The translations under genes were made by a program, and so were the position numbers. From Chloroflexota bacterium (GTDB lineage Bacteria; Chloroflexota; Anaerolineae; UBA4142), in assembly GCA_037440625.1 (NCBI GenBank), contig JBBITT010000005.1, positions 41,492 to 105,491 on the forward strand: DNA of 64,000 bases, in the 5' to 3' direction. Positions 1 through 64,000 of this stretch are shown here, one piece after another (within the stretch, counting starts at the first letter, position 1; every line of letters begins with the position of its first letter). The notes below the pieces were generated by a model. That model was not told the DNA's origin and did not search any database. It was given only the letters and a program-made list of their open reading frames with translations.

Positions 1-1
1 G

Positions 2-403
2 TTTTATGAACCGCCGGTCGGTTTGGATGCCACCGTGTTTGAACCGACCGTAGATTTCAAATTCCGAAATGATACGGAAGCGTATTTGCTTATTCAACCC
101 AAGATTGATTTGAGAACAACAACATTAACGTTCAACTTTTATGGCACCAAACCGAATCGCACGGTGGAGATGGAAGAGCCGATTGTGGAGAACCTTGTGC
201 CGCACGGGCCACCCATCTACACCGAAGACCCCACGTTGAACAAGAGCGTAACCAAACAGGTGGACTTTGCGCACGATGGCGCGGACGTAACGATCTGGCG
301 CAAAATCATCGTCAATGGCCAAGTGGTCAAGCGCGAAAGATTTTTTAGCCGCTATCAACCTTGGGTGGCGCGCTATTTAGTGGGAACCAAGGTGGTGAGA
401 TAG
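2..403 (+). CDS. VanW-family protein, C-terminal part (5' end lies outside the window)
   Basis: This frame is open from the window edge (FYEPPVGLDATVFEPTV...), and the ORF-track piece is 23..403. The GLDATV segment and the ...FFSRYQPWVARYLVGT tail resemble VanW-domain proteins. Recognised from memory only. Confidence 0.5.
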   Translation, partial: FYEPPVGLDATVFEPTVDFKFRNDTEAYLLIQPKIDLRTTTLTFNFYGTKPNRTVEMEEPIVENLVPHGPPIYTEDPTLNKSVTKQVDFAHDGADVTIWRKIIVNGQVVKRERFFSRYQPWVARYLVGTKVVR

Positions 404-451
404 TCGTTAGTCGTTAGTTGTTAGTCGTTAGTCGTTAGTTGTTAGTCGTTG
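403..451. repeat. Tandem heptamer repeat, 7 units of GT(C/T)GTTA
   Basis: Reads GTCGTTA GTCGTTA GTTGTTA GTCGTTA GTCGTTA GTTGTTA GTCGTTG. It starts at the stop codon of the VanW-like gene and lies between convergent genes. Confidence 0.9.
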
Positions 452-460
452 TGGTTTAGT

Positions 461-1036
461 TTAGCCACCCAAATACTGCAAGGCAATCCGCAAACGTTCT
501 TCTAGCGATTTGGCGCTGGCTGGCACGGCGCGTGCGGCACGCGTGGCTTCTGCCGCGCTATAACCCAGATTGATCAGCGCGTCCATTACATCTTTATCCC
601 CGGGCGCTAATTCGCCGATCTCGCCCAAGCCGCTTACCTCGATCTTGCCTTTCAACTCCAGGATCACCCGTTGTGCCGTCTTTTTGCCAATTCCCGGCAC
701 CGCCGTCAATGCTTCGAGGTTTCCTTCGGCAATCGCAATTTTGAGGGTCTCGATAGGCGCGGCGGCAAGCACACTCAACGCCACTTTGGGTCCCACACCG
801 CTGACGGTCAGCAACGTTTCAAAAAGACGCAACTCTTCTTCCGTCGCAAAGCCATAGAGCGATAATTCGTCCTCACGCACGCGCAAGTGCGTGAACAACT
901 GCACCTCGCTCCCCACCGCCCCAAGTCCGGCGGCTGTGTTGGTGGACACGCGTACGCGAAAGCCCACGCCACCCACGTTCACAAGAATCGTATCATCTTG
1001 ACGTGCTTGGAGTTTGCCGTGCAGTGATCCAATCAT
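461..1036 (-). CDS. ruvA: Holliday junction branch-migration complex subunit RuvA
   Basis: N-terminus MIGSLHGKL..., with HhH motifs VSGVGPKVA and VPGIGKKTAQR. I chose the internal ATG at 1036, which overlaps the ruvC stop by 4 nt (ATGA), rather than the track start at 1081. Confidence 0.9.
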   Translation of the reverse strand: MIGSLHGKLQARQDDTILVNVGGVGFRVRVSTNTAAGLGAVGSEVQLFTHLRVREDELSLYGFATEEELRLFETLLTVSGVGPKVALSVLAAAPIETLKIAIAEGNLEALTAVPGIGKKTAQRVILELKGKIEVSGLGEIGELAPGDKDVMDALINLGYSAAEATRAARAVPASAKSLEERLRIALQYLGG

Positions 1037-1527
1037 GGCTCTAATCCTATACGACGCATCCGCGCGCTGTGCGCATGACAAATGGCTACGGCTAGCGCAT
1101 CGGCGGCGTCATCGGGCTGGGGAATAAAATCCAATTGCAAAAGCATCCGCACCATTTGTTGAATCTGCGATTTTTCTGCGCGACCATATCCCACGACGGC
1201 TTGCTTGATTTCCAAGGGAGTGTACTCGTGAATCATCAAGCCGGCTTGCGCGGCGGCGAGTAAAGCGACACCGCGTGCCTGACCCACAGACAGCGCGGTG
1301 CGGACATTTTTGCTAAAGAATAATTTTTCAACCACCGCCTCGGTCGGTTGATGCATGCGAATCAAGGCGACAAGTTCGGCATAGATATGTTGCAACCGTT
1401 GAGGCATCTTCCAATCCGAGGGTGTCGTGATTGCCCCATAAGCGATCAGTTGCAACAGATCGCCATCGCTCTGCACCACCCCATAGCCGGTAATGGCGGT
1501 CCCAGGATCAATGCCCAGAATAATCAC
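1033..1527 (-). CDS. ruvC: Crossover junction endodeoxyribonuclease RuvC
   Basis: MIILGIDPGTAITGYGVV..., with the C-terminal DAADALAVAICH motif. Overlaps the yebC stop by 4 nt. Confidence 0.92.
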   Translation of the reverse strand: MIILGIDPGTAITGYGVVQSDGDLLQLIAYGAITTPSDWKMPQRLQHIYAELVALIRMHQPTEAVVEKLFFSKNVRTALSVGQARGVALLAAAQAGLMIHEYTPLEIKQAVVGYGRAEKSQIQQMVRMLLQLDFIPQPDDAADALAVAICHAHSARMRRIGLEP

Positions 1528-2282
1528 TTGGCGGTCTCGAACTTTTTCATCACTTCATCGGTGATATCAAGATTAGAGTACACTTTTTGCACATCGTCAT
1601 GTTCTTCCAGCGACTCCATCAGTTTCATGGTTGAGATGGCTTGCTCATCGCTAACCGTGGCAGGCGTCTTGGCGATCCATGCCAGTTCGGCAGATGTAAT
1701 CGGAATTTTTTTCTTTTCGATCGCTTCTTTGAGCGTACGCAAATGTTCCGGCGCGCAATATAAATCAAGGACATTGCCATCGAGTTTGTAATCTTCGGCG
1801 CCGGCATCAATCAATTCAAGCGCGAGGTCTTCCGGGTTTTTCACATTCTCAAGTGTAATGACCCCCTTTTTATCGAACATCCACGCCACGGCGTTGGTGG
1901 CGGCAAGATTCCCTCCACCACGCGTAAAGAGATGACGCACTTCGGCGGCGGCGCGATTGCGATTATCGGTGAGGACTTGGACGAGCAAGGCGGTGCCCCC
2001 CGGCCCATATCCCTCGTACATCACCTCTTCAAGTTGGCCGCCCCCTTCGTTCAATTCGCCGGTGCCGCGCTTGATGGCCCGCTCGATATTTTCTTTGGGC
2101 ATATTTTGGGCGCGCGCCTTTTCAATCGCGAGACGCAAAGCAAAGTTGGCAGCCGGATCACCACCGCCTTGCCGCGCCGCAATCGTGATTTCACGCCCTA
2201 GCCGCGTGAACATCTGCCCTTTTTTAACGTCAGCCGCGCCTTTTTTTCGTTTAATCTGTGCCCACTTGGAATGTCCAGACAT
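1524..2282 (-). CDS. yebC: YebC/PmpR family DNA-binding transcriptional regulator
   Basis: MSGHSKWAQIKRKKG is the family hallmark. GGAGG lies 7 nt upstream of the ATG at 2282, so the track start at 2312 is probably too long. Confidence 0.9.
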   Translation of the reverse strand: MSGHSKWAQIKRKKGAADVKKGQMFTRLGREITIAARQGGGDPAANFALRLAIEKARAQNMPKENIERAIKRGTGELNEGGGQLEEVMYEGYGPGGTALLVQVLTDNRNRAAAEVRHLFTRGGGNLAATNAVAWMFDKKGVITLENVKNPEDLALELIDAGAEDYKLDGNVLDLYCAPEHLRTLKEAIEKKKIPITSAELAWIAKTPATVSDEQAISTMKLMESLEEHDDVQKVYSNLDITDEVMKKFETAK

Positions 2283-2468
2283 TTCATCGCCTCCACTCGA
2301 CTGGTGCATCAACCGAATGCATCATTCATACTTGATGACGCACCCTCTACCGATGCGTTCCAACGATGCAGGTATGCCATCGTTTTGTCATGTTGCTGCA
2401 CGAGTCAACTCATTGTTCGTTCACATTATACCACGCGAATGGAAAATCGAAAAATAGAAAAAGGCGGC

Positions 2469-2496
2469 TTGCACAACACATCAATCCGCGTATAAT
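2469..2496 (+). promoter_or_regulatory. Sigma-70-like promoter, TTGCAC-16 nt-TATAAT
   Basis: TTGCAC at 2469-2474 and TATAAT at 2491-2496, in the divergent region between yebC (-) and the MBL hydrolase (+). Confidence 0.55.
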
Positions 2497-2541
2497 AAGT
2501 TGCCAGTCGAGAGAATGACAAGATTGCAACTTGTTGCAAAG

Positions 2542-2566
2542 GAGCAGACCTACTTCTGCTCTTTTT
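2542..2566 (+). terminator. Intrinsic-terminator-like hairpin inside the 5' leader of the MBL-fold gene
   Basis: GAGCAGA (2542-2548), a 6-nt loop, TCTGCTC (2555-2561), then T5 (2562-2566). It lies about 45 nt downstream of the predicted TSS and 17 nt before the ATG at 2583. Confidence 0.55.
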
Positions 2567-2582
2567 GATTTGGGAGAAAACC

Positions 2583-3515
2583 ATGACCCCCATTCTACAC
2601 CGTTTGACCGATAACGTAACTGCAATTGATTTGCAATTTCAAGGTCGCTCCAACGTCATCGCGTCATATCTTTTCTACGATGGCACACACGCTGCACTCG
2701 TCGAAACGGGTCCGGCATCCACCGTTGGCAATTTACTCGAAGGAGTTCAAGCGGCGGGCGTGCCGCTTGAAGCGTTGCGACAACTCGTCGTTACGCATAT
2801 TCACCTTGATCATTCCGGCGGCGCAGGCGTTATCGCGCAACAATTACCCTGGGTCAAGGTGTACGTGCACCCCATCGGCGCGCCACACCTTGCTGATCCA
2901 TCGAAATTGCTTGCCAGCGCGGCACGACTGTACGGCGATCAGATGGAAACCTTGTGGGGAACCACGCTGCCGGTGCCGCAAGAAAATCTTGTCGTCGTCA
3001 ACGATGGCGACCAAATCAAAATTCCCGGTTCAACGTTACGTGCGTTAGATACCCCGGGGCACGCGCGGCATCATCATGCGTATTTGGATGCGTCAAGTGG
3101 GTTGCTATTCACCGGCGATATTGCCGGCGTGCGAATGCCGGGTGTGGCCTATGTGCGTCCCCCCACGCCACCCCCCGAACTTGATCTGGAAGCGTGGATC
3201 GCGAGCATTGCCAAACTGCGTGCGACCAAAGCCACTGGCTTGTGCCTCACCCACTTTGGTTTGTTTCGCGGCGATCTCGCTTGGCATTGGGCCGATTTGG
3301 AAAAACGGCTGGTTGATTGGGGACAACTAGTGCGCGACGAATTGGAACAGGGCCAGGACGAAAACAATATTTTGGCACGCCTCAAATCCCAAGCCGCTGG
3401 CGAATTTCAAAAACTCAATGTTGATCCCAGCGCGTACGATGTCGCCGTGAGTTACGAATCGTTAGTCGCCGGGTATGTGAGATATTGGAAGAAAAAGCCG
3501 GCCTATGTCAAATAG
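2583..3515 (+). CDS. MBL-fold metallo-hydrolase
   Basis: HxHxDH motif in VVTHIHLDHSGG, with later DTPGH and HH ligand residues. GGGAGA lies 6 nt upstream of the ATG at 2583. Confidence 0.85.
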   Translation: MTPILHRLTDNVTAIDLQFQGRSNVIASYLFYDGTHAALVETGPASTVGNLLEGVQAAGVPLEALRQLVVTHIHLDHSGGAGVIAQQLPWVKVYVHPIGAPHLADPSKLLASAARLYGDQMETLWGTTLPVPQENLVVVNDGDQIKIPGSTLRALDTPGHARHHHAYLDASSGLLFTGDIAGVRMPGVAYVRPPTPPPELDLEAWIASIAKLRATKATGLCLTHFGLFRGDLAWHWADLEKRLVDWGQLVRDELEQGQDENNILARLKSQAAGEFQKLNVDPSAYDVAVSYESLVAGYVRYWKKKPAYVK

Positions 3516-3717
3516 AAATTATGTTCTAATTGGATTTTGGTTATCGCATTCCATACAACGCCACGCTGGTTTAGCGGGTGCGTTTGCGTACTAACTCAAT
3601 TGGCGTATAATGCAAATGTTCTCAACGCACGTTTGAAGACGGGGGCATTGTAAAGTGCAACCATCGGTGTACGGAATTTTCCAATGCCCTCTTAAACACA
3701 AGACCTAGGTTAGAAAA

Positions 3718-4812
3718 ATGGTCCAACCAATTTTTCCCTTCACCGCTATCGTCAATCAAGATAAAATGAAACGCGCGCTCGTGCTCAACGCGATCAATCC
3801 GCTCATCGGTGGAGTGCTTGTGCGCGGCGAACGCGGGACTGCCAAATCCACCGCCGTACGCGCACTCGCAGCGCTGCTGCCGGAAATCAGCGTTGTCGCC
3901 GATTGTCCGTTCAGTTGCAATCCGTACGAAAAAGATCGCTTGTGCGATTTTTGCCGGGAACGCGTCGCGCGCGGCGAAGAATTGCCGGTCGCTAAACGCA
4001 AAGTCCGCTTGGTAGATTTGCCGGTCAGCGCGACCGAGGATCGCGTCGTTGGGACGCTCGACATCGAACAGGCGATCAAAAAAGGCGAAAAGAAATTCGA
4101 GCCCGGCGTCCTCGCCGCGGCGAATCGTGGCATCCTTTACGTGGACGAAGTGAATCTGCTCGACGATCACGTCGTTGATCTGCTGCTCGATAGTGCGGCG
4201 ATGGGCGTGAACGTGGTCGAACGTGAAGGTATTTCGTTTCAGCATCCCGCACAATTCGTTTTGGTCGGCACGATGAATCCGGAAGAAGGCGAACTGCGTC
4301 CACAACTGCTCGATCGCTTTGGCTTGTCCGTTGAGATCAAGGGAATCAATGATGCCGATGCACGCGTTGAAATCGTTGAACGGCGTTTAGCCTTTGAGCA
4401 AGACCCGGTGGGCTTTTGCCAAGAATGGTGTGTCGCCGAAGAAAAGCTATCGAAAGAGATCGAAATCGCGCGTCAAAAGTTGCACGCGGTCACGCACACC
4501 CAAGCCGATTTGTACGCGATTGCCGAATTATCGGTTGGGCTTGAGGTGGATGGGCATCGTTCCGATTTGGTGATCTTAAAAGCCGCGCGTGCCCACGCCG
4601 CGTTGATGGGCCGAGATGCGATCAGCGAAGAAGATATTGTGCTGGCGGCGGAACTCGCGTTGCCGCATCGCGTCAAACGCAAAGCGATTCACGAAGTCGA
4701 GATGCGCTTTGAGAGTTTGGAAAAACGACTCGAAGCCCAAAGGCAAGCGCTAGGACAACCGGGCCAAGCCAAGCCCGAACCATCACGGGATGTAAAAAAA
4801 AAGCCAGCGTAA
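3718..4812 (+). CDS. ChlI/BchI-like AAA+ ATPase (chelatase small-subunit type); zero-frame product of a probable frameshift gene
   Basis: N-terminus [40 protein letters not shown] (Walker A), Walker [11 protein letters not shown], and a sensor region. The zero frame ends ...SRDVKKKPA* just after an A9 run. Confidence 0.88.
4797..4803 (+). other. Candidate -1 recoding site: A_AAA_AAG heptamer inside an A9 run (4794-4802)
   Basis: The zero-frame codons are GTA AAA AAA AAG CCA GCG TAA, so the heptamer is in the X_XXY_YYZ phase. The -1 frame (GCC AGC GTA ACC ...) is open from 4713 to the stop at 5765. Confidence 0.6.
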
Positions 4813-4907
4813 CCCCTGACGCGGAATCAGCGCGGGTCGCGCCGGAACCGGGCGAACAAACCACGCAAGGGACCGGGCACGAGCCGGGCAAACCCTCGGC
4901 GCGACCA

Positions 4908-5765
4908 TTGGATACCGTCGTCAACGTTGGCAAAACCTTTCGGCCACAAAGATTACAAACCCCGCTCGACAAACTACCGCGCAAAATCGCGGGCAAACGA
5001 TCGCGCACGCGCACCGAACGCAAGCGCGGTCGTTATATTTCCTCGCGTCCCATCAAAGGCAAGCCATCCGACATCGCATTCGATGCCACCCTTCGTCAAG
5101 CCGCGCCATACCAAATCAATCGCGCCCATAAGGACGTGGCGCTCGCCATCGAAAAACAGGACTTGCGCCAAAAGGTGCGCGTGCGGCGCGCCGCTAATTT
5201 GATTCTGTTCGTTGTGGATGCCTCGTGGTCTATGGCTGCCGCCGAGCGAATGATCGCCACGAAAGGCGCGATTATGTCGTTGCTGATTGACGCGTACCAA
5301 AAACGCGACCGCGTGGGCTTGGTGGTGTTTCAAAAAGAAGAAGCACGCGTGGTTTTGCCTCCCACGTCATCCGTTGATTTGGCGGAGAATGCGCTCAAAG
5401 AAATCCCGGTCGGTGGCAAGACGCCGCTCAGCGCTGGGCTTTTGCTGGCACACCAAGTTTTGATCCGCGAACGAATGAAGGATCGCGAGGTGATGCCGTT
5501 GATGATCGTTGTAACCGATGGCGCGGGGAACGTCTCGATGACCGATCTGCCACCGCAAGAAGAGGCGTACAAGGTCGCGGCAATGATCAAAAAAGCCGAT
5601 TTGCGCGCGGTTGTCATCAACACAGAACACGAGGCATTTGATCGCGGCTTGGCACAAGAGTTGGCGGACAACTTGGGCGCACCGTGTTACACGCTCAAGC
5701 AATTACGTGCCGAAGAGTTGTACGCGCGCGTGCGTGAAGAGATGCGGGGGATTGGGAAGGCATAG
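4908..5765 (+). CDS. VWA-domain protein (ChlD C-terminal type), probably translated as a -1 frame continuation from 4803 rather than from its own start
   Basis: MIDAS motif VVDASWSM and a VWA fold pattern (RVGLVVFQ..., MIVVTDGAGN). The only start candidate is TTG at 4908, which has no SD. The open frame upstream encodes a Pro/Glu/Gly/Thr-rich linker, PDAESARVAPEPGEQTTQGTGHEPGKPSARP. Confidence 0.8.
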   Translation: MDTVVNVGKTFRPQRLQTPLDKLPRKIAGKRSRTRTERKRGRYISSRPIKGKPSDIAFDATLRQAAPYQINRAHKDVALAIEKQDLRQKVRVRRAANLILFVVDASWSMAAAERMIATKGAIMSLLIDAYQKRDRVGLVVFQKEEARVVLPPTSSVDLAENALKEIPVGGKTPLSAGLLLAHQVLIRERMKDREVMPLMIVVTDGAGNVSMTDLPPQEEAYKVAAMIKKADLRAVVINTEHEAFDRGLAQELADNLGAPCYTLKQLRAEELYARVREEMRGIGKA

Positions 5766-5847
5766 TGCAATAGTTGCGTAGCGCGATAGTTTTATAGTTG
5801 CTCAATCACCAGTTACTCAATCGTTCTTTCTTCTGTGGCAGAGTTGA

Positions 5848-6657
5848 ATGCTAAACGCTATTTCCATTGATCTAGAAGATTGGTTTTGCGCGTACAATCT
5901 GCGAATTGAATCCAAAAATTGGGACAAGCAAGAGTTGCGCGTGGTGGATAACACCGAGCGCTTGCTCGCTCTGCTTGACCGGCATCACGTTCAAGCCACC
6001 TTCTTTGTGCTGGGTTGGTTTGCCGAACACACGCCGGCTTTGATTCGAACAATCGAGCAACGCGGACACGAAATTGCGACGCACGGTTATTCGCACACCG
6101 TTCTCACGGCGATGACGCCGGCTGAATTTGAAAGCGATCTCCAGCGCGCGCTGGAGGTTACCCGCGCCTGCGTGCAACAACCGATTCGCGGCTTCCGCGC
6201 ACCATCGTTCACGATCACACCCACAACGCTGTGGGCGCTCGACATTCTGGCAAAGCACGGCATCGTGTACGACTCGTCTATCTTTCCGATTAGCGGACAT
6301 CCGGATTACGGCATTGGCGACGCGCCGCTCACGATTCATCAACGCGGCGCGCTGACCGAAGTGCCGATGAGCGTCGCCGAAATCGCTGGCAAGCGTGTGC
6401 CGTGTAGTGGCGGCGGCTATTTTCGATTGTTTCCGTACACGATTACGAAATCTCTGATCGAAAGATGTAATCAGCAGGGACGCCCGGTCATCTTTTATCT
6501 CCATCCTTGGGAAATTGATCCTGACCAGCCGCGCCGCAAACTATCGCTCACGAAAAGTCTGCGCCATTACATCAATCTCGATAAAACATTTGGGCGTTTG
6601 GATCGTTTGCTCACCGATTTTCAATTTACCTCGATACAAAAGGTGATTGGTTTATGA
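5848..6657 (+). CDS. Polysaccharide deacetylase family protein (NodB-type with a DUF3473-like C-terminus)
   Basis: ISIDLEDWF, ATFFVLGW and ATHGYSH motifs, plus a C-terminal region typical of the exopolysaccharide-locus deacetylase subfamily. Confidence 0.75.
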   Translation: MLNAISIDLEDWFCAYNLRIESKNWDKQELRVVDNTERLLALLDRHHVQATFFVLGWFAEHTPALIRTIEQRGHEIATHGYSHTVLTAMTPAEFESDLQRALEVTRACVQQPIRGFRAPSFTITPTTLWALDILAKHGIVYDSSIFPISGHPDYGIGDAPLTIHQRGALTEVPMSVAEIAGKRVPCSGGGYFRLFPYTITKSLIERCNQQGRPVIFYLHPWEIDPDQPRRKLSLTKSLRHYINLDKTFGRLDRLLTDFQFTSIQKVIGL

Positions 6658-7304
6658 ACAAACAGTTGGAAAATCAGCGCAAATATTGGGATAGCACCGT
6701 CAGCGAGTTCGATTCGATTTATGCAGGCAACAAGAGCAAATTTCAAAACTGGCTCGATGCGACGTTCCGTTGGGATATGTACGCGCGCTTTGAGTACACC
6801 ATGCAACATTCCGAACCGATTGCCGGCAAAACAATTCTCGATGTCGGTTGTGGCACAGGGCGTTTCGTTTTCGAGTACCTGAAGCGCGGCGCCAAACACG
6901 TTACCGGCATTGACATCGCCGAAAGTATGCTGGCAGTCTGCCGTCAGCGTGCTCAAGCCGAAGGCGTGAGCGAACGATGCACATTTGTCCAAACCGATTT
7001 GTTACAATTCAAGCCGGCTGACCGGTTCGATATTTGCATCGGCATCGGCTTGTTCGATTATATTCCGGACGCGTTGCCGGTACTGACCAAGATGCGTGAG
7101 GTTACGCGCGACCGCGTGATTGCGAGTCTGCCACGCTTGTGGACGTGGCGTGCGCCGGTGCGCCGGGTACGGCTCGCGCTCAAAGGGTGCGACGTGTATT
7201 TTTACTCCAAAGAAAAGGTGGACGGGCTGATTAAAAAAGCAGGGTTTTCGCACTACGAGGTGGAACAAGTAGGGCAGTTGTGGTGTGTAACAGCGTTTGT
7301 GTAA
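6654..7304 (+). CDS. Class I SAM-dependent methyltransferase
   Basis: Motif I is ILDVGCGTGRF. The start overlaps the upstream stop (ATGA). Confidence 0.8.
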   Translation: MNKQLENQRKYWDSTVSEFDSIYAGNKSKFQNWLDATFRWDMYARFEYTMQHSEPIAGKTILDVGCGTGRFVFEYLKRGAKHVTGIDIAESMLAVCRQRAQAEGVSERCTFVQTDLLQFKPADRFDICIGIGLFDYIPDALPVLTKMREVTRDRVIASLPRLWTWRAPVRRVRLALKGCDVYFYSKEKVDGLIKKAGFSHYEVEQVGQLWCVTAFV

Positions 7305-7362
7305 ACGCTAGAATTGACTTGTGTCCAAAAAAGCCCATTTTCACTCGTTGATTGTGTTGAGA

Positions 7363-7376
7363 GTTTCACGTGAAAC
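7363..7376. promoter_or_regulatory. Perfect 14-bp palindrome GTTTCACGTGAAAC (candidate operator)
   Basis: Read directly from the sequence. Lies 16 nt upstream of the GTG start at 7392. Confidence 0.35.
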
Positions 7377-7391
7377 ATTAACATAAATTTT

Positions 7392-8291
7392 GTGGCTTCT
7401 GTGGCTAACTCAAACCCACCTCCCATTTGCTCCTACGAAAATTCCCCTTGGCGTACCGAGTTCTGGCGCGGACGCGCTTACGAAGACCGCGCGGAACGCA
7501 TCGCCATCGCTAAACTGCTCCCACCCCGCGGCAACCGCATCTGCGAGATCGGCGCAGGGTTTGGCCGGCTCGCCGAATTCTATGCCGGCTATGAGCGCGT
7601 CATCCTGCTTGACTATGCCGTCTCAATGTTACACGATGCGGTTGAACGACTAGGCAAAGATTCGCGTTTTCTCTTTGTCGCCGCCGATCTCTACAACTTG
7701 CCGCTCGCGGACAATGCGCTCGATACCGCTGTAACCGTACGCGTCCTGCATCACGTCGCCGATATTCCGCGCGCGTTTGCCGAGATCGCGCGCGTGGTAC
7801 GCCCAGCCGGGACGTACTTGACCGAGTTTGCGAACAAACGCCACCTCAAAGCGCGCCTACGCTACGCGCTGACCCGGCGGGGCGATAACCCGGCATCACT
7901 CGCGCCGTACGAGTTCGTCAAACTCAATTTCGATTTTCATCCGCGTTACATCGAAAACGAATTGCGCCAAAACCATTTCACAATTCAAACCAAGCGTGCC
8001 GTTTCGATCTTGCGGATTCCGTTGCTCAAGCGTATCGTGCCCGCCGGCATTCTGGCAGCGTTGGACGGCATCTTGCAAACGCCGCTGGCTCACCTCGATT
8101 GGTCCCCCAGTATCTTTGTGCGCGCTCAATCGAAAAAAGAGGGCGCACCGCAACTCAACCCATCGCTCTGGAAATGTCCGGCGTGCGGCTCAACCGATCT
8201 CACAGAATCGAGCGAAGCGATCGGTTGCAATAATTGTACGCGAAATTATCCAATCCGCGATCGCATCATTGATTTCAAATCTCAATTGTAG
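7392..8291 (+). CDS. Class I SAM-dependent methyltransferase with a C-terminal Trm112-like zinc ribbon
   Basis: Motif I is ICEIGAGFGRL. The C-terminus has WKCPACGS...CNNCTRNYPIRDRIIDF (CxxC...CxxC). The GTG start is uncertain. Confidence 0.75.
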   Translation: MASVANSNPPPICSYENSPWRTEFWRGRAYEDRAERIAIAKLLPPRGNRICEIGAGFGRLAEFYAGYERVILLDYAVSMLHDAVERLGKDSRFLFVAADLYNLPLADNALDTAVTVRVLHHVADIPRAFAEIARVVRPAGTYLTEFANKRHLKARLRYALTRRGDNPASLAPYEFVKLNFDFHPRYIENELRQNHFTIQTKRAVSILRIPLLKRIVPAGILAALDGILQTPLAHLDWSPSIFVRAQSKKEGAPQLNPSLWKCPACGSTDLTESSEAIGCNNCTRNYPIRDRIIDFKSQL

Positions 8292-8348
8292 TATACTGTT
8301 GACCGTCCTACGGTCTCATTTTTCAATTCATGGCTCACTGGGGGTACG

Positions 8349-9479
8349 ATGAAAGTTTCGTGCTTGCAAGAAAATCTCGCCAAAGGTCTTTCGATTGTCA
8401 GCCGTGCCGTTGCTTCGCGCTCGACGTTGCCGGTGTTGGGCAATGTTTTGCTCGCGACCGATCAGGGTCGTCTCAAAATCGCCGCGACGAACTTGGAACT
8501 GGCGGTTACGTGTTGGATCGGTGCCAAAGTAGATACCGAGGGCGCCATTACGGTCCCCGCACGCGTGTTAAGCGATTTTGTCAATTCATTGCCACCCGAA
8601 CGAATCGAAATGGAATTGAACCCGCGCACCCAAACGTTGCATCTTAAATGCGCGCGGTACGATGCAAACATCAAAGGGATTGATGCGCAAGAATTTCCAA
8701 TCATCCCCACCATCGGCGATGGCAAACGGATTGCGCTTGAACCCGAAACGCTCCGCGAAATGATTGAGCAGGTAACTTTTGCCGCCGCGACGGACGAATC
8801 GCGCCCGGTACTCACTGGGGTGGTGGCAAAATTCGAAAAAGATAAGGTAACCTTTGCCGCCGCCGATGGCTTTCGCTTATCGGTACGCCATGCCACCTTG
8901 CCCACGCCAATCGAGCAATCGTTCAGTGTCATTATCCCAGCAAAAGCGTTACAAGAAGTCGCGCGCGTGAGCGGCACCCAAGAAGATCCAATCGAACTCG
9001 CCATCACCGAAAATCGCTCCCAGATTCTATTCAAATTGACCAACATCGAAATTGTTTCGCAGTTGATTGACGGCACGTTCCCGGATTTCACGCGCATTAT
9101 TCCGGAATCGCACACCACGCGCACCGTGGTCAAGACCTCCGAATTGCAGAATGCGGTCAAAGCATCGTCGGTCTTTGCACGCGAATCTATGAACACGGTG
9201 CGCTTGCAAATTGCGCCTGCCAACGATTTGGGCGGCGGCAAGATCACCATCACCGCCACCAGTGCGGAATCCGGCGATAATGTGGGAGACATTGACGCCA
9301 CCGTGGACGGCGACTCGATTGAGATTGCCTTCAACGCGCGTTATCTTGCCGAAGTTCTCAACGTTCTCAAGGCGGCGCAAGTTGCAATTGAGACAACCAG
9401 CGCATCCAGCCCCGGCGTTTTCAAGATTGTTGGACGCGATGATTTCATTCACGTGATTATGCCGATGCATGTCAAGTAA
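8349..9479 (+). CDS. dnaN: DNA polymerase III subunit beta (sliding clamp)
   Basis: MKVSCLQENLAKGLSIVSRAVASRSTLPVLGNVLL... at 376 aa, the typical length and N-terminal pattern. Confidence 0.92.
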   Translation: MKVSCLQENLAKGLSIVSRAVASRSTLPVLGNVLLATDQGRLKIAATNLELAVTCWIGAKVDTEGAITVPARVLSDFVNSLPPERIEMELNPRTQTLHLKCARYDANIKGIDAQEFPIIPTIGDGKRIALEPETLREMIEQVTFAAATDESRPVLTGVVAKFEKDKVTFAAADGFRLSVRHATLPTPIEQSFSVIIPAKALQEVARVSGTQEDPIELAITENRSQILFKLTNIEIVSQLIDGTFPDFTRIIPESHTTRTVVKTSELQNAVKASSVFARESMNTVRLQIAPANDLGGGKITITATSAESGDNVGDIDATVDGDSIEIAFNARYLAEVLNVLKAAQVAIETTSASSPGVFKIVGRDDFIHVIMPMHVK

Positions 9480-9492
9480 ATTTCGACCAAGA

Positions 9493-9532
9493 AAACCAAA
9501 GGCGCGAGGGAATTGTTCCTCGCGCCTTTTTT
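9493..9532. terminator. Bidirectional intrinsic terminator
   Basis: GGCGCGAGG (9501-9509) pairs with CCTCGCGCC (9518-9526). It is flanked by an A-rich tract upstream and T6 downstream, between convergent dnaN and rnd. Confidence 0.8.
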
Positions 9533-9545
9533 GATCCCCAGCCAA

Positions 9546-10745
9546 CTATTTGTGCTTGCCCCGCAATACGTTGAGCATTTCTTCGCCATACTCGCGGGCT
9601 TTCCAGGGACCCAAACCGCTCACTTCAATCAACGCTTCGAGCGTCTTGGGATTCTTGCGCGCAATCGCAGTCAAAACATCGTTGGAGACAATCACATCCG
9701 GTTCAACACCCCGGCGTACCGCACGTGCTTTGCGCCACTCTTTCAATTTGCCAAAGCGTAACCGTGCCGCTTCGTCCAAGCATACTTCGTCTCGTGTACG
9801 TGGATGCGGTGGCGTGCGCTGAGGCGAGAGATTTCCTCGCGCGACTGCCGTGAGTATTCCAGTCCCATAACGATGTGCAATCAGGTCTGAAACTCCATCA
9901 ACATGCGCCAGCGCGCGTGGTGTGATCGGACGCGAGCGTGCAATGCGAAGCAAGGTTGCATCAGAAAGAATACGAAAGGGGGGACGATCTGCGTGGCGCG
10001 CTTGTGAGTCACGCCAACGATACAGTTCGCGCAAAATTCCCAGTCCGACCGGATCCAGATGACGCGCACCGCTGATGTGCCAATACGCGTCCGGGTCAAA
10101 GCGACGCAAGGTAGGTTCTACTTGGGCCAGCCGAGCAAACTCTTCGCGCGCTTCTTCAAGTCGCCCGGCTTGCTCTAGTTCTACCATTTGCAAATCGCGC
10201 AAGGCAAGCAAATAGTGAGTGTCCTCGCGCGCATATGCAATCTGTTCGGGTGTCAACGGACGCGATCCCCAATCGGCGCGTTGCATTTTCTTGTTGAGCG
10301 TTACACCAAATTTCTCTCGCAACACGTTGCCCAAACCAACATTCTTCCAGCCCAGAATGCGCGCAGCAATCATCGTATCGAAGATATTCGCAAATTGGAA
10401 ATGATAATCCCGTTTGAGACACAAGAGATCATACTCCGCCGCGTGAAAAACTTTTTCGATGGCGGGCAATGCAAAAATCGGGGCAAGGATACTCATCGCT
10501 TCACCGGCGTTGCTCAACGCGAGTGGATCCACCAGATAGTCTACCACGCGCGTCGAGATTTGCACCAAACACGTCTTCTCAAAGTACGAATAAAGGCTAT
10601 CCGATTCAGTGTCCACCGCGATCAACGTTTGCGTGGCTAGCTGCTTTTGTAATTGTTCTAACGCCGTCGGCGTTTCAATCAACACGGGGCGGGCAAACAG
10701 CGCACTTGGTCTATTTTGATAATTATCTACATAATTTGGCATCAT
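9546..10745 (-). CDS. rnd: Ribonuclease D-like 3'-5' exonuclease with an HRDC domain
   Basis: DEDD motifs (IAVDTESDS, HAAEYDLL, YAREDTHYL), followed by an HRDC-like and HhH-like C-terminus. Confidence 0.8.
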   Translation of the reverse strand: MMPNYVDNYQNRPSALFARPVLIETPTALEQLQKQLATQTLIAVDTESDSLYSYFEKTCLVQISTRVVDYLVDPLALSNAGEAMSILAPIFALPAIEKVFHAAEYDLLCLKRDYHFQFANIFDTMIAARILGWKNVGLGNVLREKFGVTLNKKMQRADWGSRPLTPEQIAYAREDTHYLLALRDLQMVELEQAGRLEEAREEFARLAQVEPTLRRFDPDAYWHISGARHLDPVGLGILRELYRWRDSQARHADRPPFRILSDATLLRIARSRPITPRALAHVDGVSDLIAHRYGTGILTAVARGNLSPQRTPPHPRTRDEVCLDEAARLRFGKLKEWRKARAVRRGVEPDVIVSNDVLTAIARKNPKTLEALIEVSGLGPWKAREYGEEMLNVLRGKHK

Positions 10746-11509
10746 TGATTTATCCCAACTTTTCCCTCACGCACTCCAAGCACATAGAACAACAGTGCTA
10801 CCAGGGCAAGGAGCGCGTCTATCCATTGATCAAGGCGTAATCCGTCCACCCACACTGCCTCGTCGCCGCGTTGAAAGCCAAGCAGAAAGTTTGCCAGCGA
10901 TGATACGAACAAGTAGACAATCGCGAGCCAGCCAGCACGCGGATTGCGTAACGCAAATATCCACAATCCAATAAACAAACCGGCGAACAAAAGAATTTCG
11001 AAATGTTGGAGAGGAAAACGCAAAGCGTACAATCCGTAAAGGTCCGGCAAATCTAGCGCCAGCGGGCTATCACTTGCAACACCATAGTTTGCACCATGCG
11101 CCAGCGCGCCTACCCAACCTATGGCTTGACCCAGACACATACCGATTGCCCCAGCATCGGCAAGACGAGCCAAGCGCAAATCGCGCACACGCGCATACAC
11201 TGCCAACGCGATCCCGCCGGTCAAAAGCGCACCGCGCATTGCCAAGCCGCCTAACCCCAATTGCACGATTTCCTCGGGACGGATCGAATAATACTCCCAA
11301 TGCGTCGCCACGTGATAGCCACGCGCCCCCAGCCATGCCGCCATGAACACCACCAGCACGCCATCGAAGAACAGAGTAACCGTGGTAGCACGGCGATAAC
11401 GCATGCGCAGGTACAGATAGGTGGCGAACAACCCACCCGTGATTCCCAGCATCACGAGCACGGTATACACCGGTAGTTCGATCAGAAACAAATCAAAAGT
11501 TGGTGGCAT
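10742..11509 (-). CDS. lgt: Prolipoprotein diacylglyceryl transferase-like membrane protein
   Basis: Polytopic membrane protein with an Lgt-like pattern (PVYTVLVMLGITGG..., GARGYH..., GALAHGANYG). No SD is visible before the ATG. Confidence 0.6.
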   Translation of the reverse strand: MPPTFDLFLIELPVYTVLVMLGITGGLFATYLYLRMRYRRATTVTLFFDGVLVVFMAAWLGARGYHVATHWEYYSIRPEEIVQLGLGGLAMRGALLTGGIALAVYARVRDLRLARLADAGAIGMCLGQAIGWVGALAHGANYGVASDSPLALDLPDLYGLYALRFPLQHFEILLFAGLFIGLWIFALRNPRAGWLAIVYLFVSSLANFLLGFQRGDEAVWVDGLRLDQWIDALLALVALLFYVLGVREGKVGINQ

Positions 11510-11511
11510 AG

Positions 11512-11553
11512 CAAAATGACACGACGCATCCTACACTGTGCAGGACGCGTCGT
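11512..11553 (-). terminator. Long hairpin plus U-tract after the 837-aa gene
   Basis: ACGACGC...GCGTCGT forms an extended imperfect stem (11521-11553). On the minus strand it is followed by GTCATTTTGCT and then immediately by the lgt ATG. Confidence 0.5.
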
Positions 11554-11572
11554 TCATTCTAATTCAGATTGG

Positions 11573-14086
11573 CTAGGTGCGCAAACCTTCGATCACGCGT
11601 GTATAGTGATCAACCAACTGCGCCGCATTTTCCGCTGACGTTCCTTCAGCATAAATTGTAAAGACCGGGGCATCTGTTTCTGGCACAAACAGCACCCACT
11701 CGCGTTCACTCACACGTATTTTGAGTCCATCCACTTGATCGCAGATGCGATCTTGGTATTGTTCGTTCAACACGCGCATCACCGTCCCCTTTTGCTCCCA
11801 CGGACAATTGACCGGCTTACTTGCCACGTGCCAAGCCGGCAAGGTTGCCACAACTTGATCCAACGTTATGTTTTGTGTGGCAAGGAGTTCAAGTAGTTTA
11901 GCGATGGGGAACATGGCGTCCACCAAACGATGAAATGACGGAACAATAAATTCGCCAGCGCCGCTTGCCGCCAAGATCACACTAGGGTCGCTCATCGCTT
12001 CCATTAAGCCTTGCGGTTCGATCCGCGTGCGTCGAACCTGAGCGCCATGCCGCGCTGCAATCTCATCAAAAATCTGTGGTTGATGCACCATCACCGCAAT
12101 CGTCCGGGGTTGTGTGCGATCCGATGCCCGCAACAACAATTCGGCAAAGGCAGCGGCAACCGTGGTGCCGTGCAATTTGTTGCCATTCCGATCCACCAGC
12201 CAGACGCGCTCGCCAGCCACATCAAATCGCAAACCCAGATCGGCTTGGAGGGCGGCGGTGATCGTTGCCAATTGATCAATCCCGCGTTGAAACTCTTCGG
12301 TGGCAACTGCCATTTTATTTTCATCTAGCCGTTCGTTCAGCGCGATCACCTGACATCCCAAGGCATTGAAAATCGGAGGCAGCACCAAAGAAGTGGGTGC
12401 GTTAGCATAGTCCACCACTAACGTAAAGTGCGCCGCGCGAATCGCCTCTCCATTGAGCGCTCTGATAAAATCTTCGCTGTAACGCTTTTCGGCTTCGCCC
12501 GCCGTCTCGTCAATCCGCCCTAACTGATCAAAAGCCACGCGCCGAAAATCTTCGCGGAAGAAAATATTTTCGATACTGCGCTCTTGGGATTTACTCAAAT
12601 TCTTACCCTCGCGATCGAACAAGCGAATATCCACCACCCGTTGATCGTACGGCGAAAGGCGCACGTGCGCGCCGCCCGCTGCCCCGCTCACCACCGTGTA
12701 ATAGCGCGCGACCGGAATCGGAACAGATTCGACATCGCGAACGGAAATGCCTGCGGAGGGAAAGCCACTGACCATACCTCGTTTGATCATCCGCGCGGCA
12801 CGATGTAGATCACGATTGATGATCACAAAAGAACCGCGTGGCAACGTCGCCCCAAAGGCCGCCGCCAAGCGCGCCGCAAATTCCGGCGTGAGATCAATGT
12901 TGACCAACCCGGTAATACCATAACGACCAAACAAATTCCGGCGCGCTTGGGAACCCCACACCAGCGAAGATTTCACCGTCGCGCCGGCTTCTACTTCTTT
13001 ATGGGGCCAAATCTTGACGTTGGGATGAATGACGGCATCTTCGCCAACTGTACAATTATCGCCCAACACCACTCCTTCGAACAACACAGAACGCGGTTTC
13101 AAACTACAGCCACGCCCCACAATCGCGCCACGGAGTTCCACGCCTTCGCCAATATACGAGTTGCGCCAAATGATACAGCGATCAATGTGCGCGCGATTGT
13201 CCACAATGGTAAACGGACGAATCGCTGTGGGACCGTGAATGACCACCCCGCCCTTGATGCGCACACCTTGCTGGAGAAGAATAGGCCCGTTGAGTTGGGC
13301 ATCGGGCGCAATTTCCACGTCGTCTTCTACATAGATATTACCACCAAGGTGTCGCCCAATTTCGCCTACCTTCACTTTGCCCGCCAAGACATCGCCGGTG
13401 GCACGCATGTATTCGGCGATGCTTCCTACATCGCACCAATAACCATCGGCAACATAACCGTACAACGGCAGACCTTTTTTCATCAAAATAGGAAACAAGT
13501 CTTTGCTAAAATCAAACGGCTTGCCGGCCTCGATGTAGTCCAACACTTGAGGGGACAAGACGTAAATACCGGTGTTGACGGTATCTGAAATCACTTCACC
13601 CCACGATGGCTTTTCGAGAAAACGTTTGATTCGTCCTTGCTCATCCACGATGATGACACCGTACTCTAGCGGATTGGGCACGTGATACAACGTAATCGTT
13701 ACCGCTGCGCCAACCCGCTGATGAAAGTTCATAATCGCCGTGAGATCGAAATCGGTTACTGCATCGCCGCTGATGATGAGGAATGGCTCTTTGCGCGTCA
13801 AAAACTTTTCGGCAAGTTTGACCGAGCCCGCCGTGCCAAGTGGATGCGGTTCGGTGGAGTAATTGATCGTAACGCCCAAGTTGGAGCCATCCCGAAAATA
13901 ATTTTGAATATCATCGGAGCGATAGTGGAGCGTGGCGACAATATCGTTGATGGTGTGGCGTTTGAGCAGTTCGACAATATGTCCCATCACATAACGATTC
14001 GCGATGGGCACCATCGGCTTGGGACGATTGAGCGTCAGAGGACGCAAGCGTGATCCTTCGCCGCCTGCCATCACTACGGCTTGCAT
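11573..14086 (-). CDS. Bifunctional sugar-1-phosphate nucleotidyltransferase / phosphohexomutase (NTP-transferase + left-handed beta-helix + PGM/PMM domains)
   Basis: N-terminus MAGGEGSRLRPLTLNRPKPMVPI, hexapeptide repeats in the middle, and a PGM/PMM-like C-terminal half. 837 aa. Confidence 0.8.
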   Translation of the reverse strand: MQAVVMAGGEGSRLRPLTLNRPKPMVPIANRYVMGHIVELLKRHTINDIVATLHYRSDDIQNYFRDGSNLGVTINYSTEPHPLGTAGSVKLAEKFLTRKEPFLIISGDAVTDFDLTAIMNFHQRVGAAVTITLYHVPNPLEYGVIIVDEQGRIKRFLEKPSWGEVISDTVNTGIYVLSPQVLDYIEAGKPFDFSKDLFPILMKKGLPLYGYVADGYWCDVGSIAEYMRATGDVLAGKVKVGEIGRHLGGNIYVEDDVEIAPDAQLNGPILLQQGVRIKGGVVIHGPTAIRPFTIVDNRAHIDRCIIWRNSYIGEGVELRGAIVGRGCSLKPRSVLFEGVVLGDNCTVGEDAVIHPNVKIWPHKEVEAGATVKSSLVWGSQARRNLFGRYGITGLVNIDLTPEFAARLAAAFGATLPRGSFVIINRDLHRAARMIKRGMVSGFPSAGISVRDVESVPIPVARYYTVVSGAAGGAHVRLSPYDQRVVDIRLFDREGKNLSKSQERSIENIFFREDFRRVAFDQLGRIDETAGEAEKRYSEDFIRALNGEAIRAAHFTLVVDYANAPTSLVLPPIFNALGCQVIALNERLDENKMAVATEEFQRGIDQLATITAALQADLGLRFDVAGERVWLVDRNGNKLHGTTVAAAFAELLLRASDRTQPRTIAVMVHQPQIFDEIAARHGAQVRRTRIEPQGLMEAMSDPSVILAASGAGEFIVPSFHRLVDAMFPIAKLLELLATQNITLDQVVATLPAWHVASKPVNCPWEQKGTVMRVLNEQYQDRICDQVDGLKIRVSEREWVLFVPETDAPVFTIYAEGTSAENAAQLVDHYTRVIEGLRT

Positions 14087-14093
14087 TTTTCCT

Positions 14094-14142
14094 CCTGAAA
14101 ACTAACGAACCAACGCACGCGATCAGAACGTTGGTTCGTTAG
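14094..14142 (-). terminator. Intrinsic terminator after the small membrane-protein gene
   Basis: A 14-bp stem, CTAACGAACCAACG (14102-14115) with CGTTGGTTCGTTAG (14129-14142). On the minus strand it is followed by TTTTC and then AGGAGG-ATG of the next gene. Confidence 0.7.
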
Positions 14143-14148
14143 GAATGG

Positions 14149-14394
14149 CTAGTCATCCTTCCCGGCTTCCACCGCGGCGGTGGCGATTGCCCACGCGATC
14201 AGACCCCAACTACCCCCCGCAAGCACAACCACAAGGAATAGGGAGCGTAGATTCAGCGGAGCGGCTTCTGGATTACGAATCATTCCAAAGACCGAGAGCG
14301 CAATCGCCATTGCCGCCGCAATGACACCCACCAAAACAGGTCCGTGCAATACTCCGCGCACCCGTTGCCACCAGGAGCGTTTTTCTTCCGTCAT
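14149..14394 (-). CDS. Small hypothetical membrane protein (2 predicted TM helices)
   Basis: An 81-aa ORF with two hydrophobic stretches (GPVLVGVIAAAMAIALSVFG, LFLVVVLAGGSWGLIAWAIATAAV). No family recognised. Confidence 0.45.
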   Translation of the reverse strand: MTEEKRSWWQRVRGVLHGPVLVGVIAAAMAIALSVFGMIRNPEAAPLNLRSLFLVVVLAGGSWGLIAWAIATAAVEAGKDD

Positions 14395-14506
14395 CGTTTC
14401 CCTTTCTCCTATTCGATCTAGTTTGATTATACCCTACGCCCTAGGGTGCGTCAAACTAAAAAACGATTACCTCATTTTCCCAAAACCTGATATAATCAGT
14501 CCACCG

Positions 14507-15352
14507 ATGAAAATCGTCATTACCGGAATTTTGGGACAACTGGGACGTGAACTCGAGCGCACGCTGAGCCCCACCCACACGATTATCGGCGTGGATTTGC
14601 CGGACTGGGACCTGACCCAGTCACGCGAAATTGAACGACTCGCCAGCATCCATCCCGATCTTGTGATCCACACCGCCGCAATGACCGATGTGGACGGATG
14701 CGCACGCGATCCACTTGCCGCGTACCGTTCGAACGCGCTGGCAACGCAAAACGTTGCCTTGGCGTGTCAACGGGTTGAGGCGGCAATGCTGTACGTCAGC
14801 ACCAACGAAGTATTCGATGGGACAAAGGGCGCGCCGTATTTTGAATGGGACGAACGACGCGCAATCAATCCGTACGGTCAATCCAAACTTGCCGGCGAAA
14901 AATTTGTAGAGCTGTTGCTCAACCGATTCTACATCGTGCGGATTGCGTGGCTGTACTCCACGTGGCGTGCCAACTTTGTCACCAAGATTCTCGATGCGGC
15001 AAAGCAAAACGGCGCGCTCACGGTCGTGGACGATGAAATTGGCAATCCCACCCACGCGCCCGATCTGGCGCGCGCGATTGCGCAACTCATCGAGACGCAA
15101 CATTACGGCATCTATCATCTCGTTGGTGAAGGCAGCGCTTCGCGGTACGATTGGGCGGAAAAAATTTTGCAACTGGCTGGCTTGAATGTGCCACTGAAAC
15201 GTTCCAAATTAGCCGAGTATCAACGCGCCTCGACGCCGCCTGCCTACGGTGCGCTCACCAACTTTATCGCCGCAACAGCGTTGGGAATCAAACTGCGGCC
15301 GTGGCAAGAAGCATTAGAAGATTATTTTGCAAACCTCAAATCGGCAACCTGA
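14507..15352 (+). CDS. rfbD: dTDP-4-dehydrorhamnose reductase
   Basis: MKIVITGILGQLGREL Rossmann N-terminus, YGQSKLAGE (YxxxK), and RfbD-typical length. The track ORF 14180..15352 is over-extended through the antisense of the small membrane gene. Confidence 0.85.
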   Translation: MKIVITGILGQLGRELERTLSPTHTIIGVDLPDWDLTQSREIERLASIHPDLVIHTAAMTDVDGCARDPLAAYRSNALATQNVALACQRVEAAMLYVSTNEVFDGTKGAPYFEWDERRAINPYGQSKLAGEKFVELLLNRFYIVRIAWLYSTWRANFVTKILDAAKQNGALTVVDDEIGNPTHAPDLARAIAQLIETQHYGIYHLVGEGSASRYDWAEKILQLAGLNVPLKRSKLAEYQRASTPPAYGALTNFIAATALGIKLRPWQEALEDYFANLKSAT

Positions 15353-15353
15353 A

Positions 15354-16283
15354 ATGTTCTCCGTAATCATCCCCAACTGGAATGGCATCCGTTTTCTCCC
15401 CACGTGTCTCAATGCCCTGCGCGCTCAAACCTTTCGCAATTTTGAAACCATCGTCGTGGACGATGCTTCAACGGATGACTCGCGCGCATTACTGAAAAAC
15501 GATTATCCAGAAGTTCGGGTGATTGCCTTGAGCAAGAATCGCGGGTTTGCGTACGCCGTCAACACCGGCATTCGCGCGGCGCAGGGTGAGGTCATTGTCT
15601 TGTTAAACAACGATACCGAAGCCGATCCCCACTGGCTCGAAGAAATCGCGAATGCATTTGCCAAGCATCCCGATGCCGGAATGGTCGTTTGCAAATTGCG
15701 CCTCTTTGATCGCCGCGATCACATTCACAGCGCGGGCGATTTCTATCGCGTGGACGGGGTGCCCGGCAATCGCGGCGTGTGGGAACCAGATCGCGGACAG
15801 TACGACGATGCGGACGGAATCTTTGGGGGCTGTGGTGGCGCGGTCGCCTATCGCAAAGCGATGCTGGATGACATCGGCTTGTTCGATGAAGCCCTTGTCG
15901 CAAACTTGGAAGACGTGGACTTGAATTGGCGCGCGCGCTGGGCGGGCTATTCGATTGTGTACGCCCCGCGCGCGATTGTCTATCATCACATCAGCGCGAC
16001 CGGCGGCGGCGCGTACGGCAGTTTCTATGTGGGACGCAATTTTATTTTGGTGTTGGCAAAAAATTATCCCGCGTCGCTTTGGAAAAAATATTGGCGCAAG
16101 ATTTTACGCGCGCAATTCAACATTACGTTCGATGCGTTGAAGCACTGGCGCGGCGCGGCGGCGCGCGCGCGCTTGCGGGGGCAACTTGCCGGCTTGATCC
16201 ATTTACCTCGTTGGCTCAAGCGGCGTAATGAGGTAATCCGCCGCGTGGATGATCAAGCCATTGAAGCAGCGCTGATTAAATAG
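15354..16283 (+). CDS. Glycosyltransferase family 2
   Basis: FSVIIPNWNG, IVVDDASTDDS and LLNNDTE motifs. The ATG lies 1 nt after the rfbD stop. Confidence 0.85.
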   Translation: MFSVIIPNWNGIRFLPTCLNALRAQTFRNFETIVVDDASTDDSRALLKNDYPEVRVIALSKNRGFAYAVNTGIRAAQGEVIVLLNNDTEADPHWLEEIANAFAKHPDAGMVVCKLRLFDRRDHIHSAGDFYRVDGVPGNRGVWEPDRGQYDDADGIFGGCGGAVAYRKAMLDDIGLFDEALVANLEDVDLNWRARWAGYSIVYAPRAIVYHHISATGGGAYGSFYVGRNFILVLAKNYPASLWKKYWRKILRAQFNITFDALKHWRGAAARARLRGQLAGLIHLPRWLKRRNEVIRRVDDQAIEAALIK

Positions 16284-16309
16284 GAGCGAGGGGTTCGCTC
16301 CTATTTTTG
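16283..16309 (+). terminator. Intrinsic terminator of the rfbD-GT2 unit
   Basis: GGAGCGA (16283-16289) pairs with TCGCTCC (16295-16301), followed by TATTTTT. Confidence 0.7.
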
Positions 16310-16963
16310 TTCGTGCACGCGCGTTTGGATTGGTGCGAAAGAATGGCGATGAATGTCTGAAATGCCCAACCGATCGAGCGCGGCGCGATGGGCGGCGGTG
16401 CCATACCCTTTGTGTTGCGCTAAACCATAGCCGGGATACTGCGCATCCAATTCGATCATCCAACGATCCCGGGTAACCTTGGCAAGAATCGAGGCGCACG
16501 CAATCGAGAGAACAAGTTGATCGCCGTGAATGATCGCCTGTTGTGGCAAGTGCGTTTGATCGAGTACGAGCGCATCAATGAGCAATGCCGCCGGCGCAAT
16601 CGGTAACGACGCGATGGCACGACCCATCGCCAAGCGCGTTGCCGGCACAATGCCCAGCGCATCAATTTCCTCAGGCGAGGCAAAGCCGGTAGCGTACGCC
16701 AATGCACATTGGCGAATCGGTTCGAAAAGCGCGGCGCGTTGACTTGGCGAGAGGAGTTTGGAATCGCGCGCACGTGCTAACGCACTCAACGGGAGGCGCG
16801 ACCACCAACGTTGGATGCGCTGAACGCGCGGAAGAATCACGACGCCGGCAACCACGGGACCCGCCCACGCACCACGCCCGGCTTCATCAATCCCGGCAAC
16901 CGTACGATAACCACGTCGCCAAAAAGTGTATTCGTATTTAAGCGAAGGAATTGGAGTAGGCAT
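16301..16963 (-). CDS. rnhB: Ribonuclease HII
   Basis: VAGIDEAGRGAWAGPVVAGVVIL active-site motif. I set the start at the ATG at 16963 because the longer track start (17002) runs through the upstream terminator hairpin. Confidence 0.88.
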   Translation of the reverse strand: MPTPIPSLKYEYTFWRRGYRTVAGIDEAGRGAWAGPVVAGVVILPRVQRIQRWWSRLPLSALARARDSKLLSPSQRAALFEPIRQCALAYATGFASPEEIDALGIVPATRLAMGRAIASLPIAPAALLIDALVLDQTHLPQQAIIHGDQLVLSIACASILAKVTRDRWMIELDAQYPGYGLAQHKGYGTAAHRAALDRLGISDIHRHSFAPIQTRVHEQK

Positions 16964-16970
16964 TGGCACC

Positions 16971-17008
16971 GTAAGTAAACAAACAGGGCTTGAAGGATTC
17001 AAGCCCTG
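16971..17008 (-). terminator. Intrinsic terminator after the PPIase gene
   Basis: An 11-bp stem, CAGGGCTTGAA (16984-16994) with TTCAAGCCCTG (16998-17008). On the minus strand it is followed by TTTGTTT. Confidence 0.75.
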
Positions 17009-17013
17009 GGCTT

Positions 17014-18312
17014 CTAACGCATTTGATCGTTGATTTGAGCGAGTATCTTTTTCACTTCGGCAGGAACATACTCATCTTTGTAAAAACGTTCGATCTTGGT
17101 GTTGGGATCGAGCACAAGTTTCTGGAGCCACTCGTCGAAAGCGTTCGTTTGTTTCTGTTGCAAGGCGGCGGGCTCCAGCGGACGATTCGGATCACGGGCG
17201 AGCACTTGGATGAGATGGACTCCAAAAGTGGTCGTAATTGGATCACTGATTTGATTGATGGGCAACGCAAAGGCGGCATCTTCAAATTCCTTGACCATCT
17301 GCCCGCGTGGAAACCAACCCAAGTCGCCGCCTTGATCCTTGGTGCCGGTATCGGTTGAGAGTTCCTGGGCGACCGTGGCAAAGTCTTCGCCTTTATCCAG
17401 CCGCGCTTTGGCTTGGAGGGCTTCTTCATAGGTCTTGACCAAGATGTGTCGTGCTTGGACTTGCTCTGCGGTCGGGGGAACCTCATCGCCAATGGCTTTT
17501 TGCAGTTTGCGGCGAAGCAATGCCGCTTCGATCATTTTACGAATGTCGGATTCGCTGACTTGGGCATTCTTGGCAAGGGTATCAAAATATTTTTTCTTTT
17601 CGTCTTGATAACCCTGGTACGACATTGGTGTGGCGGTAGGGAACGGCGTTTCAGTGGGTCCCAAGGTCGGCGTTACTGTTGGCGTCGTAGGTGTGATGGT
17701 GCCGGTGGGCGATGGCGATGGCGTAAACGTTGGCGTAATAGTTGGAGTTTGGGTCGGCGTCGCCGTATTGGTTGGCGTCGGCGAAGGGCCGGCAGTTGGG
17801 GTGGGCGTGGGACGTTGATAGCCAATATACTTTTCCAGTTGCTCTTCAACTTCATCTGCACTGACAGTGAGACCGCGCCGCGCTGCTTCTTGGCGCACCA
17901 ATTCATCTTCGATCATACTCTCTAGTTGATCGGTGGGAAGGGTGATCAGCTGAATAGCCACTTTTTGGTATTGTTGTTCAAATGACGATTTGAAATACGC
18001 AAGTGTGGGATCGGTGCTGATCTGCTGAAGACTCGTTGATAGTTCTTGCAATTGCCCCATCAAGTTCGCGGACATGTAACGCAGTTGTGCCTGATATTCG
18101 CGTACGGTAATGGGTTTGCCGTTGACAATCGCAATCGGATTATTGAGCTTGCCGATATTCTCCTGATAATAGCCGATTCCAAAAACGAGCAAGAGCAAAA
18201 GAGCAACGCCACCCAAAGCCAGATACAGCATTCGTTCTTGACGTTCTTCTCGTCTGCGATGAGCAAGTTGTTTGCGAGTTTCTTGGGGAATCCGTTTGGA
18301 AGATTTAGGCAT
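17014..18312 (-). CDS. Parvulin-type peptidyl-prolyl isomerase (SurA/PrsA-like) with an N-terminal TM and a Thr/Pro-rich linker
   Basis: PpiC domain [14 protein letters not shown]...[21 protein letters not shown]. The TPTPT... linker is encoded at about 17640-17810. GAGGAA lies upstream of the ATG. Confidence 0.85.
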
Positions 18313-18327
18313 TCGTTCCTCGAATCA

Positions 18328-18370
18328 ATGATAAACCCGTGACGCGGGCGAATAGCACGCGCGTCACGGG
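18328..18370 (-). terminator. Intrinsic terminator after rpsR
   Basis: CCCGTGACGCG (18336-18346) pairs with CGCGTCACGGG (18360-18370). On the minus strand it is followed by TTTATCAT. Confidence 0.7.
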
Positions 18371-18387
18371 GCGACGATGCAGAGCCT

Positions 18388-18714
18388 TTATTCGCCGCGC
18401 AGGGATTCCGCCACAAAGGGAAGCAGCGCCACGTGGCGTGCACGTTTGATCGCCACGGCGAGCATCCGTTGATGTTTGGCGCACGTCCCCACTTTGCGGC
18501 GGGCTTTGATTTTGCCATGATCCGTCAAATAGCGCCGCAACAGATCGGCTTGCTTGTAATCAATCGTTTTGGCTTTTTGAGCGCAAAAGGGACAGACCCG
18601 CGGCGCGCGTGGTCCCCCAAAGCGTACCCCGCGACGCTGTCCATTGCGTTGCGGCGCGACAGCTTTGCGCTCCTCGGTGGGTTTGGTTTCTACCGGCTGA
18701 TTCGATTCGACCAT
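18388..18714 (-). CDS. rpsR: 30S ribosomal protein S18
   Basis: [60 protein letters not shown]. Confidence 0.93.
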
Positions 18715-18731
18715 TCGTGGACTCCTATTCC

Positions 18732-19019
18732 TTACGCGCCTTCCACGCGTGTAATGAGAAAGCGCAAGACTTCTTCCGTCAGTTTGAGTGAGCGATCCAA
18801 CTCGCGCACTGCTTGCGAAGGCAAATCAAACTGCAGGACACTGTAAAATCCTTCGGTGAATTTGACGATGGGATAAGCCAAGCGGCGTTTGCCCCAGTCT
18901 TCACGCTTGAGGAGTTGACCGCCGCCTGAGGTAATAAATTTTTCGATTTTTTCATTCACGGCGGCAAGGGCTTGTTCGTCAACAGTGGGACGGACAACGT
19001 ACATCAATTCGTACAGCAA
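18732..19019 (-). CDS. rpsF: 30S ribosomal protein S6
   Basis: (M)[15 protein letters not shown]... from a TTG start, with GGAGA 8 nt upstream. It lies directly upstream of rpsR, with no ssb gene between them. Confidence 0.9.
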
Positions 19020-19165
19020 GGTGAGGGTCTCCTTTCCCTGGGTTTGCTCCGCACGGGGCGCGGGCGAAAAGGTCTTTTGCTTTCAAAGAGGATTTTTTCT
19101 CTCTTCTCAAGAACGCGCGCGATTATAACAGAGAATGAGAATTTACGCAAATCGCGGGGCACGTT

Positions 19166-19193
19166 TTGCCAAACGGTGCTAAAGCGGTATAAT
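19166..19193 (+). promoter_or_regulatory. Promoter TTGCCA-16 nt-TATAAT abutting the start codon (leaderless candidate)
   Basis: TTGCCA at 19166-19171 and TATAAT at 19188-19193. The in-frame ATG at 19201 begins 7 nt after the -10 element. Confidence 0.5.
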
Positions 19194-20076
19194 GGCGCTG
19201 ATGAAACACAAACTTGCCCTCGCCCAGTTTGCGCCACATCTTGGCGATGTGGACGCCAACCTCCAACACATCTTGCGCCTGACCGATCAGGCAAAATCCC
19301 AGCACGCCGATCTGCTCGTCTTTCCCGAACTCGCGCTCACCGGCTATTACCTCAAAGACTTGGTCCCTAATGTCGCCGCGCGCGCCCAAGCCGATGATCC
19401 GCGTCTCGCCACGCTTATCGCCGCCAGTCGTGATCTAGACATCGTCATCGGCTTTGTCGAAGAGGATGCCCGGTATCGTTATTACATTGCCGCCGCCTAC
19501 TTGTCCGAGGGACGTATCCTACACGTGCATCGCAAAGTGTACTTGCCCACCTATCGCCTGTTTGACGATGGACGATTCTTTGCCCCGGGCAATTCGTTCC
19601 GCGCGTTCAACACGCGTTTGGGACGCGTGGGCTTGCTCATTTGCGAAGACGCCTGGCACCTCTCATCGCCATACGTCTTGTGGCAAGACGGCGCAGATAT
19701 TTTGATTGATGTCTCGGCAAGTCCCGGCTATGGCGTCTCGCTCAAAGATGAAGTCGCCAACGCCGAAACAGTAAAAAATTTTCTGCGCACCTACGCCGAG
19801 ATGCTGACCACGTTCGTCATCTACAGCAACCGGGTGGGGATGGAAGACGGCATTCAATTCTGGGGCGGCAGTTGCATTCTGGGACCCGATGGCAAAACGA
19901 TTGTTGCCGCGCCACAATTTGAAGAAGCCTTCCTCGTTGCCGAGATTGACACGGATGCGTTGCGCCGCGCGCGGTTGGCTTTGCCACTCTTGCGCGATGA
20001 ACAACGCGAGTTGGTCCGCCACGAACTAGGGCGCGTTGCCAAATTTGAACTCGACCACCGACCGGATAAGGAATGA
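19192..20076 (+). CDS. Carbon-nitrogen hydrolase (nitrilase-superfamily glutaminase partner of NadE)
   Basis: Glu-Lys-Cys triad contexts VFPELALTGY, HRKVYLPTY and LICEDAW. The true start may be the ATG at 19201. Confidence 0.8.
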   Translation: MALMKHKLALAQFAPHLGDVDANLQHILRLTDQAKSQHADLLVFPELALTGYYLKDLVPNVAARAQADDPRLATLIAASRDLDIVIGFVEEDARYRYYIAAAYLSEGRILHVHRKVYLPTYRLFDDGRFFAPGNSFRAFNTRLGRVGLLICEDAWHLSSPYVLWQDGADILIDVSASPGYGVSLKDEVANAETVKNFLRTYAEMLTTFVIYSNRVGMEDGIQFWGGSCILGPDGKTIVAAPQFEEAFLVAEIDTDALRRARLALPLLRDEQRELVRHELGRVAKFELDHRPDKE

Positions 20077-20077
20077 A

Positions 20078-20911
20078 ATGACTGAACTGAATTCATTTCT
20101 CCAAATCAATACCACGCTCGCGCGAAAAATGATTGTGGATTTTATTCGCGCTGAAATCACGCGCGCGGGATTTTCGCGCGGCATCCTCGGTTTGTCCGGC
20201 GGTATTGATTCTTCGCTTGTTGCATTTCTCGCGGTCGAAGCGCTGGGCAAAGATAATGTGCTGGGACTGATTATGCCCTATCGCACCAGCAACCCAGCCA
20301 GTCGCGCGGATGCCGAAGCCGTTGCCCAACAACTGGGCATCGCCACGCGCCTCATCGAAATTACGCCGATGGTTGAGCCGTACCTTGCCCAGGATGTTCC
20401 CAGCGATGCACGGCGGCGTGGCAACGTAATGGCGCGCGTGCGAATGATGGTGTTGTACGATCAATCGGAAGATTTTCGCGCATTGGTGATTGGCACCTCC
20501 AACAAGACCGAAGCGTTGTTGGGGTATACCACGCAATTTGGCGATAACGCCGCCGCCATTCAGCCGATTGCCGATCTCTACAAAGGTCAAGTGCGCCAAC
20601 TTGCGCGTGTGGTAGGTGTACCCCAAGCGATCATTGACAAAGCCCCCAGCGCCGATCTGTGGCAAGGCCAAACGGATGAAGGCGAACTCGGTTTCACGTA
20701 CGATCAAGCCGATGCGATTTTGTATCACCTGGTGGACGAACGTCGTCGCATTGAAGATGTGATTGCGATGGGCTTTGATGAACGCATCGTTCGCCGCATC
20801 GTTACGTTGATGGCGCGCAATCATTTCAAACGCGTACCACCGCCGGTTGCCAAGTTGAGCGCGCGAACGATTGGCATTGATTTCTTGTACGATCGAGATT
20901 GGAACACGTAA
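20078..20911 (+). CDS. nadE: NAD+ synthetase (synthetase/ATP-pyrophosphatase subunit)
   Basis: PP-loop LGLSGGIDSS. The ATG lies 1 nt after the upstream stop, so the track start at 20036 is over-extended. Confidence 0.88.
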   Translation: MTELNSFLQINTTLARKMIVDFIRAEITRAGFSRGILGLSGGIDSSLVAFLAVEALGKDNVLGLIMPYRTSNPASRADAEAVAQQLGIATRLIEITPMVEPYLAQDVPSDARRRGNVMARVRMMVLYDQSEDFRALVIGTSNKTEALLGYTTQFGDNAAAIQPIADLYKGQVRQLARVVGVPQAIIDKAPSADLWQGQTDEGELGFTYDQADAILYHLVDERRRIEDVIAMGFDERIVRRIVTLMARNHFKRVPPPVAKLSARTIGIDFLYDRDWNT

Positions 20912-20992
20912 GAGTTGTTGTTCGTAGTATGGCGATTGATCGCCACGTTTACGCGACGCAATGAATCGCGCGATTACAAACAGGATGACGTA

Positions 20993-21023
20993 GGACAAAT
21001 TTCCAAATTTGTCCTCCATTTTT
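20993..21023 (+). terminator. Intrinsic terminator after nadE
   Basis: GGACAAATT pairs with AATTTGTCC, followed by TCCATTTTT. Confidence 0.7.
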
Positions 21024-21033
21024 AGGAGAAGCA

Positions 21034-21981
21034 ATGCCCAAAGCATTAGTGACCGGTGGTGCCGGGTTTATCGGCTCTCATCTTGTTGAAGGATTGCTAG
21101 CACAAGGATGGGATGTGCGCGTGTTGGATAATTTTTCCACCGGGCATCGCGAAAACATCAAAACTATCATCAATCAAATTGATTTGCTCGAAGGCGATGT
21201 AACCAACTTGACCACTGTGCGCTTTGCGGTGCGGAACGTAGAGGTGATTTTTCATCAAGCCGCGTTGCCGTCCGTTGCACGCTCGGTGGCAAATCCGTTG
21301 GAGAGCAACGAAGTCAATATCACCGGCACGCTGAACGTTCTGCTCGCGGCGCGCGATGCCGGCGTCAAACGCGTGGTGTACGCCGCCTCATCGTCCGCGT
21401 ATGGCGATACACCCACGTTGCCCAAAGTGGAAACAATGACGCCCACACCCTTGTCGCCATACGCGATTGCGAAATTGACCGGCGAAATGTACGCCCGCGC
21501 CTTTACTCAACTGTATGGTCTCTCCACCATTTCGCTGCGCTACTTTAACGTGTTTGGACCGCGTCAAGACCCTACCACGCAGTACGCTGGCGTCATCGCC
21601 AAGTTTTGCACGTGCGCGATTGAAGGCAAGCCGTACCCGGTCTTTGGCGATGGCGAGCAATCACGCGATTTCACGTACGTGGAAAATGTTGTGCACGCCA
21701 ATTTGCTTGCCGCTCATGCTAAACTAGATGGCGCGACGATGGTCAACATCGCTTGCGGCGAGCGAACAACGCTCAATCAATTAATTACGTTGTTGAATGA
21801 ACTCACGCATCAAAATTTGCCGGCGCATTATGGACCTGCGCGTGCCGGCGATGTGCGGCATTCCCAAGCGGATATTACGCGCGCCGGCAAATTGTTAGGT
21901 TATGAGCCACGCGTGGATATTCGCGAAGGATTGCGCCGCACGTTGGAATGGTACCGCAACAAACCAAGGGATTCACAATGA
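21034..21981 (+). CDS. NAD-dependent sugar-nucleotide epimerase/dehydratase (SDR, WbpP/TviC-like)
   Basis: VTGGAGFIGSHL Rossmann motif, SSSAYG, and YAIAKL (YxxxK). Confidence 0.82.
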   Translation: MPKALVTGGAGFIGSHLVEGLLAQGWDVRVLDNFSTGHRENIKTIINQIDLLEGDVTNLTTVRFAVRNVEVIFHQAALPSVARSVANPLESNEVNITGTLNVLLAARDAGVKRVVYAASSSAYGDTPTLPKVETMTPTPLSPYAIAKLTGEMYARAFTQLYGLSTISLRYFNVFGPRQDPTTQYAGVIAKFCTCAIEGKPYPVFGDGEQSRDFTYVENVVHANLLAAHAKLDGATMVNIACGERTTLNQLITLLNELTHQNLPAHYGPARAGDVRHSQADITRAGKLLGYEPRVDIREGLRRTLEWYRNKPRDSQ

Positions 21982-23129
21982 ACGACAAAACCAAACTCAT
22001 CACGGGTTTGCAAGCCGCGTGGAAACGCGAGATTGCCGGCGCAAAAACCTATCGTGCGTTGGCAGAGCGCGCGCGTTCCCGGGAACAGCGAGACATCCTG
22101 ATCCGCCTTGCCGAAGCGGAAGAGCGCCACGCGGAAACCTGGGCGGCGCGTTTGCGCGAACTGGGCAGCGCACCGCCGGTGTTTCGCGAGACTCTGATCG
22201 AACGCCTCCGCCGCTGGATCTGGGTGCAATCGGGAACGGAGAATGCGTTGCGCCAGATCGAAGCGATGGAAGATTCCGATACCTCCGCATATGCGGACCT
22301 GATGCAAGCGACAACCGAAGAAAAAGATCGCGCTGCCGTGCGTACCACCGAAATCGAAGAAAAGACGCACGCCAAACTTTTGAGCGAGATGACGCAACCG
22401 CCCGCCCCCGTCGCTCGGCTTGAAGCGATGATGAAGACCGAAAAGTGGCACGTGCGCGGCGGGGGCTGGATTGGTCAAGCGATTTATGGAATGAACGATG
22501 GACTCGGCTCGGTGTTTGGTGTGGTCGCCGGGGTGGCTGGCGCGACAAGTGCGAGCGCGCAATTTGTTATTATCAGCGGCATTGCGGCAGTCGTGGCGAA
22601 CGCGGTCTCGATGGGCGCGGGGGCGTATCTTGCGACCAAATCCGAACGCGAGGTGTATGAAGCAGAAATCGCGCGTGAACGCCGGGAACTGGAAACCGAT
22701 CCTGAGCAAGAGCGTGAAGAGATGGCATTGTTCTATGAACTCAAGGGCTTTACGCCGGATGAAGCAAAAAAATTGGCGGCGCGGATGGCAGAGAATCCGG
22801 AACAAATGTTGAAAACTCTGGCATCGGAAGAATTGGGGTTATCGGCAGAGACCTTTCCCAATCCCTGGCGCGAGGGATTGAGCGCGGGCGTGTTCACTGC
22901 ACTAGGCGCATTCATTCCGGTGGTCCCTTTCTTCTTCACCGATGGTATGCCGGCGGTCATTGCATCGTTTATCATCTCATCGCTGGCGTACTTTGGAGTG
23001 GGCGCATCCAAGGTGTTGGTGACCGGGCGCAATTGGCTGCGCAGTGGTATGGAAATGCTCTTGATTGGGCTTGGGGTGGGAATCGTAACCTACGCCATTG
23101 GGTCGCTGTTCGAGTTACAAATCCCATAG
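21978..23129 (+). CDS. Ferritin-like (erythrin) domain fused to a VIT1/CCC1 iron/manganese transporter domain (MbfA-like)
   Basis: N-terminus ...KTYRALAERARSREQRDILIRLAEAEERHAETW (ExxH di-iron motif). The C-terminus has VIT1-type TM helices (GMNDGLGSVFGVVAGVAG...). The ATG at 21978 overlaps the upstream stop. Confidence 0.75.
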   Translation: MNDKTKLITGLQAAWKREIAGAKTYRALAERARSREQRDILIRLAEAEERHAETWAARLRELGSAPPVFRETLIERLRRWIWVQSGTENALRQIEAMEDSDTSAYADLMQATTEEKDRAAVRTTEIEEKTHAKLLSEMTQPPAPVARLEAMMKTEKWHVRGGGWIGQAIYGMNDGLGSVFGVVAGVAGATSASAQFVIISGIAAVVANAVSMGAGAYLATKSEREVYEAEIARERRELETDPEQEREEMALFYELKGFTPDEAKKLAARMAENPEQMLKTLASEELGLSAETFPNPWREGLSAGVFTALGAFIPVVPFFFTDGMPAVIASFIISSLAYFGVGASKVLVTGRNWLRSGMEMLLIGLGVGIVTYAIGSLFELQIP

Positions 23130-23175
23130 AGCGCGTCTTTGTTTTTTGTTTGCCCCTGTGCTATAATCCTCGACC

Positions 23176-24294
23176 GTGTTCACTAGTCGGACTGCTCAAC
23201 AAGTCATCCTTGCCATCGTCATTGGCATCATAATCGGCTGCGTCTGCGGCACCGTGGCGTTGGGTTTGATGGTGGGACCCAACCTCGTACGGGTTGCGGT
23301 TGCCTCATCTCCCACACCGACGTTGACCGCCACTCGCGCCATCTTTCCCACGATCACCCTTGCCCCACCCGCATCGCGCACACCTACCTATGTACCGCAA
23401 CCTACCACGCCCGCACCACCCCTCAATCGAACGCCGACATCGAACGGGCGACCGGTCGTTCAACATTTTTTGATGGGACGCCCGGTGCAACCGCCCGCAG
23501 AACGCTTATCGCCTTCCTCGGTTTATTTGTACGGTACAACGCGGCTAGGCGATTTGGATGTGCATCACGGACAAGAATTTGAGAATCCGATGGGTACGCC
23601 GCTGTACGCCGTTGCCGATGGAACGATTGTAGTGGCTGGGACGGACACGGTACCGATGTGTGGTGATGACGGCAACAAAGTTTGTGGGCGCGATCTTTCG
23701 CCGGATAGCGGCGGCTATTACGGCCAAGTTATTGTGCTACAACTCGCCCAAACGTATAACGGTCAAAAAGTTTTTGCGTTGTACGGACACTTGAGTAAAA
23801 TTGGCGTCGCCAAAGGCGCTGTGGTCAAGCGCGGTGATTTGATTGGCGAGATTGGCGCGAGCGGTGTGGCGTTGGGACCCCACGTTCATTTTGAGGTACG
23901 TCTCGGCGTCAACGATTACGCGCACACGCGCAATCCCATCTTGTGGATGACGCCGCTCGCCGGGCGCGGCTCACTTGCCGGCCGCATCACCGATTATCGG
24001 GGCAACCTGATGCGCGGTGCGGTCGTCAACATCGTCAGTGCGAACGGCGATGGCGGACGCTTTACGACCGAGACGTACAGCCGCGATAGATACCCCGCGG
24101 TCAACGCGGACGATGAAATCGGCGAAAATTTTGCGCTTGCCGATTTGTTGCCCGGCGATTACATCATCCGCGTGCAAGGTCAACCTATTTCATCGCGCGT
24201 AACGATTGAAGAAGGCAAACTGGTTTTCATCGAAATTGGTTTACCACCGCCACCCACCGTAACGCCGACACCGGCAACCACGCCAACACCGTAA
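23176..24294 (+). CDS. M23 family metallopeptidase with an N-terminal TM and a C-terminal beta-sandwich (CarboxypepD_reg-like) domain
   Basis: HHGQEF...YAVADGTIVVAG...GHLSKI...GPHVHFEV motifs. TGCTATAAT ends 8 nt before the GTG start. Confidence 0.82.
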   Translation: MFTSRTAQQVILAIVIGIIIGCVCGTVALGLMVGPNLVRVAVASSPTPTLTATRAIFPTITLAPPASRTPTYVPQPTTPAPPLNRTPTSNGRPVVQHFLMGRPVQPPAERLSPSSVYLYGTTRLGDLDVHHGQEFENPMGTPLYAVADGTIVVAGTDTVPMCGDDGNKVCGRDLSPDSGGYYGQVIVLQLAQTYNGQKVFALYGHLSKIGVAKGAVVKRGDLIGEIGASGVALGPHVHFEVRLGVNDYAHTRNPILWMTPLAGRGSLAGRITDYRGNLMRGAVVNIVSANGDGGRFTTETYSRDRYPAVNADDEIGENFALADLLPGDYIIRVQGQPISSRVTIEEGKLVFIEIGLPPPPTVTPTPATTPTP

Positions 24295-24324
24295 TTGGTG
24301 ATTCGTAGATGAATTGAGGTTACA

Positions 24325-25779
24325 ATGCCAGAGGTTCGCGTACGCTTTGCACCCAGTCCCACCGGCGCGCCGCACATCGGTAATATTCGCACCGCCTTGT
24401 TCGATTATTTGTGGGCGCGGCACACCGGTGGCAAATTTATCGTCCGCATCGAAGATACCGACCAAGCGCGCGAAGTGGAGAATGGTCTGGAACTCATTCT
24501 CGAATCGTTGCGCTTTTTGGGTTTGCAGTGGGACGAGGGTCCAGATGTCGGCGGTGATTACGGACCGTACGAACAATCCAAACGTTTGCATATTTACAAA
24601 ACCCACGCCGAACAGTTGATTGCCAAGGGCGCGGCGTACTATTGCTATTGCAGTGAAGCGCGGCTAGAACAGATGCGCAAAGAACAACAGGCGCGCGGCG
24701 AACAAACACGCTACGATTATCATTGCCGTTATCTCACACCCGAACAGCGCGCCGAGTACGAAAAAGCCGGGATACCCAAAGTGATTCGGTTGGCGGTGCC
24801 GCGCGAAGGCAAGACGACCTTGCACGATTTTATTCACGGCGATTTGACGATTGCCAACAAGGACGTGGACGATCAAATCTTGCTCAAAGCCGATGGCTTT
24901 CCCACGTACCATCTCGCCGTCGTCGTGGACGATCATTTGATGAAAATCTCACACGTGATGCGCGGCGATGATTGGATTCCCTCGTTTCCGAAACACGTGT
25001 TGTTGTATCAGGCGTTCGGCTGGGAAATTCCGCCGCACGGTCATTTACCCAACGTGCTGGGCGCGGACAAGAAAAAGTTGAGCAAACGGCACGGCGCCAC
25101 CAGCGTCCTGCAATTCCGCGATCAAGGATATTTGCCGGAAGCGCTGTTTAACTTTCTTGCCCGGCTCGGCTGGTCGCTGGATGACAAATCCGAATTGTTC
25201 ACGCGTGAGCAATTGATTGAGGTATTCACGCTGGATCGCATTGAGCATGCGCCCGCCGTGTTCGATCCAGCCAAACTCGATTGGATGAACGGGTACTATA
25301 TTCGCCAACTCAGCGATGACGATTTGACGAATCGTTTGATGCCGTTCTTTGAACGCGCGAATCTTCATCCTGACCCGGCAACTGTGCGCGGACTCATCCC
25401 GCTCATCAAAGAGCGCATGAAAAAATTGACTGATGCGGTTACGATGGCGGACTTTCTTTTCGCCGATGATTTGGAGTACGACCCGCAACTTTTAATCGGC
25501 AAAGGAATGGATGCCCAATCCACGCTTGCCGCATTGCGCGCGGCGCAAAACGTGCTGGAAAAATACCCCGCGTTCGACAACGAAGAAAAGATCGAAGCAG
25601 AATTGCGCGCCACCGCTGATCAACTTGGAATGAAATATGCCCAGTTCTTCGGCGCCTTGCGTGTGGCGGTGACCGGCAAAACGGTCTCGCTACCGCTGAT
25701 GGGCTCCATACGACTGGTGGGACGCGAAAGAACGCTGCGGCGCATTGCACGCGCGATGCAACATCTAGCCGCGTTCTAA
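24325..25779 (+). CDS. gltX: Glutamate--tRNA ligase
   Basis: RFAPSPTGAPHIGNIRTA (HIGH motif) and KLSKRHG (KMSKS motif). 484 aa. Confidence 0.93.
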   Translation: MPEVRVRFAPSPTGAPHIGNIRTALFDYLWARHTGGKFIVRIEDTDQAREVENGLELILESLRFLGLQWDEGPDVGGDYGPYEQSKRLHIYKTHAEQLIAKGAAYYCYCSEARLEQMRKEQQARGEQTRYDYHCRYLTPEQRAEYEKAGIPKVIRLAVPREGKTTLHDFIHGDLTIANKDVDDQILLKADGFPTYHLAVVVDDHLMKISHVMRGDDWIPSFPKHVLLYQAFGWEIPPHGHLPNVLGADKKKLSKRHGATSVLQFRDQGYLPEALFNFLARLGWSLDDKSELFTREQLIEVFTLDRIEHAPAVFDPAKLDWMNGYYIRQLSDDDLTNRLMPFFERANLHPDPATVRGLIPLIKERMKKLTDAVTMADFLFADDLEYDPQLLIGKGMDAQSTLAALRAAQNVLEKYPAFDNEEKIEAELRATADQLGMKYAQFFGALRVAVTGKTVSLPLMGSIRLVGRERTLRRIARAMQHLAAF

Positions 25780-25890
25780 TCCGGCTTTAATCTCCATTTC
25801 ATTCACGTGTGTTAATGTTGGTGCTTGTACAGTGTGATTCTGTGCTAATCTGAAATCAAAAATCTGCAATCTAGAATGACAGGAGTGCCT

Positions 25891-26844
25891 ATGCCAGAAA
25901 CATCGAGTAACGGCACGGCGATGATTGAAACGCATAACCTCGGCAAGATGTACGGGCCGTACGAGGCGTTGCGTGACGTAACCTTCGACGTGCAAAAAGG
26001 CGAAGTCCTCGGTTTCTTGGGCCCCAACGGCGCGGGCAAGACCACGACGATGCGGATCCTCACTGGCTATATGCCGCCATCGTCCGGGACGGCGCGCGTG
26101 GCGGGCTTTGACGTGTTCCATGACTCAATCGAAGTCCGCCAGCGGATTGGCTATTTGCCAGAAAGTGTTCCCCTTTATCCCGAAATGTCGGTGTGGGATT
26201 ATCTTGATTTTGCCGCGCGCTTGCGCCACGTTTCCAACCGCGATGACGCTATCGAACGCGTGATGGAGATGACAAACATTGGCGATAAAGCCGATGTGTT
26301 GATCGGCAAATTGTCCAAAGGGCAACGGCAACGCGTGGGAATTGCTCAAGCCCTGATTCACGATCCCAAAGTGTTGATCCTCGATGAACCCACCATCGGA
26401 CTCGACCCCAAGCAAATCATCGAGATTCGGCATTTGATCAAATCGCTTGCCGGCGATCACACTGTTCTGCTCAGCACGCACATTTTGCCGGAAGTGAGCC
26501 AAACCTGCTCGCGTGTATTGATTATCAACCAAGGCAAGATTGTAGCGGAAGATACGCCGGAACGATTGGCATCGCGCGTGCGTGGCGCCGAACACATTCA
26601 TTTGCAAGTGGCACACGCCGCGCCAGAGATTCCTACCGAACTCGAAAAAATTCAAGGCGTGTTAGGCGTTCAAGCCAAAGAGGGCGGCGTGTACGAAATC
26701 GAAACCAATCCCGGCACCGATCGCCGCACCGATATTGCCGCGATGGCAGTCCAACGCGGCTGGGGGGTTCTTGAGTTGCGCCCCGTGAGTCTCACTCTTG
26801 AAGATATCTTCCTCAAACTCACGACCACTGAGGAGGAGGTATAA
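25891..26844 (+). CDS. ABC transporter ATP-binding protein (GldA-like)
   Basis: Walker A GPNGAGKTT, signature LSKGQRQR, Walker B LILDEPT. AGGAG lies 5 nt before the ATG at 25891, with an alternative ATG at 25876. Confidence 0.88.
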   Translation: MPETSSNGTAMIETHNLGKMYGPYEALRDVTFDVQKGEVLGFLGPNGAGKTTTMRILTGYMPPSSGTARVAGFDVFHDSIEVRQRIGYLPESVPLYPEMSVWDYLDFAARLRHVSNRDDAIERVMEMTNIGDKADVLIGKLSKGQRQRVGIAQALIHDPKVLILDEPTIGLDPKQIIEIRHLIKSLAGDHTVLLSTHILPEVSQTCSRVLIINQGKIVAEDTPERLASRVRGAEHIHLQVAHAAPEIPTELEKIQGVLGVQAKEGGVYEIETNPGTDRRTDIAAMAVQRGWGVLELRPVSLTLEDIFLKLTTTEEEV

Positions 26845-26845
26845 G

Positions 26846-27562
26846 ATGCGAAACGTTTGGACGATTACGTGGCGTGAACTGCGCGCGTACTTTGCCTCGC
26901 CGCTGGCGTACGTGTTGAGCGCGGGATTTCTCGCACTAGCCGGCGTGTTCTTTTCCTTCGATATCTACTTTAGCCGCGAAGCCTCGATGCGCAATCTGCT
27001 CGTAACGATTGTCTTTATCTTTCTCTTGCTGGCACCCGCGCTGACGATGCGCTTGCTTGCCGAAGAACAACGAATGGGCACGTTGGAACTGTTGCTCACG
27101 GCACCCTTGCACGATTGGCAAGTTGTTGTAGGTAAATTCTTGGGCAGTTTGATTTTGTATCTGGTGATGTTCATATTGCCGATGGTGTACTATGTTTTGA
27201 TTCTGGTCGTATTCGGTCCTCCCGATTATGGACCTTTGGCAACCGGTTTCTTGGGACTCATCTTGATGGGCGCAGCATTTCTCGCCGTCGGGGTGTTCGC
27301 TTCCTCGCTGACCCAGAATCAAGTGATTGCCGCGGTGGTCAGTATGGGCATCTTGATCGTGATGTGGGTGGCCGATGCCTTCACCAATCTGATCGGAACC
27401 GGGTTGGTGAGCGATGTTTTGAACTTCATCGCCATCCCTCGCCACTATCCGGATTTCTTCCGGGGCGTAATCAATTCCACCGACATTCTATACGCCTTGA
27501 GCGTGGTTGTCGTTTCACTCTTCTTTGCAACTCAGGCTCTTCAAACTAGGAGGTGGCGATGA
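26846..27562 (+). CDS. ABC-2 type transporter permease (GldF-like)
   Basis: Six predicted TM segments. MRNVWTITWRELRAYFASPLAYV is the typical ABC-2 N-terminus. Starts 1 nt after the upstream stop. Confidence 0.8.
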   Translation: MRNVWTITWRELRAYFASPLAYVLSAGFLALAGVFFSFDIYFSREASMRNLLVTIVFIFLLLAPALTMRLLAEEQRMGTLELLLTAPLHDWQVVVGKFLGSLILYLVMFILPMVYYVLILVVFGPPDYGPLATGFLGLILMGAAFLAVGVFASSLTQNQVIAAVVSMGILIVMWVADAFTNLIGTGLVSDVLNFIAIPRHYPDFFRGVINSTDILYALSVVVVSLFFATQALQTRRWR

Positions 27563-29127
27563 TCCGCCAACGGTTACTCGAATGGGCTGATTATTTTGGC
27601 GCGGTCGCGCTTGCGCTGTGGGTCGCGACAGTGATCTTGTTCTTCCTCGGCAATCAACCGCGCGAGCGATTGCTCTTGCTCGCCGGTTTGGGTGTGATCT
27701 TTTTCGCCTTGTATCTCACCACCAAGTTCGCGGCGGTACGCAACGTGGTCACCAGTCGCGGGGCGCGCTATGGATCGAACGCGTTGCTCATGACCGCCTT
27801 GTTCCTCGGCATCGTCGGCTTGGTCAACTTTTTGGGCATTCGCTACGCCTATCGTTACGACACCACCGCCAATAAAACATTTACCCTCTCGCCCTTGACC
27901 ATTCAAACCCTGCAAGAGTTGAAAGAGCCGGTCAATGTGCTGGCATTCTATTCCTTCTCACAATCCAACCCCACCAGCAAACAAGAGTTGGATGATCGGT
28001 TACGCGAGTACACGCATTACACCGATAAACTCAACTACAAGATGATTGATTTGGACGCTGAGCCACAGCTCGCCATTGATTACAAGGTGCAGTACGATGG
28101 GACGATTATTTTCGAACGGGGGACGCGGCGTGAAAATGTGTTCCAAATTGACGAACAAAGTTTGACTAACGCGCTCCTCAAAGTTTCGTCCGATAAACAA
28201 CCGACGCTGTACTTTACGACGGGCCACGGTGAACGCAGTTTGGACGATTCCAGCGATAACGGCTTGAGCAGCTTGAAGAATGGTCTTGAATTGAACAACT
28301 ATAAAGCCGTTCTGCTCGATCTCAAGACGATCACCGAAACGATCCCCGCCGATGCGACCGCGCTGGTGGTGGCGGGCCCAGTCGCCGCGTTCGATCCGGC
28401 AGAAATTCAACACATCCAGAACTATCTCGCCACCGGCGGGCGATTGTTCTTGATGCTCGATCCCGGCGTGCAAACCGGTTTCGACGATTTTCTCAAAGCG
28501 TACGGCGTTACGTTGCGCAATGATTTGGTGTACGATCCCAAGTTCGGTTCGTTTGGGCGGCCGCAAGTGCCGGTGATCAACAGTTACAAGTTCAGCCCGG
28601 TCACGCAAAACCTCACCGGGCAAAGCACCTTCTTCCCCGGCATCCGCTCGCTGATTGCCGATACCAGCAACATCAGTTATACGGTAACCTCGCTCTTTTC
28701 CTCTAGCGATGCGTCGTGGGGCGAGACGGATTTTGATTCGATCAAGAACCAAACCGCCAAACTGGACGAAGGCAAGGATGCCAAAGGTCCGCTGGATCTC
28801 GGCGCAACCATCGAAGGCCGCGGCGACAAAGCGATGCGGATGGTCATCATTGGCAATTCGGGATTCCTCGCCAACGGCAACCTGCGCGTCCGGGGAATGA
28901 CATCTTCGGGTCAAGAGGTAACGTTTGGGAATGGTCTTTTGTTCTTGAACGCGGCGCGCTGGTTTGCTGGGCAAGAAAACTTGATTACCATTCCCCCCAA
29001 GCCCGCCGATTCGCATCCGCTCACCTTGACCGGCGAGCAGATGAACTTTGTCATGTTCTCCAGTTTCGCGCTGTTGCCGGGCGTGATCCTCATTATCGGT
29101 GCATTGGTGTGGTGGGGGAGACGCTAG
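27559..29127 (+). CDS. GldG-like ABC-transporter auxiliary protein
   Basis: N- and C-terminal TM helices flank a large extracytoplasmic domain. Its position after the ABC-2 permease matches the GldA/F/G arrangement. AGGAGG lies 5 nt before the ATG, which overlaps the upstream stop. Confidence 0.7.
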   Translation: MIRQRLLEWADYFGAVALALWVATVILFFLGNQPRERLLLLAGLGVIFFALYLTTKFAAVRNVVTSRGARYGSNALLMTALFLGIVGLVNFLGIRYAYRYDTTANKTFTLSPLTIQTLQELKEPVNVLAFYSFSQSNPTSKQELDDRLREYTHYTDKLNYKMIDLDAEPQLAIDYKVQYDGTIIFERGTRRENVFQIDEQSLTNALLKVSSDKQPTLYFTTGHGERSLDDSSDNGLSSLKNGLELNNYKAVLLDLKTITETIPADATALVVAGPVAAFDPAEIQHIQNYLATGGRLFLMLDPGVQTGFDDFLKAYGVTLRNDLVYDPKFGSFGRPQVPVINSYKFSPVTQNLTGQSTFFPGIRSLIADTSNISYTVTSLFSSSDASWGETDFDSIKNQTAKLDEGKDAKGPLDLGATIEGRGDKAMRMVIIGNSGFLANGNLRVRGMTSSGQEVTFGNGLLFLNAARWFAGQENLITIPPKPADSHPLTLTGEQMNFVMFSSFALLPGVILIIGALVWWGRR

Positions 29128-29128
29128 C

Positions 29129-29773
29129 ATGAAACCACGTACGACGCTCATTATCGCCGCGATCTTTGCCTTGCTCGCCGGCTATGTGTACTTTTTCGAA
29201 TTGAACAAAACGCCGGAGCAACTGAGCCAGCAATTGGGCACGCCAACGATTACACCACGCCCGTACGTGATGCAGTTCGATCCGGCGCAGGTAACCACGT
29301 TGGAAGTTGCCGATCTGCGTGCGCCGCGCCAAGTTCGCTTGACGCGCGACCGGGCAAACTGGCAAGTCACCTTGCCCATCGAAAAAGGCGCGGATAATTT
29401 CCAAGTGGAATCGGTGTTGACCACGCTGGCAAACTGGCAAGCCACACGTGTGCTGACCAATGTTACCAATCTGGCACCCTTTGGTTTCGTCACTCCCACG
29501 CTCGAAGTGCGCATCGCGATGAGCGATCAGAAGGAATATGCGATCACCATCGGCAACAAATCGCCGAACAACATGGCGTACTATGCCGTGTACACCGGCG
29601 ATCAATCGCGCGTGTTCCTGCTCGATACGCCGAACGTGGACAAACTCAAAGATTGGTTGGACACGCCGCCGTACGAACCGACGCCCACGCCCACCTTTAC
29701 ACCAACCTTGACGCCAACTGCCACACCACCGATCCCAGAAACGCCGGCGGCAACGGAAACACCTAAACCATAA
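29129..29773 (+). CDS. DUF4340-like protein (N-terminal TM, Thr/Pro-rich tail)
   Basis: MKPRTTLIIAAIFALLAGYVYFFE... Its position directly after gldG-like genes is typical for DUF4340. Confidence 0.6.
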   Translation: MKPRTTLIIAAIFALLAGYVYFFELNKTPEQLSQQLGTPTITPRPYVMQFDPAQVTTLEVADLRAPRQVRLTRDRANWQVTLPIEKGADNFQVESVLTTLANWQATRVLTNVTNLAPFGFVTPTLEVRIAMSDQKEYAITIGNKSPNNMAYYAVYTGDQSRVFLLDTPNVDKLKDWLDTPPYEPTPTPTFTPTLTPTATPPIPETPAATETPKP

Positions 29774-29780
29774 CTCGTGT

Positions 29781-29810
29781 GGGGCGATGCACTGATCGCC
29801 CCATTTTTTT
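29781..29810 (+). terminator. Intrinsic terminator of the ABC operon
   Basis: GGGGCGAT (29781-29788) pairs with ATCGCCCC (29795-29802), followed by A and T7. Confidence 0.85.
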
Positions 29811-29858
29811 GTTTGACAACTTGGTGCTATACTTGAGTCAATTGTACTGGGGGTCTCG

Positions 29859-30968
29859 ATGTCTCGTTCATCCATTAAACGCATTGCCATCTGTACCGGC
29901 GGCGGCGACGCACCTGGTTTGAACGCCGTGATTCGTGCGACCGCGCTTTCGGCGTTGAACCGGGGCTGGGAAGTGTACGGCATTCGCGATGGTTTCAATG
30001 GCTTGCTCTTGCCGGAGCAATATGTGGAAGGTGGTCTGGTGCGTCTCACGCGTGACCGTGTGCGCGGGATTACCCATTTAGGTGGCACGATCATCGGCAC
30101 CACCAATCGCAACAATCCGCTAGAATTTCCAATCATAGACGAAGCCGGGCATGTTCAGTACATTGATCGTTCCGATGAATTGGTGCGCGCGTTTCGGATG
30201 CATCATATTGATGCGCTGATCTCGGTTGGCGGGGACGGCTCATTGGCAATTGCAAGCGTCCTCGCGCGCAAAGGGGTGCGTGTGATCGGCGTACCCAAAA
30301 CGATTGATAACGATCTAGACAGAACGGTGGTAACCTTTGGATTTGAAACCGCGGTTGCCTTTGCCACCGAATGTTTGGATCGCTTGCATTCCACCGCCTC
30401 TTCGCACGGCCGTGTCATGATCGTCGAAGTGATGGGGCGTTATGCCGGTTGGATCGCGCTGAATGCCGGGGTCTCGGGTTCCGCCGATGTGATTCTCATT
30501 CCAGAAATTCCGTACGACATCAACAAGGTGGTCGCCAAAATCAAAGAACGCGACGAACGCGGCTACAACTTTACGATTGCCATTGTGGCAGAAGGCGCAC
30601 GTCCAATTGGCGGTACTTTTGTGGTCAAAGAAAAACCGGTGGGACACGCCGAGCGATTAGGGGGCATTGGCGAAAAAGTCGCTGCGGACATTCAACAATT
30701 GTCCGGCCGAGAAACGCGCGTGGTGGTGCTGGGACACCTTTTGCGCGGCGGCAGTCCCAACGCGTACGATCGTTTGATTGCATTGCGTTTTGGTGCTGCC
30801 GCCGTGCGCGCCTTGGAAGAGGGCCAATCAGGGATTATGGTCGCGCTGGATCCGCCCAACGTGAATTACGTTCCCTTGGAGGAAGCCACGCGACGAATGA
30901 AATCCGTGCCGCTCGATTGCGATACGATTCTGACCGCGCGCGATTTGGGCATTTGTTTTGGAGATTGA
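29859..30968 (+). CDS. pfkA: 6-phosphofructokinase
   Basis: IAICTGGGDAPGLNAVIRA, PKTIDNDL and MGRYAGW motifs. Confidence 0.9.
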   Translation: MSRSSIKRIAICTGGGDAPGLNAVIRATALSALNRGWEVYGIRDGFNGLLLPEQYVEGGLVRLTRDRVRGITHLGGTIIGTTNRNNPLEFPIIDEAGHVQYIDRSDELVRAFRMHHIDALISVGGDGSLAIASVLARKGVRVIGVPKTIDNDLDRTVVTFGFETAVAFATECLDRLHSTASSHGRVMIVEVMGRYAGWIALNAGVSGSADVILIPEIPYDINKVVAKIKERDERGYNFTIAIVAEGARPIGGTFVVKEKPVGHAERLGGIGEKVAADIQQLSGRETRVVVLGHLLRGGSPNAYDRLIALRFGAAAVRALEEGQSGIMVALDPPNVNYVPLEEATRRMKSVPLDCDTILTARDLGICFGD

Positions 30969-31084
30969 ACGTGCAAATTGACTTGCCAGCGCCATGTCTG
31001 AAATGTACGCGATCTTCCATCCTTTGTTTGACAATTCCTCTAACCGATAATAAAATCCCGGTCACAATCGAATCTCAATAGCAG

Positions 31085-31168
31085 GGGGCGATGGCGAAAT
31101 GGCAGCCGCGGCGGACTTAAAATCCGCTGGAGTAATCCTCCGTGTGGGTTCGACTCCCTCTCGCCCCA
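31085..31168 (+). tRNA. tRNA-Leu (anticodon UAA)
   Basis: Hand-folded. Acceptor GGGGCGA/TCGCCCC plus discriminator A. D stem GCG/CGC with a GG loop. Anticodon stem GCGGA/TCCGC with loop CTTAAAA. Long variable arm GGAG..CTCC. T loop TTCGACT, with one U-U mismatch in the T stem. CCA is not encoded. Confidence 0.85.
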
Positions 31169-31175
31169 TGAAAAC

Positions 31176-31216
31176 ACCAAGACCTTCGAGACTCCCTCAT
31201 GCTCGAAGGTCTTGGT
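31176..31216. terminator. 15-bp hairpin between tRNA-Leu (+) and the convergent minus-strand operon
   Basis: ACCAAGACCTTCGAG (31176-31190) pairs with CTCGAAGGTCTTGGT (31202-31216). TTTA follows on the plus strand and GTGTTTT on the minus strand. Confidence 0.7.
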
Positions 31217-31226
31217 TTAATGACGG

Positions 31227-32390
31227 CTATGGTTTATGTTTTTGCAACTCCGCACGTAACGCCTCAATGGCTTTTTGGGCGGCGCTTTCCGGGTTACGAA
31301 CCCACTGGGCGGGATCAATACTGTTGGTTCCTTCCGGCAACTGCATCTTGAGCAGACTCACATACTCGGCGCTCGCAAACGAAATTTCAATCGTGTTGCC
31401 GCTTGCCAACGACATTGCAAACGTTGGGGCTTTGACCGTTGGCGTTTGCAACCAACTCATATTCACCTGCCGATACTCTTCGCGCACGCTCAGCGAAACC
31501 ACATCTTTATAATACATCTCGGACACATGCTCACCATAAATCTTGCCGGTGATGAAATCGAAAAAGCAACCGTAATTACCTAGCCGATCCTTCCCCAGAA
31601 TGATAAACTCGACCGAGTACACGCCATAAAAGTCTTCAAACCGATCACCCGATAGGAAAGCAAATCGCGCGGCTTTGACGTGCTTGCTGAGATCCACCGC
31701 GTCCTTGTCCAAAAAAGGACGCGGAACAAGATCGCGGTGTTGCAACTGGGCAGGTCCCAAGATGCACAACGGATTGTCTGCCTTGTCTGGTTTCACCGCG
31801 CTAGCGTCAATCCCCGTTTGCTTGATGGCTTGCTTGGCAAGCCAATCCAAATCCTCTTGTAACCACCGATGGACTTGATCATCCGCCGGCGGATTAGGCA
31901 CCTTGCTCCGCAATGCCCTGACCGATTTCTGCAACTCATCAATCATTTCTTGATAGACCGTCTGAATCCGATTGCGAGTACGCCAATACAGCATACCAAT
32001 CACGATCAAGAGACTCACGCCCAACGCGATGACAAAGGGTCCAGAAAATCGAAGGGTTTGATCATTTTGCGATGCCAAAAAGTACGTCAACCCCACACCG
32101 ACGATGACCGGAACCATTGCCAACCACAACATCCTGATCGTGCGCGCCGAGTTCTCCGCCAATTCGATTTCGCGTCGCTGGGTCAGCAGCGCAATCTCGC
32201 GCATTTGGGGTTTGCCTACATCGTTGGGATTCAAGCGAAAAAAATAATCCCAAATGTGAATTCGTTTGGCGTGGCGAGGATTTTCGTCTGCCCGCCGAAC
32301 CAGCTCATCGCGGTCTTGCCGCGAAGGCATATACGGTATTTCGTTGAGATAATCCCAAATATCGCGCGAGAATTCTCGAATCGGCATCAC
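31227..32390 (-). CDS. Hypothetical membrane protein (cytoplasmic N-terminal region, 2 TM helices, ~240-aa C-terminal domain)
   Basis: A 387-aa ORF whose start overlaps the dihydropyrimidinase stop by 4 nt. TM segments MLWLAMVPVIVGVGLTYFLA and FVIALGVSLLIVIGMLYW. No family recognised. Confidence 0.55.
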   Translation of the reverse strand: MMPIREFSRDIWDYLNEIPYMPSRQDRDELVRRADENPRHAKRIHIWDYFFRLNPNDVGKPQMREIALLTQRREIELAENSARTIRMLWLAMVPVIVGVGLTYFLASQNDQTLRFSGPFVIALGVSLLIVIGMLYWRTRNRIQTVYQEMIDELQKSVRALRSKVPNPPADDQVHRWLQEDLDWLAKQAIKQTGIDASAVKPDKADNPLCILGPAQLQHRDLVPRPFLDKDAVDLSKHVKAARFAFLSGDRFEDFYGVYSVEFIILGKDRLGNYGCFFDFITGKIYGEHVSEMYYKDVVSLSVREEYRQVNMSWLQTPTVKAPTFAMSLASGNTIEISFASAEYVSLLKMQLPEGTNSIDPAQWVRNPESAAQKAIEALRAELQKHKP

Positions 32391-33775
32391 ATCCTCTTGG
32401 TGTTAATCTGCGTCAAGCCGCGCTTCAAGTACCGCCCCTGCCCACGTTTGCCCAGAAATTGATCGTCTTTGAAAATCACTTGTCCGCGCGCCATCACGAG
32501 CGAAGGGGAACCGTCAATCGTCATCCCTTCGTACGGGTTGTAATCCACCCGCATAAATTGCGTTGCCGCGCTGATCGTGTACGGGCGATGCGGATGCCAC
32601 AACACAATATCGGCATCGCTCCCCACCGCCAGCGTACCCTTGCGCGGGAACAAGCCAAACAATTTTGCCGGCGCGGTGCTGGTGATCTGCACAAACCGAT
32701 TCATACTCCAGCCGCGCTGCACCACCCCGCCTTGATACGCAATGTGCATTCGATTTTCGACGCCTGGCACGCCGTTCGGAATCTTGGTAAAATTTCCGCG
32801 CCCGAGTTCTTTTTGCTTGAGCATGAACGGACAATGATCGGTCGCAATCGCTTGCAACGTATCGTCGCCTAGCGCGCGCCAGAGCGGTTCTTGATTCGCG
32901 CGTTCACGGATGGGCGGCGAGCAAACAAATTGCGCGCCTTCAAAACGATCATCCGCGTACTGTTCGTACGCCAACGCGAGATACTGCGGACACGTTTCGC
33001 CAAAGACCGGGACACCGCGCGCCCGTGCCGCGCGAATCTCTTCCATCGCGTACCGCGACGAGACGTGAACGATATAGATCGGTACGCCCGCCAGTTCGGC
33101 GAGCGCGATGCACCGATGAGTGGCTTCGGCTTCGGTGGCGTGCGGGCGTGCAAGTGGATGATAGTTGGGCGTCGTCTTGCCCTCCACCAAAAATTTTTGG
33201 ATGAAATAATCAATCACACTTCCGTTTTCGGCGTGCATCATAATCAACCCACCATTCTCGCTAGCACGCCGCATCGCTTTGAAAATGGTGCCATCGTCTA
33301 ATTGCAAACGTTCCGGGTACGCGGTGAACAATTTGAATGAAGTAACTCCTTCGCGCACCAACGCGTCCATCTCTGGCAAAAGCGTGTCCGGGAGATTGGC
33401 GATGATCATATGCAAGCCGTAATCAATCACCGATTTTTCGGCTTTGGCGAGCCACGCGTCGAGCGCGGCATGCATGGTGCCCGTGCGCGATTGCGTGGCA
33501 AAATCAATAATCGTCGTCGTACCGCCGTGCGCCGCCGCAATGGTGCCGGTTTCAAAATCGTCGGACGAGATGGCGGCGCCCACATTGAGTTCCATATGCG
33601 TGTGTACATCAATACCGCCGGGAATCACATACTGATTGGTCGCGTCAATCACCTGATCGGCGACAACGTTCAAATCTTTGCCAATCAACGCGATGGTGCC
33701 GTTCTCAATGAAAATGTCGGCGCGGTAATCATCGGTTGCGGTGATGAGGCGACCATTTTTGATGAGACTCGTCAT
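32387..33775 (-). CDS. Dihydropyrimidinase / D-hydantoinase (cyclic amidohydrolase)
   Basis: IKNGRLITA..., GGIDVHTHM metal-binding motif, SFKLF (carboxylated Lys context), about 460 aa. Confidence 0.85.
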   Translation of the reverse strand: MTSLIKNGRLITATDDYRADIFIENGTIALIGKDLNVVADQVIDATNQYVIPGGIDVHTHMELNVGAAISSDDFETGTIAAAHGGTTTIIDFATQSRTGTMHAALDAWLAKAEKSVIDYGLHMIIANLPDTLLPEMDALVREGVTSFKLFTAYPERLQLDDGTIFKAMRRASENGGLIMMHAENGSVIDYFIQKFLVEGKTTPNYHPLARPHATEAEATHRCIALAELAGVPIYIVHVSSRYAMEEIRAARARGVPVFGETCPQYLALAYEQYADDRFEGAQFVCSPPIRERANQEPLWRALGDDTLQAIATDHCPFMLKQKELGRGNFTKIPNGVPGVENRMHIAYQGGVVQRGWSMNRFVQITSTAPAKLFGLFPRKGTLAVGSDADIVLWHPHRPYTISAATQFMRVDYNPYEGMTIDGSPSLVMARGQVIFKDDQFLGKRGQGRYLKRGLTQINTKRM

Positions 33776-33786
33776 CCCCCCTCCGT

Positions 33787-34593
33787 TTATTTTCTGGACG
33801 CGCGCGCAGATTTTTTGTCCGCTTGCATTTTGGCAACGATACCAAGAATGGTGCCCAGTAAACCGATGAGCGCAACCAGAATCGCACCGGCATTCCCAGC
33901 GATCGAATCCAAAATGCGCGACCAGAGCGAAGGTTGAACCGCTTGCACGTCAATCGTAAACGCGAGGTTTTTCAATACATCGGTGCTGAGTTGTGATTCT
34001 ACGCCATTCACAACCGCGGGGATAGATAACTCGATCGAAACTTCTTGATGACCTGCCGCCAGCGGGCTAATGACCCAATCCCAAGTAACTTCTTTCGTAG
34101 GGTCAACGTTGCGGCGTTGCGGTCCGGCAGGTTTGACATCGAATTTGATCGCGTGCAGTTCAGCGATCATCAATGGATACAAATCAATATTGCCGCCAAA
34201 CTTGTACACAAAACTAGGCAGGTCAGGCGTCTTGGCGGGCTTGGCAACCGGCGTAATCGCGGCGAGTTGCTGTGCCGGCGCAAGTTTCAACCGGATCGTG
34301 CGGCTTTCGTTCATCAACATGGTCTCGGGGTACGCCAGATTGATTTCCCCCAACCCCAAGTTTTCGGCGGACACTTGGGCGGTGGTGACCAAACTGCCAT
34401 CGGTTTGTTTTTTTGTTTTTGCATCTTGCACGGCGAGACCTGGCGCAGCCGGCTTGACCGGCGAGCGCACGGGCAGTGCAGTGGCAGTTACTGATGCGAC
34501 AGGTGCAGTCGCTGGGAGTGGCGTGGGAGATGGGGCTGGTGAGGCGCAGGCAACCAAAGCGATCAAGAACAAGAGCCAGAAAAATTTTTTCAT
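33787..34593 (-). CDS. Hypothetical lipoprotein with a C-terminal TM anchor
   Basis: Lipobox LIALVAC, then an Ala/Pro/Thr-rich spacer, and a C-terminal hydrophobic helix GAILVALIGLLGTILGIV followed by a basic tail. Confidence 0.5.
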   Translation of the reverse strand: MKKFFWLLFLIALVACASPAPSPTPLPATAPVASVTATALPVRSPVKPAAPGLAVQDAKTKKQTDGSLVTTAQVSAENLGLGEINLAYPETMLMNESRTIRLKLAPAQQLAAITPVAKPAKTPDLPSFVYKFGGNIDLYPLMIAELHAIKFDVKPAGPQRRNVDPTKEVTWDWVISPLAAGHQEVSIELSIPAVVNGVESQLSTDVLKNLAFTIDVQAVQPSLWSRILDSIAGNAGAILVALIGLLGTILGIVAKMQADKKSARASRK

Positions 34594-34616
34594 GTCTGCC
34601 TTCTTTCTATCGCGGA

Positions 34617-35219
34617 TTATTCGACCGTGATCAAATCTTTGATTTGCGCAAACAGCGCATCGCCGATGCCGCGCACCTTTTTGAGATCGTCAATTTTTTG
34701 GAAATTCCCGTTCTGGGTACGATAATCAATGATGCGTTGGCCAATGGACGCGCCGATGCCGGGGAGCGCGTCAAGTTCGGCGAGCGTTGCCGTATTGATG
34801 TTGATTTTGCCAGCAGGCACGGCTGGAGTGGGAGTACGTGATGTGGCACTGCGGCTGGAGGCGGGCGGGACCGGCGTTGCTTCACCTTGCGCGGGAACGT
34901 AAATTTGTTCGCCATCGTTGAGTTTGCGCGCCAAGTTGAGCGTACGCGTATCGGCATTGGCCAACACATCGCCCGCCAGCGCAAGGGCGTCTTGCACGCG
35001 ACTCCCCGCCGGGAGCGTATAAACACCGGGATTACTCACTGCACCTCGGACATCCACAACGAGCGTTGCCATCGTTGGGGTGGGCTTGGGCGTAGGCGTG
35101 GTGATGACCATCGCCGAAGGTTCAGGTCGGCGCAGCAAATAAATCGTCCCGGCAAGGACAATAACAAAGAGGAACAGCATCAAGAGGTAAGGGCGATAGC
35201 GCACGAGCCAATTCGTCAT
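34617..35219 (-). CDS. comEA: ComEA-family DNA-binding protein (TM + SLBB + tandem HhH)
   Basis: C-terminus KININTATLAELDALPGIGASIGQRIIDYR...FQKIDDLKKVRGIGDALFAQI. Confidence 0.85.
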   Translation of the reverse strand: MTNWLVRYRPYLLMLFLFVIVLAGTIYLLRRPEPSAMVITTPTPKPTPTMATLVVDVRGAVSNPGVYTLPAGSRVQDALALAGDVLANADTRTLNLARKLNDGEQIYVPAQGEATPVPPASSRSATSRTPTPAVPAGKININTATLAELDALPGIGASIGQRIIDYRTQNGNFQKIDDLKKVRGIGDALFAQIKDLITVE

Positions 35220-35274
35220 TCGACATCTCCAGAGATGAAGAATGTTGGTGCGCTAGAATTATACCACAGAAATC

Positions 35275-35378
35275 GTAACTACTCACCGCAGAGGCACAGA
35301 GAACGCCGAGTTTCATTTTGTTTTTTTCTCCGCGCCCTCGGCGTCTCTGCGGTAATTTGAGAAGGGCTGAGCAGTTAC
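35275..35378. mobile_element. 104-bp MITE-like element, copy A
   Basis: Terminal inverted repeats GTAACTACTCACC... and ...GCTGAGCAGTTAC. Internal palindrome CCGCAGAG..ACGCCGAG / CTCGGCGTCTCTGCGG. Perfect 8-bp direct repeat CAGAAATC at 35267-35274 and 35379-35386. Matches the reverse complement of copy B at 103/104 positions. Confidence 0.85.
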
Positions 35379-35444
35379 CAGAAATCAGTGAAACAATGAG
35401 CTCATCAACCCGGTACGCTCGCACCCGGTTTGCTCATTCTCCGT

Positions 35445-36203
35445 TTATCTTGCCGCTTGAAACAGCAAGATTGTTGCCGCCATCGCCGCATTCAACGATT
35501 CAACGCCACCATGCATCGGGATGCATACGCGCGCGGTGGCGATTTTTTGTGCCGCGTCGCTCGCGCCGGTGGCTTCGCCGCCAACGATGAGCGCGACCGG
35601 GCGCGACCAATCGGCTTGCGTGTAAACGAGGTCGCCGCGCGCGTCTGCAAGGTACACCCGCGCGATGTGAGGAATCGCATCGGCAATCATCTGCCACGAG
35701 GCAACCCGTAGCGGCACGTAAAAATGTGCGCCCATCGCCGCGCGGACAACTTTATCGTTGTACGGATCGGCAGTACTCGCCGCGAAGAAAATGGCATCCA
35801 CGCCAGCGGCGCGCGCGGAACGCAAAATCGTACCCACATTTCCCGGGTCGCGCACCGAATCGAGAATCAAAACGAATTGAGGTTGCGCCGGCATTGGCAA
35901 TTCGACAAACGGCACGACAGTGAGGATGCCTTGGGGCGTTTCGGTGTTCGATATTTCTTTCATCACCGCTTCGCTCACGGCGTACACCTCGCTCGTCATC
36001 GTACGTAATCGTTCGAGCAACGTGCGCGCATCCTCCTCGACTTGCGACGTGTGCAAAACCAACATCGGCGTGATATTGGCGTTCACCGCCTCTTCGATCA
36101 GCCGCACGCCTTCGAGGATGAATTGGCGCGTGGCATAGCGTTCACGCCGGCGCGCCAGCGCGCGGACGTGTTTGATTTTGGGGTTGGCGTGACTGGTAAT
36201 CAT
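35445..36203 (-). CDS. TrmH-family RNA 2'-O-methyltransferase (RlmB-like)
   Basis: SpoU/TrmH motifs LDSVRDPGNVGTILRSA, LIVGGEATG and IPMHGGVESLNAAMA. I preferred the ATG at 36203 because the track start at 36236 lies inside a 16-bp hairpin. Confidence 0.8.
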   Translation of the reverse strand: MITSHANPKIKHVRALARRRERYATRQFILEGVRLIEEAVNANITPMLVLHTSQVEEDARTLLERLRTMTSEVYAVSEAVMKEISNTETPQGILTVVPFVELPMPAQPQFVLILDSVRDPGNVGTILRSARAAGVDAIFFAASTADPYNDKVVRAAMGAHFYVPLRVASWQMIADAIPHIARVYLADARGDLVYTQADWSRPVALIVGGEATGASDAAQKIATARVCIPMHGGVESLNAAMAATILLFQAAR

Positions 36204-36216
36204 TGGGGGCAGTGAA

Positions 36217-36258
36217 TCAATGAGCCAATGTACCAAATTTGATACATTGGCTCATTGA
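36217..36258. other. Perfect 16-bp inverted repeat with a 10-nt spacer
   Basis: TCAATGAGCCAATGTA (36217-36232) pairs with TACATTGGCTCATTGA (36243-36258), between the rplT stop and the TrmH start. There is no clear U-tract. Confidence 0.8.
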
Positions 36259-36277
36259 TGAATCCGACTCTTACACA

Positions 36278-36625
36278 CTAGGCTTTCGCCGCTTCCACCA
36301 ACTTGGCAAAGGTTTTCTCGTCGCGCACGGCAATGTCCGCTAACACCTTGCGGTCCAGTTCAATGCCGGCTTTTTTCAAGCCCGCGATCAACTTGCTGTA
36401 CGTGAGTCCCAGGGGACGCGCGGCGGCGTTGATCCGGGTGATCCACAAACGACGAAAATCGCCCTTGCGCTTTTTACGATGGACGGTCGCATAGTATTTG
36501 CTGTGGATCAAGGCTTCATTCGCACGGCGAAAGAGCAAGCGCCGCGACATGATTTGGCCCTTGGTTTGTTTCAAAACTTTTTTGTGACGCGCATGGGAAG
36601 CTACGCCACGTTTCACTCTAGGCAT
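36278..36625 (-). CDS. rplT: 50S ribosomal protein L20
   Basis: [23 protein letters not shown]... Confidence 0.95.
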
Positions 36626-36640
36626 ATCGAATCTCCAACT

Positions 36641-36844
36641 TTAGTCGAGCGTTGGCGCGAGTTGCTTGATTTTCTTCGCGCGTTCCGCGTTCTGGTACTC
36701 GATCCGGCGATCGAACGAGCGCCTGTTGCGCTTGGATTTGCGGCGGCGCAGGTGCGACTTGCCGATATGGGTACGCATTAATTTACCGGTGGCGGTAACT
36801 TTGAACCGCTTGGCAGTGGCTTTGTGAGTTTTCAATTTAGGCAT
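36641..36844 (-). CDS. rpmI: 50S ribosomal protein L35
   Basis: [24 protein letters not shown]... GGAGA lies upstream of the ATG. Confidence 0.95.
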
Positions 36845-36926
36845 TCTATAATCTCCACTTGGATGGGGTCTGGCAGTTGAAACACGGGGCTAGGGTTTCG
36901 GTCTGCACCATCCATCAGAAATCTGC

Positions 36927-36953
36927 AATAAAGAGTCGGGGCTGAACCCCGAC
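36927..36953 (-). terminator. Terminator/attenuator-like hairpin between infC and rpmI
   Basis: On the minus strand, GTCGGGG-ttcag-CCCCGAC (36953-36935) is followed by TCTTTATT. Confidence 0.55.
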
Positions 36954-36959
36954 CCGTGT

Positions 36960-37565
36960 TCATCGTTGTGGTGATGGCGACAATTCTTCCGGTGGCGGGA
37001 CGACGACTTTGGTTCCACGGATCAATGCACTTGCCGCTTCCGGACCGCCTTTCATAGGACCGGGAGTAAGGAGCATCACCAAACTCTTGCCATCCATCTG
37101 CGGGGGCTGTTCGACCGTCGCCGCATCGGCAAGTTCCACGGCGACCTTTTCCAGAATATCGCGCCCAATGGTTGTGTGCGTAATCTCACGCGCACGAAAA
37201 ATGACCCGGACGCGAATCTTGTTGCCGGCTTTGAGAAATTCGCGGACACGCTTGAGTTTAAACCCGGTGTGATACCAGTTGGTCTTGGGGCGAATCCGCA
37301 ATTCCTTGACCTCGATGGACTTTTGTCCTTTTTTTGCCTCGCGCTCTTTTTTGGTCCGTTCGTACATAAACTTGCCGAAATCAATGATTCGGCAGACAGG
37401 CGGTTGAGCATTCGGCGCAACTTCGACGAGATCAAGGTTTCTTTCTTGCGCAAGGCGTAACGCTTCGGAAACAGTCATCACGCCGATTTGCTTGCCGGCT
37501 TCGTCAATTACGCGAACTTCTTTGGCACGAATCGCTTGGTTAATTCTTAGGTTTTTGTCGCTGAT
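36960..37565 (-). CDS. infC: Translation initiation factor IF-3 (probable non-AUG start)
   Basis: ...ISDKNLRINQAIRAKEVRVIDEAGKQIGV... plus the IF3 C-domain. The start is placed at AUC 37565, 8 nt after the GGGG of AAAGGGG. The track GTG at 37616 lies upstream of the predicted TSS. The start is uncertain, with alternatives CUA at 37568 and UUG at 37589. Confidence 0.85.
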   Translation of the reverse strand: MSDKNLRINQAIRAKEVRVIDEAGKQIGVMTVSEALRLAQERNLDLVEVAPNAQPPVCRIIDFGKFMYERTKKEREAKKGQKSIEVKELRIRPKTNWYHTGFKLKRVREFLKAGNKIRVRVIFRAREITHTTIGRDILEKVAVELADAATVEQPPQMDGKSLVMLLTPGPMKGGPEAASALIRGTKVVVPPPEELSPSPQR

Positions 37566-37606
37566 TAGTGTCGCCCCTTTTCTAGTCAAAAGATGTAAGT
37601 GGCGTG

Positions 37607-37635
37607 AATATATCACAGGATTTGCTGCGCGTCAA
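37607..37635 (-). promoter_or_regulatory. infC promoter TTGACG-17 nt-TATATT
   Basis: On the minus strand, the -35 element is at 37635-37630 and the -10 element at 37612-37607. Confidence 0.55.
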
Positions 37636-37811
37636 ATTGCCTCGCTCTTCTGTGTCTCTTAAACTAGATTTAAAGTTGCCTGTGTTTACATACGCCGCCA
37701 GGGCTGGGAATGCTTAACCGAGATTTAAGACAGAGTTAAATCGAACTTAACCATACCGAGCCAGCCAGGTGATATAGTAGCGCTAGAATTTAGACCCAAG
37801 GAGAAAAAACA

Positions 37812-38450
37812 ATGAGTGATTTACTTCAAGCCCTGATTGCCTTCTTCACCGCACTTTCCGTCGCGCTAGGCCAACCCCAGCCCGCCCTTCCTAATCCGGG
37901 GGCACAACCCACCGCTGTATCGTCTTCGTCAGCGACCACAACCTCGTCCGCGCCTGCCTCATCATCGTCGTCCGTGAGTTCTGCTACCTCATCGTCTTCG
38001 ACTACCTCGAGTTCATCGTCGTCCAAATCAACCGAATCCAAGTCAGAATTTCAAGTCCAAGGCCAAGTTCAAAGCGTCAATGGCAACACCATCATAATTG
38101 ATGGCAAGACCTATGTTCTGGGTCAGAATGTTGAAATCAAAGGAACACTGCAAGTTGGCGCCACGGTCAAACTAGAAGGTTCAATCGTGAATGGTCAGTT
38201 TGTTGTCCGCGAAATTCAAGTGACAAGCGCCAAAAGTTCTAGCGCGTCCAGTGGCACTAGTTCGAGCAAGAGCAGTGATGACGATCACAAGAGTAGCAGT
38301 AGCGCCTCCAGCGGATCGAGTTCCAAGAGCGAAGACGATCACAAGGATGATGACGAGCACAAGAGCGAAGACGATCACAAGGATGATGACGAGCACAAGA
38401 GTAGCAGTGAGCGTAGCAAGAGCAGTTCAAGTGGTTCGAGTAAAAAATAA
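37812..38450 (+). CDS. Secreted Ser-rich low-complexity protein with a central beta-domain (DUF5666-like) and an acidic/His-rich repeat tail
   Basis: Signal-like N-terminus, poly-Ser/Thr tracts, core QVQGQVQSVNGNTIIIDGKTYVLGQNVEIKG...GQFVVREIQV, and a tail of (S)EDDHKDDDEHK x2. AAGGAG lies upstream of the ATG. Confidence 0.6.
   Translation: MSDLLQALIAFFTALSVALGQPQPALPNPGAQPTAVSSSSATTTSSAPASSSSSVSSATSSSSTTSSSSSSKSTESKSEFQVQGQVQSVNGNTIIIDGKTYVLGQNVEIKGTLQVGATVKLEGSIVNGQFVVREIQVTSAKSSSASSGTSSSKSSDDDHKSSSSASSGSSSKSEDDHKDDDEHKSEDDHKDDDEHKSSSERSKSSSSGSSKK
38328..38399 (+). repeat. Perfect 36-bp tandem duplication inside the CDS
   Basis: AGCGAAGACGATCACAAGGATGATGACGAGCACAAG occurs twice (38328-38363 and 38364-38399), encoding SEDDHKDDDEHK twice. 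Confidence 0.95.
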
Positions 38451-38465
38451 AAATCTTCTCCTCAA

Positions 38466-38505
38466 CAAAATCGCGCCGACCTATGTGAGCCGGCGCGATT
38501 TTTTG
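38466..38505. terminator. Bidirectional intrinsic terminator
   Basis: AATCGCGCCG (38469-38478) pairs with CGGCGCGATT (38491-38500). A-rich upstream and T-rich downstream, between convergent genes. Confidence 0.8.
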
Positions 38506-38514
38506 TTCGTAGGA

Positions 38515-39747
38515 TTATAAACTGAGCGACGCGTACAACTCTTCGATCTTGTCTGCAACACGCGACCAGGCATACTCGCGTGCAACCTCAATGCCACGCG
38601 TTCCCAAGCGTCTCCGCAATTGCGGATCGCGCAACAGGCAACCAATCGTCGCCGCGAGGATGTACGGATCATTCTCCGGCACCAAATAGCCGGTCTCGCC
38701 ATCCCGCACCACAAACGATAGCCCGCCCACATCGGAGGCAACGACCGGTGTTCCACACGCCATCGCTTCGAGCGCCACCATCCCAAACGATTCGTACAGC
38801 GATGGCATAACCACAACGTCCGCCGTGGCATAATAGTACGGCAACGCTTCTTGCGAGCGGCGACCCAAAAAGGTTACCAGATCGCCAATGCCCAATTCTT
38901 CTTTCAATGCTTGCAAACGCGCGATCTCGGTATCGGGCGGCGCCTCTTCGTCCACATCGCCCCCCACAAGGCAAACACACAAATGTCCACGCAACGCCGG
39001 GTTTTCTTCCACCACCAATGCCATTGCGCGAAACCACACATCAATCCCTTTGATCGGATCAATCCGTCCCACGAACAGCACGGTGTGGTCTTTATCCGGT
39101 GGATAAAAATCAGTGGGGTTGGTTTGCGGAATCGGATGGAAAAGTTTTAGATCCACGCCGGGTGGAATAACTACGATCTTGTTGCTGGGCGCACCGTAGA
39201 GTTCGATCATTTGTTGACAATCGCGTGGCGTCGCGGCAACGATGCGATCCGCAAATTGCATTATCTCGCGTTCGATGGCAATGCGGCGTTCTGTTTCGCG
39301 GTCGTACCCGCGTCGCGCAACGCGATTCTTCATGATGCCGAGTGTATGAAACATTTGCACAATCGGCGCGGGATGAGATTTTTGCAACTCGCGCGCCACC
39401 CAGCCCGATAACCAATAGTGCGAATGATAGACATCGTAGTGCAAACCTTCATATTCGATAATTGAACGCACGCCGTCAACAAATTCCGGTAAATAATCGA
39501 ACAAGCGGTGTTTGTCGTACGGCTCTTCGGGGCCGGCAGGTACGTGAAAAACCCGCGCACCAATTTCCAAGCCGGGAACTTCGTGTGGTACACGCGGGTC
39601 TTGCGAACGTGTAAAAATATCCACACAATGACCGCGCGCCGCAAGTTCGCGTGCGAGTTCACGCACATAGACGTTCATCCCGCCGGTCTCTTTGCCGCCC
39701 AACGCAGCAAGCGGACAGGTATGAACGCTCAACATAGCAATATTCAT
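38515..39747 (-). CDS. Glycosyltransferase family 4 (MshA-like retaining GT-B)
   Basis: MNIAMLSVHTCPLAALGGKETGGMNVYVRELAREL... and the C-terminal PSLYESFGMVALEAMACGTPVV motif. Confidence 0.82.
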   Translation of the reverse strand: MNIAMLSVHTCPLAALGGKETGGMNVYVRELARELAARGHCVDIFTRSQDPRVPHEVPGLEIGARVFHVPAGPEEPYDKHRLFDYLPEFVDGVRSIIEYEGLHYDVYHSHYWLSGWVARELQKSHPAPIVQMFHTLGIMKNRVARRGYDRETERRIAIEREIMQFADRIVAATPRDCQQMIELYGAPSNKIVVIPPGVDLKLFHPIPQTNPTDFYPPDKDHTVLFVGRIDPIKGIDVWFRAMALVVEENPALRGHLCVCLVGGDVDEEAPPDTEIARLQALKEELGIGDLVTFLGRRSQEALPYYYATADVVVMPSLYESFGMVALEAMACGTPVVASDVGGLSFVVRDGETGYLVPENDPYILAATIGCLLRDPQLRRRLGTRGIEVAREYAWSRVADKIEELYASLSL

Positions 39748-39815
39748 AGACGATAATCTGTCCTTTGGGCTAGAGTTACAAACACAAGCAAATTATATCA
39801 CGGTTGAATCCATCC

Positions 39816-39850
39816 AACAAAAAAGGTGCGAGGAAATGTCTCGCACCTTT
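39816..39850. terminator. Bidirectional intrinsic terminator after the ALDH gene
   Basis: AAAGGTGCGAG (39822-39832) pairs with CTCGCACCTTT (39840-39850). On the minus strand it is followed by TTTTTGTT. Confidence 0.8.
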
Positions 39851-39924
39851 GGCTGTTTTCTAAAGGGCTGGGCTAAAACCCATTCCTTGTCGCATCTCCA
39901 TCCTATCAATATGCAACTAGGATA

Positions 39925-41568
39925 CTACTTGTATGCCACAACCCAGCGGCTCTGTTCGCGCATAAATTGCTGAACATAGTAGGGTCCCAACGCACTCTTG
40001 CCGGTGGTGCCGCTTCCTTTCCAGCCGCCAAACGAATTGACCCCGGGCCACGCGCCGGTCGTTGCACCCGCCCGGCGATTCGAGTACGTTACGCCGGCTT
40101 GGATGTGATCAAAGAAATAGTCCAACTCTTTTTGATCATGGCTGTAAATGCCGGCGCACAATCCATACAACGAGTTGTTGGCTTCGGTCATGGCTTCCTC
40201 AAACGAATCTACACCAGCGATGACGACAAAGGGCAAGAACAATTCTTCTTGGAACAAGCGATGCGTCTTGGGCAGTTCAACAATCGCCGGCGAAACGAAA
40301 TACCCATTTGCCAGATCGCCTTCGGTCAGGCGGGTTCCGCCAAAGTGAAAGACGCCACCACTCTTGCGTGCATCCTCCGCCGATTCTAGAAACAGATCGA
40401 GCGCGGCTTGGTTGATGACGGGACCCATAAAGGTTTCTTTTTTGGTTGGGTCGCCCACCTTGACGCGATGCTTGGTGTACTCGACCAAAAGTTGGATGAA
40501 TTTGTCTTTGACCTGATTGTCCACGTACACACGCGAGCACGCGCTACATTTTTGTCCGTCGAATCCAAAAGCCGCGCGCATCACACCTTCTGCCGCTTCA
40601 TCCAAATCGGCGGACGCACAAACGATCGCAGGGTTCTTGCCGCCCATTTCGGCAATGACCGGCTTGGGAAACTTGGTCGCAAAGTTTTTGTACAACCTCA
40701 TCCCAATCTCGTACGAGCCGGTAAAGATCATTGCATCCACACCGGGATTTTCTTGCAACTCGACACCAACACTCGACCCGGGTCCCACCATCAAATTGAA
40801 CACACCATCCGGCATACCTGCATCAGCAAAGGCACGATAGATTTCATACCCTGCCACTGGCGTTTCAGACGACGGCTTGAACACCACGGTATTGCCGGCA
40901 ACCAATGCGCCGGCACTCATCCCGGTTGCCAACGCGAACGGAAAGTTCCACGGCGCGATCACTGCCCACACGCCGTACGGTCGCAAGACACTCACCGTCG
41001 TTTGGCCGGGACCCGGCGATTCAAGCGGCAAGACAAATCCTTTGTGATATTCCATTCGCTCACAATAATAGCGAATGAGTTCGGCGGTCTCATTCACTTC
41101 GGCAAGTGCTTCGGCGCGATTCTTGCCAATCTCGAATGCCATCCACGCCGAGAGTTCAAAGCGCCGTGCGATGATTAGATCGGCGGCGCGACGCAAAATC
41201 TTGATCCGCTCCCGATAGTCCAGCGCACTCCACTTTTCAAACGCTTGCCGCGCGGCTTGAATGGCATCGCGTGTATCTTCGCGTGTACCTTTGGGGAAAT
41301 AACTGACGGCCCAGGTCGTGTTCACTGGGCTGTGATGCACGAATTCGCCGGCGGTTGAGGTGCGTGCTTGACCATTCACAAAGTTGGTAAAATGTTTGCC
41401 GAGTTCGTTGCGTACCTTCACGACGGCGGCATCGTACGCCTTGTCATCGTCAGGAGTTACCGCGAGTGTGGCGTAGGTAATGCGAGGAATTTTAGGGGCT
41501 GATTTTTTTGCAACGCGCTTGACCGGTTTCTTGGTCGCGGCGCGCTTGATTTTCTTTTTGACCGGCAT
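39925..41568 (-). CDS. Aldehyde dehydrogenase family protein (1-pyrroline-5-carboxylate dehydrogenase-like) with a Lys-rich N-terminal tail
   Basis: ALDH motifs FTGS..., EMGGKNP and the catalytic-Cys context GQKCSACSR. AGGAGG lies upstream of the ATG at 41568. The N-terminus is MPVKKKIKRAATKKPVKRVAKKSAPKIPR. Confidence 0.8.
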   Translation of the reverse strand: MPVKKKIKRAATKKPVKRVAKKSAPKIPRITYATLAVTPDDDKAYDAAVVKVRNELGKHFTNFVNGQARTSTAGEFVHHSPVNTTWAVSYFPKGTREDTRDAIQAARQAFEKWSALDYRERIKILRRAADLIIARRFELSAWMAFEIGKNRAEALAEVNETAELIRYYCERMEYHKGFVLPLESPGPGQTTVSVLRPYGVWAVIAPWNFPFALATGMSAGALVAGNTVVFKPSSETPVAGYEIYRAFADAGMPDGVFNLMVGPGSSVGVELQENPGVDAMIFTGSYEIGMRLYKNFATKFPKPVIAEMGGKNPAIVCASADLDEAAEGVMRAAFGFDGQKCSACSRVYVDNQVKDKFIQLLVEYTKHRVKVGDPTKKETFMGPVINQAALDLFLESAEDARKSGGVFHFGGTRLTEGDLANGYFVSPAIVELPKTHRLFQEELFLPFVVIAGVDSFEEAMTEANNSLYGLCAGIYSHDQKELDYFFDHIQAGVTYSNRRAGATTGAWPGVNSFGGWKGSGTTGKSALGPYYVQQFMREQSRWVVAYK

Positions 41569-41594
41569 TGGACTCCTCCTTGAGTTTGGAAATT

Positions 41595-41620
41595 GGGTGA
41601 TTAGGTGATTGGTGAATTGG
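41595..41620. repeat. Three tandem ~8-bp units of GGTGA(T/A)TT
   Basis: GGGTGATT AGGTGATT GGTGAATT in the divergent ALDH/ruvB region. On the minus strand the repeat falls in the predicted 5' UTR of the ALDH gene. Confidence 0.8.
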
Positions 41621-41711
41621 CTAGAGAAATTGTATCCGCATTCAACACGCGTGTCAAAAGAAGAGTTTCCCATCTCGCATCATTTTTGGTATAATGCGCG
41701 CAGAGGTGACC

Positions 41712-42731
41712 ATGCCCGATCGTATCGTATCGCCGAAACCAACCGAAGACGAAGGCAAGTTTGAACTCTCGCTCCGCCCCAAGCGACTGGATGAGTACAT
41801 CGGTCAGGACAAGGTCAAACAAAATTTGAAAATCTTGATCCAGGCAGCCCAAGCACGCGACGAAGCGATTGATCACGTCTTGCTCTATGGTCCGCCCGGC
41901 TTGGGCAAGACCACCCTCGCCAATATCATTGCGAATGAAATGCACGTTTCGATTCGGACGACTTCCGGTCCCGCCATCGAACGCCCCGGCGATCTGGCAG
42001 CGATTCTCACCAACTTGCATAAAGGCGATGTGTTGTTCATTGACGAGATTCACCGGCTGGCGCGCCCCGTCGAAGAAGTGTTATACCCGGCGATGGAAGA
42101 TTTCCAACTCGATATTGTCATTGGCAAAGGACCCAGCGCGCGTAGCATTCGCTTGAACCTGCCGCGCTTTACAATCATCGGTGCCACGACGCGCTTTGCC
42201 ATGATGTCCGCGCCGCTGCGGGACCGCTTTGGTGCCGTGTATCGGCTGGACTTTTACGACGACGCCGCGATGAAAACAATTGTGCAACGTTCCGCCGGCA
42301 TCCTGGGTGTTGCGATTGATCAAGATGGGGTTGCCGAAATTGCCAAACGCGCGCGCGGCACACCACGGGTCGCCAATCGTTTGCTCAAGCGTGTGCGCGA
42401 TTATGCCCAAGTCCGCGCCGATGGCGCGATCACCGCCGAGGTGGCAAGCCAAGCGCTTGCCATGCTCGAAGTTGACGCGAAAGGTTTAGATGATGTTGAT
42501 CGCAAAGTGTTGCGCGCAATCATCGAAAAATTTGGCGGCGGGCCGGTTGGATTGGAAACGATTGCTGCGTCCATCAGCGAAGAAGCCGATACGATTATGG
42601 ATGTGTACGAACCCTACTTGCTCCAACTCGGCTTTTTGGATCGCACCCCGCGTGGGCGCGTGGCGACCAAACGCGCGTACGAACATCTGGGTTTGAAATT
42701 TCCGGAATCGCCGCAGGAGCGGTTGCTGTGA
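41712..42731 (+). CDS. ruvB: Holliday junction DNA helicase RuvB
   Basis: [12 protein letters not shown], Walker [10 protein letters not shown], Walker [19 protein letters not shown] lies upstream. Confidence 0.93.
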
Positions 42732-43084
42732 ATGACCATGATCAAGTTCGTCAACACTATCTGCAAGACTCATTGCCAACTCGCTTGGTCCGTGTCGCCG
42801 CCAATATTCAGCGCATCGCTTGGCTGACCGAGAAGCCGGACTCGGCCGCTATCACTGAGTTGCTTCGAGAATGCTCACAGTCTATCGAATGGAGCGTCCC
42901 CGAACTTGCGTCTAATTGGATGAACGAGGCGGCATATCTGGTTGACGTTCAACGCGCCTTGGCGCATTGGGAACAGGTTTGGGATTCGGCCCAACACGAT
43001 CCGGCGCAACGAATGAAACTTGCCGAAGAGGCACGTGAATGGTCAGTGGAAATTTTGTATCTCTCTGGGCTCGTGGACGAATGA
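42728..43084 (+). CDS. Hypothetical helical protein, translationally coupled to ruvB
   Basis: A 118-aa ORF whose GTG overlaps the ruvB stop and whose own stop overlaps the next ATG (ATGA). No family recognised. Confidence 0.45.
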
Positions 43085-44634
43085 AATCCTCGCGATTAAC
43101 GACGATCTTTGGCTTACTGCTTGTTTTGTTTTTCCTCGCACACTCGCTTTTCTACTTTTGGGCGCTTGGCACTGATGCGGTGGACGACGCGTACATCTCC
43201 TTCCGCTATGCTCAAAATGCCATTCGTGGACACGGCTTGGTGTTCAATCCCGGCGAACGCGTCGAAGGGTTTACCAATTTTCTTTGGACAGTCAGCATGA
43301 TCCCGCTCGAAGGCGCAGGGATTGATGTGGGACGCACTAGTATGGTCATTGGCGCGTTAATCGCTTTGGGATTGCTGTGGCTTGTCATTCGATTTGCCAA
43401 ACACGTGGATGCGCCGCGCGGGGCGGGCTGGCTAGCGGCATTCTTACTCGCCGCAGACGGCTCGTTTGTGTTGTGGGCGATTAGCGGTTTGGAAACCGTC
43501 TTGTTCGCGTTTTTGATTTTCGCTGGCGCGTTGCTGTACGTGCGCGAACAAAGAGACACTGGACAATCGGGATTTCCATTCAGCGGCATCTTGTTTGCGC
43601 TCGCTGCAATGACGCGCCCCGAAGGTTTATTCGTCTTTGCGATTACGGTTGCACATCAAGCCGCGTGGCATCTGCTAACCGAACGTCGTTTGTTCACTAG
43701 GCAGGACATCCTGCGCGGCATCGCGTTCACAGCGATCTTTGCGCCGTACTGGCTGGGTCGCTGGTATTACTATAAATCGTTGCTGCCCAATTCGTTTCAC
43801 GCCAAGGTATCGGCATCGGGTCCTGCGGCGCAGATCGAGCGTGGGTGGAACCATCTTGGTCAATTTGTCAACGTACATTTGGGCTGGCTGATTACCCTGC
43901 CGCCGATTGTTGCGCTAATCGGTGCAACGTCCGGTTTCAAGTTCCAGGTTTCAAAAACCACGCCGTTCGTCTCCCGTCTCTTTTGGAGCACCTACTTTGC
44001 CGCCATCATCATCCCGTACGCCGCGTATATCGTTTACGTCGGCGGTGATTGGTCGGTGGGAAGATTCTTCGTTCCATTTCTGTCCACGTTCTATCTCTTG
44101 TTTTCCACAGGTCTTGTGGATATGTGGAAAAACCTTGTGGAAACACGCATGCGACCAAGTGGACAGATGGTGCAAAACATCGGTTTGATTGCCGGTGCTA
44201 TGTTGACAGGACTCGTTTTTCTGTGGTCATCCTGGGGAGGTGAGTACGGTATCTACATTCGAGGGTTTGACGCTGGGCGTGCCACAGAAGCGCGCATGAC
44301 GATGGGGAAATGGCTCAAGAATAATGTTCCGCGTGGAACTTGGATTGCGGTAGATGCAGCAGGGCAGGTACCCTACTTTTCTGAATTACCTGCGATTGAT
44401 ATGTTCGGCATCAACGACTTGCACATCGGTCGCCTGCCAGTAGCAACTTTAGGTCAAGGCACGCCGGGACACGAGAAATTCGATCTAGTTTACGTAATCC
44501 AACGCCAACCAGCGTATATTGTCATTTACGGTAATTTGCTTGACTCTGTCAAAGAGTACGAACGTGCACCGATCGAGTGGACCAACGATCCTGCGCTGAC
44601 CAAGTTCCTGACCTTGTATCGAAAGAGGGAATAA
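43081..44634 (+). CDS. GT-C fold membrane glycosyltransferase (ArnT/PMT/arabinofuranosyltransferase-like)
   Basis: About 12 predicted TM helices, a first-loop motif AVDDAYISFRYAQN, and a soluble C-terminal domain. Confidence 0.6.
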   Translation: MKSSRLTTIFGLLLVLFFLAHSLFYFWALGTDAVDDAYISFRYAQNAIRGHGLVFNPGERVEGFTNFLWTVSMIPLEGAGIDVGRTSMVIGALIALGLLWLVIRFAKHVDAPRGAGWLAAFLLAADGSFVLWAISGLETVLFAFLIFAGALLYVREQRDTGQSGFPFSGILFALAAMTRPEGLFVFAITVAHQAAWHLLTERRLFTRQDILRGIAFTAIFAPYWLGRWYYYKSLLPNSFHAKVSASGPAAQIERGWNHLGQFVNVHLGWLITLPPIVALIGATSGFKFQVSKTTPFVSRLFWSTYFAAIIIPYAAYIVYVGGDWSVGRFFVPFLSTFYLLFSTGLVDMWKNLVETRMRPSGQMVQNIGLIAGAMLTGLVFLWSSWGGEYGIYIRGFDAGRATEARMTMGKWLKNNVPRGTWIAVDAAGQVPYFSELPAIDMFGINDLHIGRLPVATLGQGTPGHEKFDLVYVIQRQPAYIVIYGNLLDSVKEYERAPIEWTNDPALTKFLTLYRKRE

Positions 44635-44637
44635 CTG

Positions 44638-44862
44638 ATGGACGAGATGGGCAAAATCCTGCTTGGGTTAGGTATTGTCCTTGTAGGAATTGGTGGGTTG
44701 CTGATTCTGGCAAGCCGGGTGTCTTGGCTTGGGCGGTTGCCCGGCGATATTGTCTTTCAGAGCGAAAATTTTTCTTGCATGTTTCCTTTGGCAAGTTCAA
44801 TCTTGCTCAGTCTGGTGTTGACGATCATTCTTAATTTGTTACTCCGTGTTTTGAATAAATAG
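44638..44862 (+). CDS. DUF2905-like small membrane protein
   Basis: 74 aa with 2-3 TM helices and the central motif LGRLPGDI. Confidence 0.6.
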   Translation: MDEMGKILLGLGIVLVGIGGLLILASRVSWLGRLPGDIVFQSENFSCMFPLASSILLSLVLTIILNLLLRVLNK

Positions 44863-45115
44863 ATCTAGTAGTCACCGTAGGACTTGTGGAAATGTGCAGA
44901 GTGTGAACAACTGTACCAAAGTACACGATTTGTTGGATTGGGACTTGGGATTACATCTAGATATAGGTATTTGATGATCAAGGTAATGTGAGCGACTTGT
45001 GTGGGTTTTAAAGTGACAAAATAGCTGTCAACTAAATTCGTTCAGCCCAACGACTAGTGGACACAAGCACTTCAAGCCACTATTTGTAGCACAAACCTTA
45101 AGCACAAATGTCAAG

Positions 45116-45194
45116 TTATCCCCATAATGACTAGGTTATCCCCAATTTAACCCTACTTATCCACACATCCACCAAGTTTTCCACCTGTGGATAA
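45116..45194. other. DnaA-box cluster downstream of dnaA (putative oriC part 1)
   Basis: TTATCCCCA (45116-45124), TTATCCCCA (45136-45144), perfect TTATCCACA (45157-45165), TTTTCCACC (45177-45185), and perfect TGTGGATAA (45186-45194). Weaker TGTGGAAA-like sites start from about 44884. Confidence 0.7.
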
Positions 45195-45210
45195 CTGATT
45201 GTGAGTAAAC

Positions 45211-45314
45211 GTAACTGCTCAGCCCTTCTCAAATTACCGCAGAGACGCCGAGGGCGCGGAGAAAAAAACAAAATGAAACTCGGCGTTCTCTGCGCCTCTG
45301 CGGTGAGTAGTTAC
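45211..45314. mobile_element. 104-bp MITE-like element, copy B (inverted relative to copy A)
   Basis: Perfect 8-bp direct repeat GAGTAAAC at 45203-45210 and 45315-45322. One mismatch to the reverse complement of copy A. The track ORF 45234..45425 is an artefact of this element. Confidence 0.85.
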
Positions 45315-45442
45315 GAGTAAACATAAAAAGAGAGACGATTTACGCCTCTCTTCGAAACTCGCACAAATTTCATAAAGAACGTCCGCAATTCCTCGATTGT
45401 TTTCATCTGACCGCTGGCGTGCCAACGGAGAATGGACGATCC

Positions 45443-46852
45443 CTATCCTTTGACCTCATAGAGCCGTTCTTTGATGGCGAGAACCTCGCGTCGCCGGTTA
45501 TCATCCATCTCGATTTGCTCAGCGATTTTATCATGGGCGTACATCACGGTGGTATGATCGCGCCCACCGAGTATCTCGCCAATCTGCGGGAGCGAGGCAT
45601 CGGTCTCTTCGCGCAACAAGTACATAGCTACTTGGCGTGGCAAAACCACCTCTTTGTTGCGACTGCGTCCTGCTAGATCGTTAACATCCACGTTGTAAAA
45701 ATCGGCGACCGCTTGCAAAACCTGATCCACGGTTACCGGCTTGTGGCGCAAAATATCTTGCAACACCGTATTTGCCAATTCGACACTCATTGTGGCTTTC
45801 ATCAATTGGGCATATCCCAGCACGCGGGTTAACGCCCCTTCTAGTTCACGGATGTTGCTTTGGACTTTATGGGCAATCAAGTCAATGACCTCGGTGGGGA
45901 CCGGGGCGCCGAGCGCATCGGCTTTGGTACGTAAAATGGCGATCCGCATTTCCAGATCAGGCGGCTGAATATCGGTGATCATACCGCCTTCAAAGCGTGA
46001 GCGTACGCGTTCTTCAAGTGTCGGGATGGCGCGCGGATGGCGATCGCTGGAAATAACGATTTGTTTATTGGCGGCATAGAGATGATTGAACGTATGGAAA
46101 AATTCTTCCTGGGTTGCTTCCTTGCCAGCGATGAACTGAATATCGTCAATCAGCAGCACATCAATCTCGCGATAGATGCGACGAAATTCGTTGGTGGTTT
46201 GATTGCGAATTGCGTTGATGAGATCGTTGGTAAAAGTTTCGGAGGAGACGTAAAGCACACGTCTGCTTCGCACGACCGGGTGTTGACCCAGGGCGTGAAG
46301 CAAATGAGTCTTGCCCAACCCGGTCCCCCCATAGATGAACAAGGGATTGTACGATTCGCCGGGATGTTCGGCAACCGCCAATGCCGCCGCATGCGCCAAC
46401 CGATTTGAATTGCCAACGATAAACGTGGCGAACGTGTACTTGGAATTCAGCGGACGTGCACGTCCCATCAAATCATTGGCGGGTAGTTGAGCAGTGGATT
46501 GTTCGTCCATTCTTGATTCGTCCGGCGGACTGTTCAACGCACGGTGTAACGGTTCCGAGTTCCCAGCGTCGTCTGCCGATCCATGACGGGGAATGTTCTT
46601 GTCTTTAACGACGTACTGAATAGTTACTGGCTCGCCCACAATACCGGTGATGGTGCGATGAATGGTTGCTTGCAAACGGTTCTCTAACCATTCTTTGGCG
46701 TACGCGCTGTGGACGCCAACAATCAACGCACCATTATTATACTCAATTGCGTGTGTAGGTCTAACCCACGTATCAAACGTGGCTTTGGTCATTTGCAGTT
46801 GTAATTCGCCAAGGGTGGCGTGCCAAATGTCCTGTGCATTCATAGATGGCAA
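45443..46852 (-). CDS. dnaA: Chromosomal replication initiator protein DnaA
   Basis: Walker A GGTGLGKTHL, box VII, and the C-terminal DNA-binding helix LPQIGEILGGRDHTTVMYAHDKI. The start is either TTG at 46852 or ATG at 46843. Confidence 0.93.
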   Translation of the reverse strand: MPSMNAQDIWHATLGELQLQMTKATFDTWVRPTHAIEYNNGALIVGVHSAYAKEWLENRLQATIHRTITGIVGEPVTIQYVVKDKNIPRHGSADDAGNSEPLHRALNSPPDESRMDEQSTAQLPANDLMGRARPLNSKYTFATFIVGNSNRLAHAAALAVAEHPGESYNPLFIYGGTGLGKTHLLHALGQHPVVRSRRVLYVSSETFTNDLINAIRNQTTNEFRRIYREIDVLLIDDIQFIAGKEATQEEFFHTFNHLYAANKQIVISSDRHPRAIPTLEERVRSRFEGGMITDIQPPDLEMRIAILRTKADALGAPVPTEVIDLIAHKVQSNIRELEGALTRVLGYAQLMKATMSVELANTVLQDILRHKPVTVDQVLQAVADFYNVDVNDLAGRSRNKEVVLPRQVAMYLLREETDASLPQIGEILGGRDHTTVMYAHDKIAEQIEMDDNRRREVLAIKERLYEVKG

Positions 46853-46934
46853 TCGAAATAGAAAGAAAGGTGGGGTTTAGGGGCGCAGACATTCTATTAC
46901 AACTTGGTGAGCCACGCAAGAGGGAAACCTTAAA

Positions 46935-47140
46935 AAAGAAATCTGCGCCGCCGGTTTTTAAGATTCGATTTTTATACAACGATAACCTGTACCGGAAAAA
47001 TAAATTGTGGAAGCACAGTGTATTTCGGAAGAATAAAAATTTTTCTGGTTTCACAAATACTAAATCTAGTATTGGATCATGACTGACCGCACAAGAGTTG
47101 TGGATACAAATGAGCCATTCGGGGGATTGAGTGTGGAAAA
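46935..47140. other. AT-rich region plus DnaA boxes upstream of dnaA (putative oriC part 2 / dnaA promoter)
   Basis: AT-rich tract from about 46935 to 47075. TGTGGAAGC at about 47006, TGTGGATAC at 47099-47107, and TGTGGAAAA at 47132-47140. Confidence 0.55.
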
Positions 47141-47161
47141 GATGTGGTATAATGCCTTGCC

Positions 47162-49102
47162 ATGTTCAAGCGAATTCTTTTATTGCTCTTGCTGGCTTTG
47201 ATAGTCATCGGTGTGTATCTGTATGACGTCGCAACCGAAACGCGCGAATTGTCCGGCATTGTGCGCGATGCTATAACCCGCGCCCCCATCGAACACATTC
47301 AAGTTGCGGCGGCGGGTTCGGTTACGACGACGGATGCGCAAGGTTACTATACCATTCGTATTCCGCGCGGCACAGTGATCCTCACGGCTCGAGGCGATGG
47401 TTATGATGTGGCGCAAATTGAACTGAACGGAAACGATCTATTCGCACGTACCTTTGCCGTTGATTTTGAATTGCAACCTACGCCCTTGATCGTTACAGTC
47501 TACGATGCAGAAACTCATCAACCCTTGCCCAATGTCCAAGTGGTGGTCGGAACGCGTTCATTGATGACGAATGCCCAAGGAACGGTGGAATTACGCGGCA
47601 TTAAAACCGGCACATCGTTTGCAGCGCAGGCACCGGGGTATTTACCCACTGCGGTGACGTACGATGGGCAAGGCAATTTCAATCTTTTGCTCACGCCGAA
47701 CACGGTGAACGTGAGTGTGCATAATCGGTACACCAATCAACCGGTTGCCAACGCCAAACTGCAAACAAGTCATCAAACCATTCCGCTCGATGGGCAAGGC
47801 CGTACCACGTTGCATCGCATCATGCCGGGTTCTACCATCACGGCGACGGCCAATGGTTTTGAACCAATCAGTCTGCAATTCAACGGCGGTGATCTGGAAT
47901 TTGCTTTGCGCCCCACCACGTTCGATGGAATTGTTCTCGATGCGTCTACTAATCAACCCATTAGTGGTACGCTCGTATACTTGGGCAATACCATTGTGGC
48001 GACCAATGCCAAGGGTGAATTTCATCTCGATAATGTTCCGACACAAGCATCGCTGATGCTCAAAGCGCCCGGCTATCGCAAGACGAGCGTGGACGTGAGT
48101 GGTGTGATACAGCGCGAAATCAAATTGAATCCATTTCTCGTCAAGGGGATTCATCTTCCCTTTGGTACCACGGAAGAACGTTGGCGCGAAGTAATCGAAT
48201 GGACAACTAAAACCGAATTAAATGCGATTGTTCTCAGCGTCAAAGCCGAACGCGGACGATTGATGTGGGACAGTCAGGTTCCGCTTGCCAAGCAAATTGG
48301 TGCGGCATACTTGCAGGGAGTTGACCTCAAGCGGGTCATTGAAGATTGCAAAGCGTACAATCTCTATTGCATCGCACGCTTGCCGGTCTTTCAAGATAAC
48401 TTGCTGGCTTCAGCGCGTCCCAACCTCGCGGCACGATTGGCGAACGGAACAGTCTTTGTTGAAAACGGCGGACAACAATGGCTTAATCCCTTTGTGCAAG
48501 ACAATTGGAATTACGCGATTGCGCTTGCCAAAGAACTGGCGGCTATGGGCTTTGAGGAAATTCAATTCGATTACGTGCGCTTTCCCGGCATCGTCAACAC
48601 AATTGCGTGGGGGATCGATTATAACGAAGAGACGCGCATCGCGGCGATCACCGGTTTTCTGGCGCGCGCACAAAAAGAATTGCGTCCGACCGGCGTTTTC
48701 GTTTCAGCGGATGTGTTTGGTTTGACGACCGCGACCGATGATGATCAACACACGGGACAACGCCTGCGCGATTTGGGTCCCTACCTAGATTATCTTTCGC
48801 CGATGGTTTATCCCGACACGTGGGTGGAAGCGCGGGATTTACTGATGCGCGGTTTGCAAATCAAAAATTGTACAGAAGCCAATCTCTGTCCGTACGACGT
48901 GATCTATAACAGTTACAAACGCGCCGCAGAAAAGACGTCCACCAAAATTCGGTTGTGGTTACAAGCGTACGCGGGACGCGGCGATTTTGGGATCGCGCAG
49001 TATCGTGTCCAGAAAAAAGCCGCCACTGATGCGGGCAGTTACGGCTGGATGTTTTGGAACGGGCAAGGGATTTACGATCCTAAAATGTTTGACAGCAAGT
49101 AA
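47162..49102 (+). CDS. Membrane-anchored protein with ~4 CarboxypepD_reg-like beta-sandwich repeats and a C-terminal DUF4015-type putative glycoside hydrolase (TIM barrel)
   Basis: N-terminal TM. Repeated motifs (G.V.DA.T..P......V......TDA.G.Y). The C-terminus VKGIHLPF...NAIVLSVK...WLNPF...EIQFDYVRFPG resembles DUF4015. TGGTATAAT ends 8 nt before the ATG. Confidence 0.6.
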   Translation: MFKRILLLLLLALIVIGVYLYDVATETRELSGIVRDAITRAPIEHIQVAAAGSVTTTDAQGYYTIRIPRGTVILTARGDGYDVAQIELNGNDLFARTFAVDFELQPTPLIVTVYDAETHQPLPNVQVVVGTRSLMTNAQGTVELRGIKTGTSFAAQAPGYLPTAVTYDGQGNFNLLLTPNTVNVSVHNRYTNQPVANAKLQTSHQTIPLDGQGRTTLHRIMPGSTITATANGFEPISLQFNGGDLEFALRPTTFDGIVLDASTNQPISGTLVYLGNTIVATNAKGEFHLDNVPTQASLMLKAPGYRKTSVDVSGVIQREIKLNPFLVKGIHLPFGTTEERWREVIEWTTKTELNAIVLSVKAERGRLMWDSQVPLAKQIGAAYLQGVDLKRVIEDCKAYNLYCIARLPVFQDNLLASARPNLAARLANGTVFVENGGQQWLNPFVQDNWNYAIALAKELAAMGFEEIQFDYVRFPGIVNTIAWGIDYNEETRIAAITGFLARAQKELRPTGVFVSADVFGLTTATDDDQHTGQRLRDLGPYLDYLSPMVYPDTWVEARDLLMRGLQIKNCTEANLCPYDVIYNSYKRAAEKTSTKIRLWLQAYAGRGDFGIAQYRVQKKAATDAGSYGWMFWNGQGIYDPKMFDSK

Positions 49103-49112
49103 ACTGTGCCAT

Positions 49113-50219
49113 TTATTCACGGGTGAGCATTGCAATCACCTTGCGATTCGCTTTCGGAAATGCATAATCGTCCAACTCACGCGGCGTAACCCATTTCCAC
49201 GTAGTGCATCCAAGCGCGCGCGGACGCCCGCTCACCCAACGACAATGAAACACGTGCAGCGTGATCCGAAAATGTGAATAGGCGTGAGCTATCGTTGCAA
49301 TTTTCTCACCCACCTTGACCCAGACACCCAACTCTTCTTTCACTTCGCGCCGCACGCACGCTTCCAGTGATTCATTGTTCTGGCGGTGTCCGCCCGGAAA
49401 CTCCCACAACCCGCCTAATAATTTTTCCGCCGGACGTTGTGCAATCAAAATTTTGCCGCCCTTCCAAATCACACCAACGCCAATTTCATGATGCGGTAAT
49501 TTTTTCTTCTTGCTCTTGGTGGGCAGTTTTGCTTGCCAGCCCAATCGCCGTGCCGCACACGTTCGATGGAGCGGGCATTTGACGCACGATGGATTGCGCG
49601 GAACGCAGATCGTTGCGCCCAGTTCCATCAAACCTTGATTGAAATCGCCGGCGCGTCCGCTGGGCAACAATGCTTTAGCGAGTTGCCACAATTGCTTTTG
49701 CGTGGCACTGCTCTTGGGATCACCTTTTATCTTGAAATGCCGGCACAGTACGCGCGCGACGTTCCCATCCAACACCGGCGCATCTTGCTGGAACGCGATG
49801 CTTGCGATCGCGCCGGCGGTGTAACGCCCAATACCGGGCAAGGTCATTAACTCGTCAACTGTGCTGGGCAGTTTGCCACCCCATCGCGCCACAAGCTCTT
49901 GAGCGGCGCGGTGCAAGTTGCGTGCACGCGCATAATAACCTGCACCTTCCCACACTTTGAGTACATCATCGAGTTTGGCGTTGGCGAGTGCTTGCACGTT
50001 TGGAAACCGCGAGAGGAAACGTTCATAGTACGGCATTACGGTTGCCACTTGTGTCTGTTGCAACAGAATTTCCGAAATCCAAACGCGGTACGGATCGTTC
50101 GCATCGTGTCGCCAAGGGAGATCACGTTTGTGTTTGGCATACCATGCCAGCAACCGTGCCGCAAATTGCTTTCTGTTAACTGCCTTCTGCCGATGGCTTA
50201 CTGCTTTTGGGCGTCCCAT
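49113..50219 (-). CDS. mutY: A/G-specific adenine glycosylase MutY
   Basis: HhH-GPD LPGIGRYTAGAIASIAF, 4Fe-4S cluster CVPRNPSCVKCPLHRTC, and a NUDIX-like C-terminal domain. I chose the ATG at 50219 (the track start at 50324 is over-extended), giving a 22-nt overlap with the GNAT gene. Confidence 0.88.
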   Translation of the reverse strand: MGRPKAVSHRQKAVNRKQFAARLLAWYAKHKRDLPWRHDANDPYRVWISEILLQQTQVATVMPYYERFLSRFPNVQALANAKLDDVLKVWEGAGYYARARNLHRAAQELVARWGGKLPSTVDELMTLPGIGRYTAGAIASIAFQQDAPVLDGNVARVLCRHFKIKGDPKSSATQKQLWQLAKALLPSGRAGDFNQGLMELGATICVPRNPSCVKCPLHRTCAARRLGWQAKLPTKSKKKKLPHHEIGVGVIWKGGKILIAQRPAEKLLGGLWEFPGGHRQNNESLEACVRREVKEELGVWVKVGEKIATIAHAYSHFRITLHVFHCRWVSGRPRALGCTTWKWVTPRELDDYAFPKANRKVIAMLTRE

Positions 50220-50737
50220 TCTTCCCGCAAGATACTCATCAAATACTCGTCGTGGAACTTGCCGTTGCGATACAACCCTTGCCGACGTGTGCCACAGCGA
50301 TGAAAGCCGGCTTTTTCGTAGCATCGAATCGCGCGCGGATTGAACGCGTACACTTCCAACTCGACCAGATTCAAACCAAGTTCCTCGAACGCAAAGCGGA
50401 GCATCGTTTTTGTCGCATCGGTGCCGTATCCTTGGCTCCAGTAATTCTTGTCGCCGATGAAAATCCCAAATTCCGCTTTGCGATTCTTGAAATCAACCTT
50501 GTGCAAGCCACAATTGCCAATCAATTTGTTGTCGTCTAAAGTGAGGATCGCAAAGATAAAACTATCTTTCGACTTGCGCCGGTTCTCGAACCAATCGGTC
50601 TCGTCTTCTAGATTGAACGGTACAAGAATGCCGGGATTCAAAAACTGTGCGACTTGCCAATCGTTCAGCCATTCCACATATTTGGGCAAATACTCACGTT
50701 GCACCGCTGCGAGTTGCACCTTTTCACCGCGAAACAT
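50198..50737 (-). CDS. GNAT family N-acetyltransferase (RimJ/RimL-like)
   Basis: Acetyl-CoA-binding-type motif WSQGYGTDA. GGAGG lies upstream of the ATG at 50737. Confidence 0.8.
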   Translation of the reverse strand: MFRGEKVQLAAVQREYLPKYVEWLNDWQVAQFLNPGILVPFNLEDETDWFENRRKSKDSFIFAILTLDDNKLIGNCGLHKVDFKNRKAEFGIFIGDKNYWSQGYGTDATKTMLRFAFEELGLNLVELEVYAFNPRAIRCYEKAGFHRCGTRRQGLYRNGKFHDEYLMSILREEWDAQKQ

Positions 50738-50915
50738 GGTAACCTCCGGGGAGAAGATAGCGTGTAGAGATAGAGTAAGTAGTGATGAGTATAGCACGAA
50801 ATTTACTGTGTGAACAATTTTACTAAACTCGCCGTTCGCAGTACAATTGAACCAACCCTATCCTACACTCTAACCCTATACTCTGTCTCTACACTCTAGA
50901 TTTTCCGAGGTTTTC

Positions 50916-52040
50916 ATGCGTGAATTTATTGACGGTGCCGAAGCCATCGTGCGTGGCGCGCTGGCATCGGGATGCAACTTTTTTGCCGGCTATCCTATCA
51001 CGCCGGCAACACCCATTCTTTTGCAAATGTTGCGCGAACTCCCCAAGCGCGGCGGCATCGGTATTCAAGGCGAAGACGAAATTGCCAGCATTGGGATGTG
51101 CATTGGTGCGGCGATGACTGGGATGAAAGCCATGACGGCGACGAGTGGTCCCGGCATCAGTCTCTATTCCGAAAACATCGGTATGGCGATCATGGGCGAA
51201 GTTCCGCTGGTCATTGTGGACGTGATGCGCTTGGGTCCTGCGACCGGCGGCGCAACCACCGTCTCGCAAGGCGATGTGCAATTTCTGCGCTGGTGTACCA
51301 GCGGCGGTTTTCCGGTGATTGCTTTATGTCCCAGCAATTTGGCAGAATGTTTTACGTTGACGATGCATGCGTTCAACCTCGCCGAAAAATTCCGGACGCC
51401 AGTGTTTATTGCGACCGATAAAGAAACCGTCTCGACGCAACAAAGTGTGGATACGGACACATTCCAGCACATCGAAATCATCAATCGGACGTACGCGTCT
51501 GCCGATGCCGAGTTTATTCCGTATCACATCAAAAAACTTGCCGATGTACCCGCGTTCGCGCCGATGGGGGGAACGCATCTCACGCGCTTGACCACTTCGA
51601 TGCACGATGAACATGGTATGTTGACCAAAAAACCTTCCAACGTGAACAAGACGAGCCGACATCTCTATCAAAAGATCGAAGCGCATCGTGCCGAGTTGGA
51701 ATGGGCGCACCTCGATGCCGAGCCCGGGGCAACCACGTTAGTGGTGGGTTACGGAATTTCCACGCGTTCGATGATCCAAGCCGTGCGAAATGCCCGGGCG
51801 AGCGGACAACGCGTTTCGATGTTGACCCTGCAATCGCTTTATCCGGTCCCGGAACAATCGTTGCGCAAGGCGATGGCAGGAAGATCACGCATCCTTGTGC
51901 CAGAGTTGAATTTTGGACAATATCGTTTGGAGATCGAGCGTGTGGCGGCGAGCGTGGATCCGCGGCCAGCGGTGATCGGTGTGAACCGGGTGGATGGGGA
52001 ATTGATCACGCCGGAAGAAATTCAAGATCGAATGATCTAG
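50916..52040 (+). CDS. 2-oxoacid:ferredoxin oxidoreductase subunit alpha
   Basis: GAEAIVRGALASGCNFFAGYPITPAT...EDEIASIGMCIGAAMTGMKAMTATSGPGISL. About 374 aa, typical of KorA/OorA. Confidence 0.85.
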   Translation: MREFIDGAEAIVRGALASGCNFFAGYPITPATPILLQMLRELPKRGGIGIQGEDEIASIGMCIGAAMTGMKAMTATSGPGISLYSENIGMAIMGEVPLVIVDVMRLGPATGGATTVSQGDVQFLRWCTSGGFPVIALCPSNLAECFTLTMHAFNLAEKFRTPVFIATDKETVSTQQSVDTDTFQHIEIINRTYASADAEFIPYHIKKLADVPAFAPMGGTHLTRLTTSMHDEHGMLTKKPSNVNKTSRHLYQKIEAHRAELEWAHLDAEPGATTLVVGYGISTRSMIQAVRNARASGQRVSMLTLQSLYPVPEQSLRKAMAGRSRILVPELNFGQYRLEIERVAASVDPRPAVIGVNRVDGELITPEEIQDRMI

Positions 52041-52054
52041 CGCGGGAGGAGATC

Positions 52055-52906
52055 ATGCCAAGAATCGCTGTGGTTACGGATAGCGCATCGTGTATTCCGC
52101 TTGCGCTAAAAGAATCATTGCGGATCTACGAGATTCCGTTTGAACTGATTTGGGATGGCGTCGTGTATCGTGATGGGGTGGATATTGCGCCGGCGGAATT
52201 TTACCGGCGGTTTCGTGTACCCAATCACACGTATCCCACTACTTCGCAACCTCGTTTGGGTGCGTTCATTTCACTCTACACCGAACTGAGCAAACAGTAC
52301 GATGGAATTGTTTCGATTCACGTTGCCGGCGAAATGACCGGCACGGTGCGCACGGCAAGGTTAGCGGCAGATCAGGTCAATCATTTCCCCATCCGCGTAC
52401 TGGATTCACGCACCGCAACGATTGCTGAAGGATTTGTGGTGATTGCTGCCGCGCGTGCCGCTGTCCAAGGGGCATCGCTCGATCAAGTGGTTGCGGAGGC
52501 AGAGCGCGTGATCGCCCGCGTGGATTTTTTCGCCACGTTGAAAACGTTGGAGCATATTCATCGCGGTGGGCGCTTGGGTGAAGCGGCGGTGTTGTTGGGC
52601 AATCAACTAAAAATCGTACCCATTTTGAATTTGAAGAGCGGTCGCGTGAGTGTGGTAGGCGTTACCCGCGCGTGGAAATATGCGCGTGAAAAGATCGTTG
52701 AACTTGCCGCCGAACGATTGCGGGAGAAAACGTTGGTGCATGCCTCGGTTTTTCACGCCGATGCGCCCGATGACACGCAGTGGTTGCAAGCACAGTTGCT
52801 CGCGCGCGTGCAGTGTTCGGAATTTTACGTAACCGAGTTTTCACCGGTGATGGGGGCGCACACCGGTCCGGATGTGGTAGGAATTGCGTTTTATGCCGAT
52901 GATTAG
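52055..52906 (+). CDS. DegV family fatty-acid-binding protein (FakB-like)
   Basis: MPRIAVVTDSASCIP... and later ...TSQP... are DegV hallmarks. GGGAGGAG lies upstream. The track ORF 51701..52906 is over-extended. Confidence 0.85.
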   Translation: MPRIAVVTDSASCIPLALKESLRIYEIPFELIWDGVVYRDGVDIAPAEFYRRFRVPNHTYPTTSQPRLGAFISLYTELSKQYDGIVSIHVAGEMTGTVRTARLAADQVNHFPIRVLDSRTATIAEGFVVIAAARAAVQGASLDQVVAEAERVIARVDFFATLKTLEHIHRGGRLGEAAVLLGNQLKIVPILNLKSGRVSVVGVTRAWKYAREKIVELAAERLREKTLVHASVFHADAPDDTQWLQAQLLARVQCSEFYVTEFSPVMGAHTGPDVVGIAFYADD

Positions 52907-53558
52907 CGGACTCGCTTTACTGATCGCCAGCTATCTGTGGGGTTCGCTCTCGCCGGCGTACATTGTGGTCCGGCTCAAAAAAGGCATTGACTTGCGTGAG
53001 TACGGTACCGGCACAGTCGGCGGGGCGAACGTGCGCAAACAACTTGGAATGGCTTGGATGTTTGGCGTGGGCGCGCTCGATGTGCTGAAAGGAATGTTGC
53101 CGCCCATCGTGATGCAAAACCTAGGATTCGATCTCTCGTTCGTCATCCTAGCAAGTCTGACGACCATCCTAGGACACAATTGGTCCTTGTTCCTCGGTTT
53201 CAAAGGTGGGCGCGGCGTTGGGGCGACCGTGGGCGTCTTGTTTGTGTGGGATGTATGGCTGGCAATGGTTTTCTTAATCGCGCTGGCGATTGGCTGGGTC
53301 ATCCAACAAGGCGCACCCGCGACTGCGATGGGGTTGATTTTGCTCACACCAATCGCGTGGCGTCTGAACGACACACCGGCAATTGTGTGGGGATGTGTGG
53401 GCTTGGCAATCATCATCTTTACCAAACGCTTGGAAGCGAATCGCTTGCCGTTGCCGCGCGATGAAAAAGAAAAACGAGCCGTGCTCTGGCGACGGCTCTG
53501 GCTCGACCGTGATATTCCATCCGATCAAGCATGGCAAGATCGCGGACGGATCGTCTGA
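52899..53558 (+). CDS. plsY: Glycerol-3-phosphate acyltransferase PlsY
   Basis: SYLWGSLSPAYIV...GTGTVGGANV...GHNWSLFLGFKGGRGVGAT motifs. The start overlaps the degV stop, with an alternative ATG at 52893. Confidence 0.88.
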   Translation: MISGLALLIASYLWGSLSPAYIVVRLKKGIDLREYGTGTVGGANVRKQLGMAWMFGVGALDVLKGMLPPIVMQNLGFDLSFVILASLTTILGHNWSLFLGFKGGRGVGATVGVLFVWDVWLAMVFLIALAIGWVIQQGAPATAMGLILLTPIAWRLNDTPAIVWGCVGLAIIIFTKRLEANRLPLPRDEKEKRAVLWRRLWLDRDIPSDQAWQDRGRIV

Positions 53559-54293
53559 TCATTCGCGGATCACACGTGCGACCAACGCGCCCACGCGCGG
53601 ATTCGTCCAATAGCGATGGGATTGCAAACGACTGCGCGTGCCGGCGATGCACTCGTCGCGGATGGGATAGTGCGGAAAGACCGGCGCAATCGGCGCGGCA
53701 ACAAGATCGCGCGGCGCGTACAGGTTCAGCCAACGCCGCACCGTTTGCGGATTGATCGCACCCAGATCGGCATCGCGTTGACCGGTGCGGACGAGTGTAC
53801 GCAAAGGACAACCGAGCGTTATCCACGCGGCGATGTTGTAGCGATGGGCTTCTTCGCGTAACACATCGAACGCGACGAGACAACCCAGACTCTCGCTAAT
53901 CAAAACGATTTCGTCGCCGCGGCGGGTCAGTTCATCGAGCGTGCGGCGCAAACGTTCGCGGATCGCTTCGCGGCGGCGCGAGGGAATGAAATAGGCGATG
54001 ACGCCGTCCACGCCGTTGACCATGCGATGAAGTGCATCGGCAAGGCGGGCGACGATGCGAACCACATGTTTGGATGGACGACCGAGCAGAAATTCGGCAA
54101 GGGAATGGACGCGCGCAATCAGCCATGCGCCCACCTTTGCCACATATGCGCCTGTATCAATCAAATCGCCCCACCAGACGGGGTGGTGATGCGGGAGATG
54201 TCCCAAATGCTGGGCAAGGGTTTGCATTTGGGCGATACCAAAATTTTGGTCCGTGCGGCCCGTGCCGTGGATCGTTACAATGACTCGACTCAT
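53559..54293 (-). CDS. Hypothetical alpha/beta-hydrolase-like protein
   Basis: MSRVIVTIHGTGRT... and a nucleophile-elbow-like ISESLG. No confident family. Its stop abuts the plsY stop. Confidence 0.4.
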   Translation of the reverse strand: MSRVIVTIHGTGRTDQNFGIAQMQTLAQHLGHLPHHHPVWWGDLIDTGAYVAKVGAWLIARVHSLAEFLLGRPSKHVVRIVARLADALHRMVNGVDGVIAYFIPSRRREAIRERLRRTLDELTRRGDEIVLISESLGCLVAFDVLREEAHRYNIAAWITLGCPLRTLVRTGQRDADLGAINPQTVRRWLNLYAPRDLVAAPIAPVFPHYPIRDECIAGTRSRLQSHRYWTNPRVGALVARVIRE

Positions 54294-54390
54294 AATCTGA
54301 AAAAAGAACACTGCGCGATGGAACCAGCGCAGTTCAAGGTGACTAGAATATAGCACAACTTGCTCAAAGATGCAACAGGAGTAAAGTACT

Positions 54391-55707
54391 GTGATCCAAA
54401 CGATTCAAACCTATCGTAATCTGGAACGCAAATACCCGTTTTGTCCGGGCTGTTCGCACGCGCTTGTGCTCGATCAACTCAACGCGGCGCTCGTTCGCTT
54501 GCAACTCGATCCGCGCCAAGTGGTCATTGTTACCGACATTGGTTGTGTAGGAATGAGCGATCAATATTTCGAGGTGAACGCGTTTCATGGATTACACGGT
54601 CGCGCGATTACCTACGCGACCGGCATCAAACTGGCGAATCCGAATTTGGGGGTGATCGTCTTGATGGGCGATGGTGGAGTGGGAATTGGTGGGCATCACT
54701 TGCTCAACGCCGCACGACGCAACATTGGCATCACCGTGTTGGTGATGAACAATCTCAATTTTGGAATGACCGGCGGCGAACACTCGGTAACCACACCGCA
54801 CGGTGCACTCACCTCGTCTTCGCGCTATGGCAACCTGGAACGCCCGCTCGATATTTGCGCGACGGTAGCAGTGAACGGTGCGGCGTACGTCTATCGCGGC
54901 ACGGCGTTCGATAAAGAGTTGCCGGAGCGCATCAGCGAAGCGATTCAAACGCCCGGCTTTGCCCTGCTCGATATTTGGGAATTGTGCACGGCGTACTATG
55001 TGCCCAACAATGATTTCTCGCGCAATGCGTTGATTCAAACGATGCAAGGTGCCGGGTTTGCGTCGGGCGTGTTGCAGAGGACCGATTATCCGGAATTGGC
55101 GCGCGCGTATCGAGAGTTGGCGGCGCAAGAAGCGCAAAAGCCGGTGGCTGTGCCACAACCGATCGAACAGAAATACGAGAGCGCGTTGACTCACCCAACC
55201 CGCATCATTTTGGCAGGCGCCGCCGGCGGCAAAGTCAAGTCCACCGCCAGCGCATTGGCGATCGGCGGAATGTTGAGCGGCTTGTGGGCAACGCAACGCG
55301 ATGATTATCCCACAACGGTGATGAGCGGTTATTCCGTCTCAGAAGTTATTTTGAGCCGCGAGGAAATTTTTTTCACCGGCATCGAACAGCCGGACATTCT
55401 AGCGGTGCTCACGCCGGAAGGATTATCCCAAGTGCCGCGGCAACTCCGCGCGATGAATGAATCGCAAACCGTCTACGTTGTGCCGGAGCTGGCAGATCAC
55501 ATTCAAACACGCGCGCGCAAAATCGTTTTCAATTTTCGCGCGCCGCCCAGCAAAAAATCCTTGACCGTGATGACGACCGCGGCGCTGATCCGCCATGCGA
55601 ACCTATACCCTCTTGATGCATTCCGCGAAGCGATTATAATGGGGCAACGTCCAGAGATCGCGCAAGAAAATCTTCAAGCCCTTGAGGCAAGTGCGACGAT
55701 TTTGTGA
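54391..55707 (+). CDS. 2-oxoacid:ferredoxin oxidoreductase, fused beta (TPP-binding) and gamma domains
   Basis: N-terminus CPGCSH...VTDIGC...GDGG.GIGG...NN.NFGMTGG (beta subunit). The C-terminal ~180 aa, ILAGAAGGKVKS...VILSREEI, resembles the gamma subunit. Confidence 0.8.
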   Translation: MIQTIQTYRNLERKYPFCPGCSHALVLDQLNAALVRLQLDPRQVVIVTDIGCVGMSDQYFEVNAFHGLHGRAITYATGIKLANPNLGVIVLMGDGGVGIGGHHLLNAARRNIGITVLVMNNLNFGMTGGEHSVTTPHGALTSSSRYGNLERPLDICATVAVNGAAYVYRGTAFDKELPERISEAIQTPGFALLDIWELCTAYYVPNNDFSRNALIQTMQGAGFASGVLQRTDYPELARAYRELAAQEAQKPVAVPQPIEQKYESALTHPTRIILAGAAGGKVKSTASALAIGGMLSGLWATQRDDYPTTVMSGYSVSEVILSREEIFFTGIEQPDILAVLTPEGLSQVPRQLRAMNESQTVYVVPELADHIQTRARKIVFNFRAPPSKKSLTVMTTAALIRHANLYPLDAFREAIIMGQRPEIAQENLQALEASATIL

Positions 55708-55717
55708 AGGAGGTCGA

Positions 55718-56518
55718 ATGCAACTCCGAGTGCGTGGTTTTGAAATGGCATACGAAGATACCGGCGGCAATGGAATTCCGTTGGTGCTGGTTCACGGCTT
55801 TCCGCTCGATCGAACGTTGTGGTCGGCGCAAATCAATGCGCTTTCCGAGGTAGCGCGCGTGATTGCACCGGACTTGCGCGGCTTTGGCGAATCGCAAATG
55901 CCGGGCGGTGCGGTAACGATGGAAACCTACGCTGATGATGTGCGCGCGTTGCTCGATGCGTTGGGTATCAAGAGCACGGTGATGGCCGGCTTGTCTATGG
56001 GCGGGTATATCACGTTGGCATTCTATCGCCAGTTTGCCGCGCGCGTGCGTGGATTGATTCTAGCCAATACCAAAGCCGGCGCGGATTCGGCAGAAGGCAA
56101 AAAGGCGCGTGAGGATAATGCCGCCCTCGCGCGTGAGCAAGGCGTTGCCGCCGTTGCCGAAAAAATGTTTCCCAAGATGCTCGCCCCGCAGACGCTCGCC
56201 GAGCGCCCCGTGGTGGCAGGTGCCGTGCGCGCGATGATGTCCCGGCAATCGGTTGCTGCCGTGGTTGCCGCTTTGATGGCGATGCGCGATCGGCCGGATT
56301 CAACACCGCTGCTGGGGGAAATTTCAGTGCCCACCCTGATCATCACCGGGGCAGACGATAATTTGATTCCCCCCAAAGAATCGGAATTGATGCGCGATGC
56401 GCTCCGCGTTCCCGGCGCACAATTGATTGTGATTCCCGGCGCGGCGCATCTTTCGAACATTGATCAACCCGATGCGTTCAATCAAGCGGTGCGCGAATTT
56501 TTGAAAACGATTCGATAG
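55718..56518 (+). CDS. Alpha/beta hydrolase
   Basis: LVLVHGFPLD, nucleophile elbow GLSMGG, and a C-terminal ...GAAHLSN His context. GAAGGAGG lies upstream. Confidence 0.82.
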   Translation: MQLRVRGFEMAYEDTGGNGIPLVLVHGFPLDRTLWSAQINALSEVARVIAPDLRGFGESQMPGGAVTMETYADDVRALLDALGIKSTVMAGLSMGGYITLAFYRQFAARVRGLILANTKAGADSAEGKKAREDNAALAREQGVAAVAEKMFPKMLAPQTLAERPVVAGAVRAMMSRQSVAAVVAALMAMRDRPDSTPLLGEISVPTLIITGADDNLIPPKESELMRDALRVPGAQLIVIPGAAHLSNIDQPDAFNQAVREFLKTIR

Positions 56519-56556
56519 AAAAAACAATGCCCCCGGAATTTTCCGGGGGCATTGTT
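56515..56556. terminator. 16-bp perfect hairpin terminator (strong in the minus orientation)
   Basis: AACAATGCCCCCGGAA (56523-56538) pairs with TTCCGGGGGCATTGTT (56541-56556). T6 follows on the minus strand. Confidence 0.8.
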
Positions 56557-56578
56557 CTGCTGAGAGCGCGTCCGATTC

Positions 56579-57637
56579 CTATGGACGCTGACGAAATTCG
56601 ATTTCGGCGTGCCCACCCTTGAGTTCCACATCCGCATAAATGTTCAACCCCAGCGGAATGACGCGCCAGACGCCGGTGCACGCGTGCGCAAATTCCACAT
56701 AGTATGGTCCGCGTTCCGGTTTCTGCCCCGTTACTTTGGGTTCACTGATCCAGCTCCCATCCGTTGTGGCAACGACCACGGGCCAATTTGTGCGACCTTG
56801 GATGAATGCACCCAACGAGCAAGGTCCTGTGCCGGTCGTGTTCATCAACAAGACGGCTTCCCAGGTTCCGGATAACGGGCTAGGGGCAGGTGCGGCGGAA
56901 CTACTCGATGTCGGCGGAAGTACCACGACCGGTACCGCGGTGGGCGCGGGCGTGGGGAGAATAACGATGGGTGGATTGGCGGGCGGCACATAGACCGGCG
57001 GCAATGGGTTGTAGATGGGCGGTGGGTTGACTGGCGCCACTCCACCCGGGATGAACAATCGTTGCCCCACCCACAGCAAGGAAGGATTCGCCAAGTTGTT
57101 GGCAATCTGAATCGCGTACACCGACGAACCATATCGTGCGGCGATCATCGTGAGCCATTCACCGGGGCGGACGATGTGATAGACGCCTTTGGGCGGAATC
57201 GGTGTGGTGGGCGGTGGCGGAACCGGTTGACCCGGAATGCGCAATGTTTGCCCAACGTAAATCCAATAGTTGTAGAGCCCGTTGACTTGCATCAATGCGG
57301 CAACCGTTGTCCCGTGTCGTGTTGCAATCGAAAAGAGCGTATCGCCGGCTTGGACGATGTAAGTGCCACCTGTAGCGGGCGGCGCGCTCGTGCCACCTGG
57401 GATCAACAAGCGTTGACCGATGTAAATGAAATTGGGATTATGCAGTCCATTCAATTGCATAATCGCGTTCACGGTGGTGCCGTAACGATTCGCAATCGAA
57501 AAGAGGGTATCGCCCCAACTGACGATGTGCGTGGCAGGGGTATCAGCGGCAACCGGGGCTGGGTTCAAACCCAGCGTGTTGAGGGTGAACACAAAGAGAA
57601 ACAAGGGAACAAGAGTCAAACGATTAAGGATACGCAT
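56579..57637 (-). CDS. Secreted protein with three LysM domains and a C-terminal domain of unknown function
   Basis: Three repeats of the pattern H.V..GDTLFSIA.R.GTTV.A.M..NGL.N...I.VGQ.L.IPG. Confidence 0.82.
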   Translation of the reverse strand: MRILNRLTLVPLFLFVFTLNTLGLNPAPVAADTPATHIVSWGDTLFSIANRYGTTVNAIMQLNGLHNPNFIYIGQRLLIPGGTSAPPATGGTYIVQAGDTLFSIATRHGTTVAALMQVNGLYNYWIYVGQTLRIPGQPVPPPPTTPIPPKGVYHIVRPGEWLTMIAARYGSSVYAIQIANNLANPSLLWVGQRLFIPGGVAPVNPPPIYNPLPPVYVPPANPPIVILPTPAPTAVPVVVLPPTSSSSAAPAPSPLSGTWEAVLLMNTTGTGPCSLGAFIQGRTNWPVVVATTDGSWISEPKVTGQKPERGPYYVEFAHACTGVWRVIPLGLNIYADVELKGGHAEIEFRQRP

Positions 57638-57958
57638 TTATTCCTCCTGCTTGCGGCGAGTGGATGGGCGGGGTTTTCTTCGTCGCGCTGGGCGCGTGGC
57701 TGGGGCGGTACGTCGCTTGAGTGGGGTGACGCTTTGGCGTGGTTGCTCTACCGACGGGGCTGGTGCGAGTTCGGCTTCGGTTTCGATTTCGCGCGCGCGA
57801 ATAAAATCGTCCAAGTGCGATTGCCGGATGCGATAACTATTTTCGAGTTTGACGGCTTTGAGTTTGCGCGTTTGGATGTAGCGGCGCACGGTGAACGGAC
57901 TGAGGCCCAGAATTTGGGCAACTTGATTGGTGGTCAAAAACTCACGTTTCGCCGTCAC
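57638..57958 (-). CDS. Excisionase/MerR-superfamily HTH DNA-binding protein (BldC/Xis-like) with a basic disordered tail
   Basis: FLTTNQVAQILGLSPFTVRRYIQTRKL...IRQSHLDDFI (HTH_17-type). The tail is rich in R/K/P. GTG start with GAGGT upstream. The stop abuts the LysM start. Confidence 0.7.
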   Translation of the reverse strand: MTAKREFLTTNQVAQILGLSPFTVRRYIQTRKLKAVKLENSYRIRQSHLDDFIRAREIETEAELAPAPSVEQPRQSVTPLKRRTAPATRPARRRKPRPSTRRKQEE

Positions 57959-57993
57959 GCTCTACCTCGCTTTGCCTTGCTACAGCTTGCCAC

Positions 57994-58022
57994 ATTCTAC
58001 ACCATTCCAGCCGGCTTGTCAA
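57994..58022 (-). promoter_or_regulatory. Strong sigma-70-type promoter TTGACA-17 nt-TAGAAT for the HTH-LysM unit
   Basis: On the minus strand, the -35 element is at 58022-58017 and the -10 element at 57999-57994. Confidence 0.6.
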
Positions 58023-58054
58023 TATCTTATGCAACCCAAGATACACAAGACGAT

Positions 58055-58990
58055 TTAGCCCAAAAACTGGCGCACCGTTTCATGGATTTTTTCGATTGGC
58101 TCGGTTGAGACATCAAACCAGTGAATCCGCTCATCGTTCAGGCGAAACCAGGTGTATTGATGATGCACAAATCGCCGCGTATCGCGCTTGAGGATGCGCA
58201 CCGCTTCGTCCAACGAGGTCGAGCCGTTCAGATACGCGATGATTTGGCGATAGCCCAACCCGCTCATCGCCGGCAAGTGGGGTGAATAGCCGCGCGCGAG
58301 CAGTCCGCGTACTTCGTCCACCAAACCGTTGGCGATCATTGCGTCCACCCGGGCGTTGATGCGTTCGTACAAGAGCGCGCGCGGCATCGTCAAGCCGATG
58401 CGCAAGATGCGATAGTTGGGCGCGCGGTGCGTTTGCAATTCGCTGATGGGTTGGCCGGTGCTTTCGCACACTTCGAGTGCGCGAATGACGCGGCGTTTGT
58501 TGTGGGGATCAATGCGGGCGGCAGCCAGTGGATCGAGTTGTTGCAAGCGGGCATACAACATTGCCGCGTCTTCGCGTTCGAGTTCGGCGCGGCGCGTGGG
58601 ATTGGGGGCAACGCGCGGAATCGTGAGCCCGTCCAACACGGCACGCACGTACAACCCACTCCCACCCACCAAAAACGGAACATTGCCGCGCGCATGAATC
58701 GCCTCAATCGCAGCATACGCGCGATGCTGGTAATCGGCGAGCGTGAAAGGTTCATCGGGGTTGACCAGGTCAATGAGGTGATGGGGCACAAGGCGTTGTT
58801 CCGCGGGCGTGGGTTTGGCGGTGCCAATGTCCATCCCGCGATACACTTGGCGCGAATCCGCGCTCACAATCTCGCCACGAAATTCTTGCGCGAGTTGGAG
58901 CGCCAAGTCCGATTTGCCCACGGCAGTGGGTCCGAGAATGGCGATGAGACTGGACGACTGCTCAGGGTCACCCCTACGATTCGACTGCAC
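58055..58990 (-). CDS. miaA: tRNA dimethylallyltransferase
   Basis: P-loop ILGPTAVGKSDLA, and VSADSRQVYRGMDIGTAKP. Confidence 0.92.
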   Translation of the reverse strand: MQSNRRGDPEQSSSLIAILGPTAVGKSDLALQLAQEFRGEIVSADSRQVYRGMDIGTAKPTPAEQRLVPHHLIDLVNPDEPFTLADYQHRAYAAIEAIHARGNVPFLVGGSGLYVRAVLDGLTIPRVAPNPTRRAELEREDAAMLYARLQQLDPLAAARIDPHNKRRVIRALEVCESTGQPISELQTHRAPNYRILRIGLTMPRALLYERINARVDAMIANGLVDEVRGLLARGYSPHLPAMSGLGYRQIIAYLNGSTSLDEAVRILKRDTRRFVHHQYTWFRLNDERIHWFDVSTEPIEKIHETVRQFLG

Positions 58991-59360
58991 TTTTGATCAC
59001 TTCTATCCGCGCCACGTGTCCTGCGCGGTCAAGTTCAATGGCGACCAGATCAATGCGCCACGCCGAATCGGCGTACTCGTTGTGCGCGGCAAGAAATTCT
59101 TGCGCCACTTGGATCAGGCGCGCCCGTTTGCGCGGCGTGAGCGATTCCTCCGGCGTCCCCAGCGCATTGCCACGCCGGGTCCGCACTTCGATGAATGCCA
59201 AGCCATCGCGATCCTTGCCGATCAAATCCATTTCGCCGGCGCGGGAAGGGCTGCGCCAATTGCGCGCGATGATTTGGTACCCTTGCTGCTCGAGAAATCG
59301 CGCGGCGAGGCGTTCGCCGGCATCGCCCAGGTTTTTGCGTGCGCGCGTGGGTTTCATCAT
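58974..59360 (-). CDS. YraN family (UPF0102) endonuclease-like protein
   Basis: GDAGERLAARFLEQQGYQIIARNWR...GEMDLI...FIEVRTR pattern. Confidence 0.8.
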   Translation of the reverse strand: MMKPTRARKNLGDAGERLAARFLEQQGYQIIARNWRSPSRAGEMDLIGKDRDGLAFIEVRTRRGNALGTPEESLTPRKRARLIQVAQEFLAAHNEYADSAWRIDLVAIELDRAGHVARIEVIKSAVES

Positions 59361-59430
59361 CAATGATTTTATCACAGATTGCGCGAACAAGGAAACGAAC
59401 ATTTTTGACGCCGGGATGTTTCAGGATAAA

Positions 59431-60243
59431 ATGAGAACAATGACACACCTCTTCACCGCCTACTTTAACCTTCGCCAGTACGAAGTCAATTCGCACGGCG
59501 AGTTGCCCAACAGTACGCTTCAACGTTTGTTTCAAGAGACCGCCACACTTGCCACGCGCGCGGTGGGGTACGATGTGCGTTATCACGCGGAACGCGAAAG
59601 CATTTGGGTTGTTTATCAGATGACACTGGAGCATTCGCGTCCGATTCGCTACCCCGATGCGTTGGCAATTACGACGTGGCTGTCCGATGCGCAAAAGGTG
59701 CGGACGCATCGCGAGTATCTCGCGCGCAACGCGCAGACGAATGAAATCGTTGCACGCGGCCGTGCATATTGGGTTCATGTGCACGCCAAGACGTTGCGCC
59801 CGTTGCGTGTGCCCCAAGAATTGTTCGACACGTTTCAACCAAATGGAACGAGTGCGCTGGTTCGCGTCACCCCACGCCTTTATCCCGCGCCATCATTCGA
59901 TTTCCCCGAATTTCGTGCGACGCGGCGTGTGTACCACTACGAAGCGGATGAGGTTCAACACGTTAACAATGCGGTGTACATTGATTGGCTAGAAGAAGCC
60001 TTGCACGATGCGGTCGCCATGCGTTGGAACGGCGCGCGGCGATTGTGTGTGTATCGGCATGATGTGGAGTACGTGCGGTCGGCGGTGCCGGGCGATGAGG
60101 TGATGATCCATGTTCGATGGGTTGGCGCGGGAAAAACGGCGAGTGCGTGGAATTTGGAAATCCAACGCGGCGATGAATTGCTGGTGCGCGATCACATCAC
60201 CGCGTTATGGGTGAACGAAACCGGAAAACCGGTACGCTGGTAG
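59431..60243 (+). CDS. Acyl-ACP thioesterase-like protein (double hotdog fold)
   Basis: Two hotdog halves (...YFNLRQYEVNSHGEL..., ...YHYEADEVQHVNNAVYIDWLEE...). In-frame alternative ATGs at 59416 and 59440. The track ORF 58993..60243 is over-extended. Confidence 0.7.
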   Translation: MRTMTHLFTAYFNLRQYEVNSHGELPNSTLQRLFQETATLATRAVGYDVRYHAERESIWVVYQMTLEHSRPIRYPDALAITTWLSDAQKVRTHREYLARNAQTNEIVARGRAYWVHVHAKTLRPLRVPQELFDTFQPNGTSALVRVTPRLYPAPSFDFPEFRATRRVYHYEADEVQHVNNAVYIDWLEEALHDAVAMRWNGARRLCVYRHDVEYVRSAVPGDEVMIHVRWVGAGKTASAWNLEIQRGDELLVRDHITALWVNETGKPVRW

Positions 60244-60274
60244 GGGCAATTCTCGTGATTGCCCCATTTTATTT
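60243..60274 (+). terminator. Intrinsic terminator after the thioesterase gene
   Basis: GGGGCAAT (60243-60250) pairs with ATTGCCCC (60258-60265), followed by ATTTTATTT. Confidence 0.7.
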
Positions 60275-61555
60275 ACCGGTGTAAATCACACGATAGATAC
60301 GCCCGCCTTTATCGTCCGAGATATACATTGCGCCATCGGGACCAAAGCGCACATCGGCGGGACGACCGTACGTCGCGCTATCGCCGCATTTGGCATTGGG
60401 CGCGCGCCAGCCGGTGGCAAACGTTTCGCTCCGCATCGGCAAACCGTTTTCGATGATGATGCGTTGCACCTTGCAATCGCGATAGTTGGCGACAATGTTC
60501 GTATTCCACGAGCCGTGATACGCCACAAACAGATCGTTTTGCATCGTTGCCGGAAAATTTTTCCCGCTAACGAACGACATCCCCAGCGGCGCGGCGTGCG
60601 CTAAATCAGTGAACAATGCCGGCACGGCTTGCGCGCAATCGAATCCTTGCGGCAAGGGTACGCGCGTATCACGCACTTGCATCCTTTGCGAGGGCGGCAA
60701 ATTTGCGCCGAGCGTTGGCGTGTAGCAATAGGGCCAGCCATGTGAACGACCCCGCTCGATTGGCATCACGATCACTTCGGGTGGGGTGTCATCGTTGAGA
60801 TTGTCTGACCCCATCATATTCGCCCACAACGCGCCATCTTTTGTCCACAAAAAATCTACGCTGTTGCGCAAACCGTACGCCCACACGGCTTGCTTGCGTT
60901 TATCCGGATCGGACGCAAACGGATTGTCCGCCGGAATCGAGCCATCGGGATTGAAACGCAGGATTGCCGCGCGGCGCGGATCGGATTCGAGGTTGATGTT
61001 GCCGGTCGAACCGGCACTCACGTACAGTTTGCCATCGGGACCAAAATGCAAGGTGCGCGTGAAATGTCCGCCGCAACAAGGAATGTTATCCGTAACCAGT
61101 TCACGAATTTCAAACGTGGCATTGAATCGTTCGATGCGATCACGTTCGGCGACGTACCACCAGCCATCGTGAAATTCAAGATTGTGCGGTTGTCCCAGGT
61201 TGCGCGCGACGATTTCGATTTCGTCGGCGATGCCGTCTTGGTTGCGATCCGGCAATCGCGCGATTTGTCCCGCCCCCATCACGGCAACATAGAGCGTGCC
61301 ATCGGGACCGAATGCCATCAAACGCGGTTGATTCAATTGTTGCGCAAAGATGCGAATGGCAAATCCCGGCGGCACCGTGATGCGTTGCGCTGCTTCATCA
61401 GCGGGAGGAAGCGGGAGCGAGGATGGAGTTAGAGTTAGAGTTGGAGTTGGAGATAGAGTTAGAGTGGGTGATGGAGTTGGCGAAGGGTTGGGTTGGCAGC
61501 CGGATATGAAAAGCGCGATCATTACGATGATCGCGTGGATGAATCTGTTTTGCAT
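60269..61555 (-). CDS. PQQ-dependent sugar dehydrogenase-like beta-propeller lipoprotein (sorbosone/glucose dehydrogenase family)
   Basis: Lipobox ALFISGC, a Thr/Pro/Ser linker, then ...PGFAIRIFAQQLNQPRLMAFGPDGTLYVA... and repeated propeller blades. Confidence 0.75.
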   Translation of the reverse strand: MQNRFIHAIIVMIALFISGCQPNPSPTPSPTLTLSPTPTLTLTPSSLPLPPADEAAQRITVPPGFAIRIFAQQLNQPRLMAFGPDGTLYVAVMGAGQIARLPDRNQDGIADEIEIVARNLGQPHNLEFHDGWWYVAERDRIERFNATFEIRELVTDNIPCCGGHFTRTLHFGPDGKLYVSAGSTGNINLESDPRRAAILRFNPDGSIPADNPFASDPDKRKQAVWAYGLRNSVDFLWTKDGALWANMMGSDNLNDDTPPEVIVMPIERGRSHGWPYCYTPTLGANLPPSQRMQVRDTRVPLPQGFDCAQAVPALFTDLAHAAPLGMSFVSGKNFPATMQNDLFVAYHGSWNTNIVANYRDCKVQRIIIENGLPMRSETFATGWRAPNAKCGDSATYGRPADVRFGPDGAMYISDDKGGRIYRVIYTGK

Positions 61556-61591
61556 CGGATATTCCTTGTTGGGCAGGGACAAGCCTTGCCC

Positions 61592-62803
61592 CTATATTTT
61601 TGTTGTGGCTTCAAACTCGCCGTCGCTGACGCGGACGCGGATTTCTTTGCCCCCGGCAACCTGGGATTTCTTCTTCACGATGCGCCCGGTTTGTTTTTCT
61701 TGCACGATGGCGTACCCGCGCGCGAGTGTGGCTGTCGGGTTCAGCGCGGCAAGATGACGCAGTGCGCCGTTCAACGATTCTCGATTCAACGCGACGAGTT
61801 GGCGAACGCGCATGGTTAATTGGTGCGTGAGTTCGTCCACCCGTTGACGATTATTTTTGATGTGCGTTTGCGGCGAGTTGCGTTCCAACGCGTACACCTG
61901 ACGGGATAGGTTCACGCGCGCCTCGCCAATCTTGTCGCGGATCAATTGCGTGAGTTGGCGCGCGCCGGCGCGAAGGTTGGCACGCAATTCGCGTGCGTCC
62001 GGCACGGCGAGTTCGGCGGCGGCGCTGGGGGTGGGGGCGCGGACGTCTGCCACGAAATCAGCAATCGTGAAATCGGTTTCGTGTCCGACTGCGCTGATCA
62101 CGGGTACACGCGAAGCGTAAATCGCGCGGGCAACGATTTCTTCGTTGAACGCCCACAAATCTTCGATTGAGCCGCCACCGCGTGCGACGATCAGCACATC
62201 AATATCGAAATCGTTGATGGTTTGGATCGCGCTGGCGATCATTGAGGCGGCGTTTGCACCCTGCACAAGTGTGGGCGCGAGTAAAACTTTAACAATTGGA
62301 TAACGCCGGCGCAGGATGTTGCAAATGTCGTGAAAGACCGCGCCTTCGCGTGAGGTTACAACGCCGATGGTTTGCGGAAAAGGGGGCAAAGCGCGTTTGT
62401 GTTCCGGCGCAAATAGCCCTTCGGCTTCGAGGCGAGTGCGTAATCGTTCAAATTCTTGCCACAACGCGCCCGCGCCAGCCAGTTTGATTTCGTCCACGTA
62501 CAACTGCACATCGCCGCGCGGCTCGTACAGCGACACTTTGCCGTGCACCTCGATGGCGTCGCCGTTGCTGGGCAATCGAAAAATGCGCGCGGCATCACTG
62601 CGCCACATCACGCAACGAATCGAAGCGTCGCGGTCTTTGAGTGTAAAGTACACGTGTCCCGCAGACGATTGCGTCAAGTTAGAGACTTCGCCGCGCACCC
62701 AAACATCGCTCAAGATCACATCCGCTTCGAGGATGTCTTTGATTTGGCGGACCAGTTGGGCGACGGTGAGGGTCGGAGCGAGATCAAAAAGGGGTTGTTG
62801 CAT
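61592..62803 (-). CDS. xseA: Exodeoxyribonuclease VII large subunit
   Basis: N-terminal OB fold ...VWVRGEVSNL...SGHVYFTLKD, and a catalytic core ...RGGGSIEDLWAFNEE... No xseB is visible in the window. Confidence 0.9.
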   Translation of the reverse strand: MQQPLFDLAPTLTVAQLVRQIKDILEADVILSDVWVRGEVSNLTQSSAGHVYFTLKDRDASIRCVMWRSDAARIFRLPSNGDAIEVHGKVSLYEPRGDVQLYVDEIKLAGAGALWQEFERLRTRLEAEGLFAPEHKRALPPFPQTIGVVTSREGAVFHDICNILRRRYPIVKVLLAPTLVQGANAASMIASAIQTINDFDIDVLIVARGGGSIEDLWAFNEEIVARAIYASRVPVISAVGHETDFTIADFVADVRAPTPSAAAELAVPDARELRANLRAGARQLTQLIRDKIGEARVNLSRQVYALERNSPQTHIKNNRQRVDELTHQLTMRVRQLVALNRESLNGALRHLAALNPTATLARGYAIVQEKQTGRIVKKKSQVAGGKEIRVRVSDGEFEATTKI

Positions 62804-62811
62804 CGGAGAGA

Positions 62812-63021
62812 TTAGGCAAGTTGTCGAATTTGCAAAGGAATGGTCAGGGCGTGGCGTTCATGGCGACTCACATTCATGATCGCATAACCGAGCAATTTGC
62901 CATGTTCGTCCACTCGTTCATAAATGTCTTTAGAAATCTCCTTGAGATAACCCTTTGCCTGTCGAAAAGTAATCTCGAGGAAATCGCCTTCCTTGTCGTA
63001 CCAAATACTCATCGAGTCCAT
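62812..63021 (-). CDS. DUF2283-like small protein (putative antitoxin)
   Basis: MDSMSIWYDKEGDFLEITF...YERVDEHGKLLGYAIMN pattern. 69 aa from the ATG at 63021. The 165-aa track ORF upstream part is Cys-rich and looks non-coding. Confidence 0.65.
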   Translation of the reverse strand: MDSMSIWYDKEGDFLEITFRQAKGYLKEISKDIYERVDEHGKLLGYAIMNVSRHERHALTIPLQIRQLA

Positions 63022-63233
63022 ATCCGTGATCCTTTCTTTTCCTTGTCCGTGAAAAAAGCGGTGACGATAAACGCATCTTGATCTGTTAATTTCACCATCA
63101 CGACCAAGTATTTCCGGGTGACCGGAGTTGCAGGGTACAACTTGTGATACAACAACACCGTCGCATCGTGATGACTGGTAATGATCGAGTCGGGTGCAGA
63201 GAGTGTTTCTGCAATCCGTGCATCCTGTCCCAA
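63009..63233 (-). CDS. Small toxin-like ORF (DUF4258-like?), possibly N-terminally truncated
   Basis: ...PDSIITSHHDATVLLYHKLY...KYLVVMVKLTDQDAFIVTAFFTDKEKKG pattern. The only start is TTG, with TAA two codons upstream. Overlaps the DUF2283 gene by 13 nt. Confidence 0.4.
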   Translation of the reverse strand: MGQDARIAETLSAPDSIITSHHDATVLLYHKLYPATPVTRKYLVVMVKLTDQDAFIVTAFFTDKEKKGSRIWTR

Positions 63234-63356
63234 AGGTCTTTAAGATTTGCATATATGCCAAAATCTTTTGGCGACTTAGTATACCACAAAAATCGAACTG
63301 CTGGAACAAAAAGACGGAGCGACAGTCGTTCGTCTTCCGTCTTCGATCACTGGTCG

Positions 63357-63917
63357 TTATACACGGGTTACATACGATCCATCGCGTGTGTCCACGCGCA
63401 CGGTATCGCCCACATTCACAAAGAACGGCACAGTAATGACAATGCCGGTTTCCAGCGTGGCAGGTTTGCCGCCGCCGCTCGCCGTGTCGCCCTTGTAGCC
63501 CGGTGCGGTTTCCACAACCTTGAGATCAACGGTCGTGGGGAGTTCGACGTCAATCGGTTGTCCATCATAGGTCAACAATTCCACTTGAATGTTTTCTTTC
63601 AGATAGCCCACCGCATCGCCCAACATTTCTTTCGAGAGAATCGGTTGATCGTAGGTTTGCACATCCATAAAGTGATAATTCTCACCGTCGTTGTAAAGAT
63701 ACTGGACGGTGTGATGATCCAGCCGCACGTCCTGCACGCGTCCCCCCGATTGAAAGTTTCGGTCAATAGTGGCACCCGTGCGCAGATTGCGCAGTTTGGT
63801 CTTGATGACGGCATTGCCACGCCCCAACTTGACGTGTTGAAAATCCAATACCTTGTAGAGGTTGCCATCATCGTCCACAAAGGTGGTGCCTTTGCGTAAA
63901 TCTTGAACGCCAATCAT
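63357..63917 (-). CDS. efp: Elongation factor P
   Basis: MIGVQDLRKGTTFVDDDGNLYKVLDFQHVKLGRGNAVIKTKLRNL... 186 aa from the ATG at 63917, with AAGGAG upstream. Confidence 0.93.
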   Translation of the reverse strand: MIGVQDLRKGTTFVDDDGNLYKVLDFQHVKLGRGNAVIKTKLRNLRTGATIDRNFQSGGRVQDVRLDHHTVQYLYNDGENYHFMDVQTYDQPILSKEMLGDAVGYLKENIQVELLTYDGQPIDVELPTTVDLKVVETAPGYKGDTASGGGKPATLETGIVITVPFFVNVGDTVRVDTRDGSYVTRV

Positions 63918-63963
63918 AAAACAATCTCCTTCGTACGAGTTCGGGGCGGGATTATACTCTAAA

Positions 63964-63998
63964 AAGTTCCAAGTTTCAAGTTTCAGGTTCAAAGTTTT
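63964..63998. repeat. Five tandem heptamers (AAGTTTC-like) upstream of efp, truncated by the window edge
   Basis: AAGTTCC AAGTTTC AAGTTTC AGGTTCA AAGTTTT. On the minus strand they supply TTGAAA at the -35 position, 17 nt from TATAAT (63956-63951). Confidence 0.85.
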
Positions 63999-64000
63999 GA

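Follow-up and report, generated by a model that had tools for sequence, protein, structure and literature searches.

The locus at positions 3718-5765 of the window (the whole 64-kb stretch of DNA analysed here) raises the question of whether its ChlI-like ORF and the overlapping VWA-encoding frame are two genes, or one gene whose two parts are joined by a change of reading frame. We consider it very probable that the locus is one frameshifted chlD gene ("fs-chlD") and not two genes. The zero-frame ORF starts with ATG, is 364 aa long, and ends GAT GTA AAA AAA AAG CCA GCG TAA. Upon translation, the -1 frame was found to be open from 4713 to its stop, and joining the first 362 residues of the ORF to 320 residues read in the -1 frame yields a conceptual fusion of 682 aa (Table 1). 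Up to 180 nt beyond the A tract, the -1 frame offers a single start-type codon, a TTG, which we judge to be unused. The initial annotation had placed the heptamer A_AAA_AAG in X_XXY_YYZ phase at the end of the ORF, which is correct on direct reading of the sequence. Its open -1 frame from 4713 to 5765, with a linker and then a VWA domain carrying VVDASWSM, was confirmed by translation, its fusion of about 682 aa was reproduced, and the VWA frame does lack a usable start or SD, the TTG at 4908 being the only candidate and having no SD-like motif.

Table 1. Features of the locus, with positions counted from the first letter of the window
Feature	Position	Strand	Basis or remark
Zero-frame ORF, ChlI-like AAA+ short product	3718..4812	+	translation, Pfam, homology
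Walker A GERGTAKST, residues 37-45	3826..3852	+	translation; ChlI counterpart GDRGTGKST; invariant in alignment A2
Four-cysteine motif C63, C67, C76, C79 in the AAA+ module	3904..3954	+	all four invariant in alignment A2
Walker B LYVDEV	4135-4152	+	translation
A9 tract, frame-change site	4794..4802	+	sequence; invariant in 21/21 loci at least 79% identical in the ChlI core
-1-frame part of the predicted long product, residues 363-682, including stop 5763-5765	4803..5765	+	translation, TIGR02442
Linker, -1 frame, Pro/Glu/Gly/Thr-rich	4803..4934	+	coding pattern in -1; colinear with single-ORF linker
Zero-frame stop TAA	4810..4812	+	two codons past the heptamer; terminates the short product
TTG, -1 frame	4908..4910	+	no SD-like motif; in the window and L001 alone
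VWA domain	5202..5630	+	Pfam VWA_2 and VWA, fusion residues 496-638
MIDAS motif DASWS	5217-5231	+	D501, S503, S505 invariant

Per Pfam, the short ORF contains Mg_chelatase, AAA_5, and AAA_lid_2 matches, and its alignment to Synechocystis ChlI (PDB 6l8d) reaches 357 bits. The four cysteines correspond to N, S, M, and E in cyanobacterial ChlI. The conceptual fusion was searched against family models, as the initial annotation had proposed, and NCBIfam TIGR02442 matched it from end to end: positions 1-640 of the model's 641 are covered, and the score of 791.1 bits, which applies to the conceptual fusion only, exceeds the cutoff of 779.45. The fusion falls under the cutoffs of both the BchI/ChlI equivalog TIGR02030 (445.6 bits, cutoff 466.95) and the BchD/ChlD equivalog TIGR02031 (441.6 bits, cutoff 499.55); by these scores the protein is homologous to Mg-chelatase subunits but falls short of a bona fide one. 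Single-ORF homologues, which are 671-703 aa long and at most 68% identical to it, cover 99% of the fusion in alignment. Similar to published fs-chlD genes, the ChlI-like part and the linker/VWA part lie in overlapping frames and are colinear with single-ORF ChlD. Pairwise diversity in the linker, taken per codon position of the -1 frame, is 0.33 / 0.21 / 0.52, a coding pattern in that frame beginning at the tract. The first MIDAS residue, D501, is encoded at 5217-5219 and lies within VVDASWSM.

Two in-phase heptamers lie within the tract region, A_AAA_AAA (4794-4800) and A_AAA_AAG (4797-4803). Judged from the window by itself, the motif is statistically unremarkable: one A9/T9 run is observed where shuffles give 2.76, AAAAAAG occurs 23 times with 14.6 expected, and 64 kb may well contain an A9 run by chance. 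Two further AAAAAAG sites in the gene (4078 and 5589) are in AAA_AAA_G phase and not in slip phase. The significance of the motif comes from the tract sitting exactly in the overlap of the 0 and -1 frames and from its conservation. In a junction alignment of 20 sequences (the window and 19 loci), TAAAAAAAAAGC is the sole invariant block and the flanks vary. All 20 have GTA or TTA as the codon before the lysine codons, with GTA making up just 2.7% of the Val codons in these genes, and position 4794, the ninth A, is not part of A_AAA_AAG yet is invariant against codon usage. All close orthologues have a stop (TAA, TAG, or TGA) one or two codons past AAG. Because one locus (L025) has a -1-frame stop one codon ahead of the tract and another (L017) terminates in the 0 frame one codon past AAG, the shift is confined to about GGTAAAAAAAAAGCGC. 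The junction combines a conserved slippery site in the overlap with a zero-frame stop just past it, as in fs-chlD, the in-phase heptamer of E. coli dnaX, and a clade-invariant A/T run of at least nine residues at the frame junction, as in Thermus dnaX.

This layout extends well beyond the window. All 21 loci that are at least 79% identical in the ChlI core, which were sampled from other assemblies, have exactly A9 and the VWA domain in the -1 frame, and 22 further loci at 58-78% identity have it in the -1 frame too. An A7-A10 tract is found at the junction in every one of the 43 split loci, and across them the VWA part retains 76-98% identity with a coding substitution pattern. No fused protein more than 68% identical was found among 5.8 billion proteins. 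Across the orthologues, the -1 frame has no conserved start codon or SD motif: the TTG is replaced in all others but L001, two loci (L004 and L006) lack any start codon between the point where the -1 ORF opens and 180 nt beyond the tract, and in several loci the -1 ORF opens just 12-24 nt before the first post-tract -1 codon. This comparison shows that a change of frame is required and that selection acts on it. The initial annotation had suggested aligning orthologous loci, and that alignment found the A-run and the two-frame layout conserved in all of the close loci; the comparative evidence supports its inference that ChlI-like and ChlD-like products arise through a -1 change at the A-run.

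In the mechanism that we propose, standard decoding of the zero-frame ORF would stop at the TAA at 4810 and yield the 364-aa ChlI-like AAA+ ATPase, and some expression events would involve a -1 move of the frame within GTA AAA AAA AAG (4792-4803). Reading would then continue from GCC at 4803 through the Pro/Glu-rich linker into the VWA/MIDAS part, giving a 682-aa ChlD-like protein whose N-terminal 362 residues are common to both products, and the two products would form a ChlI/ChlD-type AAA+ complex. RNA polymerase may slip and insert one extra A, or tRNA-Lys may slip by -1 on A_AAA_AAA or A_AAA_AAG, and both routes would give the same protein. We infer that the two products are made in this organism, and it is plausible that the slip would set the ChlI:ChlD ratio.

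Three readings would do without a programmed change of frame. Automatic annotation names two genes here, and chlI and chlD are adjacent but separate in other phyla (Firmicutes loci), which is what would be expected if the VWA protein were initiated separately at TTG 4908 or by termination-reinitiation. However, the second gene in those phyla encodes a complete ChlD that includes an AAA+ module (the VWA domain lying ~1 kb downstream) and not a bare VWA protein, the linker ahead of every candidate start is coding-constrained in the -1 frame and aligns with the single-ORF linker, and the near-private TTG and the lack of a conserved -1-frame start likewise weigh against it, making two ordinary genes highly improbable. 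An artefact or decay, meaning a homopolymer miscount in assembly that hides a true A10 or a recent pseudogene, might be suspected because sequencing is prone to errors in homopolymers, because the window is part of a metagenome-assembled genome, and because one relative (L021), assembled at 3.7x coverage, carries an in-frame A10. This reading is close to refuted by the recurrence of the tract in split loci from many projects and assemblers, its exact length in the close clade, the coding substitutions in the VWA part, and the lack of any fused protein above 68% identity among the 5.8 billion. Another point against it is the 90% cluster of the short ORF. It comprises 53 sequences, and among the 15 that were listed, 12 have a length of 363-364 aa; the listed members are drawn from several independent sources (NCBI, JGI, ENA, and Logan). 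Phase variation at the DNA level, in which replication slippage would toggle A9 and A10 and thereby switch the long protein on and off, strikes us as distinctly improbable. Poly-A tracts are slippery for DNA polymerase too (PMC3711429), and the wider clade has both states, e.g., A9 in L020 and L024 vs A10 in L021 at otherwise similar junctions; nevertheless, the consensus is A9 throughout the close clade, where both states would be expected, and a cytoplasmic AAA+/VWA protein would be an unusual target. Such toggling is compatible with a frameshifted chlD gene and could be a slow evolutionary layer on top of it.

To consider how the frame may change, the surroundings of the tract were searched for stimulatory elements. 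Over the 20 junctions, RNAalifold gave a downstream consensus of -3 kcal/mol with no covariation, and folding per locus gave a mean z of -0.2 over 20 loci. The region 4804-4900, where the initial annotation had looked to a possible stimulatory structure, gave z -0.62 and nothing conserved. The window's own 45 nt past the tract (4804-4848) fold at -18 kcal/mol (z -1.5 to -2.1) into a stem that starts without a spacer and is not conserved. Upstream, RNAalifold found no pairs of a hairpin or SD element between -75 and +10, and a GGGA at 4787-4790 is present in the window only. The label "dnaX-type" that the site had been given holds for the heptamer and fails for the upstream SD and the downstream hairpin, neither of which is conserved. 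An Rfam scan of 3500-6000 returned a sub-threshold chance match only, a promoter/terminator scan between the two ORFs returned nothing informative, and the window has no tRNA-Lys gene, only tRNA-Leu. Downstream stimulatory RNA structures are usual, but not obligatory, for fs-chlD signals (PMC9227772).

Sequence alone cannot separate a ribosomal -1 shift from RNA-polymerase slippage, and the initial annotation was right to leave the two undecided. We give polymerase slippage on the A9 template, with a fraction of A10 mRNAs encoding the long protein, close to an even chance. Exactly nine A's are conserved, a synonymous position included, and no other element was found conserved. Homologues keep the length of the tract and not its phase or default frame: junctions are similar in the split loci L020 and L024 (GTA AAA AAA AAG AGC) and the in-frame locus L085 (GTT AAA AAA AAA GAG), the difference between them could stem from a one-base indel outside the tract, and A9 is present in both. 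Runs of nine A's or T's slip efficiently in vivo (PMC5009743), and the yield climbs with run length, Mg-chelatase fs-genes in E. coli giving 10%, 40%, and 63% frameshift product with 7, 9, and 11 A's (Antonov et al. 2013, PMC3711429). However, some split genes have mere A7-A8 tracts, which are poor substrates for polymerase slippage, and phase conservation in the close clade is equally predicted by ribosomal frameshifting. A purely ribosomal -1 frameshift on A_AAA_AAG, with the extra A's forming a second tandem heptamer, is a possibility that we hold tentatively, at somewhat under an even chance. The heptamer phase is right in all close orthologues, the shortest-tract metagenomic split genes (A7; L134 and L161) carry exactly in-phase A_AAA_AAA, early stops in in-frame homologues are confined to the -1 frame and absent from +1, and the chlD signal is called ribosomal frameshifting in PMC9227772 and PMC5009743. 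A purely ribosomal shift fits less well with the lack of a conserved SD-like element or downstream structure, with an invariant ninth A outside the heptamer, with the 9-11 A tracts that homologues keep in all three codon phases, and with poor shifting on AAG where tRNA-Lys(CUU) is present (an argument made in PMC5009743). Our estimate is that polymerase and ribosomal slippage would both contribute, at ~55:45 in the polymerase's favour, the larger share going to the polymerase because selection appears to act on nine A's and not on the heptamer alone and because no stimulator is conserved.

The genomic context was considered for the cellular role of the products. No CobN/Mg_chel or cobalamin-family matches were found among the 30 largest ORFs of the window, so the initial annotation's remark that no cobN or chlH partner is visible there is correct for those ORFs. 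The window also contains no tetrapyrrole genes and no second chlI or VWA copy, and no cobN was found among the neighbours of four in-frame homologues. We take TIGR02442 to be the CobN-associated ChlD family, linked genomically to cobN or cobalamin/cobalt genes; this association is absent from the window's 30 largest ORFs. A frameshifted chlD gene leaves unexplained the need for two "chelatase subunits" with no large subunit in the window. Synteny common to close relatives is limited to an upstream MBL-fold (metallo-beta-lactamase) hydrolase, methyltransferases, and dnaN, and the neighbourhood is shared through relatedness and provides no functional clue.

The recoding described here is the published fs-chlD device, of which this locus is a new member; it is not a new mechanism, because the production of two proteins from one gene is already documented for the chlD family. 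The initial annotation had pointed to a report of chlD frameshifting, and such reports exist in Antonov 2020 MBE, as cited in PMC9227772, and in PMC3711429. The motif A_AAA_AAR is reportedly under purifying selection in the chlD family (Atkins et al. 2016, PMC5009743), and fs-chlD has been reported in Anaerolineae that have neither cobN nor a B12 pathway (Kuznetsov et al. 2022, PMC9227772). Published hosts comprise Chloroflexi/Anaerolineae including Herpetosiphon, Brevefilum, Anaerolinea, and Levilinea (PMC3711429, PMC5009743, PMC9227772), and genomes without cobN, chlH, or the B12 pathway are among the hosts. This uncultured Anaerolineae lineage is not named in these three papers.

At the corresponding position, the in-frame homologues retain an A9-A11 tract, after which the -1 frame soon meets stops. 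In total, 43 split and 14 in-frame tract-bearing loci were sampled in the clade. The tract and the early -1 stops in the in-frame homologues suggest the same device with reversed polarity: where the VWA domain is in the -1 frame, a slip would give the long product, and where it is in the 0 frame, a slip would give the short product through an early -1 stop. A broader reading would join these points, namely that the A9-A11 tract is a phase-independent, polarity-reversible feature of Chloroflexota-type chlD throughout the clade that works mainly by RNA-polymerase slippage, that lineages flip between layouts by one-base indels sparing the tract, and that the four-cysteine ChlI/ChlD pair acts outside tetrapyrrole metal insertion. 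Taken as a whole, we regard this reading as speculative and rather unlikely. We would like to note that such loci are routinely annotated as "ChlI" and a hypothetical VWA protein where one recoded chlD gene should be given, an error that affects the inference of cobalamin and chlorophyll pathways in metagenome-assembled genomes. In this densely sampled clade, the selection acting on the tract is directly visible. The locus sharpens two questions in the literature: whether chlD recoding is ribosomal or transcriptional, and what role the ChlI/ChlD complex has in anaerobes without a large chelatase subunit.

Compared with known systems, the locus is most like published fs-chlD genes in having a ChlI-like ORF, an A-rich slippery tract near the zero-frame stop, and a linker and VWA domain in the -1 frame, in the purifying selection on A_AAA_AAR, and in being annotated as two genes; it differs in that no conserved downstream structure was found here, which is usual in the published cases. 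With E. coli dnaX it shares the identical A_AAA_AAG in the same phase and an N-terminal AAA+ module common to both products. In contrast, the dnaX frameshift yields the short product and that proposed here the long one. An SD-like stimulator upstream and a hairpin downstream are both needed in dnaX for high efficiency, whereas neither is conserved here. Thermus thermophilus dnaX, similar to what is proposed for this locus, relies on a nine-residue homopolymer without RNA stimulators to obtain two products from one gene; there the unslipped template codes for the long product and slippage yields the short one, so that it resembles the in-frame homologues (L081-L099) and not the window. Canonical ChlI/BchI with ChlD/BchD, as well as TIGR02442 ChlD, have the same domain architecture and high sequence similarity. 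The window differs from them in its four cysteines (N/S/M/E in canonical ChlI), in its Walker A GTAKS vs GTGKS, in having no large subunit or tetrapyrrole genes nearby, and in scoring under the BchI/BchD equivalog cutoffs. Where the canonical system has two genes, there is here one recoded gene, and the predicted "D" product begins with the very AAA+ module of the "I" product and not with a diverged copy of it.

The initial annotation had placed, at the 3' end of a ChlI-like AAA+ ORF, a run of nine A's (A9) containing the heptamer A_AAA_AAG, followed by a VWA domain encoded in the -1 frame. The ORF end, the run, the heptamer phase and the open -1 frame (4713-5765) were all found as described when read from the sequence, and the VWA domain carries the MIDAS motif DASWS. 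The motif is statistically not unusual for the window, which holds one A9/T9 run against 2.76 expected and 23 copies of AAAAAAG against 14.6 expected, so the argument has to draw on where the motif lies and on how it compares with other sequences. Two further AAAAAAG strings within the gene, at 4078-4084 (Ile-Lys-Lys-Gly) and 5589-5595 (Ile-Lys-Lys-Ala), are in AAA_AAA_G rather than X_XXY_YYZ phase and belong to runs of only six A's.

Features of the junction in the window, and A tracts of in-frame (single-ORF) homologous loci from other assemblies (L-numbers)
Feature	Position	Strand	Detail
ChlI-like ORF	3718-4812	+	ATG start, 364 aa; 3' end GAT GTA AAA AAA AAG CCA GCG TAA
A9 tract	4794-4802	+	read from sequence
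Heptamer A_AAA_AAG	4797-4803	+	X_XXY_YYZ phase
Second in-phase heptamer A_AAA_AAA	4794-4800	+	
-1 frame	open from 4713 to stop 5763-5765	+	from 4803: linker, then VWA
L081 tract	7080-7088		GTA AAA AAA AAC
L082 tract	7080-7088		
L083 tract	3700-3708		GGT AAA AAA AAA GAC
L084 tract	7085-7094		GAA AAA AAA AAG
L091 tract			A11

The conceptual 682-aa product of a -1 shift at the tract (the fusion) had been proposed to have an AAA+/linker/VWA architecture, and it matched Pfam Mg_chelatase, AAA_5, AAA_lid_2 and VWA/VWA_2 as well as NCBIfam TIGR02442 'putative cobaltochelatase' (model positions 1-640 of 641, 791 bits, cutoff 779), while scoring under the equivalog cutoffs of both BchI and BchD. The short product matched Synechocystis ChlI (PDB 6l8d) with 357 bits. 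Among 5.8 billion proteins searched, the fusion's best matches were single-ORF proteins (671-703 aa) of Anaerolineae, Caldilineae and Thermoflexus, covering 99% of it at no more than 68% identity. Because of these family and domain matches, the coverage by single-ORF homologues and an alignment with them that is colinear across the junction, the fusion can be taken to represent a real protein architecture. Four invariant cysteines in the AAA+ module (window 3904-3954), at sites occupied by N, S, M and E in cyanobacterial ChlI, could form a clade-specific metal-binding or redox site; the Walker A motif (window 3826-3852) reads GERGTAKST, compared to GDRGTGKST in cyanobacterial ChlI. Precomputed annotation places PF26791 'AAPxQ' between the AAA lid and VWA in the in-frame homologues L081-L084, and this family, absent from the Pfam scan output for the fusion, may match the conserved DATLRxAAPYQ motif.

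Relatives were scanned using one genome per species, and a metagenome scan was added afterwards. The first scan yielded 22 Chloroflexota loci whose identity across the full ChlI ORF is 70-100%, the VWA part being in the -1 frame in all and the junction reading GTA (TTA once) AAA AAA AAG; the ChlI ORF of the window shares 99.7% identity with that of L001 (Anaerolineae bacterium isolate H63_652). With both scans pooled and identity measured on the ChlI core, all 21 loci at 79% or above are split (VWA in the -1 frame) with exactly A9, and none is in-frame. Between 58 and 78%, 22 loci are split (two with A7, two with A8, 11 with A9 and seven with A10) and 32 are in-frame, 14 of these with A9-A11. 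Below 58%, none is split and 81 are in-frame, none with nine or more A's; one more locus in this band, L046, has a VWA match in the +1 frame and an A7 run. The short ORF falls in a 90% cluster of 53 members, in which 12 of the 15 listed are 363-364 aa long and come from several independent sources. Assembly error or recent decay is excluded for practical purposes, since the split layout is conserved across relatives and independent sources. One orthologue, L019 (~4862, on a 417-kb contig), carries a stop within its ChlI frame and has an apparent identity of only 72%, with the VWA part 89% identical and the A9 junction intact; either indel errors or real decay would explain the defect.

Near the junction, the only start-type codon of the -1 frame is TTG at 4908, with no SD-like motif. 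No -1-frame start codon is conserved, no SD-like motif was found at any such start in the close clade, and two loci (L004 and L006) lack a start codon of any kind between the point where the -1 ORF opens and 180 nt beyond the tract. Independent initiation or reinitiation of the VWA part is therefore not supported, and TTG 4908 is the sole start candidate, as in the initial annotation. The junction alignment of 20 sequences contains TAAAAAAAAAGC as its sole invariant block. A -1-frame TGA one codon before GGT AAA AAA AAA GCC in L025 and a 0-frame stop one codon past AAG in L017 confine the shift to a stretch of about 16 nt with the tract in its middle. Pairwise diversity across the linker (4806-4930) is 0.33, 0.21 and 0.52 at -1-frame codon positions 1, 2 and 3, which reads as a coding signature beginning at the tract. 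Taken together, the sequence comparisons indicate that a frame change is needed and takes place at the tract.

In-frame homologues with 58-74% ChlI-core identity also carry A9-A11 at this ChlI/linker boundary, with each of the three codon phases represented (L081, L082, L083, L084, L085, L087-L091, L096, L099 and L021), and 'KK' is the sole conserved feature of the linker in the alignment with single-ORF homologues. The 14 in-frame tract loci reach a stop in the -1 frame after 0-7 codons, compared to background medians of 13-36 codons (Fisher combined p 1.4e-4, from loci that are not independent); +1-frame stops in the same loci are not enriched (p = 0.10). This suggests that in unsplit genes the same tract may yield a truncated ChlI-like product, the reverse polarity to the window, and the tract seems to persist through layout changes. 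Junction sequences are similar despite differing layout in the split L020 (~2057) and L024 (~5089), both GTA AAA AAA AAG AGC, and the in-frame L085 and L021: L085 has a T preceding the tract and still A9 (GTT AAA AAA AAA GAG), and L021 (~4846) has A10, which at only 3.7x coverage could be an error.

Two routes could produce the long protein: RNA polymerase may add one A, giving an A10 mRNA that would be read in the ordinary way, or tRNA-Lys may slip -1 on the heptamer. The long-protein sequence is identical under both, and sequence data can only weigh them. For ribosomal slippage, the heptamer is perfectly in phase throughout the close clade, both split genes with only A7 have exactly A_AAA_AAA in phase, and A9 supplies two tandem heptamers. 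For polymerase slippage, homologues conserve tract length and not codon phase; the codon before the lysine codons is GTA or TTA in 20/20 ChlI ORFs (the window and 19 loci) despite GTA making up 2.7% of their Val codons, and the ninth A, outside A_AAA_AAG, is therefore under selection. Folding downstream of the tract, proposed in the initial annotation as a check for a stimulatory structure, gave nothing conserved, and neither an upstream structure nor an SD element was found. In vivo, slippage on runs of nine A's or T's is efficient and is what Thermus dnaX relies on (PMC5009743); in E. coli reporters with Mg-chelatase cassettes, yield tracks the number of A's, with 10%, 40% and 63% frameshift product at 7, 9 and 11 A's (PMC3711429). 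Both routes are probably acting, with polymerase slippage marginally favoured as the main contributor and the ribosome likely to account for the somewhat smaller share.

The neighbouring genes are housekeeping ones (ruvA, yebC, an MBL-fold hydrolase, a polysaccharide deacetylase, methyltransferases and dnaN). Although dnaA and dnaN are commonly adjacent, here dnaN (8349-9479, +) and dnaA (45443-46852, -) lie ~36 kb apart on opposite strands. The ORF at 21948-23129 (+) has a rubrerythrin/ferritin-like domain at its N-terminus as well as a VIT1 (vacuolar iron transporter family) domain. Among the 30 largest ORFs of the window, none matched CobN/ChlH or a cobalamin family, in agreement with the initial annotation, whose observation is confirmed and interpretation supported. 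The phenomenon is real and conserved, yet already known. Antonov et al. (2013) described a cluster of Mg-chelatase fs-genes that includes the Chloroflexi genus Herpetosiphon and confirmed frameshifting in E. coli (PMC3711429), and Atkins et al. (2016) reviewed it under 'Magnesium chelatase: also regulatory?' (PMC5009743). Kuznetsov et al. (2022) listed fs-chlD, a single chlD gene with this two-frame layout, in Brevefilum, Anaerolinea, Ornatilinea, Longilinea and Levilinea, and noted that some of these genomes have neither cobN nor chlH and lack the pathways for B12 and chlorophyll, which leaves the pair without an assigned function (PMC9227772). The window fits that description, likewise without a CobN/ChlH or cobalamin family among its largest ORFs. 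The in-frame and split chlD layouts mirror the case of dnaX: one device would give two products and, depending on the lineage, the slip would make the short or the long one.

What the first reader, a model, noticed from the sequence alone, without database searches (positions are those of the whole stretch)
35267..35386. 104-bp MITE-like element (copy A) with an 8-bp target-site duplication inserted at the comEA promoter
**Seen**
- The element 35275-35378 has terminal inverted repeats (GTAACTACTCA... and ...TGAGCAGTTAC).
- It has a long internal palindrome (CCGCAGAG/ACGCCGAG paired with CTCGGCGTCTCTGCGG).
- It is flanked by a perfect direct repeat CAGAAATC (35267-35274 and 35379-35386).
- A second copy at 45211-45314 matches at 103/104 positions in the opposite orientation and has a different 8-bp duplication.

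**Inference**
- This is a non-autonomous transposable element that moved recently.
- The comEA extended -10 (TGGTATAAT on the minus strand, about 35260-35268) lies immediately next to the insertion, so the -35 region of comEA is now supplied by the element end.
- The insertion may therefore alter competence-gene expression.
- No transposase is present in the window.
Basis: partly seen in the sequence, partly recalled or inferred. Interest (0 to 1): 0.6.

Follow-up and report, generated by a model that had tools for sequence, protein, structure and literature searches.

The report
IS66-type MITE at comEA promoter
The 104-bp sequence is a genuine miniature, transposase-less jumping element that landed recently just upstream of a DNA-uptake gene and beside the replication origin; its ends match single-gene IS66-family insertion sequences, so it is a well-documented but fairly ordinary kind of mobile DNA.

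Summary
There are two 104-bp copies (35275-35378 and 45211-45314), 103/104 identical and in opposite orientation. Each has 11-bp terminal inverted repeats (GTAACTRCTCA) and its own perfect 8-bp target duplication. Related Anaerolineae genomes carry precise empty sites for both insertions, each with a single copy of the 8-mer. The sister genome holds at least five copies that are 99-100% identical at other loci, although the genomic background is only about 90% identical. The termini and the 8-bp duplication match single-ORF IS66-family (ISBst12-group) insertion sequences: 1.47-kb elements found here with GTAACTAC(A/T)CAGG ends and perfect 8-bp duplications, a Chloroflexota IS whose end is GTAACTACTCAGG, and the experimentally active ISDge4 (GTAACTGCTCAGCA, 8-bp repeat). 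The element belongs to a MITE family found across several phyla: 23 non-redundant members have perfect 8-bp, AT-rich duplications. The window holds no transposase. Copy A begins at about -24 of a conserved extended -10 promoter (TGTGnTATAAT) of comEA. The duplication preserves the conserved core, and no orthologue has a recognisable -35, so an effect on expression is possible but unproven. Copy B lies 8 bp from the DnaA-box cluster of the putative origin. Verdict: new member of a known kind.

The parts
35275..35378 (-). MITE copy A, 104 bp. Read on the minus strand it starts GTAACTGCTCAGCC, the same orientation as copy B on the plus strand.
   Evidence: identical to the L022 copy in the sister genome
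35267..35274 (.). Target-site duplication of copy A, comEA-proximal copy (CAGAAATC; GATTTCTG on the minus strand)
   Evidence: a single copy is present in the empty sites L003/L004
35379..35386 (.). Target-site duplication of copy A, distal copy (CAGAAATC)
35275..35285 (+). Terminal inverted repeat GTAACTACTCA, abutted directly by the CCGCAGAG-repeat arm
   Evidence: positions 1-11 nearly invariant in 46 ends
35368..35378 (-). Terminal inverted repeat GTAACTGCTCA (read on the minus strand), followed inward by a 15-nt spacer
   Evidence: 13/14 identical to the ISDge4 TIR GTAACTGCTCAGCA
35286..35352 (.). Internal imperfect palindrome made of GCAGAG / CTCTGC repeats around a T-rich centre
   Evidence: RNA fold -48.4 kcal/mol, z = -7.4 on the minus strand; no covariation
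35258..35266 (-). Extended -10 element TGGTATAAT of the inferred comEA promoter
   Evidence: TGTGnTATAAT is conserved in all orthologous spacers. Promoter function is inferred, not shown.
34617..35219 (-). comEA-like gene (SLBB + HHH_3 domains)
   Evidence: TIGR00426 at 70 bits, cutoff 53; TIGR01259 below its cutoff
35445..36236 (-). SpoU/TrmH-family RNA methyltransferase gene upstream of copy A
45211..45314 (+). MITE copy B, 104 bp
   Evidence: identical to the L036 and L047 copies
45203..45210 (.). Target-site duplication of copy B (GAGTAAAC)
   Evidence: single GTTTATTC on the aligned strand (the reverse complement of the window + strand) in the empty site L001
45315..45322 (.). Target-site duplication of copy B (GAGTAAAC)
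45116..45194 (.). Cluster of four DnaA boxes (two perfect TTATCCACA, two with one mismatch), the putative oriC, 8 bp from copy B's duplication
   Evidence: conserved in L001; cumulative GC-skew minimum near 40-44 kb
45327..45353 (-). Terminator-like hairpin plus T-run downstream of dnaA, immediately next to copy B
   Evidence: conserved in L001
45443..46852 (-). dnaA gene

Best explanation
The 104-bp sequence is a miniature inverted-repeat transposable element (MITE). It has no coding capacity and is moved in trans by a DDE transposase of the single-ORF (ISBst12-type) branch of the IS66 family, encoded by a full-length IS elsewhere in the genome or community. The transposase recognises the 11-12-bp termini GTAACTRCTCA(G) and joins the ends to staggered nicks 8 bp apart in AT-rich DNA. 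Gap repair then produces the 8-bp direct repeat. Both window copies are recent, lineage-specific insertions. Copy A lies between the SpoU/TrmH methyltransferase gene and comEA and displaces everything upstream of about -24 of the comEA extended -10 promoter. Copy B lies between the dnaA terminator and the DnaA-box cluster of the putative origin. Shown here: the termini, the duplications, the empty sites, family members in many genomes, and full-length IS elements with the same termini and duplication length. Taken from the literature: an IS with these termini actually transposes. Inferred: trans-mobilisation, a cognate transposase in the source genome, and any effect on comEA or on replication initiation. 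I judge that effect probably small, because the conserved promoter core is kept intact.
For: (1) Anatomy: 104 bp, 11-bp TIRs, and perfect but different 8-bp duplications at both copies. (2) Empty sites: L003/L004 have a single GATTTCTG and no element. L001 has a single GTTTATTC at the dnaA/oriC site. (3) Mobility and recency: the sister MAG DAOUAL01 has at least 5 copies at non-orthologous sites, each with its own duplication (four perfect, one 7/8). Three are 104/104 identical to window copies and two are 99%, while the background DNA identity is about 90%. (4) Family statistics: 23 non-redundant elements of 94-341 bp have 8/8 duplications and 9 have 7/8, against none at 6/8 or better in the shifted control. 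The duplications are 72% A+T against 46% in the host loci. (5) Parent type: the L020 ORF ending 4 bp from a GTAGTTAC end matches PF03050 DDE_Tnp_IS66 at E = 3.4e-35. Complete 1,473-bp IS elements L053 and L059 have one 475-aa transposase (NF033517 IS66 equivalog, 310 bits against a cutoff of 180), ends GTAACTACACAGG, and perfect 8-bp duplications ATTTTTTT and TTTTTAAG. The L052 right end and the L093 (Chloroflexota) left end are GTAACTACTCAGG, 11/11 with the MITE TIR. Chlorohelix plasmid IS66 elements have GTAACAAATCAGCC ends and perfect 8-bp duplications. (6) Literature: ISDge4 (ISBst12 group) has TIRs GTGACTACTCAGCA / GTAACTGCTCAGCA and an 8-bp direct repeat, and was observed to transpose (PMC12898284). 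IS66 inverted repeats start with GTAA and give 8-bp direct repeats (PMC11946415).
Against: No transposase lies in the 64-kb window, and the rest of the source genome could not be searched, so a cognate enzyme in the same cell is unproven. Similarity between the MITE and the full-length IS elements stops at the 11-12-bp termini (z < 1.3 beyond them). The conserved CCGCAGAG-repeat arm was never found next to a transposase gene in 67 loci, so the element is not a simple internal-deletion derivative of any IS seen here. Trans-mobilisation of a MITE by an IS66-family enzyme has not, to my knowledge, been demonstrated experimentally.
Confidence: 0.87

Rival explanations
1. It is a MITE, but it is mobilised by a transposase of another family that also makes 8-bp duplications (for example ISL3, IS256, IS6 or IS1). 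On this reading the resemblance to IS66-type ends is coincidental.
For: Only 11-12 terminal bases are shared with the IS66-type elements. No cognate transposase is seen in the window.
Against: The 11 terminal bases are nearly invariant in 46 MITE ends. They are identical to the ends of two independent IS66-family elements and 13/14 identical to ISDge4. Every full-length element found with such ends encodes an IS66-family transposase and makes 8-bp AT-rich duplications. From my own knowledge of ISfinder family descriptions, the other 8-bp families start with different terminal motifs.
Confidence: 0.06
2. It is a selected regulatory or structural repeat, such as a REP-like palindrome, a transcription terminator or insulator, or a small structured RNA, that has been duplicated. 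It is not a transposon.
For: It forms a very stable hairpin (-48.4 kcal/mol, z = -7.4). All 11 copies of the subfamily are intergenic. Both window copies sit next to regulatory DNA.
Against: Each copy has its own 8-bp duplication, and relatives have precise empty sites. No Rfam family matches. No U-tract terminator lies within the element. None of the 27 helix pairs shows a compensatory change, and substitutions simply break pairs. An intergenic location is expected from the AT-rich target preference.
Confidence: 0.03
3. It is a MITE, and copy A has in addition materially rewired comEA expression. It could do so by supplying a new -35 or upstream element, by removing an upstream regulator site, or by blocking read-through from the methyltransferase gene with its hairpin.
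For: The element begins at about -24 of the inferred promoter, and the -35 position now falls in the element end (GTGAGT, 3/6 to TTGACA at 17-bp spacing; direct reading). Sequence upstream is displaced by 112 bp. The transcript strand folds into a -48 kcal/mol hairpin.
Against: The conserved block GATTTCTG-TGG-TATAAT is retained intact because of the duplication. No orthologous spacer has a conserved or consensus -35. From established knowledge, extended -10 promoters can work without a -35. The sister genome L001 tolerates a different insert of about 100 bp at the same place. There are no expression data.
Confidence: 0.2

Closest known systems
ISBst12 group of the IS66 family (for example ISDge4 of Deinococcus geothermalis; ISBst12 of Geobacillus stearothermophilus)
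   Same: The terminal sequence matches: ISDge4 has GTAACTGCTCAGCA / GTGACTACTCAGCA and this element has GTAACTGCTCAGCC / GTAACTACTCA. Both make an 8-bp direct repeat. The GTAA start is typical of IS66. Full-length relatives found here have a single roughly 475-aa IS66 transposase, ends GTAACTAC(A/T)CAGG and 8-bp AT-rich duplications.
   Different: The element is 104 bp with no ORF. Apart from the 11-12 terminal bases its sequence is unrelated to the IS elements. It carries a GCAGAG-repeat palindrome that was not seen in any autonomous element.
Bacterial MITEs in general, for example MITEPsy1 of Pseudomonas syringae (100 nt, shown to transpose; PMC3189936), and Correia/NEMIS elements of Neisseria (own knowledge)
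   Same: About 100 bp, terminal inverted repeats, a target duplication, multiple near-identical copies, intergenic or promoter-proximal insertions, a hairpin-forming transcript, and dependence on a transposase in trans.
   Different: MITEPsy1 is linked to an IS5-family element and makes 4-bp duplications. Correia elements duplicate TA (own knowledge). The present family is linked to IS66/ISBst12 and makes 8-bp duplications. No IS66-linked MITE turned up in the literature searches.
REP/BIME-type extragenic palindromes (PMC3733652)
   Same: Short intergenic palindromic repeats in many copies.
   Different: REPs are 20-40 bp, carry GTAG or CGTC tags, and are not flanked by target duplications. 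This element has TIRs, 8-bp duplications and empty sites.

Membership tests
MITE (non-autonomous DDE-transposon derivative) | Small size with no coding capacity | tested here: met
   104 bp. Only spurious ORFs cross it.
MITE (non-autonomous DDE-transposon derivative) | Terminal inverted repeats | tested here: met
   11 bp, 10/11 complementary. Positions 1-11 are nearly invariant in 46 ends.
MITE (non-autonomous DDE-transposon derivative) | Target-site duplication of fixed length that differs between copies | tested here: met
   Perfect 8-bp duplications at both window copies. 23 distinct perfect duplications family-wide, against none at 6/8 or better in the control.
MITE (non-autonomous DDE-transposon derivative) | Empty sites in related genomes with one copy of the target | tested here: met
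   L003/L004 for copy A; L001 for copy B.
MITE (non-autonomous DDE-transposon derivative) | Multiple dispersed copies | tested here: met
   2 in the window; at least 5 nearly identical plus 4 variant copies in the sister MAG. The copy number in the source genome itself is unknown.
IS66 family, ISBst12 group (as the mobilising IS type) | Inverted repeats starting with GTAA | tested here: met
   Both ends start GTAAC. Hallmark cited from PMC11946415.
IS66 family, ISBst12 group (as the mobilising IS type) | 8-bp direct repeats | tested here: met
   hallmark
IS66 family, ISBst12 group (as the mobilising IS type) | Termini matching those of bona fide members that encode an IS66 transposase as a single ORF | tested here: met
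   L052 and L093 ends are GTAACTACTCAGG (11/11). L053/L059 ends are GTAACTACACAGG (10/11). ISDge4 is 13/14. The transposases match PF03050 and NF033517.
IS66 family, ISBst12 group (as the mobilising IS type) | Cognate transposase present in the same genome | not testable with these tools
   None in the 64-kb window. The source genome is not retrievable. In the Chloroflexia MAG JBBQWM01, MITEs and a truncated IS66 transposase with a matching end co-occur.
IS66 family, ISBst12 group (as the mobilising IS type) | Sequence homology to the parent IS beyond the TIR (deletion-derivative origin) | tested here: not met
   No significant similarity beyond 11-12 nt (z < 1.3). This bears on origin, not on mobilisation.
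Rfam structured RNA / intrinsic terminator | Match to a curated covariance model, or a hairpin followed by a U-tract, or covariation supporting the helix | tested here: not met
   only noise, 19 bits against a gathering score of 99; no terminator in the element; 0 of 27 covarying pairs
REP/RAYT repeats | 20-40-bp palindrome without target duplication | tested here: not met
   104 bp with TIRs and 8-bp duplications.

The most novel reading that the evidence does not exclude
The element is one member of a previously undescribed MITE superfamily found across phyla (Chloroflexota, Desantisbacteria, Nitrospirota, a Pseudomonadota MAG and others). Its conserved asymmetric layout runs TIR, GCAGAG-repeat arm, variable centre, CTCTGC arm, a spacer of about 15 nt, TIR. 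That layout is absent from every autonomous IS66-type element seen. The element is kept 100% identical between genomes that are 10% diverged. This would imply either frequent inter-species transfer or a selected role for the GCAGAG arm: a dedicated binding platform for the transposase's N-terminal domain or a host factor, or a portable regulatory or insulating module preferentially delivered to AT-rich promoters and origins.
Probability: 0.12. Interest if true: 0.6.

Novelty: new member of a known kind. Interest (0 to 1): 0.4.

Why it matters
This is a clean, fully documented case of recent MITE activity in uncultured Anaerolineae: termini, duplications, empty sites and a candidate transposase family. 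It also appears to be the first link between a MITE family and the single-ORF (ISBst12) branch of IS66, whose transposition mechanism is poorly understood. The shared 11-bp end defines the minimal sequence likely to be recognised by these transposases. The AT-rich 8-bp target preference explains why copies land in promoters, next to terminators and at the origin. For genome annotation of Chloroflexota MAGs, the family is a recognisable cause of contig breaks and of variable intergenic regions. The specific insertions could be natural experiments in promoter and origin tolerance, one at -24 of comEA and one 8 bp from the DnaA-box cluster. No functional consequence has been shown.

Tried and rejected
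Genome-wide copy number and transposase content of the source genome therefore remain unknown.

(2) I tested whether the MITE ends are homologous to IS ends beyond the TIR. An apparent 18/24 match by eye was not better than shuffles (z < 1.3), so I rejected it.

(3) The 3,050-bp TIR pair with 'TSD' TTACGATT in L020 is not an intact IS. The left end belongs to a 142-bp MITE, the interior holds an unrelated gene, and the IS66 ORF is 5'-truncated. It was used only as the lead to the transposase family.

(4) The viral-contig scan gave five hits that are one identical phage sequence with no partner end, a chance match.

(5) The metagenome scan for the GTAACTGCTCAGCCNTTCTCAAATTACC end gave 0 hits. 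This subfamily is confined, so far, to the window genome and its sister MAG.

(6) The plasmid and phage collections contain no copy of the element.

(7) Literature searches for IS66-derived MITEs, Chloroflexi MITEs and the terminal sequences returned nothing relevant apart from ISDge4.

(8) The structured-RNA and terminator readings were rejected.

(9) Several metagenome IS contigs (L054-L058) have non-matching flanks. These are probably chimeric assemblies of a multi-copy IS, so only L053 and L059 were used as evidence for duplications.

Full report
OBSERVATION. Reading the window confirms the finding to the base. Copy A occupies 35275-35378 and is flanked by CAGAAATC at 35267-35274 and 35379-35386. 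Copy B occupies 45211-45314 in the opposite orientation and is flanked by GAGTAAAC at 45203-45210 and 45315-45322. The copies differ at one position (35296). The layout on the + strand of copy A is as follows:
- TIR GTAACTACTCA (35275-85)
- CCGCAGAG (35286-93)
- 9-nt bulge GCACAGAGA (35294-35302)
- ACGCCGAG (35303-10)
- T-rich centre (35311-27)
- CTCCGCGCC (35328-36)
- CTCGGCGT-CTCTGCGG (35337-52)
- 15-nt spacer TAATTTGAGAAGGGC (35353-67)
- TIR TGAGCAGTTAC (35368-78)

The repeat finder lists the pair as by far the strongest inverted repeat in the window: 106 nt at 99%, against 39 nt at 77% for the next best. The element folds strongly as a single strand (-48.4 kcal/mol, z = -7.4 on the minus strand of copy A; -37.9 kcal/mol, z = -3.4 on the other strand).

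CONTEXT. Copy A lies between a SpoU/TrmH-family RNA methyltransferase gene (35445-36236, minus) and a ComEA-like gene (34617-35219, minus; SLBB + HHH_3 domains; TIGR00426 above its cutoff). Copy B lies between a DUF2905 gene and the 3' end of dnaA (45443-46852, minus). More exactly, it sits between a terminator-like hairpin downstream of dnaA (45353-45327) and a cluster of four DnaA boxes at 45116-45194. That cluster contains the only two perfect TTATCCACA boxes in the 64 kb. The cumulative GC skew reaches its minimum near 40-44 kb, which is consistent with an origin here. Protein similarity places the window in an uncultured Chloroflexota lineage of class Anaerolineae.

EMPTY SITES. The closest relatives recovered through the methyltransferase gene are syntenic. 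In L003/L004 (protein 87% identical), the SpoU-comEA spacer is about 106 bp between the called genes and reads ...CATTGGCTCATT-GATTTCTG-TGGTATAAT.... The window reads ...GTTTCACT-GATTTCTG-[element]-GATTTCTG-TGGTATAAT.... In L001 (Anaerolineae MAG H63_652, DAOUAL01), the dnaA-oriC junction reads ...CTCTCTTTTTAT-GTTTATTC-ACAATCGGTTATCCACA..., where the window has GTTTACTC-[element]-GTTTACTC. Both insertions therefore have a precise empty site carrying one copy of the 8-mer.

COPIES ELSEWHERE. A scan of one genome per species for the end pattern gave 47 stretches.
- The sister MAG DAOUAL01 carries five full copies (L007, L011, L022, L036, L047), each at a different locus with its own 8-bp duplication (four perfect, L011 7/8).
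- L022 is 104/104 identical to copy A, and L036 and L047 are 104/104 identical to copy B.
- The alignable genomic background between the window and L001 is only about 90% identical.
- A diverged subfamily of about 95 bp is also present in DAOUAL01 (L008, L041, L045, L050).
- All 11 copies are intergenic.

The identity of the copies, far above the background, together with non-shared insertion sites, shows activity after the two lineages split. The source would be a conserved or exchanged master copy.

A WIDER FAMILY. The same termini bound elements of 94-341 bp in other Chloroflexota MAGs and in bins assigned to Desantisbacteria, Nitrospirota and Pseudomonadota, and related ends occur in several other phyla. 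The metagenome scan found 20 further stretches. Binning of short contigs makes the phylum labels less than certain.
- Across all loci there are 23 non-redundant elements with perfect 8/8 duplications and 9 with 7/8. A control comparing the next 8 bases outward never exceeds 5/8.
- The duplications are 72% A+T against 46% for their host loci, so there is an AT-rich target preference.
- Positions 1-11 of the ends are nearly invariant: GTAACT(A/G)CTCA.
- The asymmetric layout recurs in distant members such as L013, L028 and L076. One TIR is abutted by tandem GCAGAG-type repeats, and the other TIR is separated from the complementary arm by a spacer of about 15 nt beginning TAA-TT.

THE TRANSPOSASE FAMILY.
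- In L020 an ORF ending 4 bp from a GTAGTTAC terminus matches Pfam DDE_Tnp_IS66 (E = 3.4e-35). This copy is 5'-truncated.
- Its full-length relatives are single-ORF proteins of about 475-490 aa with DUF6444, zf-IS66 and DDE_Tnp_IS66 domains.
- L053 and L059 are complete 1,473-bp insertion sequences. Their ends are GTAACTACACAGG / CCTGTGTAGTTAC and they have perfect 8-bp duplications (ATTTTTTT and TTTTTAAG).
- In L052 the right end is GTAACTACTCAGG.
- The L053 protein meets NCBI's IS66 equivalog model (310 bits, cutoff 180).
- A Chloroflexota MAG element (L093) has the left end GTAACTACTCAGGTC, identical over the MITE's 11-bp TIR.
- Plasmids of Ca. Chlorohelix allophototropha (complete plasmid records from a single-colony, non-axenic enrichment; Chloroflexota) carry annotated IS66-family elements with ends GTAACAAATCAGCC / GTAACAGTTCAGAC and perfect duplications TAAGATTT and AATTATTT.
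- In the literature, IS66 inverted repeats start with GTAA and give 8-bp direct repeats (PMC11946415).
- ISDge4 of Deinococcus geothermalis is assigned to the single-ORF ISBst12 group. It has TIRs GTGACTACTCAGCA / GTAACTGCTCAGCA and an 8-bp direct repeat, and it was caught transposing (PMC12898284). The window element's end GTAACTGCTCAGCC matches it at 13 of 14 positions.

I therefore assign the element to MITEs mobilised by ISBst12-type IS66 transposases.

LIMITS OF THAT ASSIGNMENT. The window has no IS66 transposase or solo end, and the rest of the source genome could not be retrieved. Beyond the 11-12 terminal bases the MITE is not significantly similar to any IS end. The GCAGAG arm was never found beside a transposase gene in the 67 loci holding it. 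So the element is not a plain internal-deletion derivative of any IS seen. It shares the recognition termini only, as many MITEs do.

RIVAL READINGS. A structured RNA or terminator is not supported. There is no Rfam match at gathering or permissive thresholds. No hairpin-plus-U-tract lies inside the element. An alignment of nine diverged members shows no compensatory change in any of 27 helix pairs, with substitutions that simply break pairs. A REP-like repeat is excluded by the TIRs, the duplications and the empty sites.

THE comEA PROMOTER CLAIM. On the minus strand the sequence is ...GGTGAGTAGTTAC|GATTTCTG|TGGTATAATTCTAGCG.... The motif TGTGnTATAAT is invariant in L001, L003 and L004, and it is also present in more distant orthologues: L085/L087 have TGTGATATAAT and L089/L090 have TGTGGTATAAT (relatives at 73-76% protein identity). 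The rest of the spacer varies freely. That supports, but does not prove, an extended -10 promoter about 39 nt upstream of the ATG. Three points temper the regulatory inference:
- The duplication keeps the conserved block GATTTCTG-TGG-TATAAT intact.
- No orthologue has a recognisable -35, and the consensus scan finds no two-hexamer promoter.
- The sister genome L001 carries an unrelated insert of about 100 bp at the same place.

The site therefore looks permissive, and I put a material expression change at about 0.2. Read-through from the methyltransferase gene would now cross a very stable hairpin. Whether that matters is unknown.

COPY B. The insertion separates the dnaA terminator from the first DnaA box by 112 bp and lies 8 bp from that box. 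This fits the AT-rich target preference. No consequence for initiation can be inferred.

VERDICT. The new information is fourfold: the empty sites, the identification of the mobilising IS type (IS66 family, ISBst12 group), the existence of a wide and apparently undescribed MITE family sharing these ends, and the position of copy B at the putative origin. Conceptually this is a new member of a known kind of element. Interest is moderate (0.4).

Noticed in passing
window 45116-45194 (also 44863-45100): A cluster of four DnaA boxes lies downstream of dnaA: two perfect TTATCCACA (the only perfect ones in the window) and two with one mismatch. It is next to an AT-richer stretch, and the cumulative GC-skew minimum falls near 40-44 kb. 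This is probably the chromosomal origin. The cluster is nearly invariant in L001.
   Followed up: partly
L001 about 10830-10960: The sister genome has a different, unrelated insert of about 100 bp in the SpoU-comEA spacer, just upstream of the conserved extended -10. It contains a perfect palindrome, TGTACAGACGAGTC-GCC-GACTCGTCTGTACA. It could be another mobile or repeated element using the same permissive site.
   Followed up: no
L008 3097-3191 versus L041 2915-3003 and L050 2550-2645: In one copy of the roughly 95-bp variant subfamily the central hairpin segment is inverted, while both outer ends keep their orientation. This is an internal 'flip' of the palindrome.
   Followed up: no
L008, L041, L050 flanks: Three variant copies are embedded in a second, longer repeat (tggcgcgggcgg ... 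GAGGGCAGTTTTTGCCCGCC) and lack clean duplications. This suggests nesting in, or co-amplification with, another repeat family.
   Followed up: no
JBBQWM01 loci, e.g. L016, L031, L032, L040: In a Chloroflexia MAG the elements are composites. A 59-nt GCAGAG module ending in an internal GTAATTAC is joined to a second palindromic repeat (GGGCGACCACATAGGGTCGC...GCGACCCTATGTGGTCGCCC), within outer TIRs and 8-bp duplications.
   Followed up: partly
L020 2101-5235 and L030 3170-3311: The same 142-bp MITE has the flank TTACGATT in two loci. In L020 that 8-mer recurs after a 5'-truncated IS66 remnant 3 kb away, which suggests rearrangement between elements rather than a single 3-kb transposon.
   Followed up: partly
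window 45354-45442: The window has about 90 extra bases between the dnaA stop codon and its terminator hairpin compared with L001.
   Followed up: no
window 38324-38395: A tandem repeat with an 18/36-nt period (CAAGAGCGAAGACGATCACAAGGATGATGACGAGCA). It is likely an acidic, His-rich coding repeat.
   Followed up: no
L093 1739-2885: An IS3-family transposase gene (HTH_Tnp_1, rve) lies immediately next to the Chloroflexota IS66 element. This probably explains why that IS66 copy has no matching duplication.
   Followed up: no
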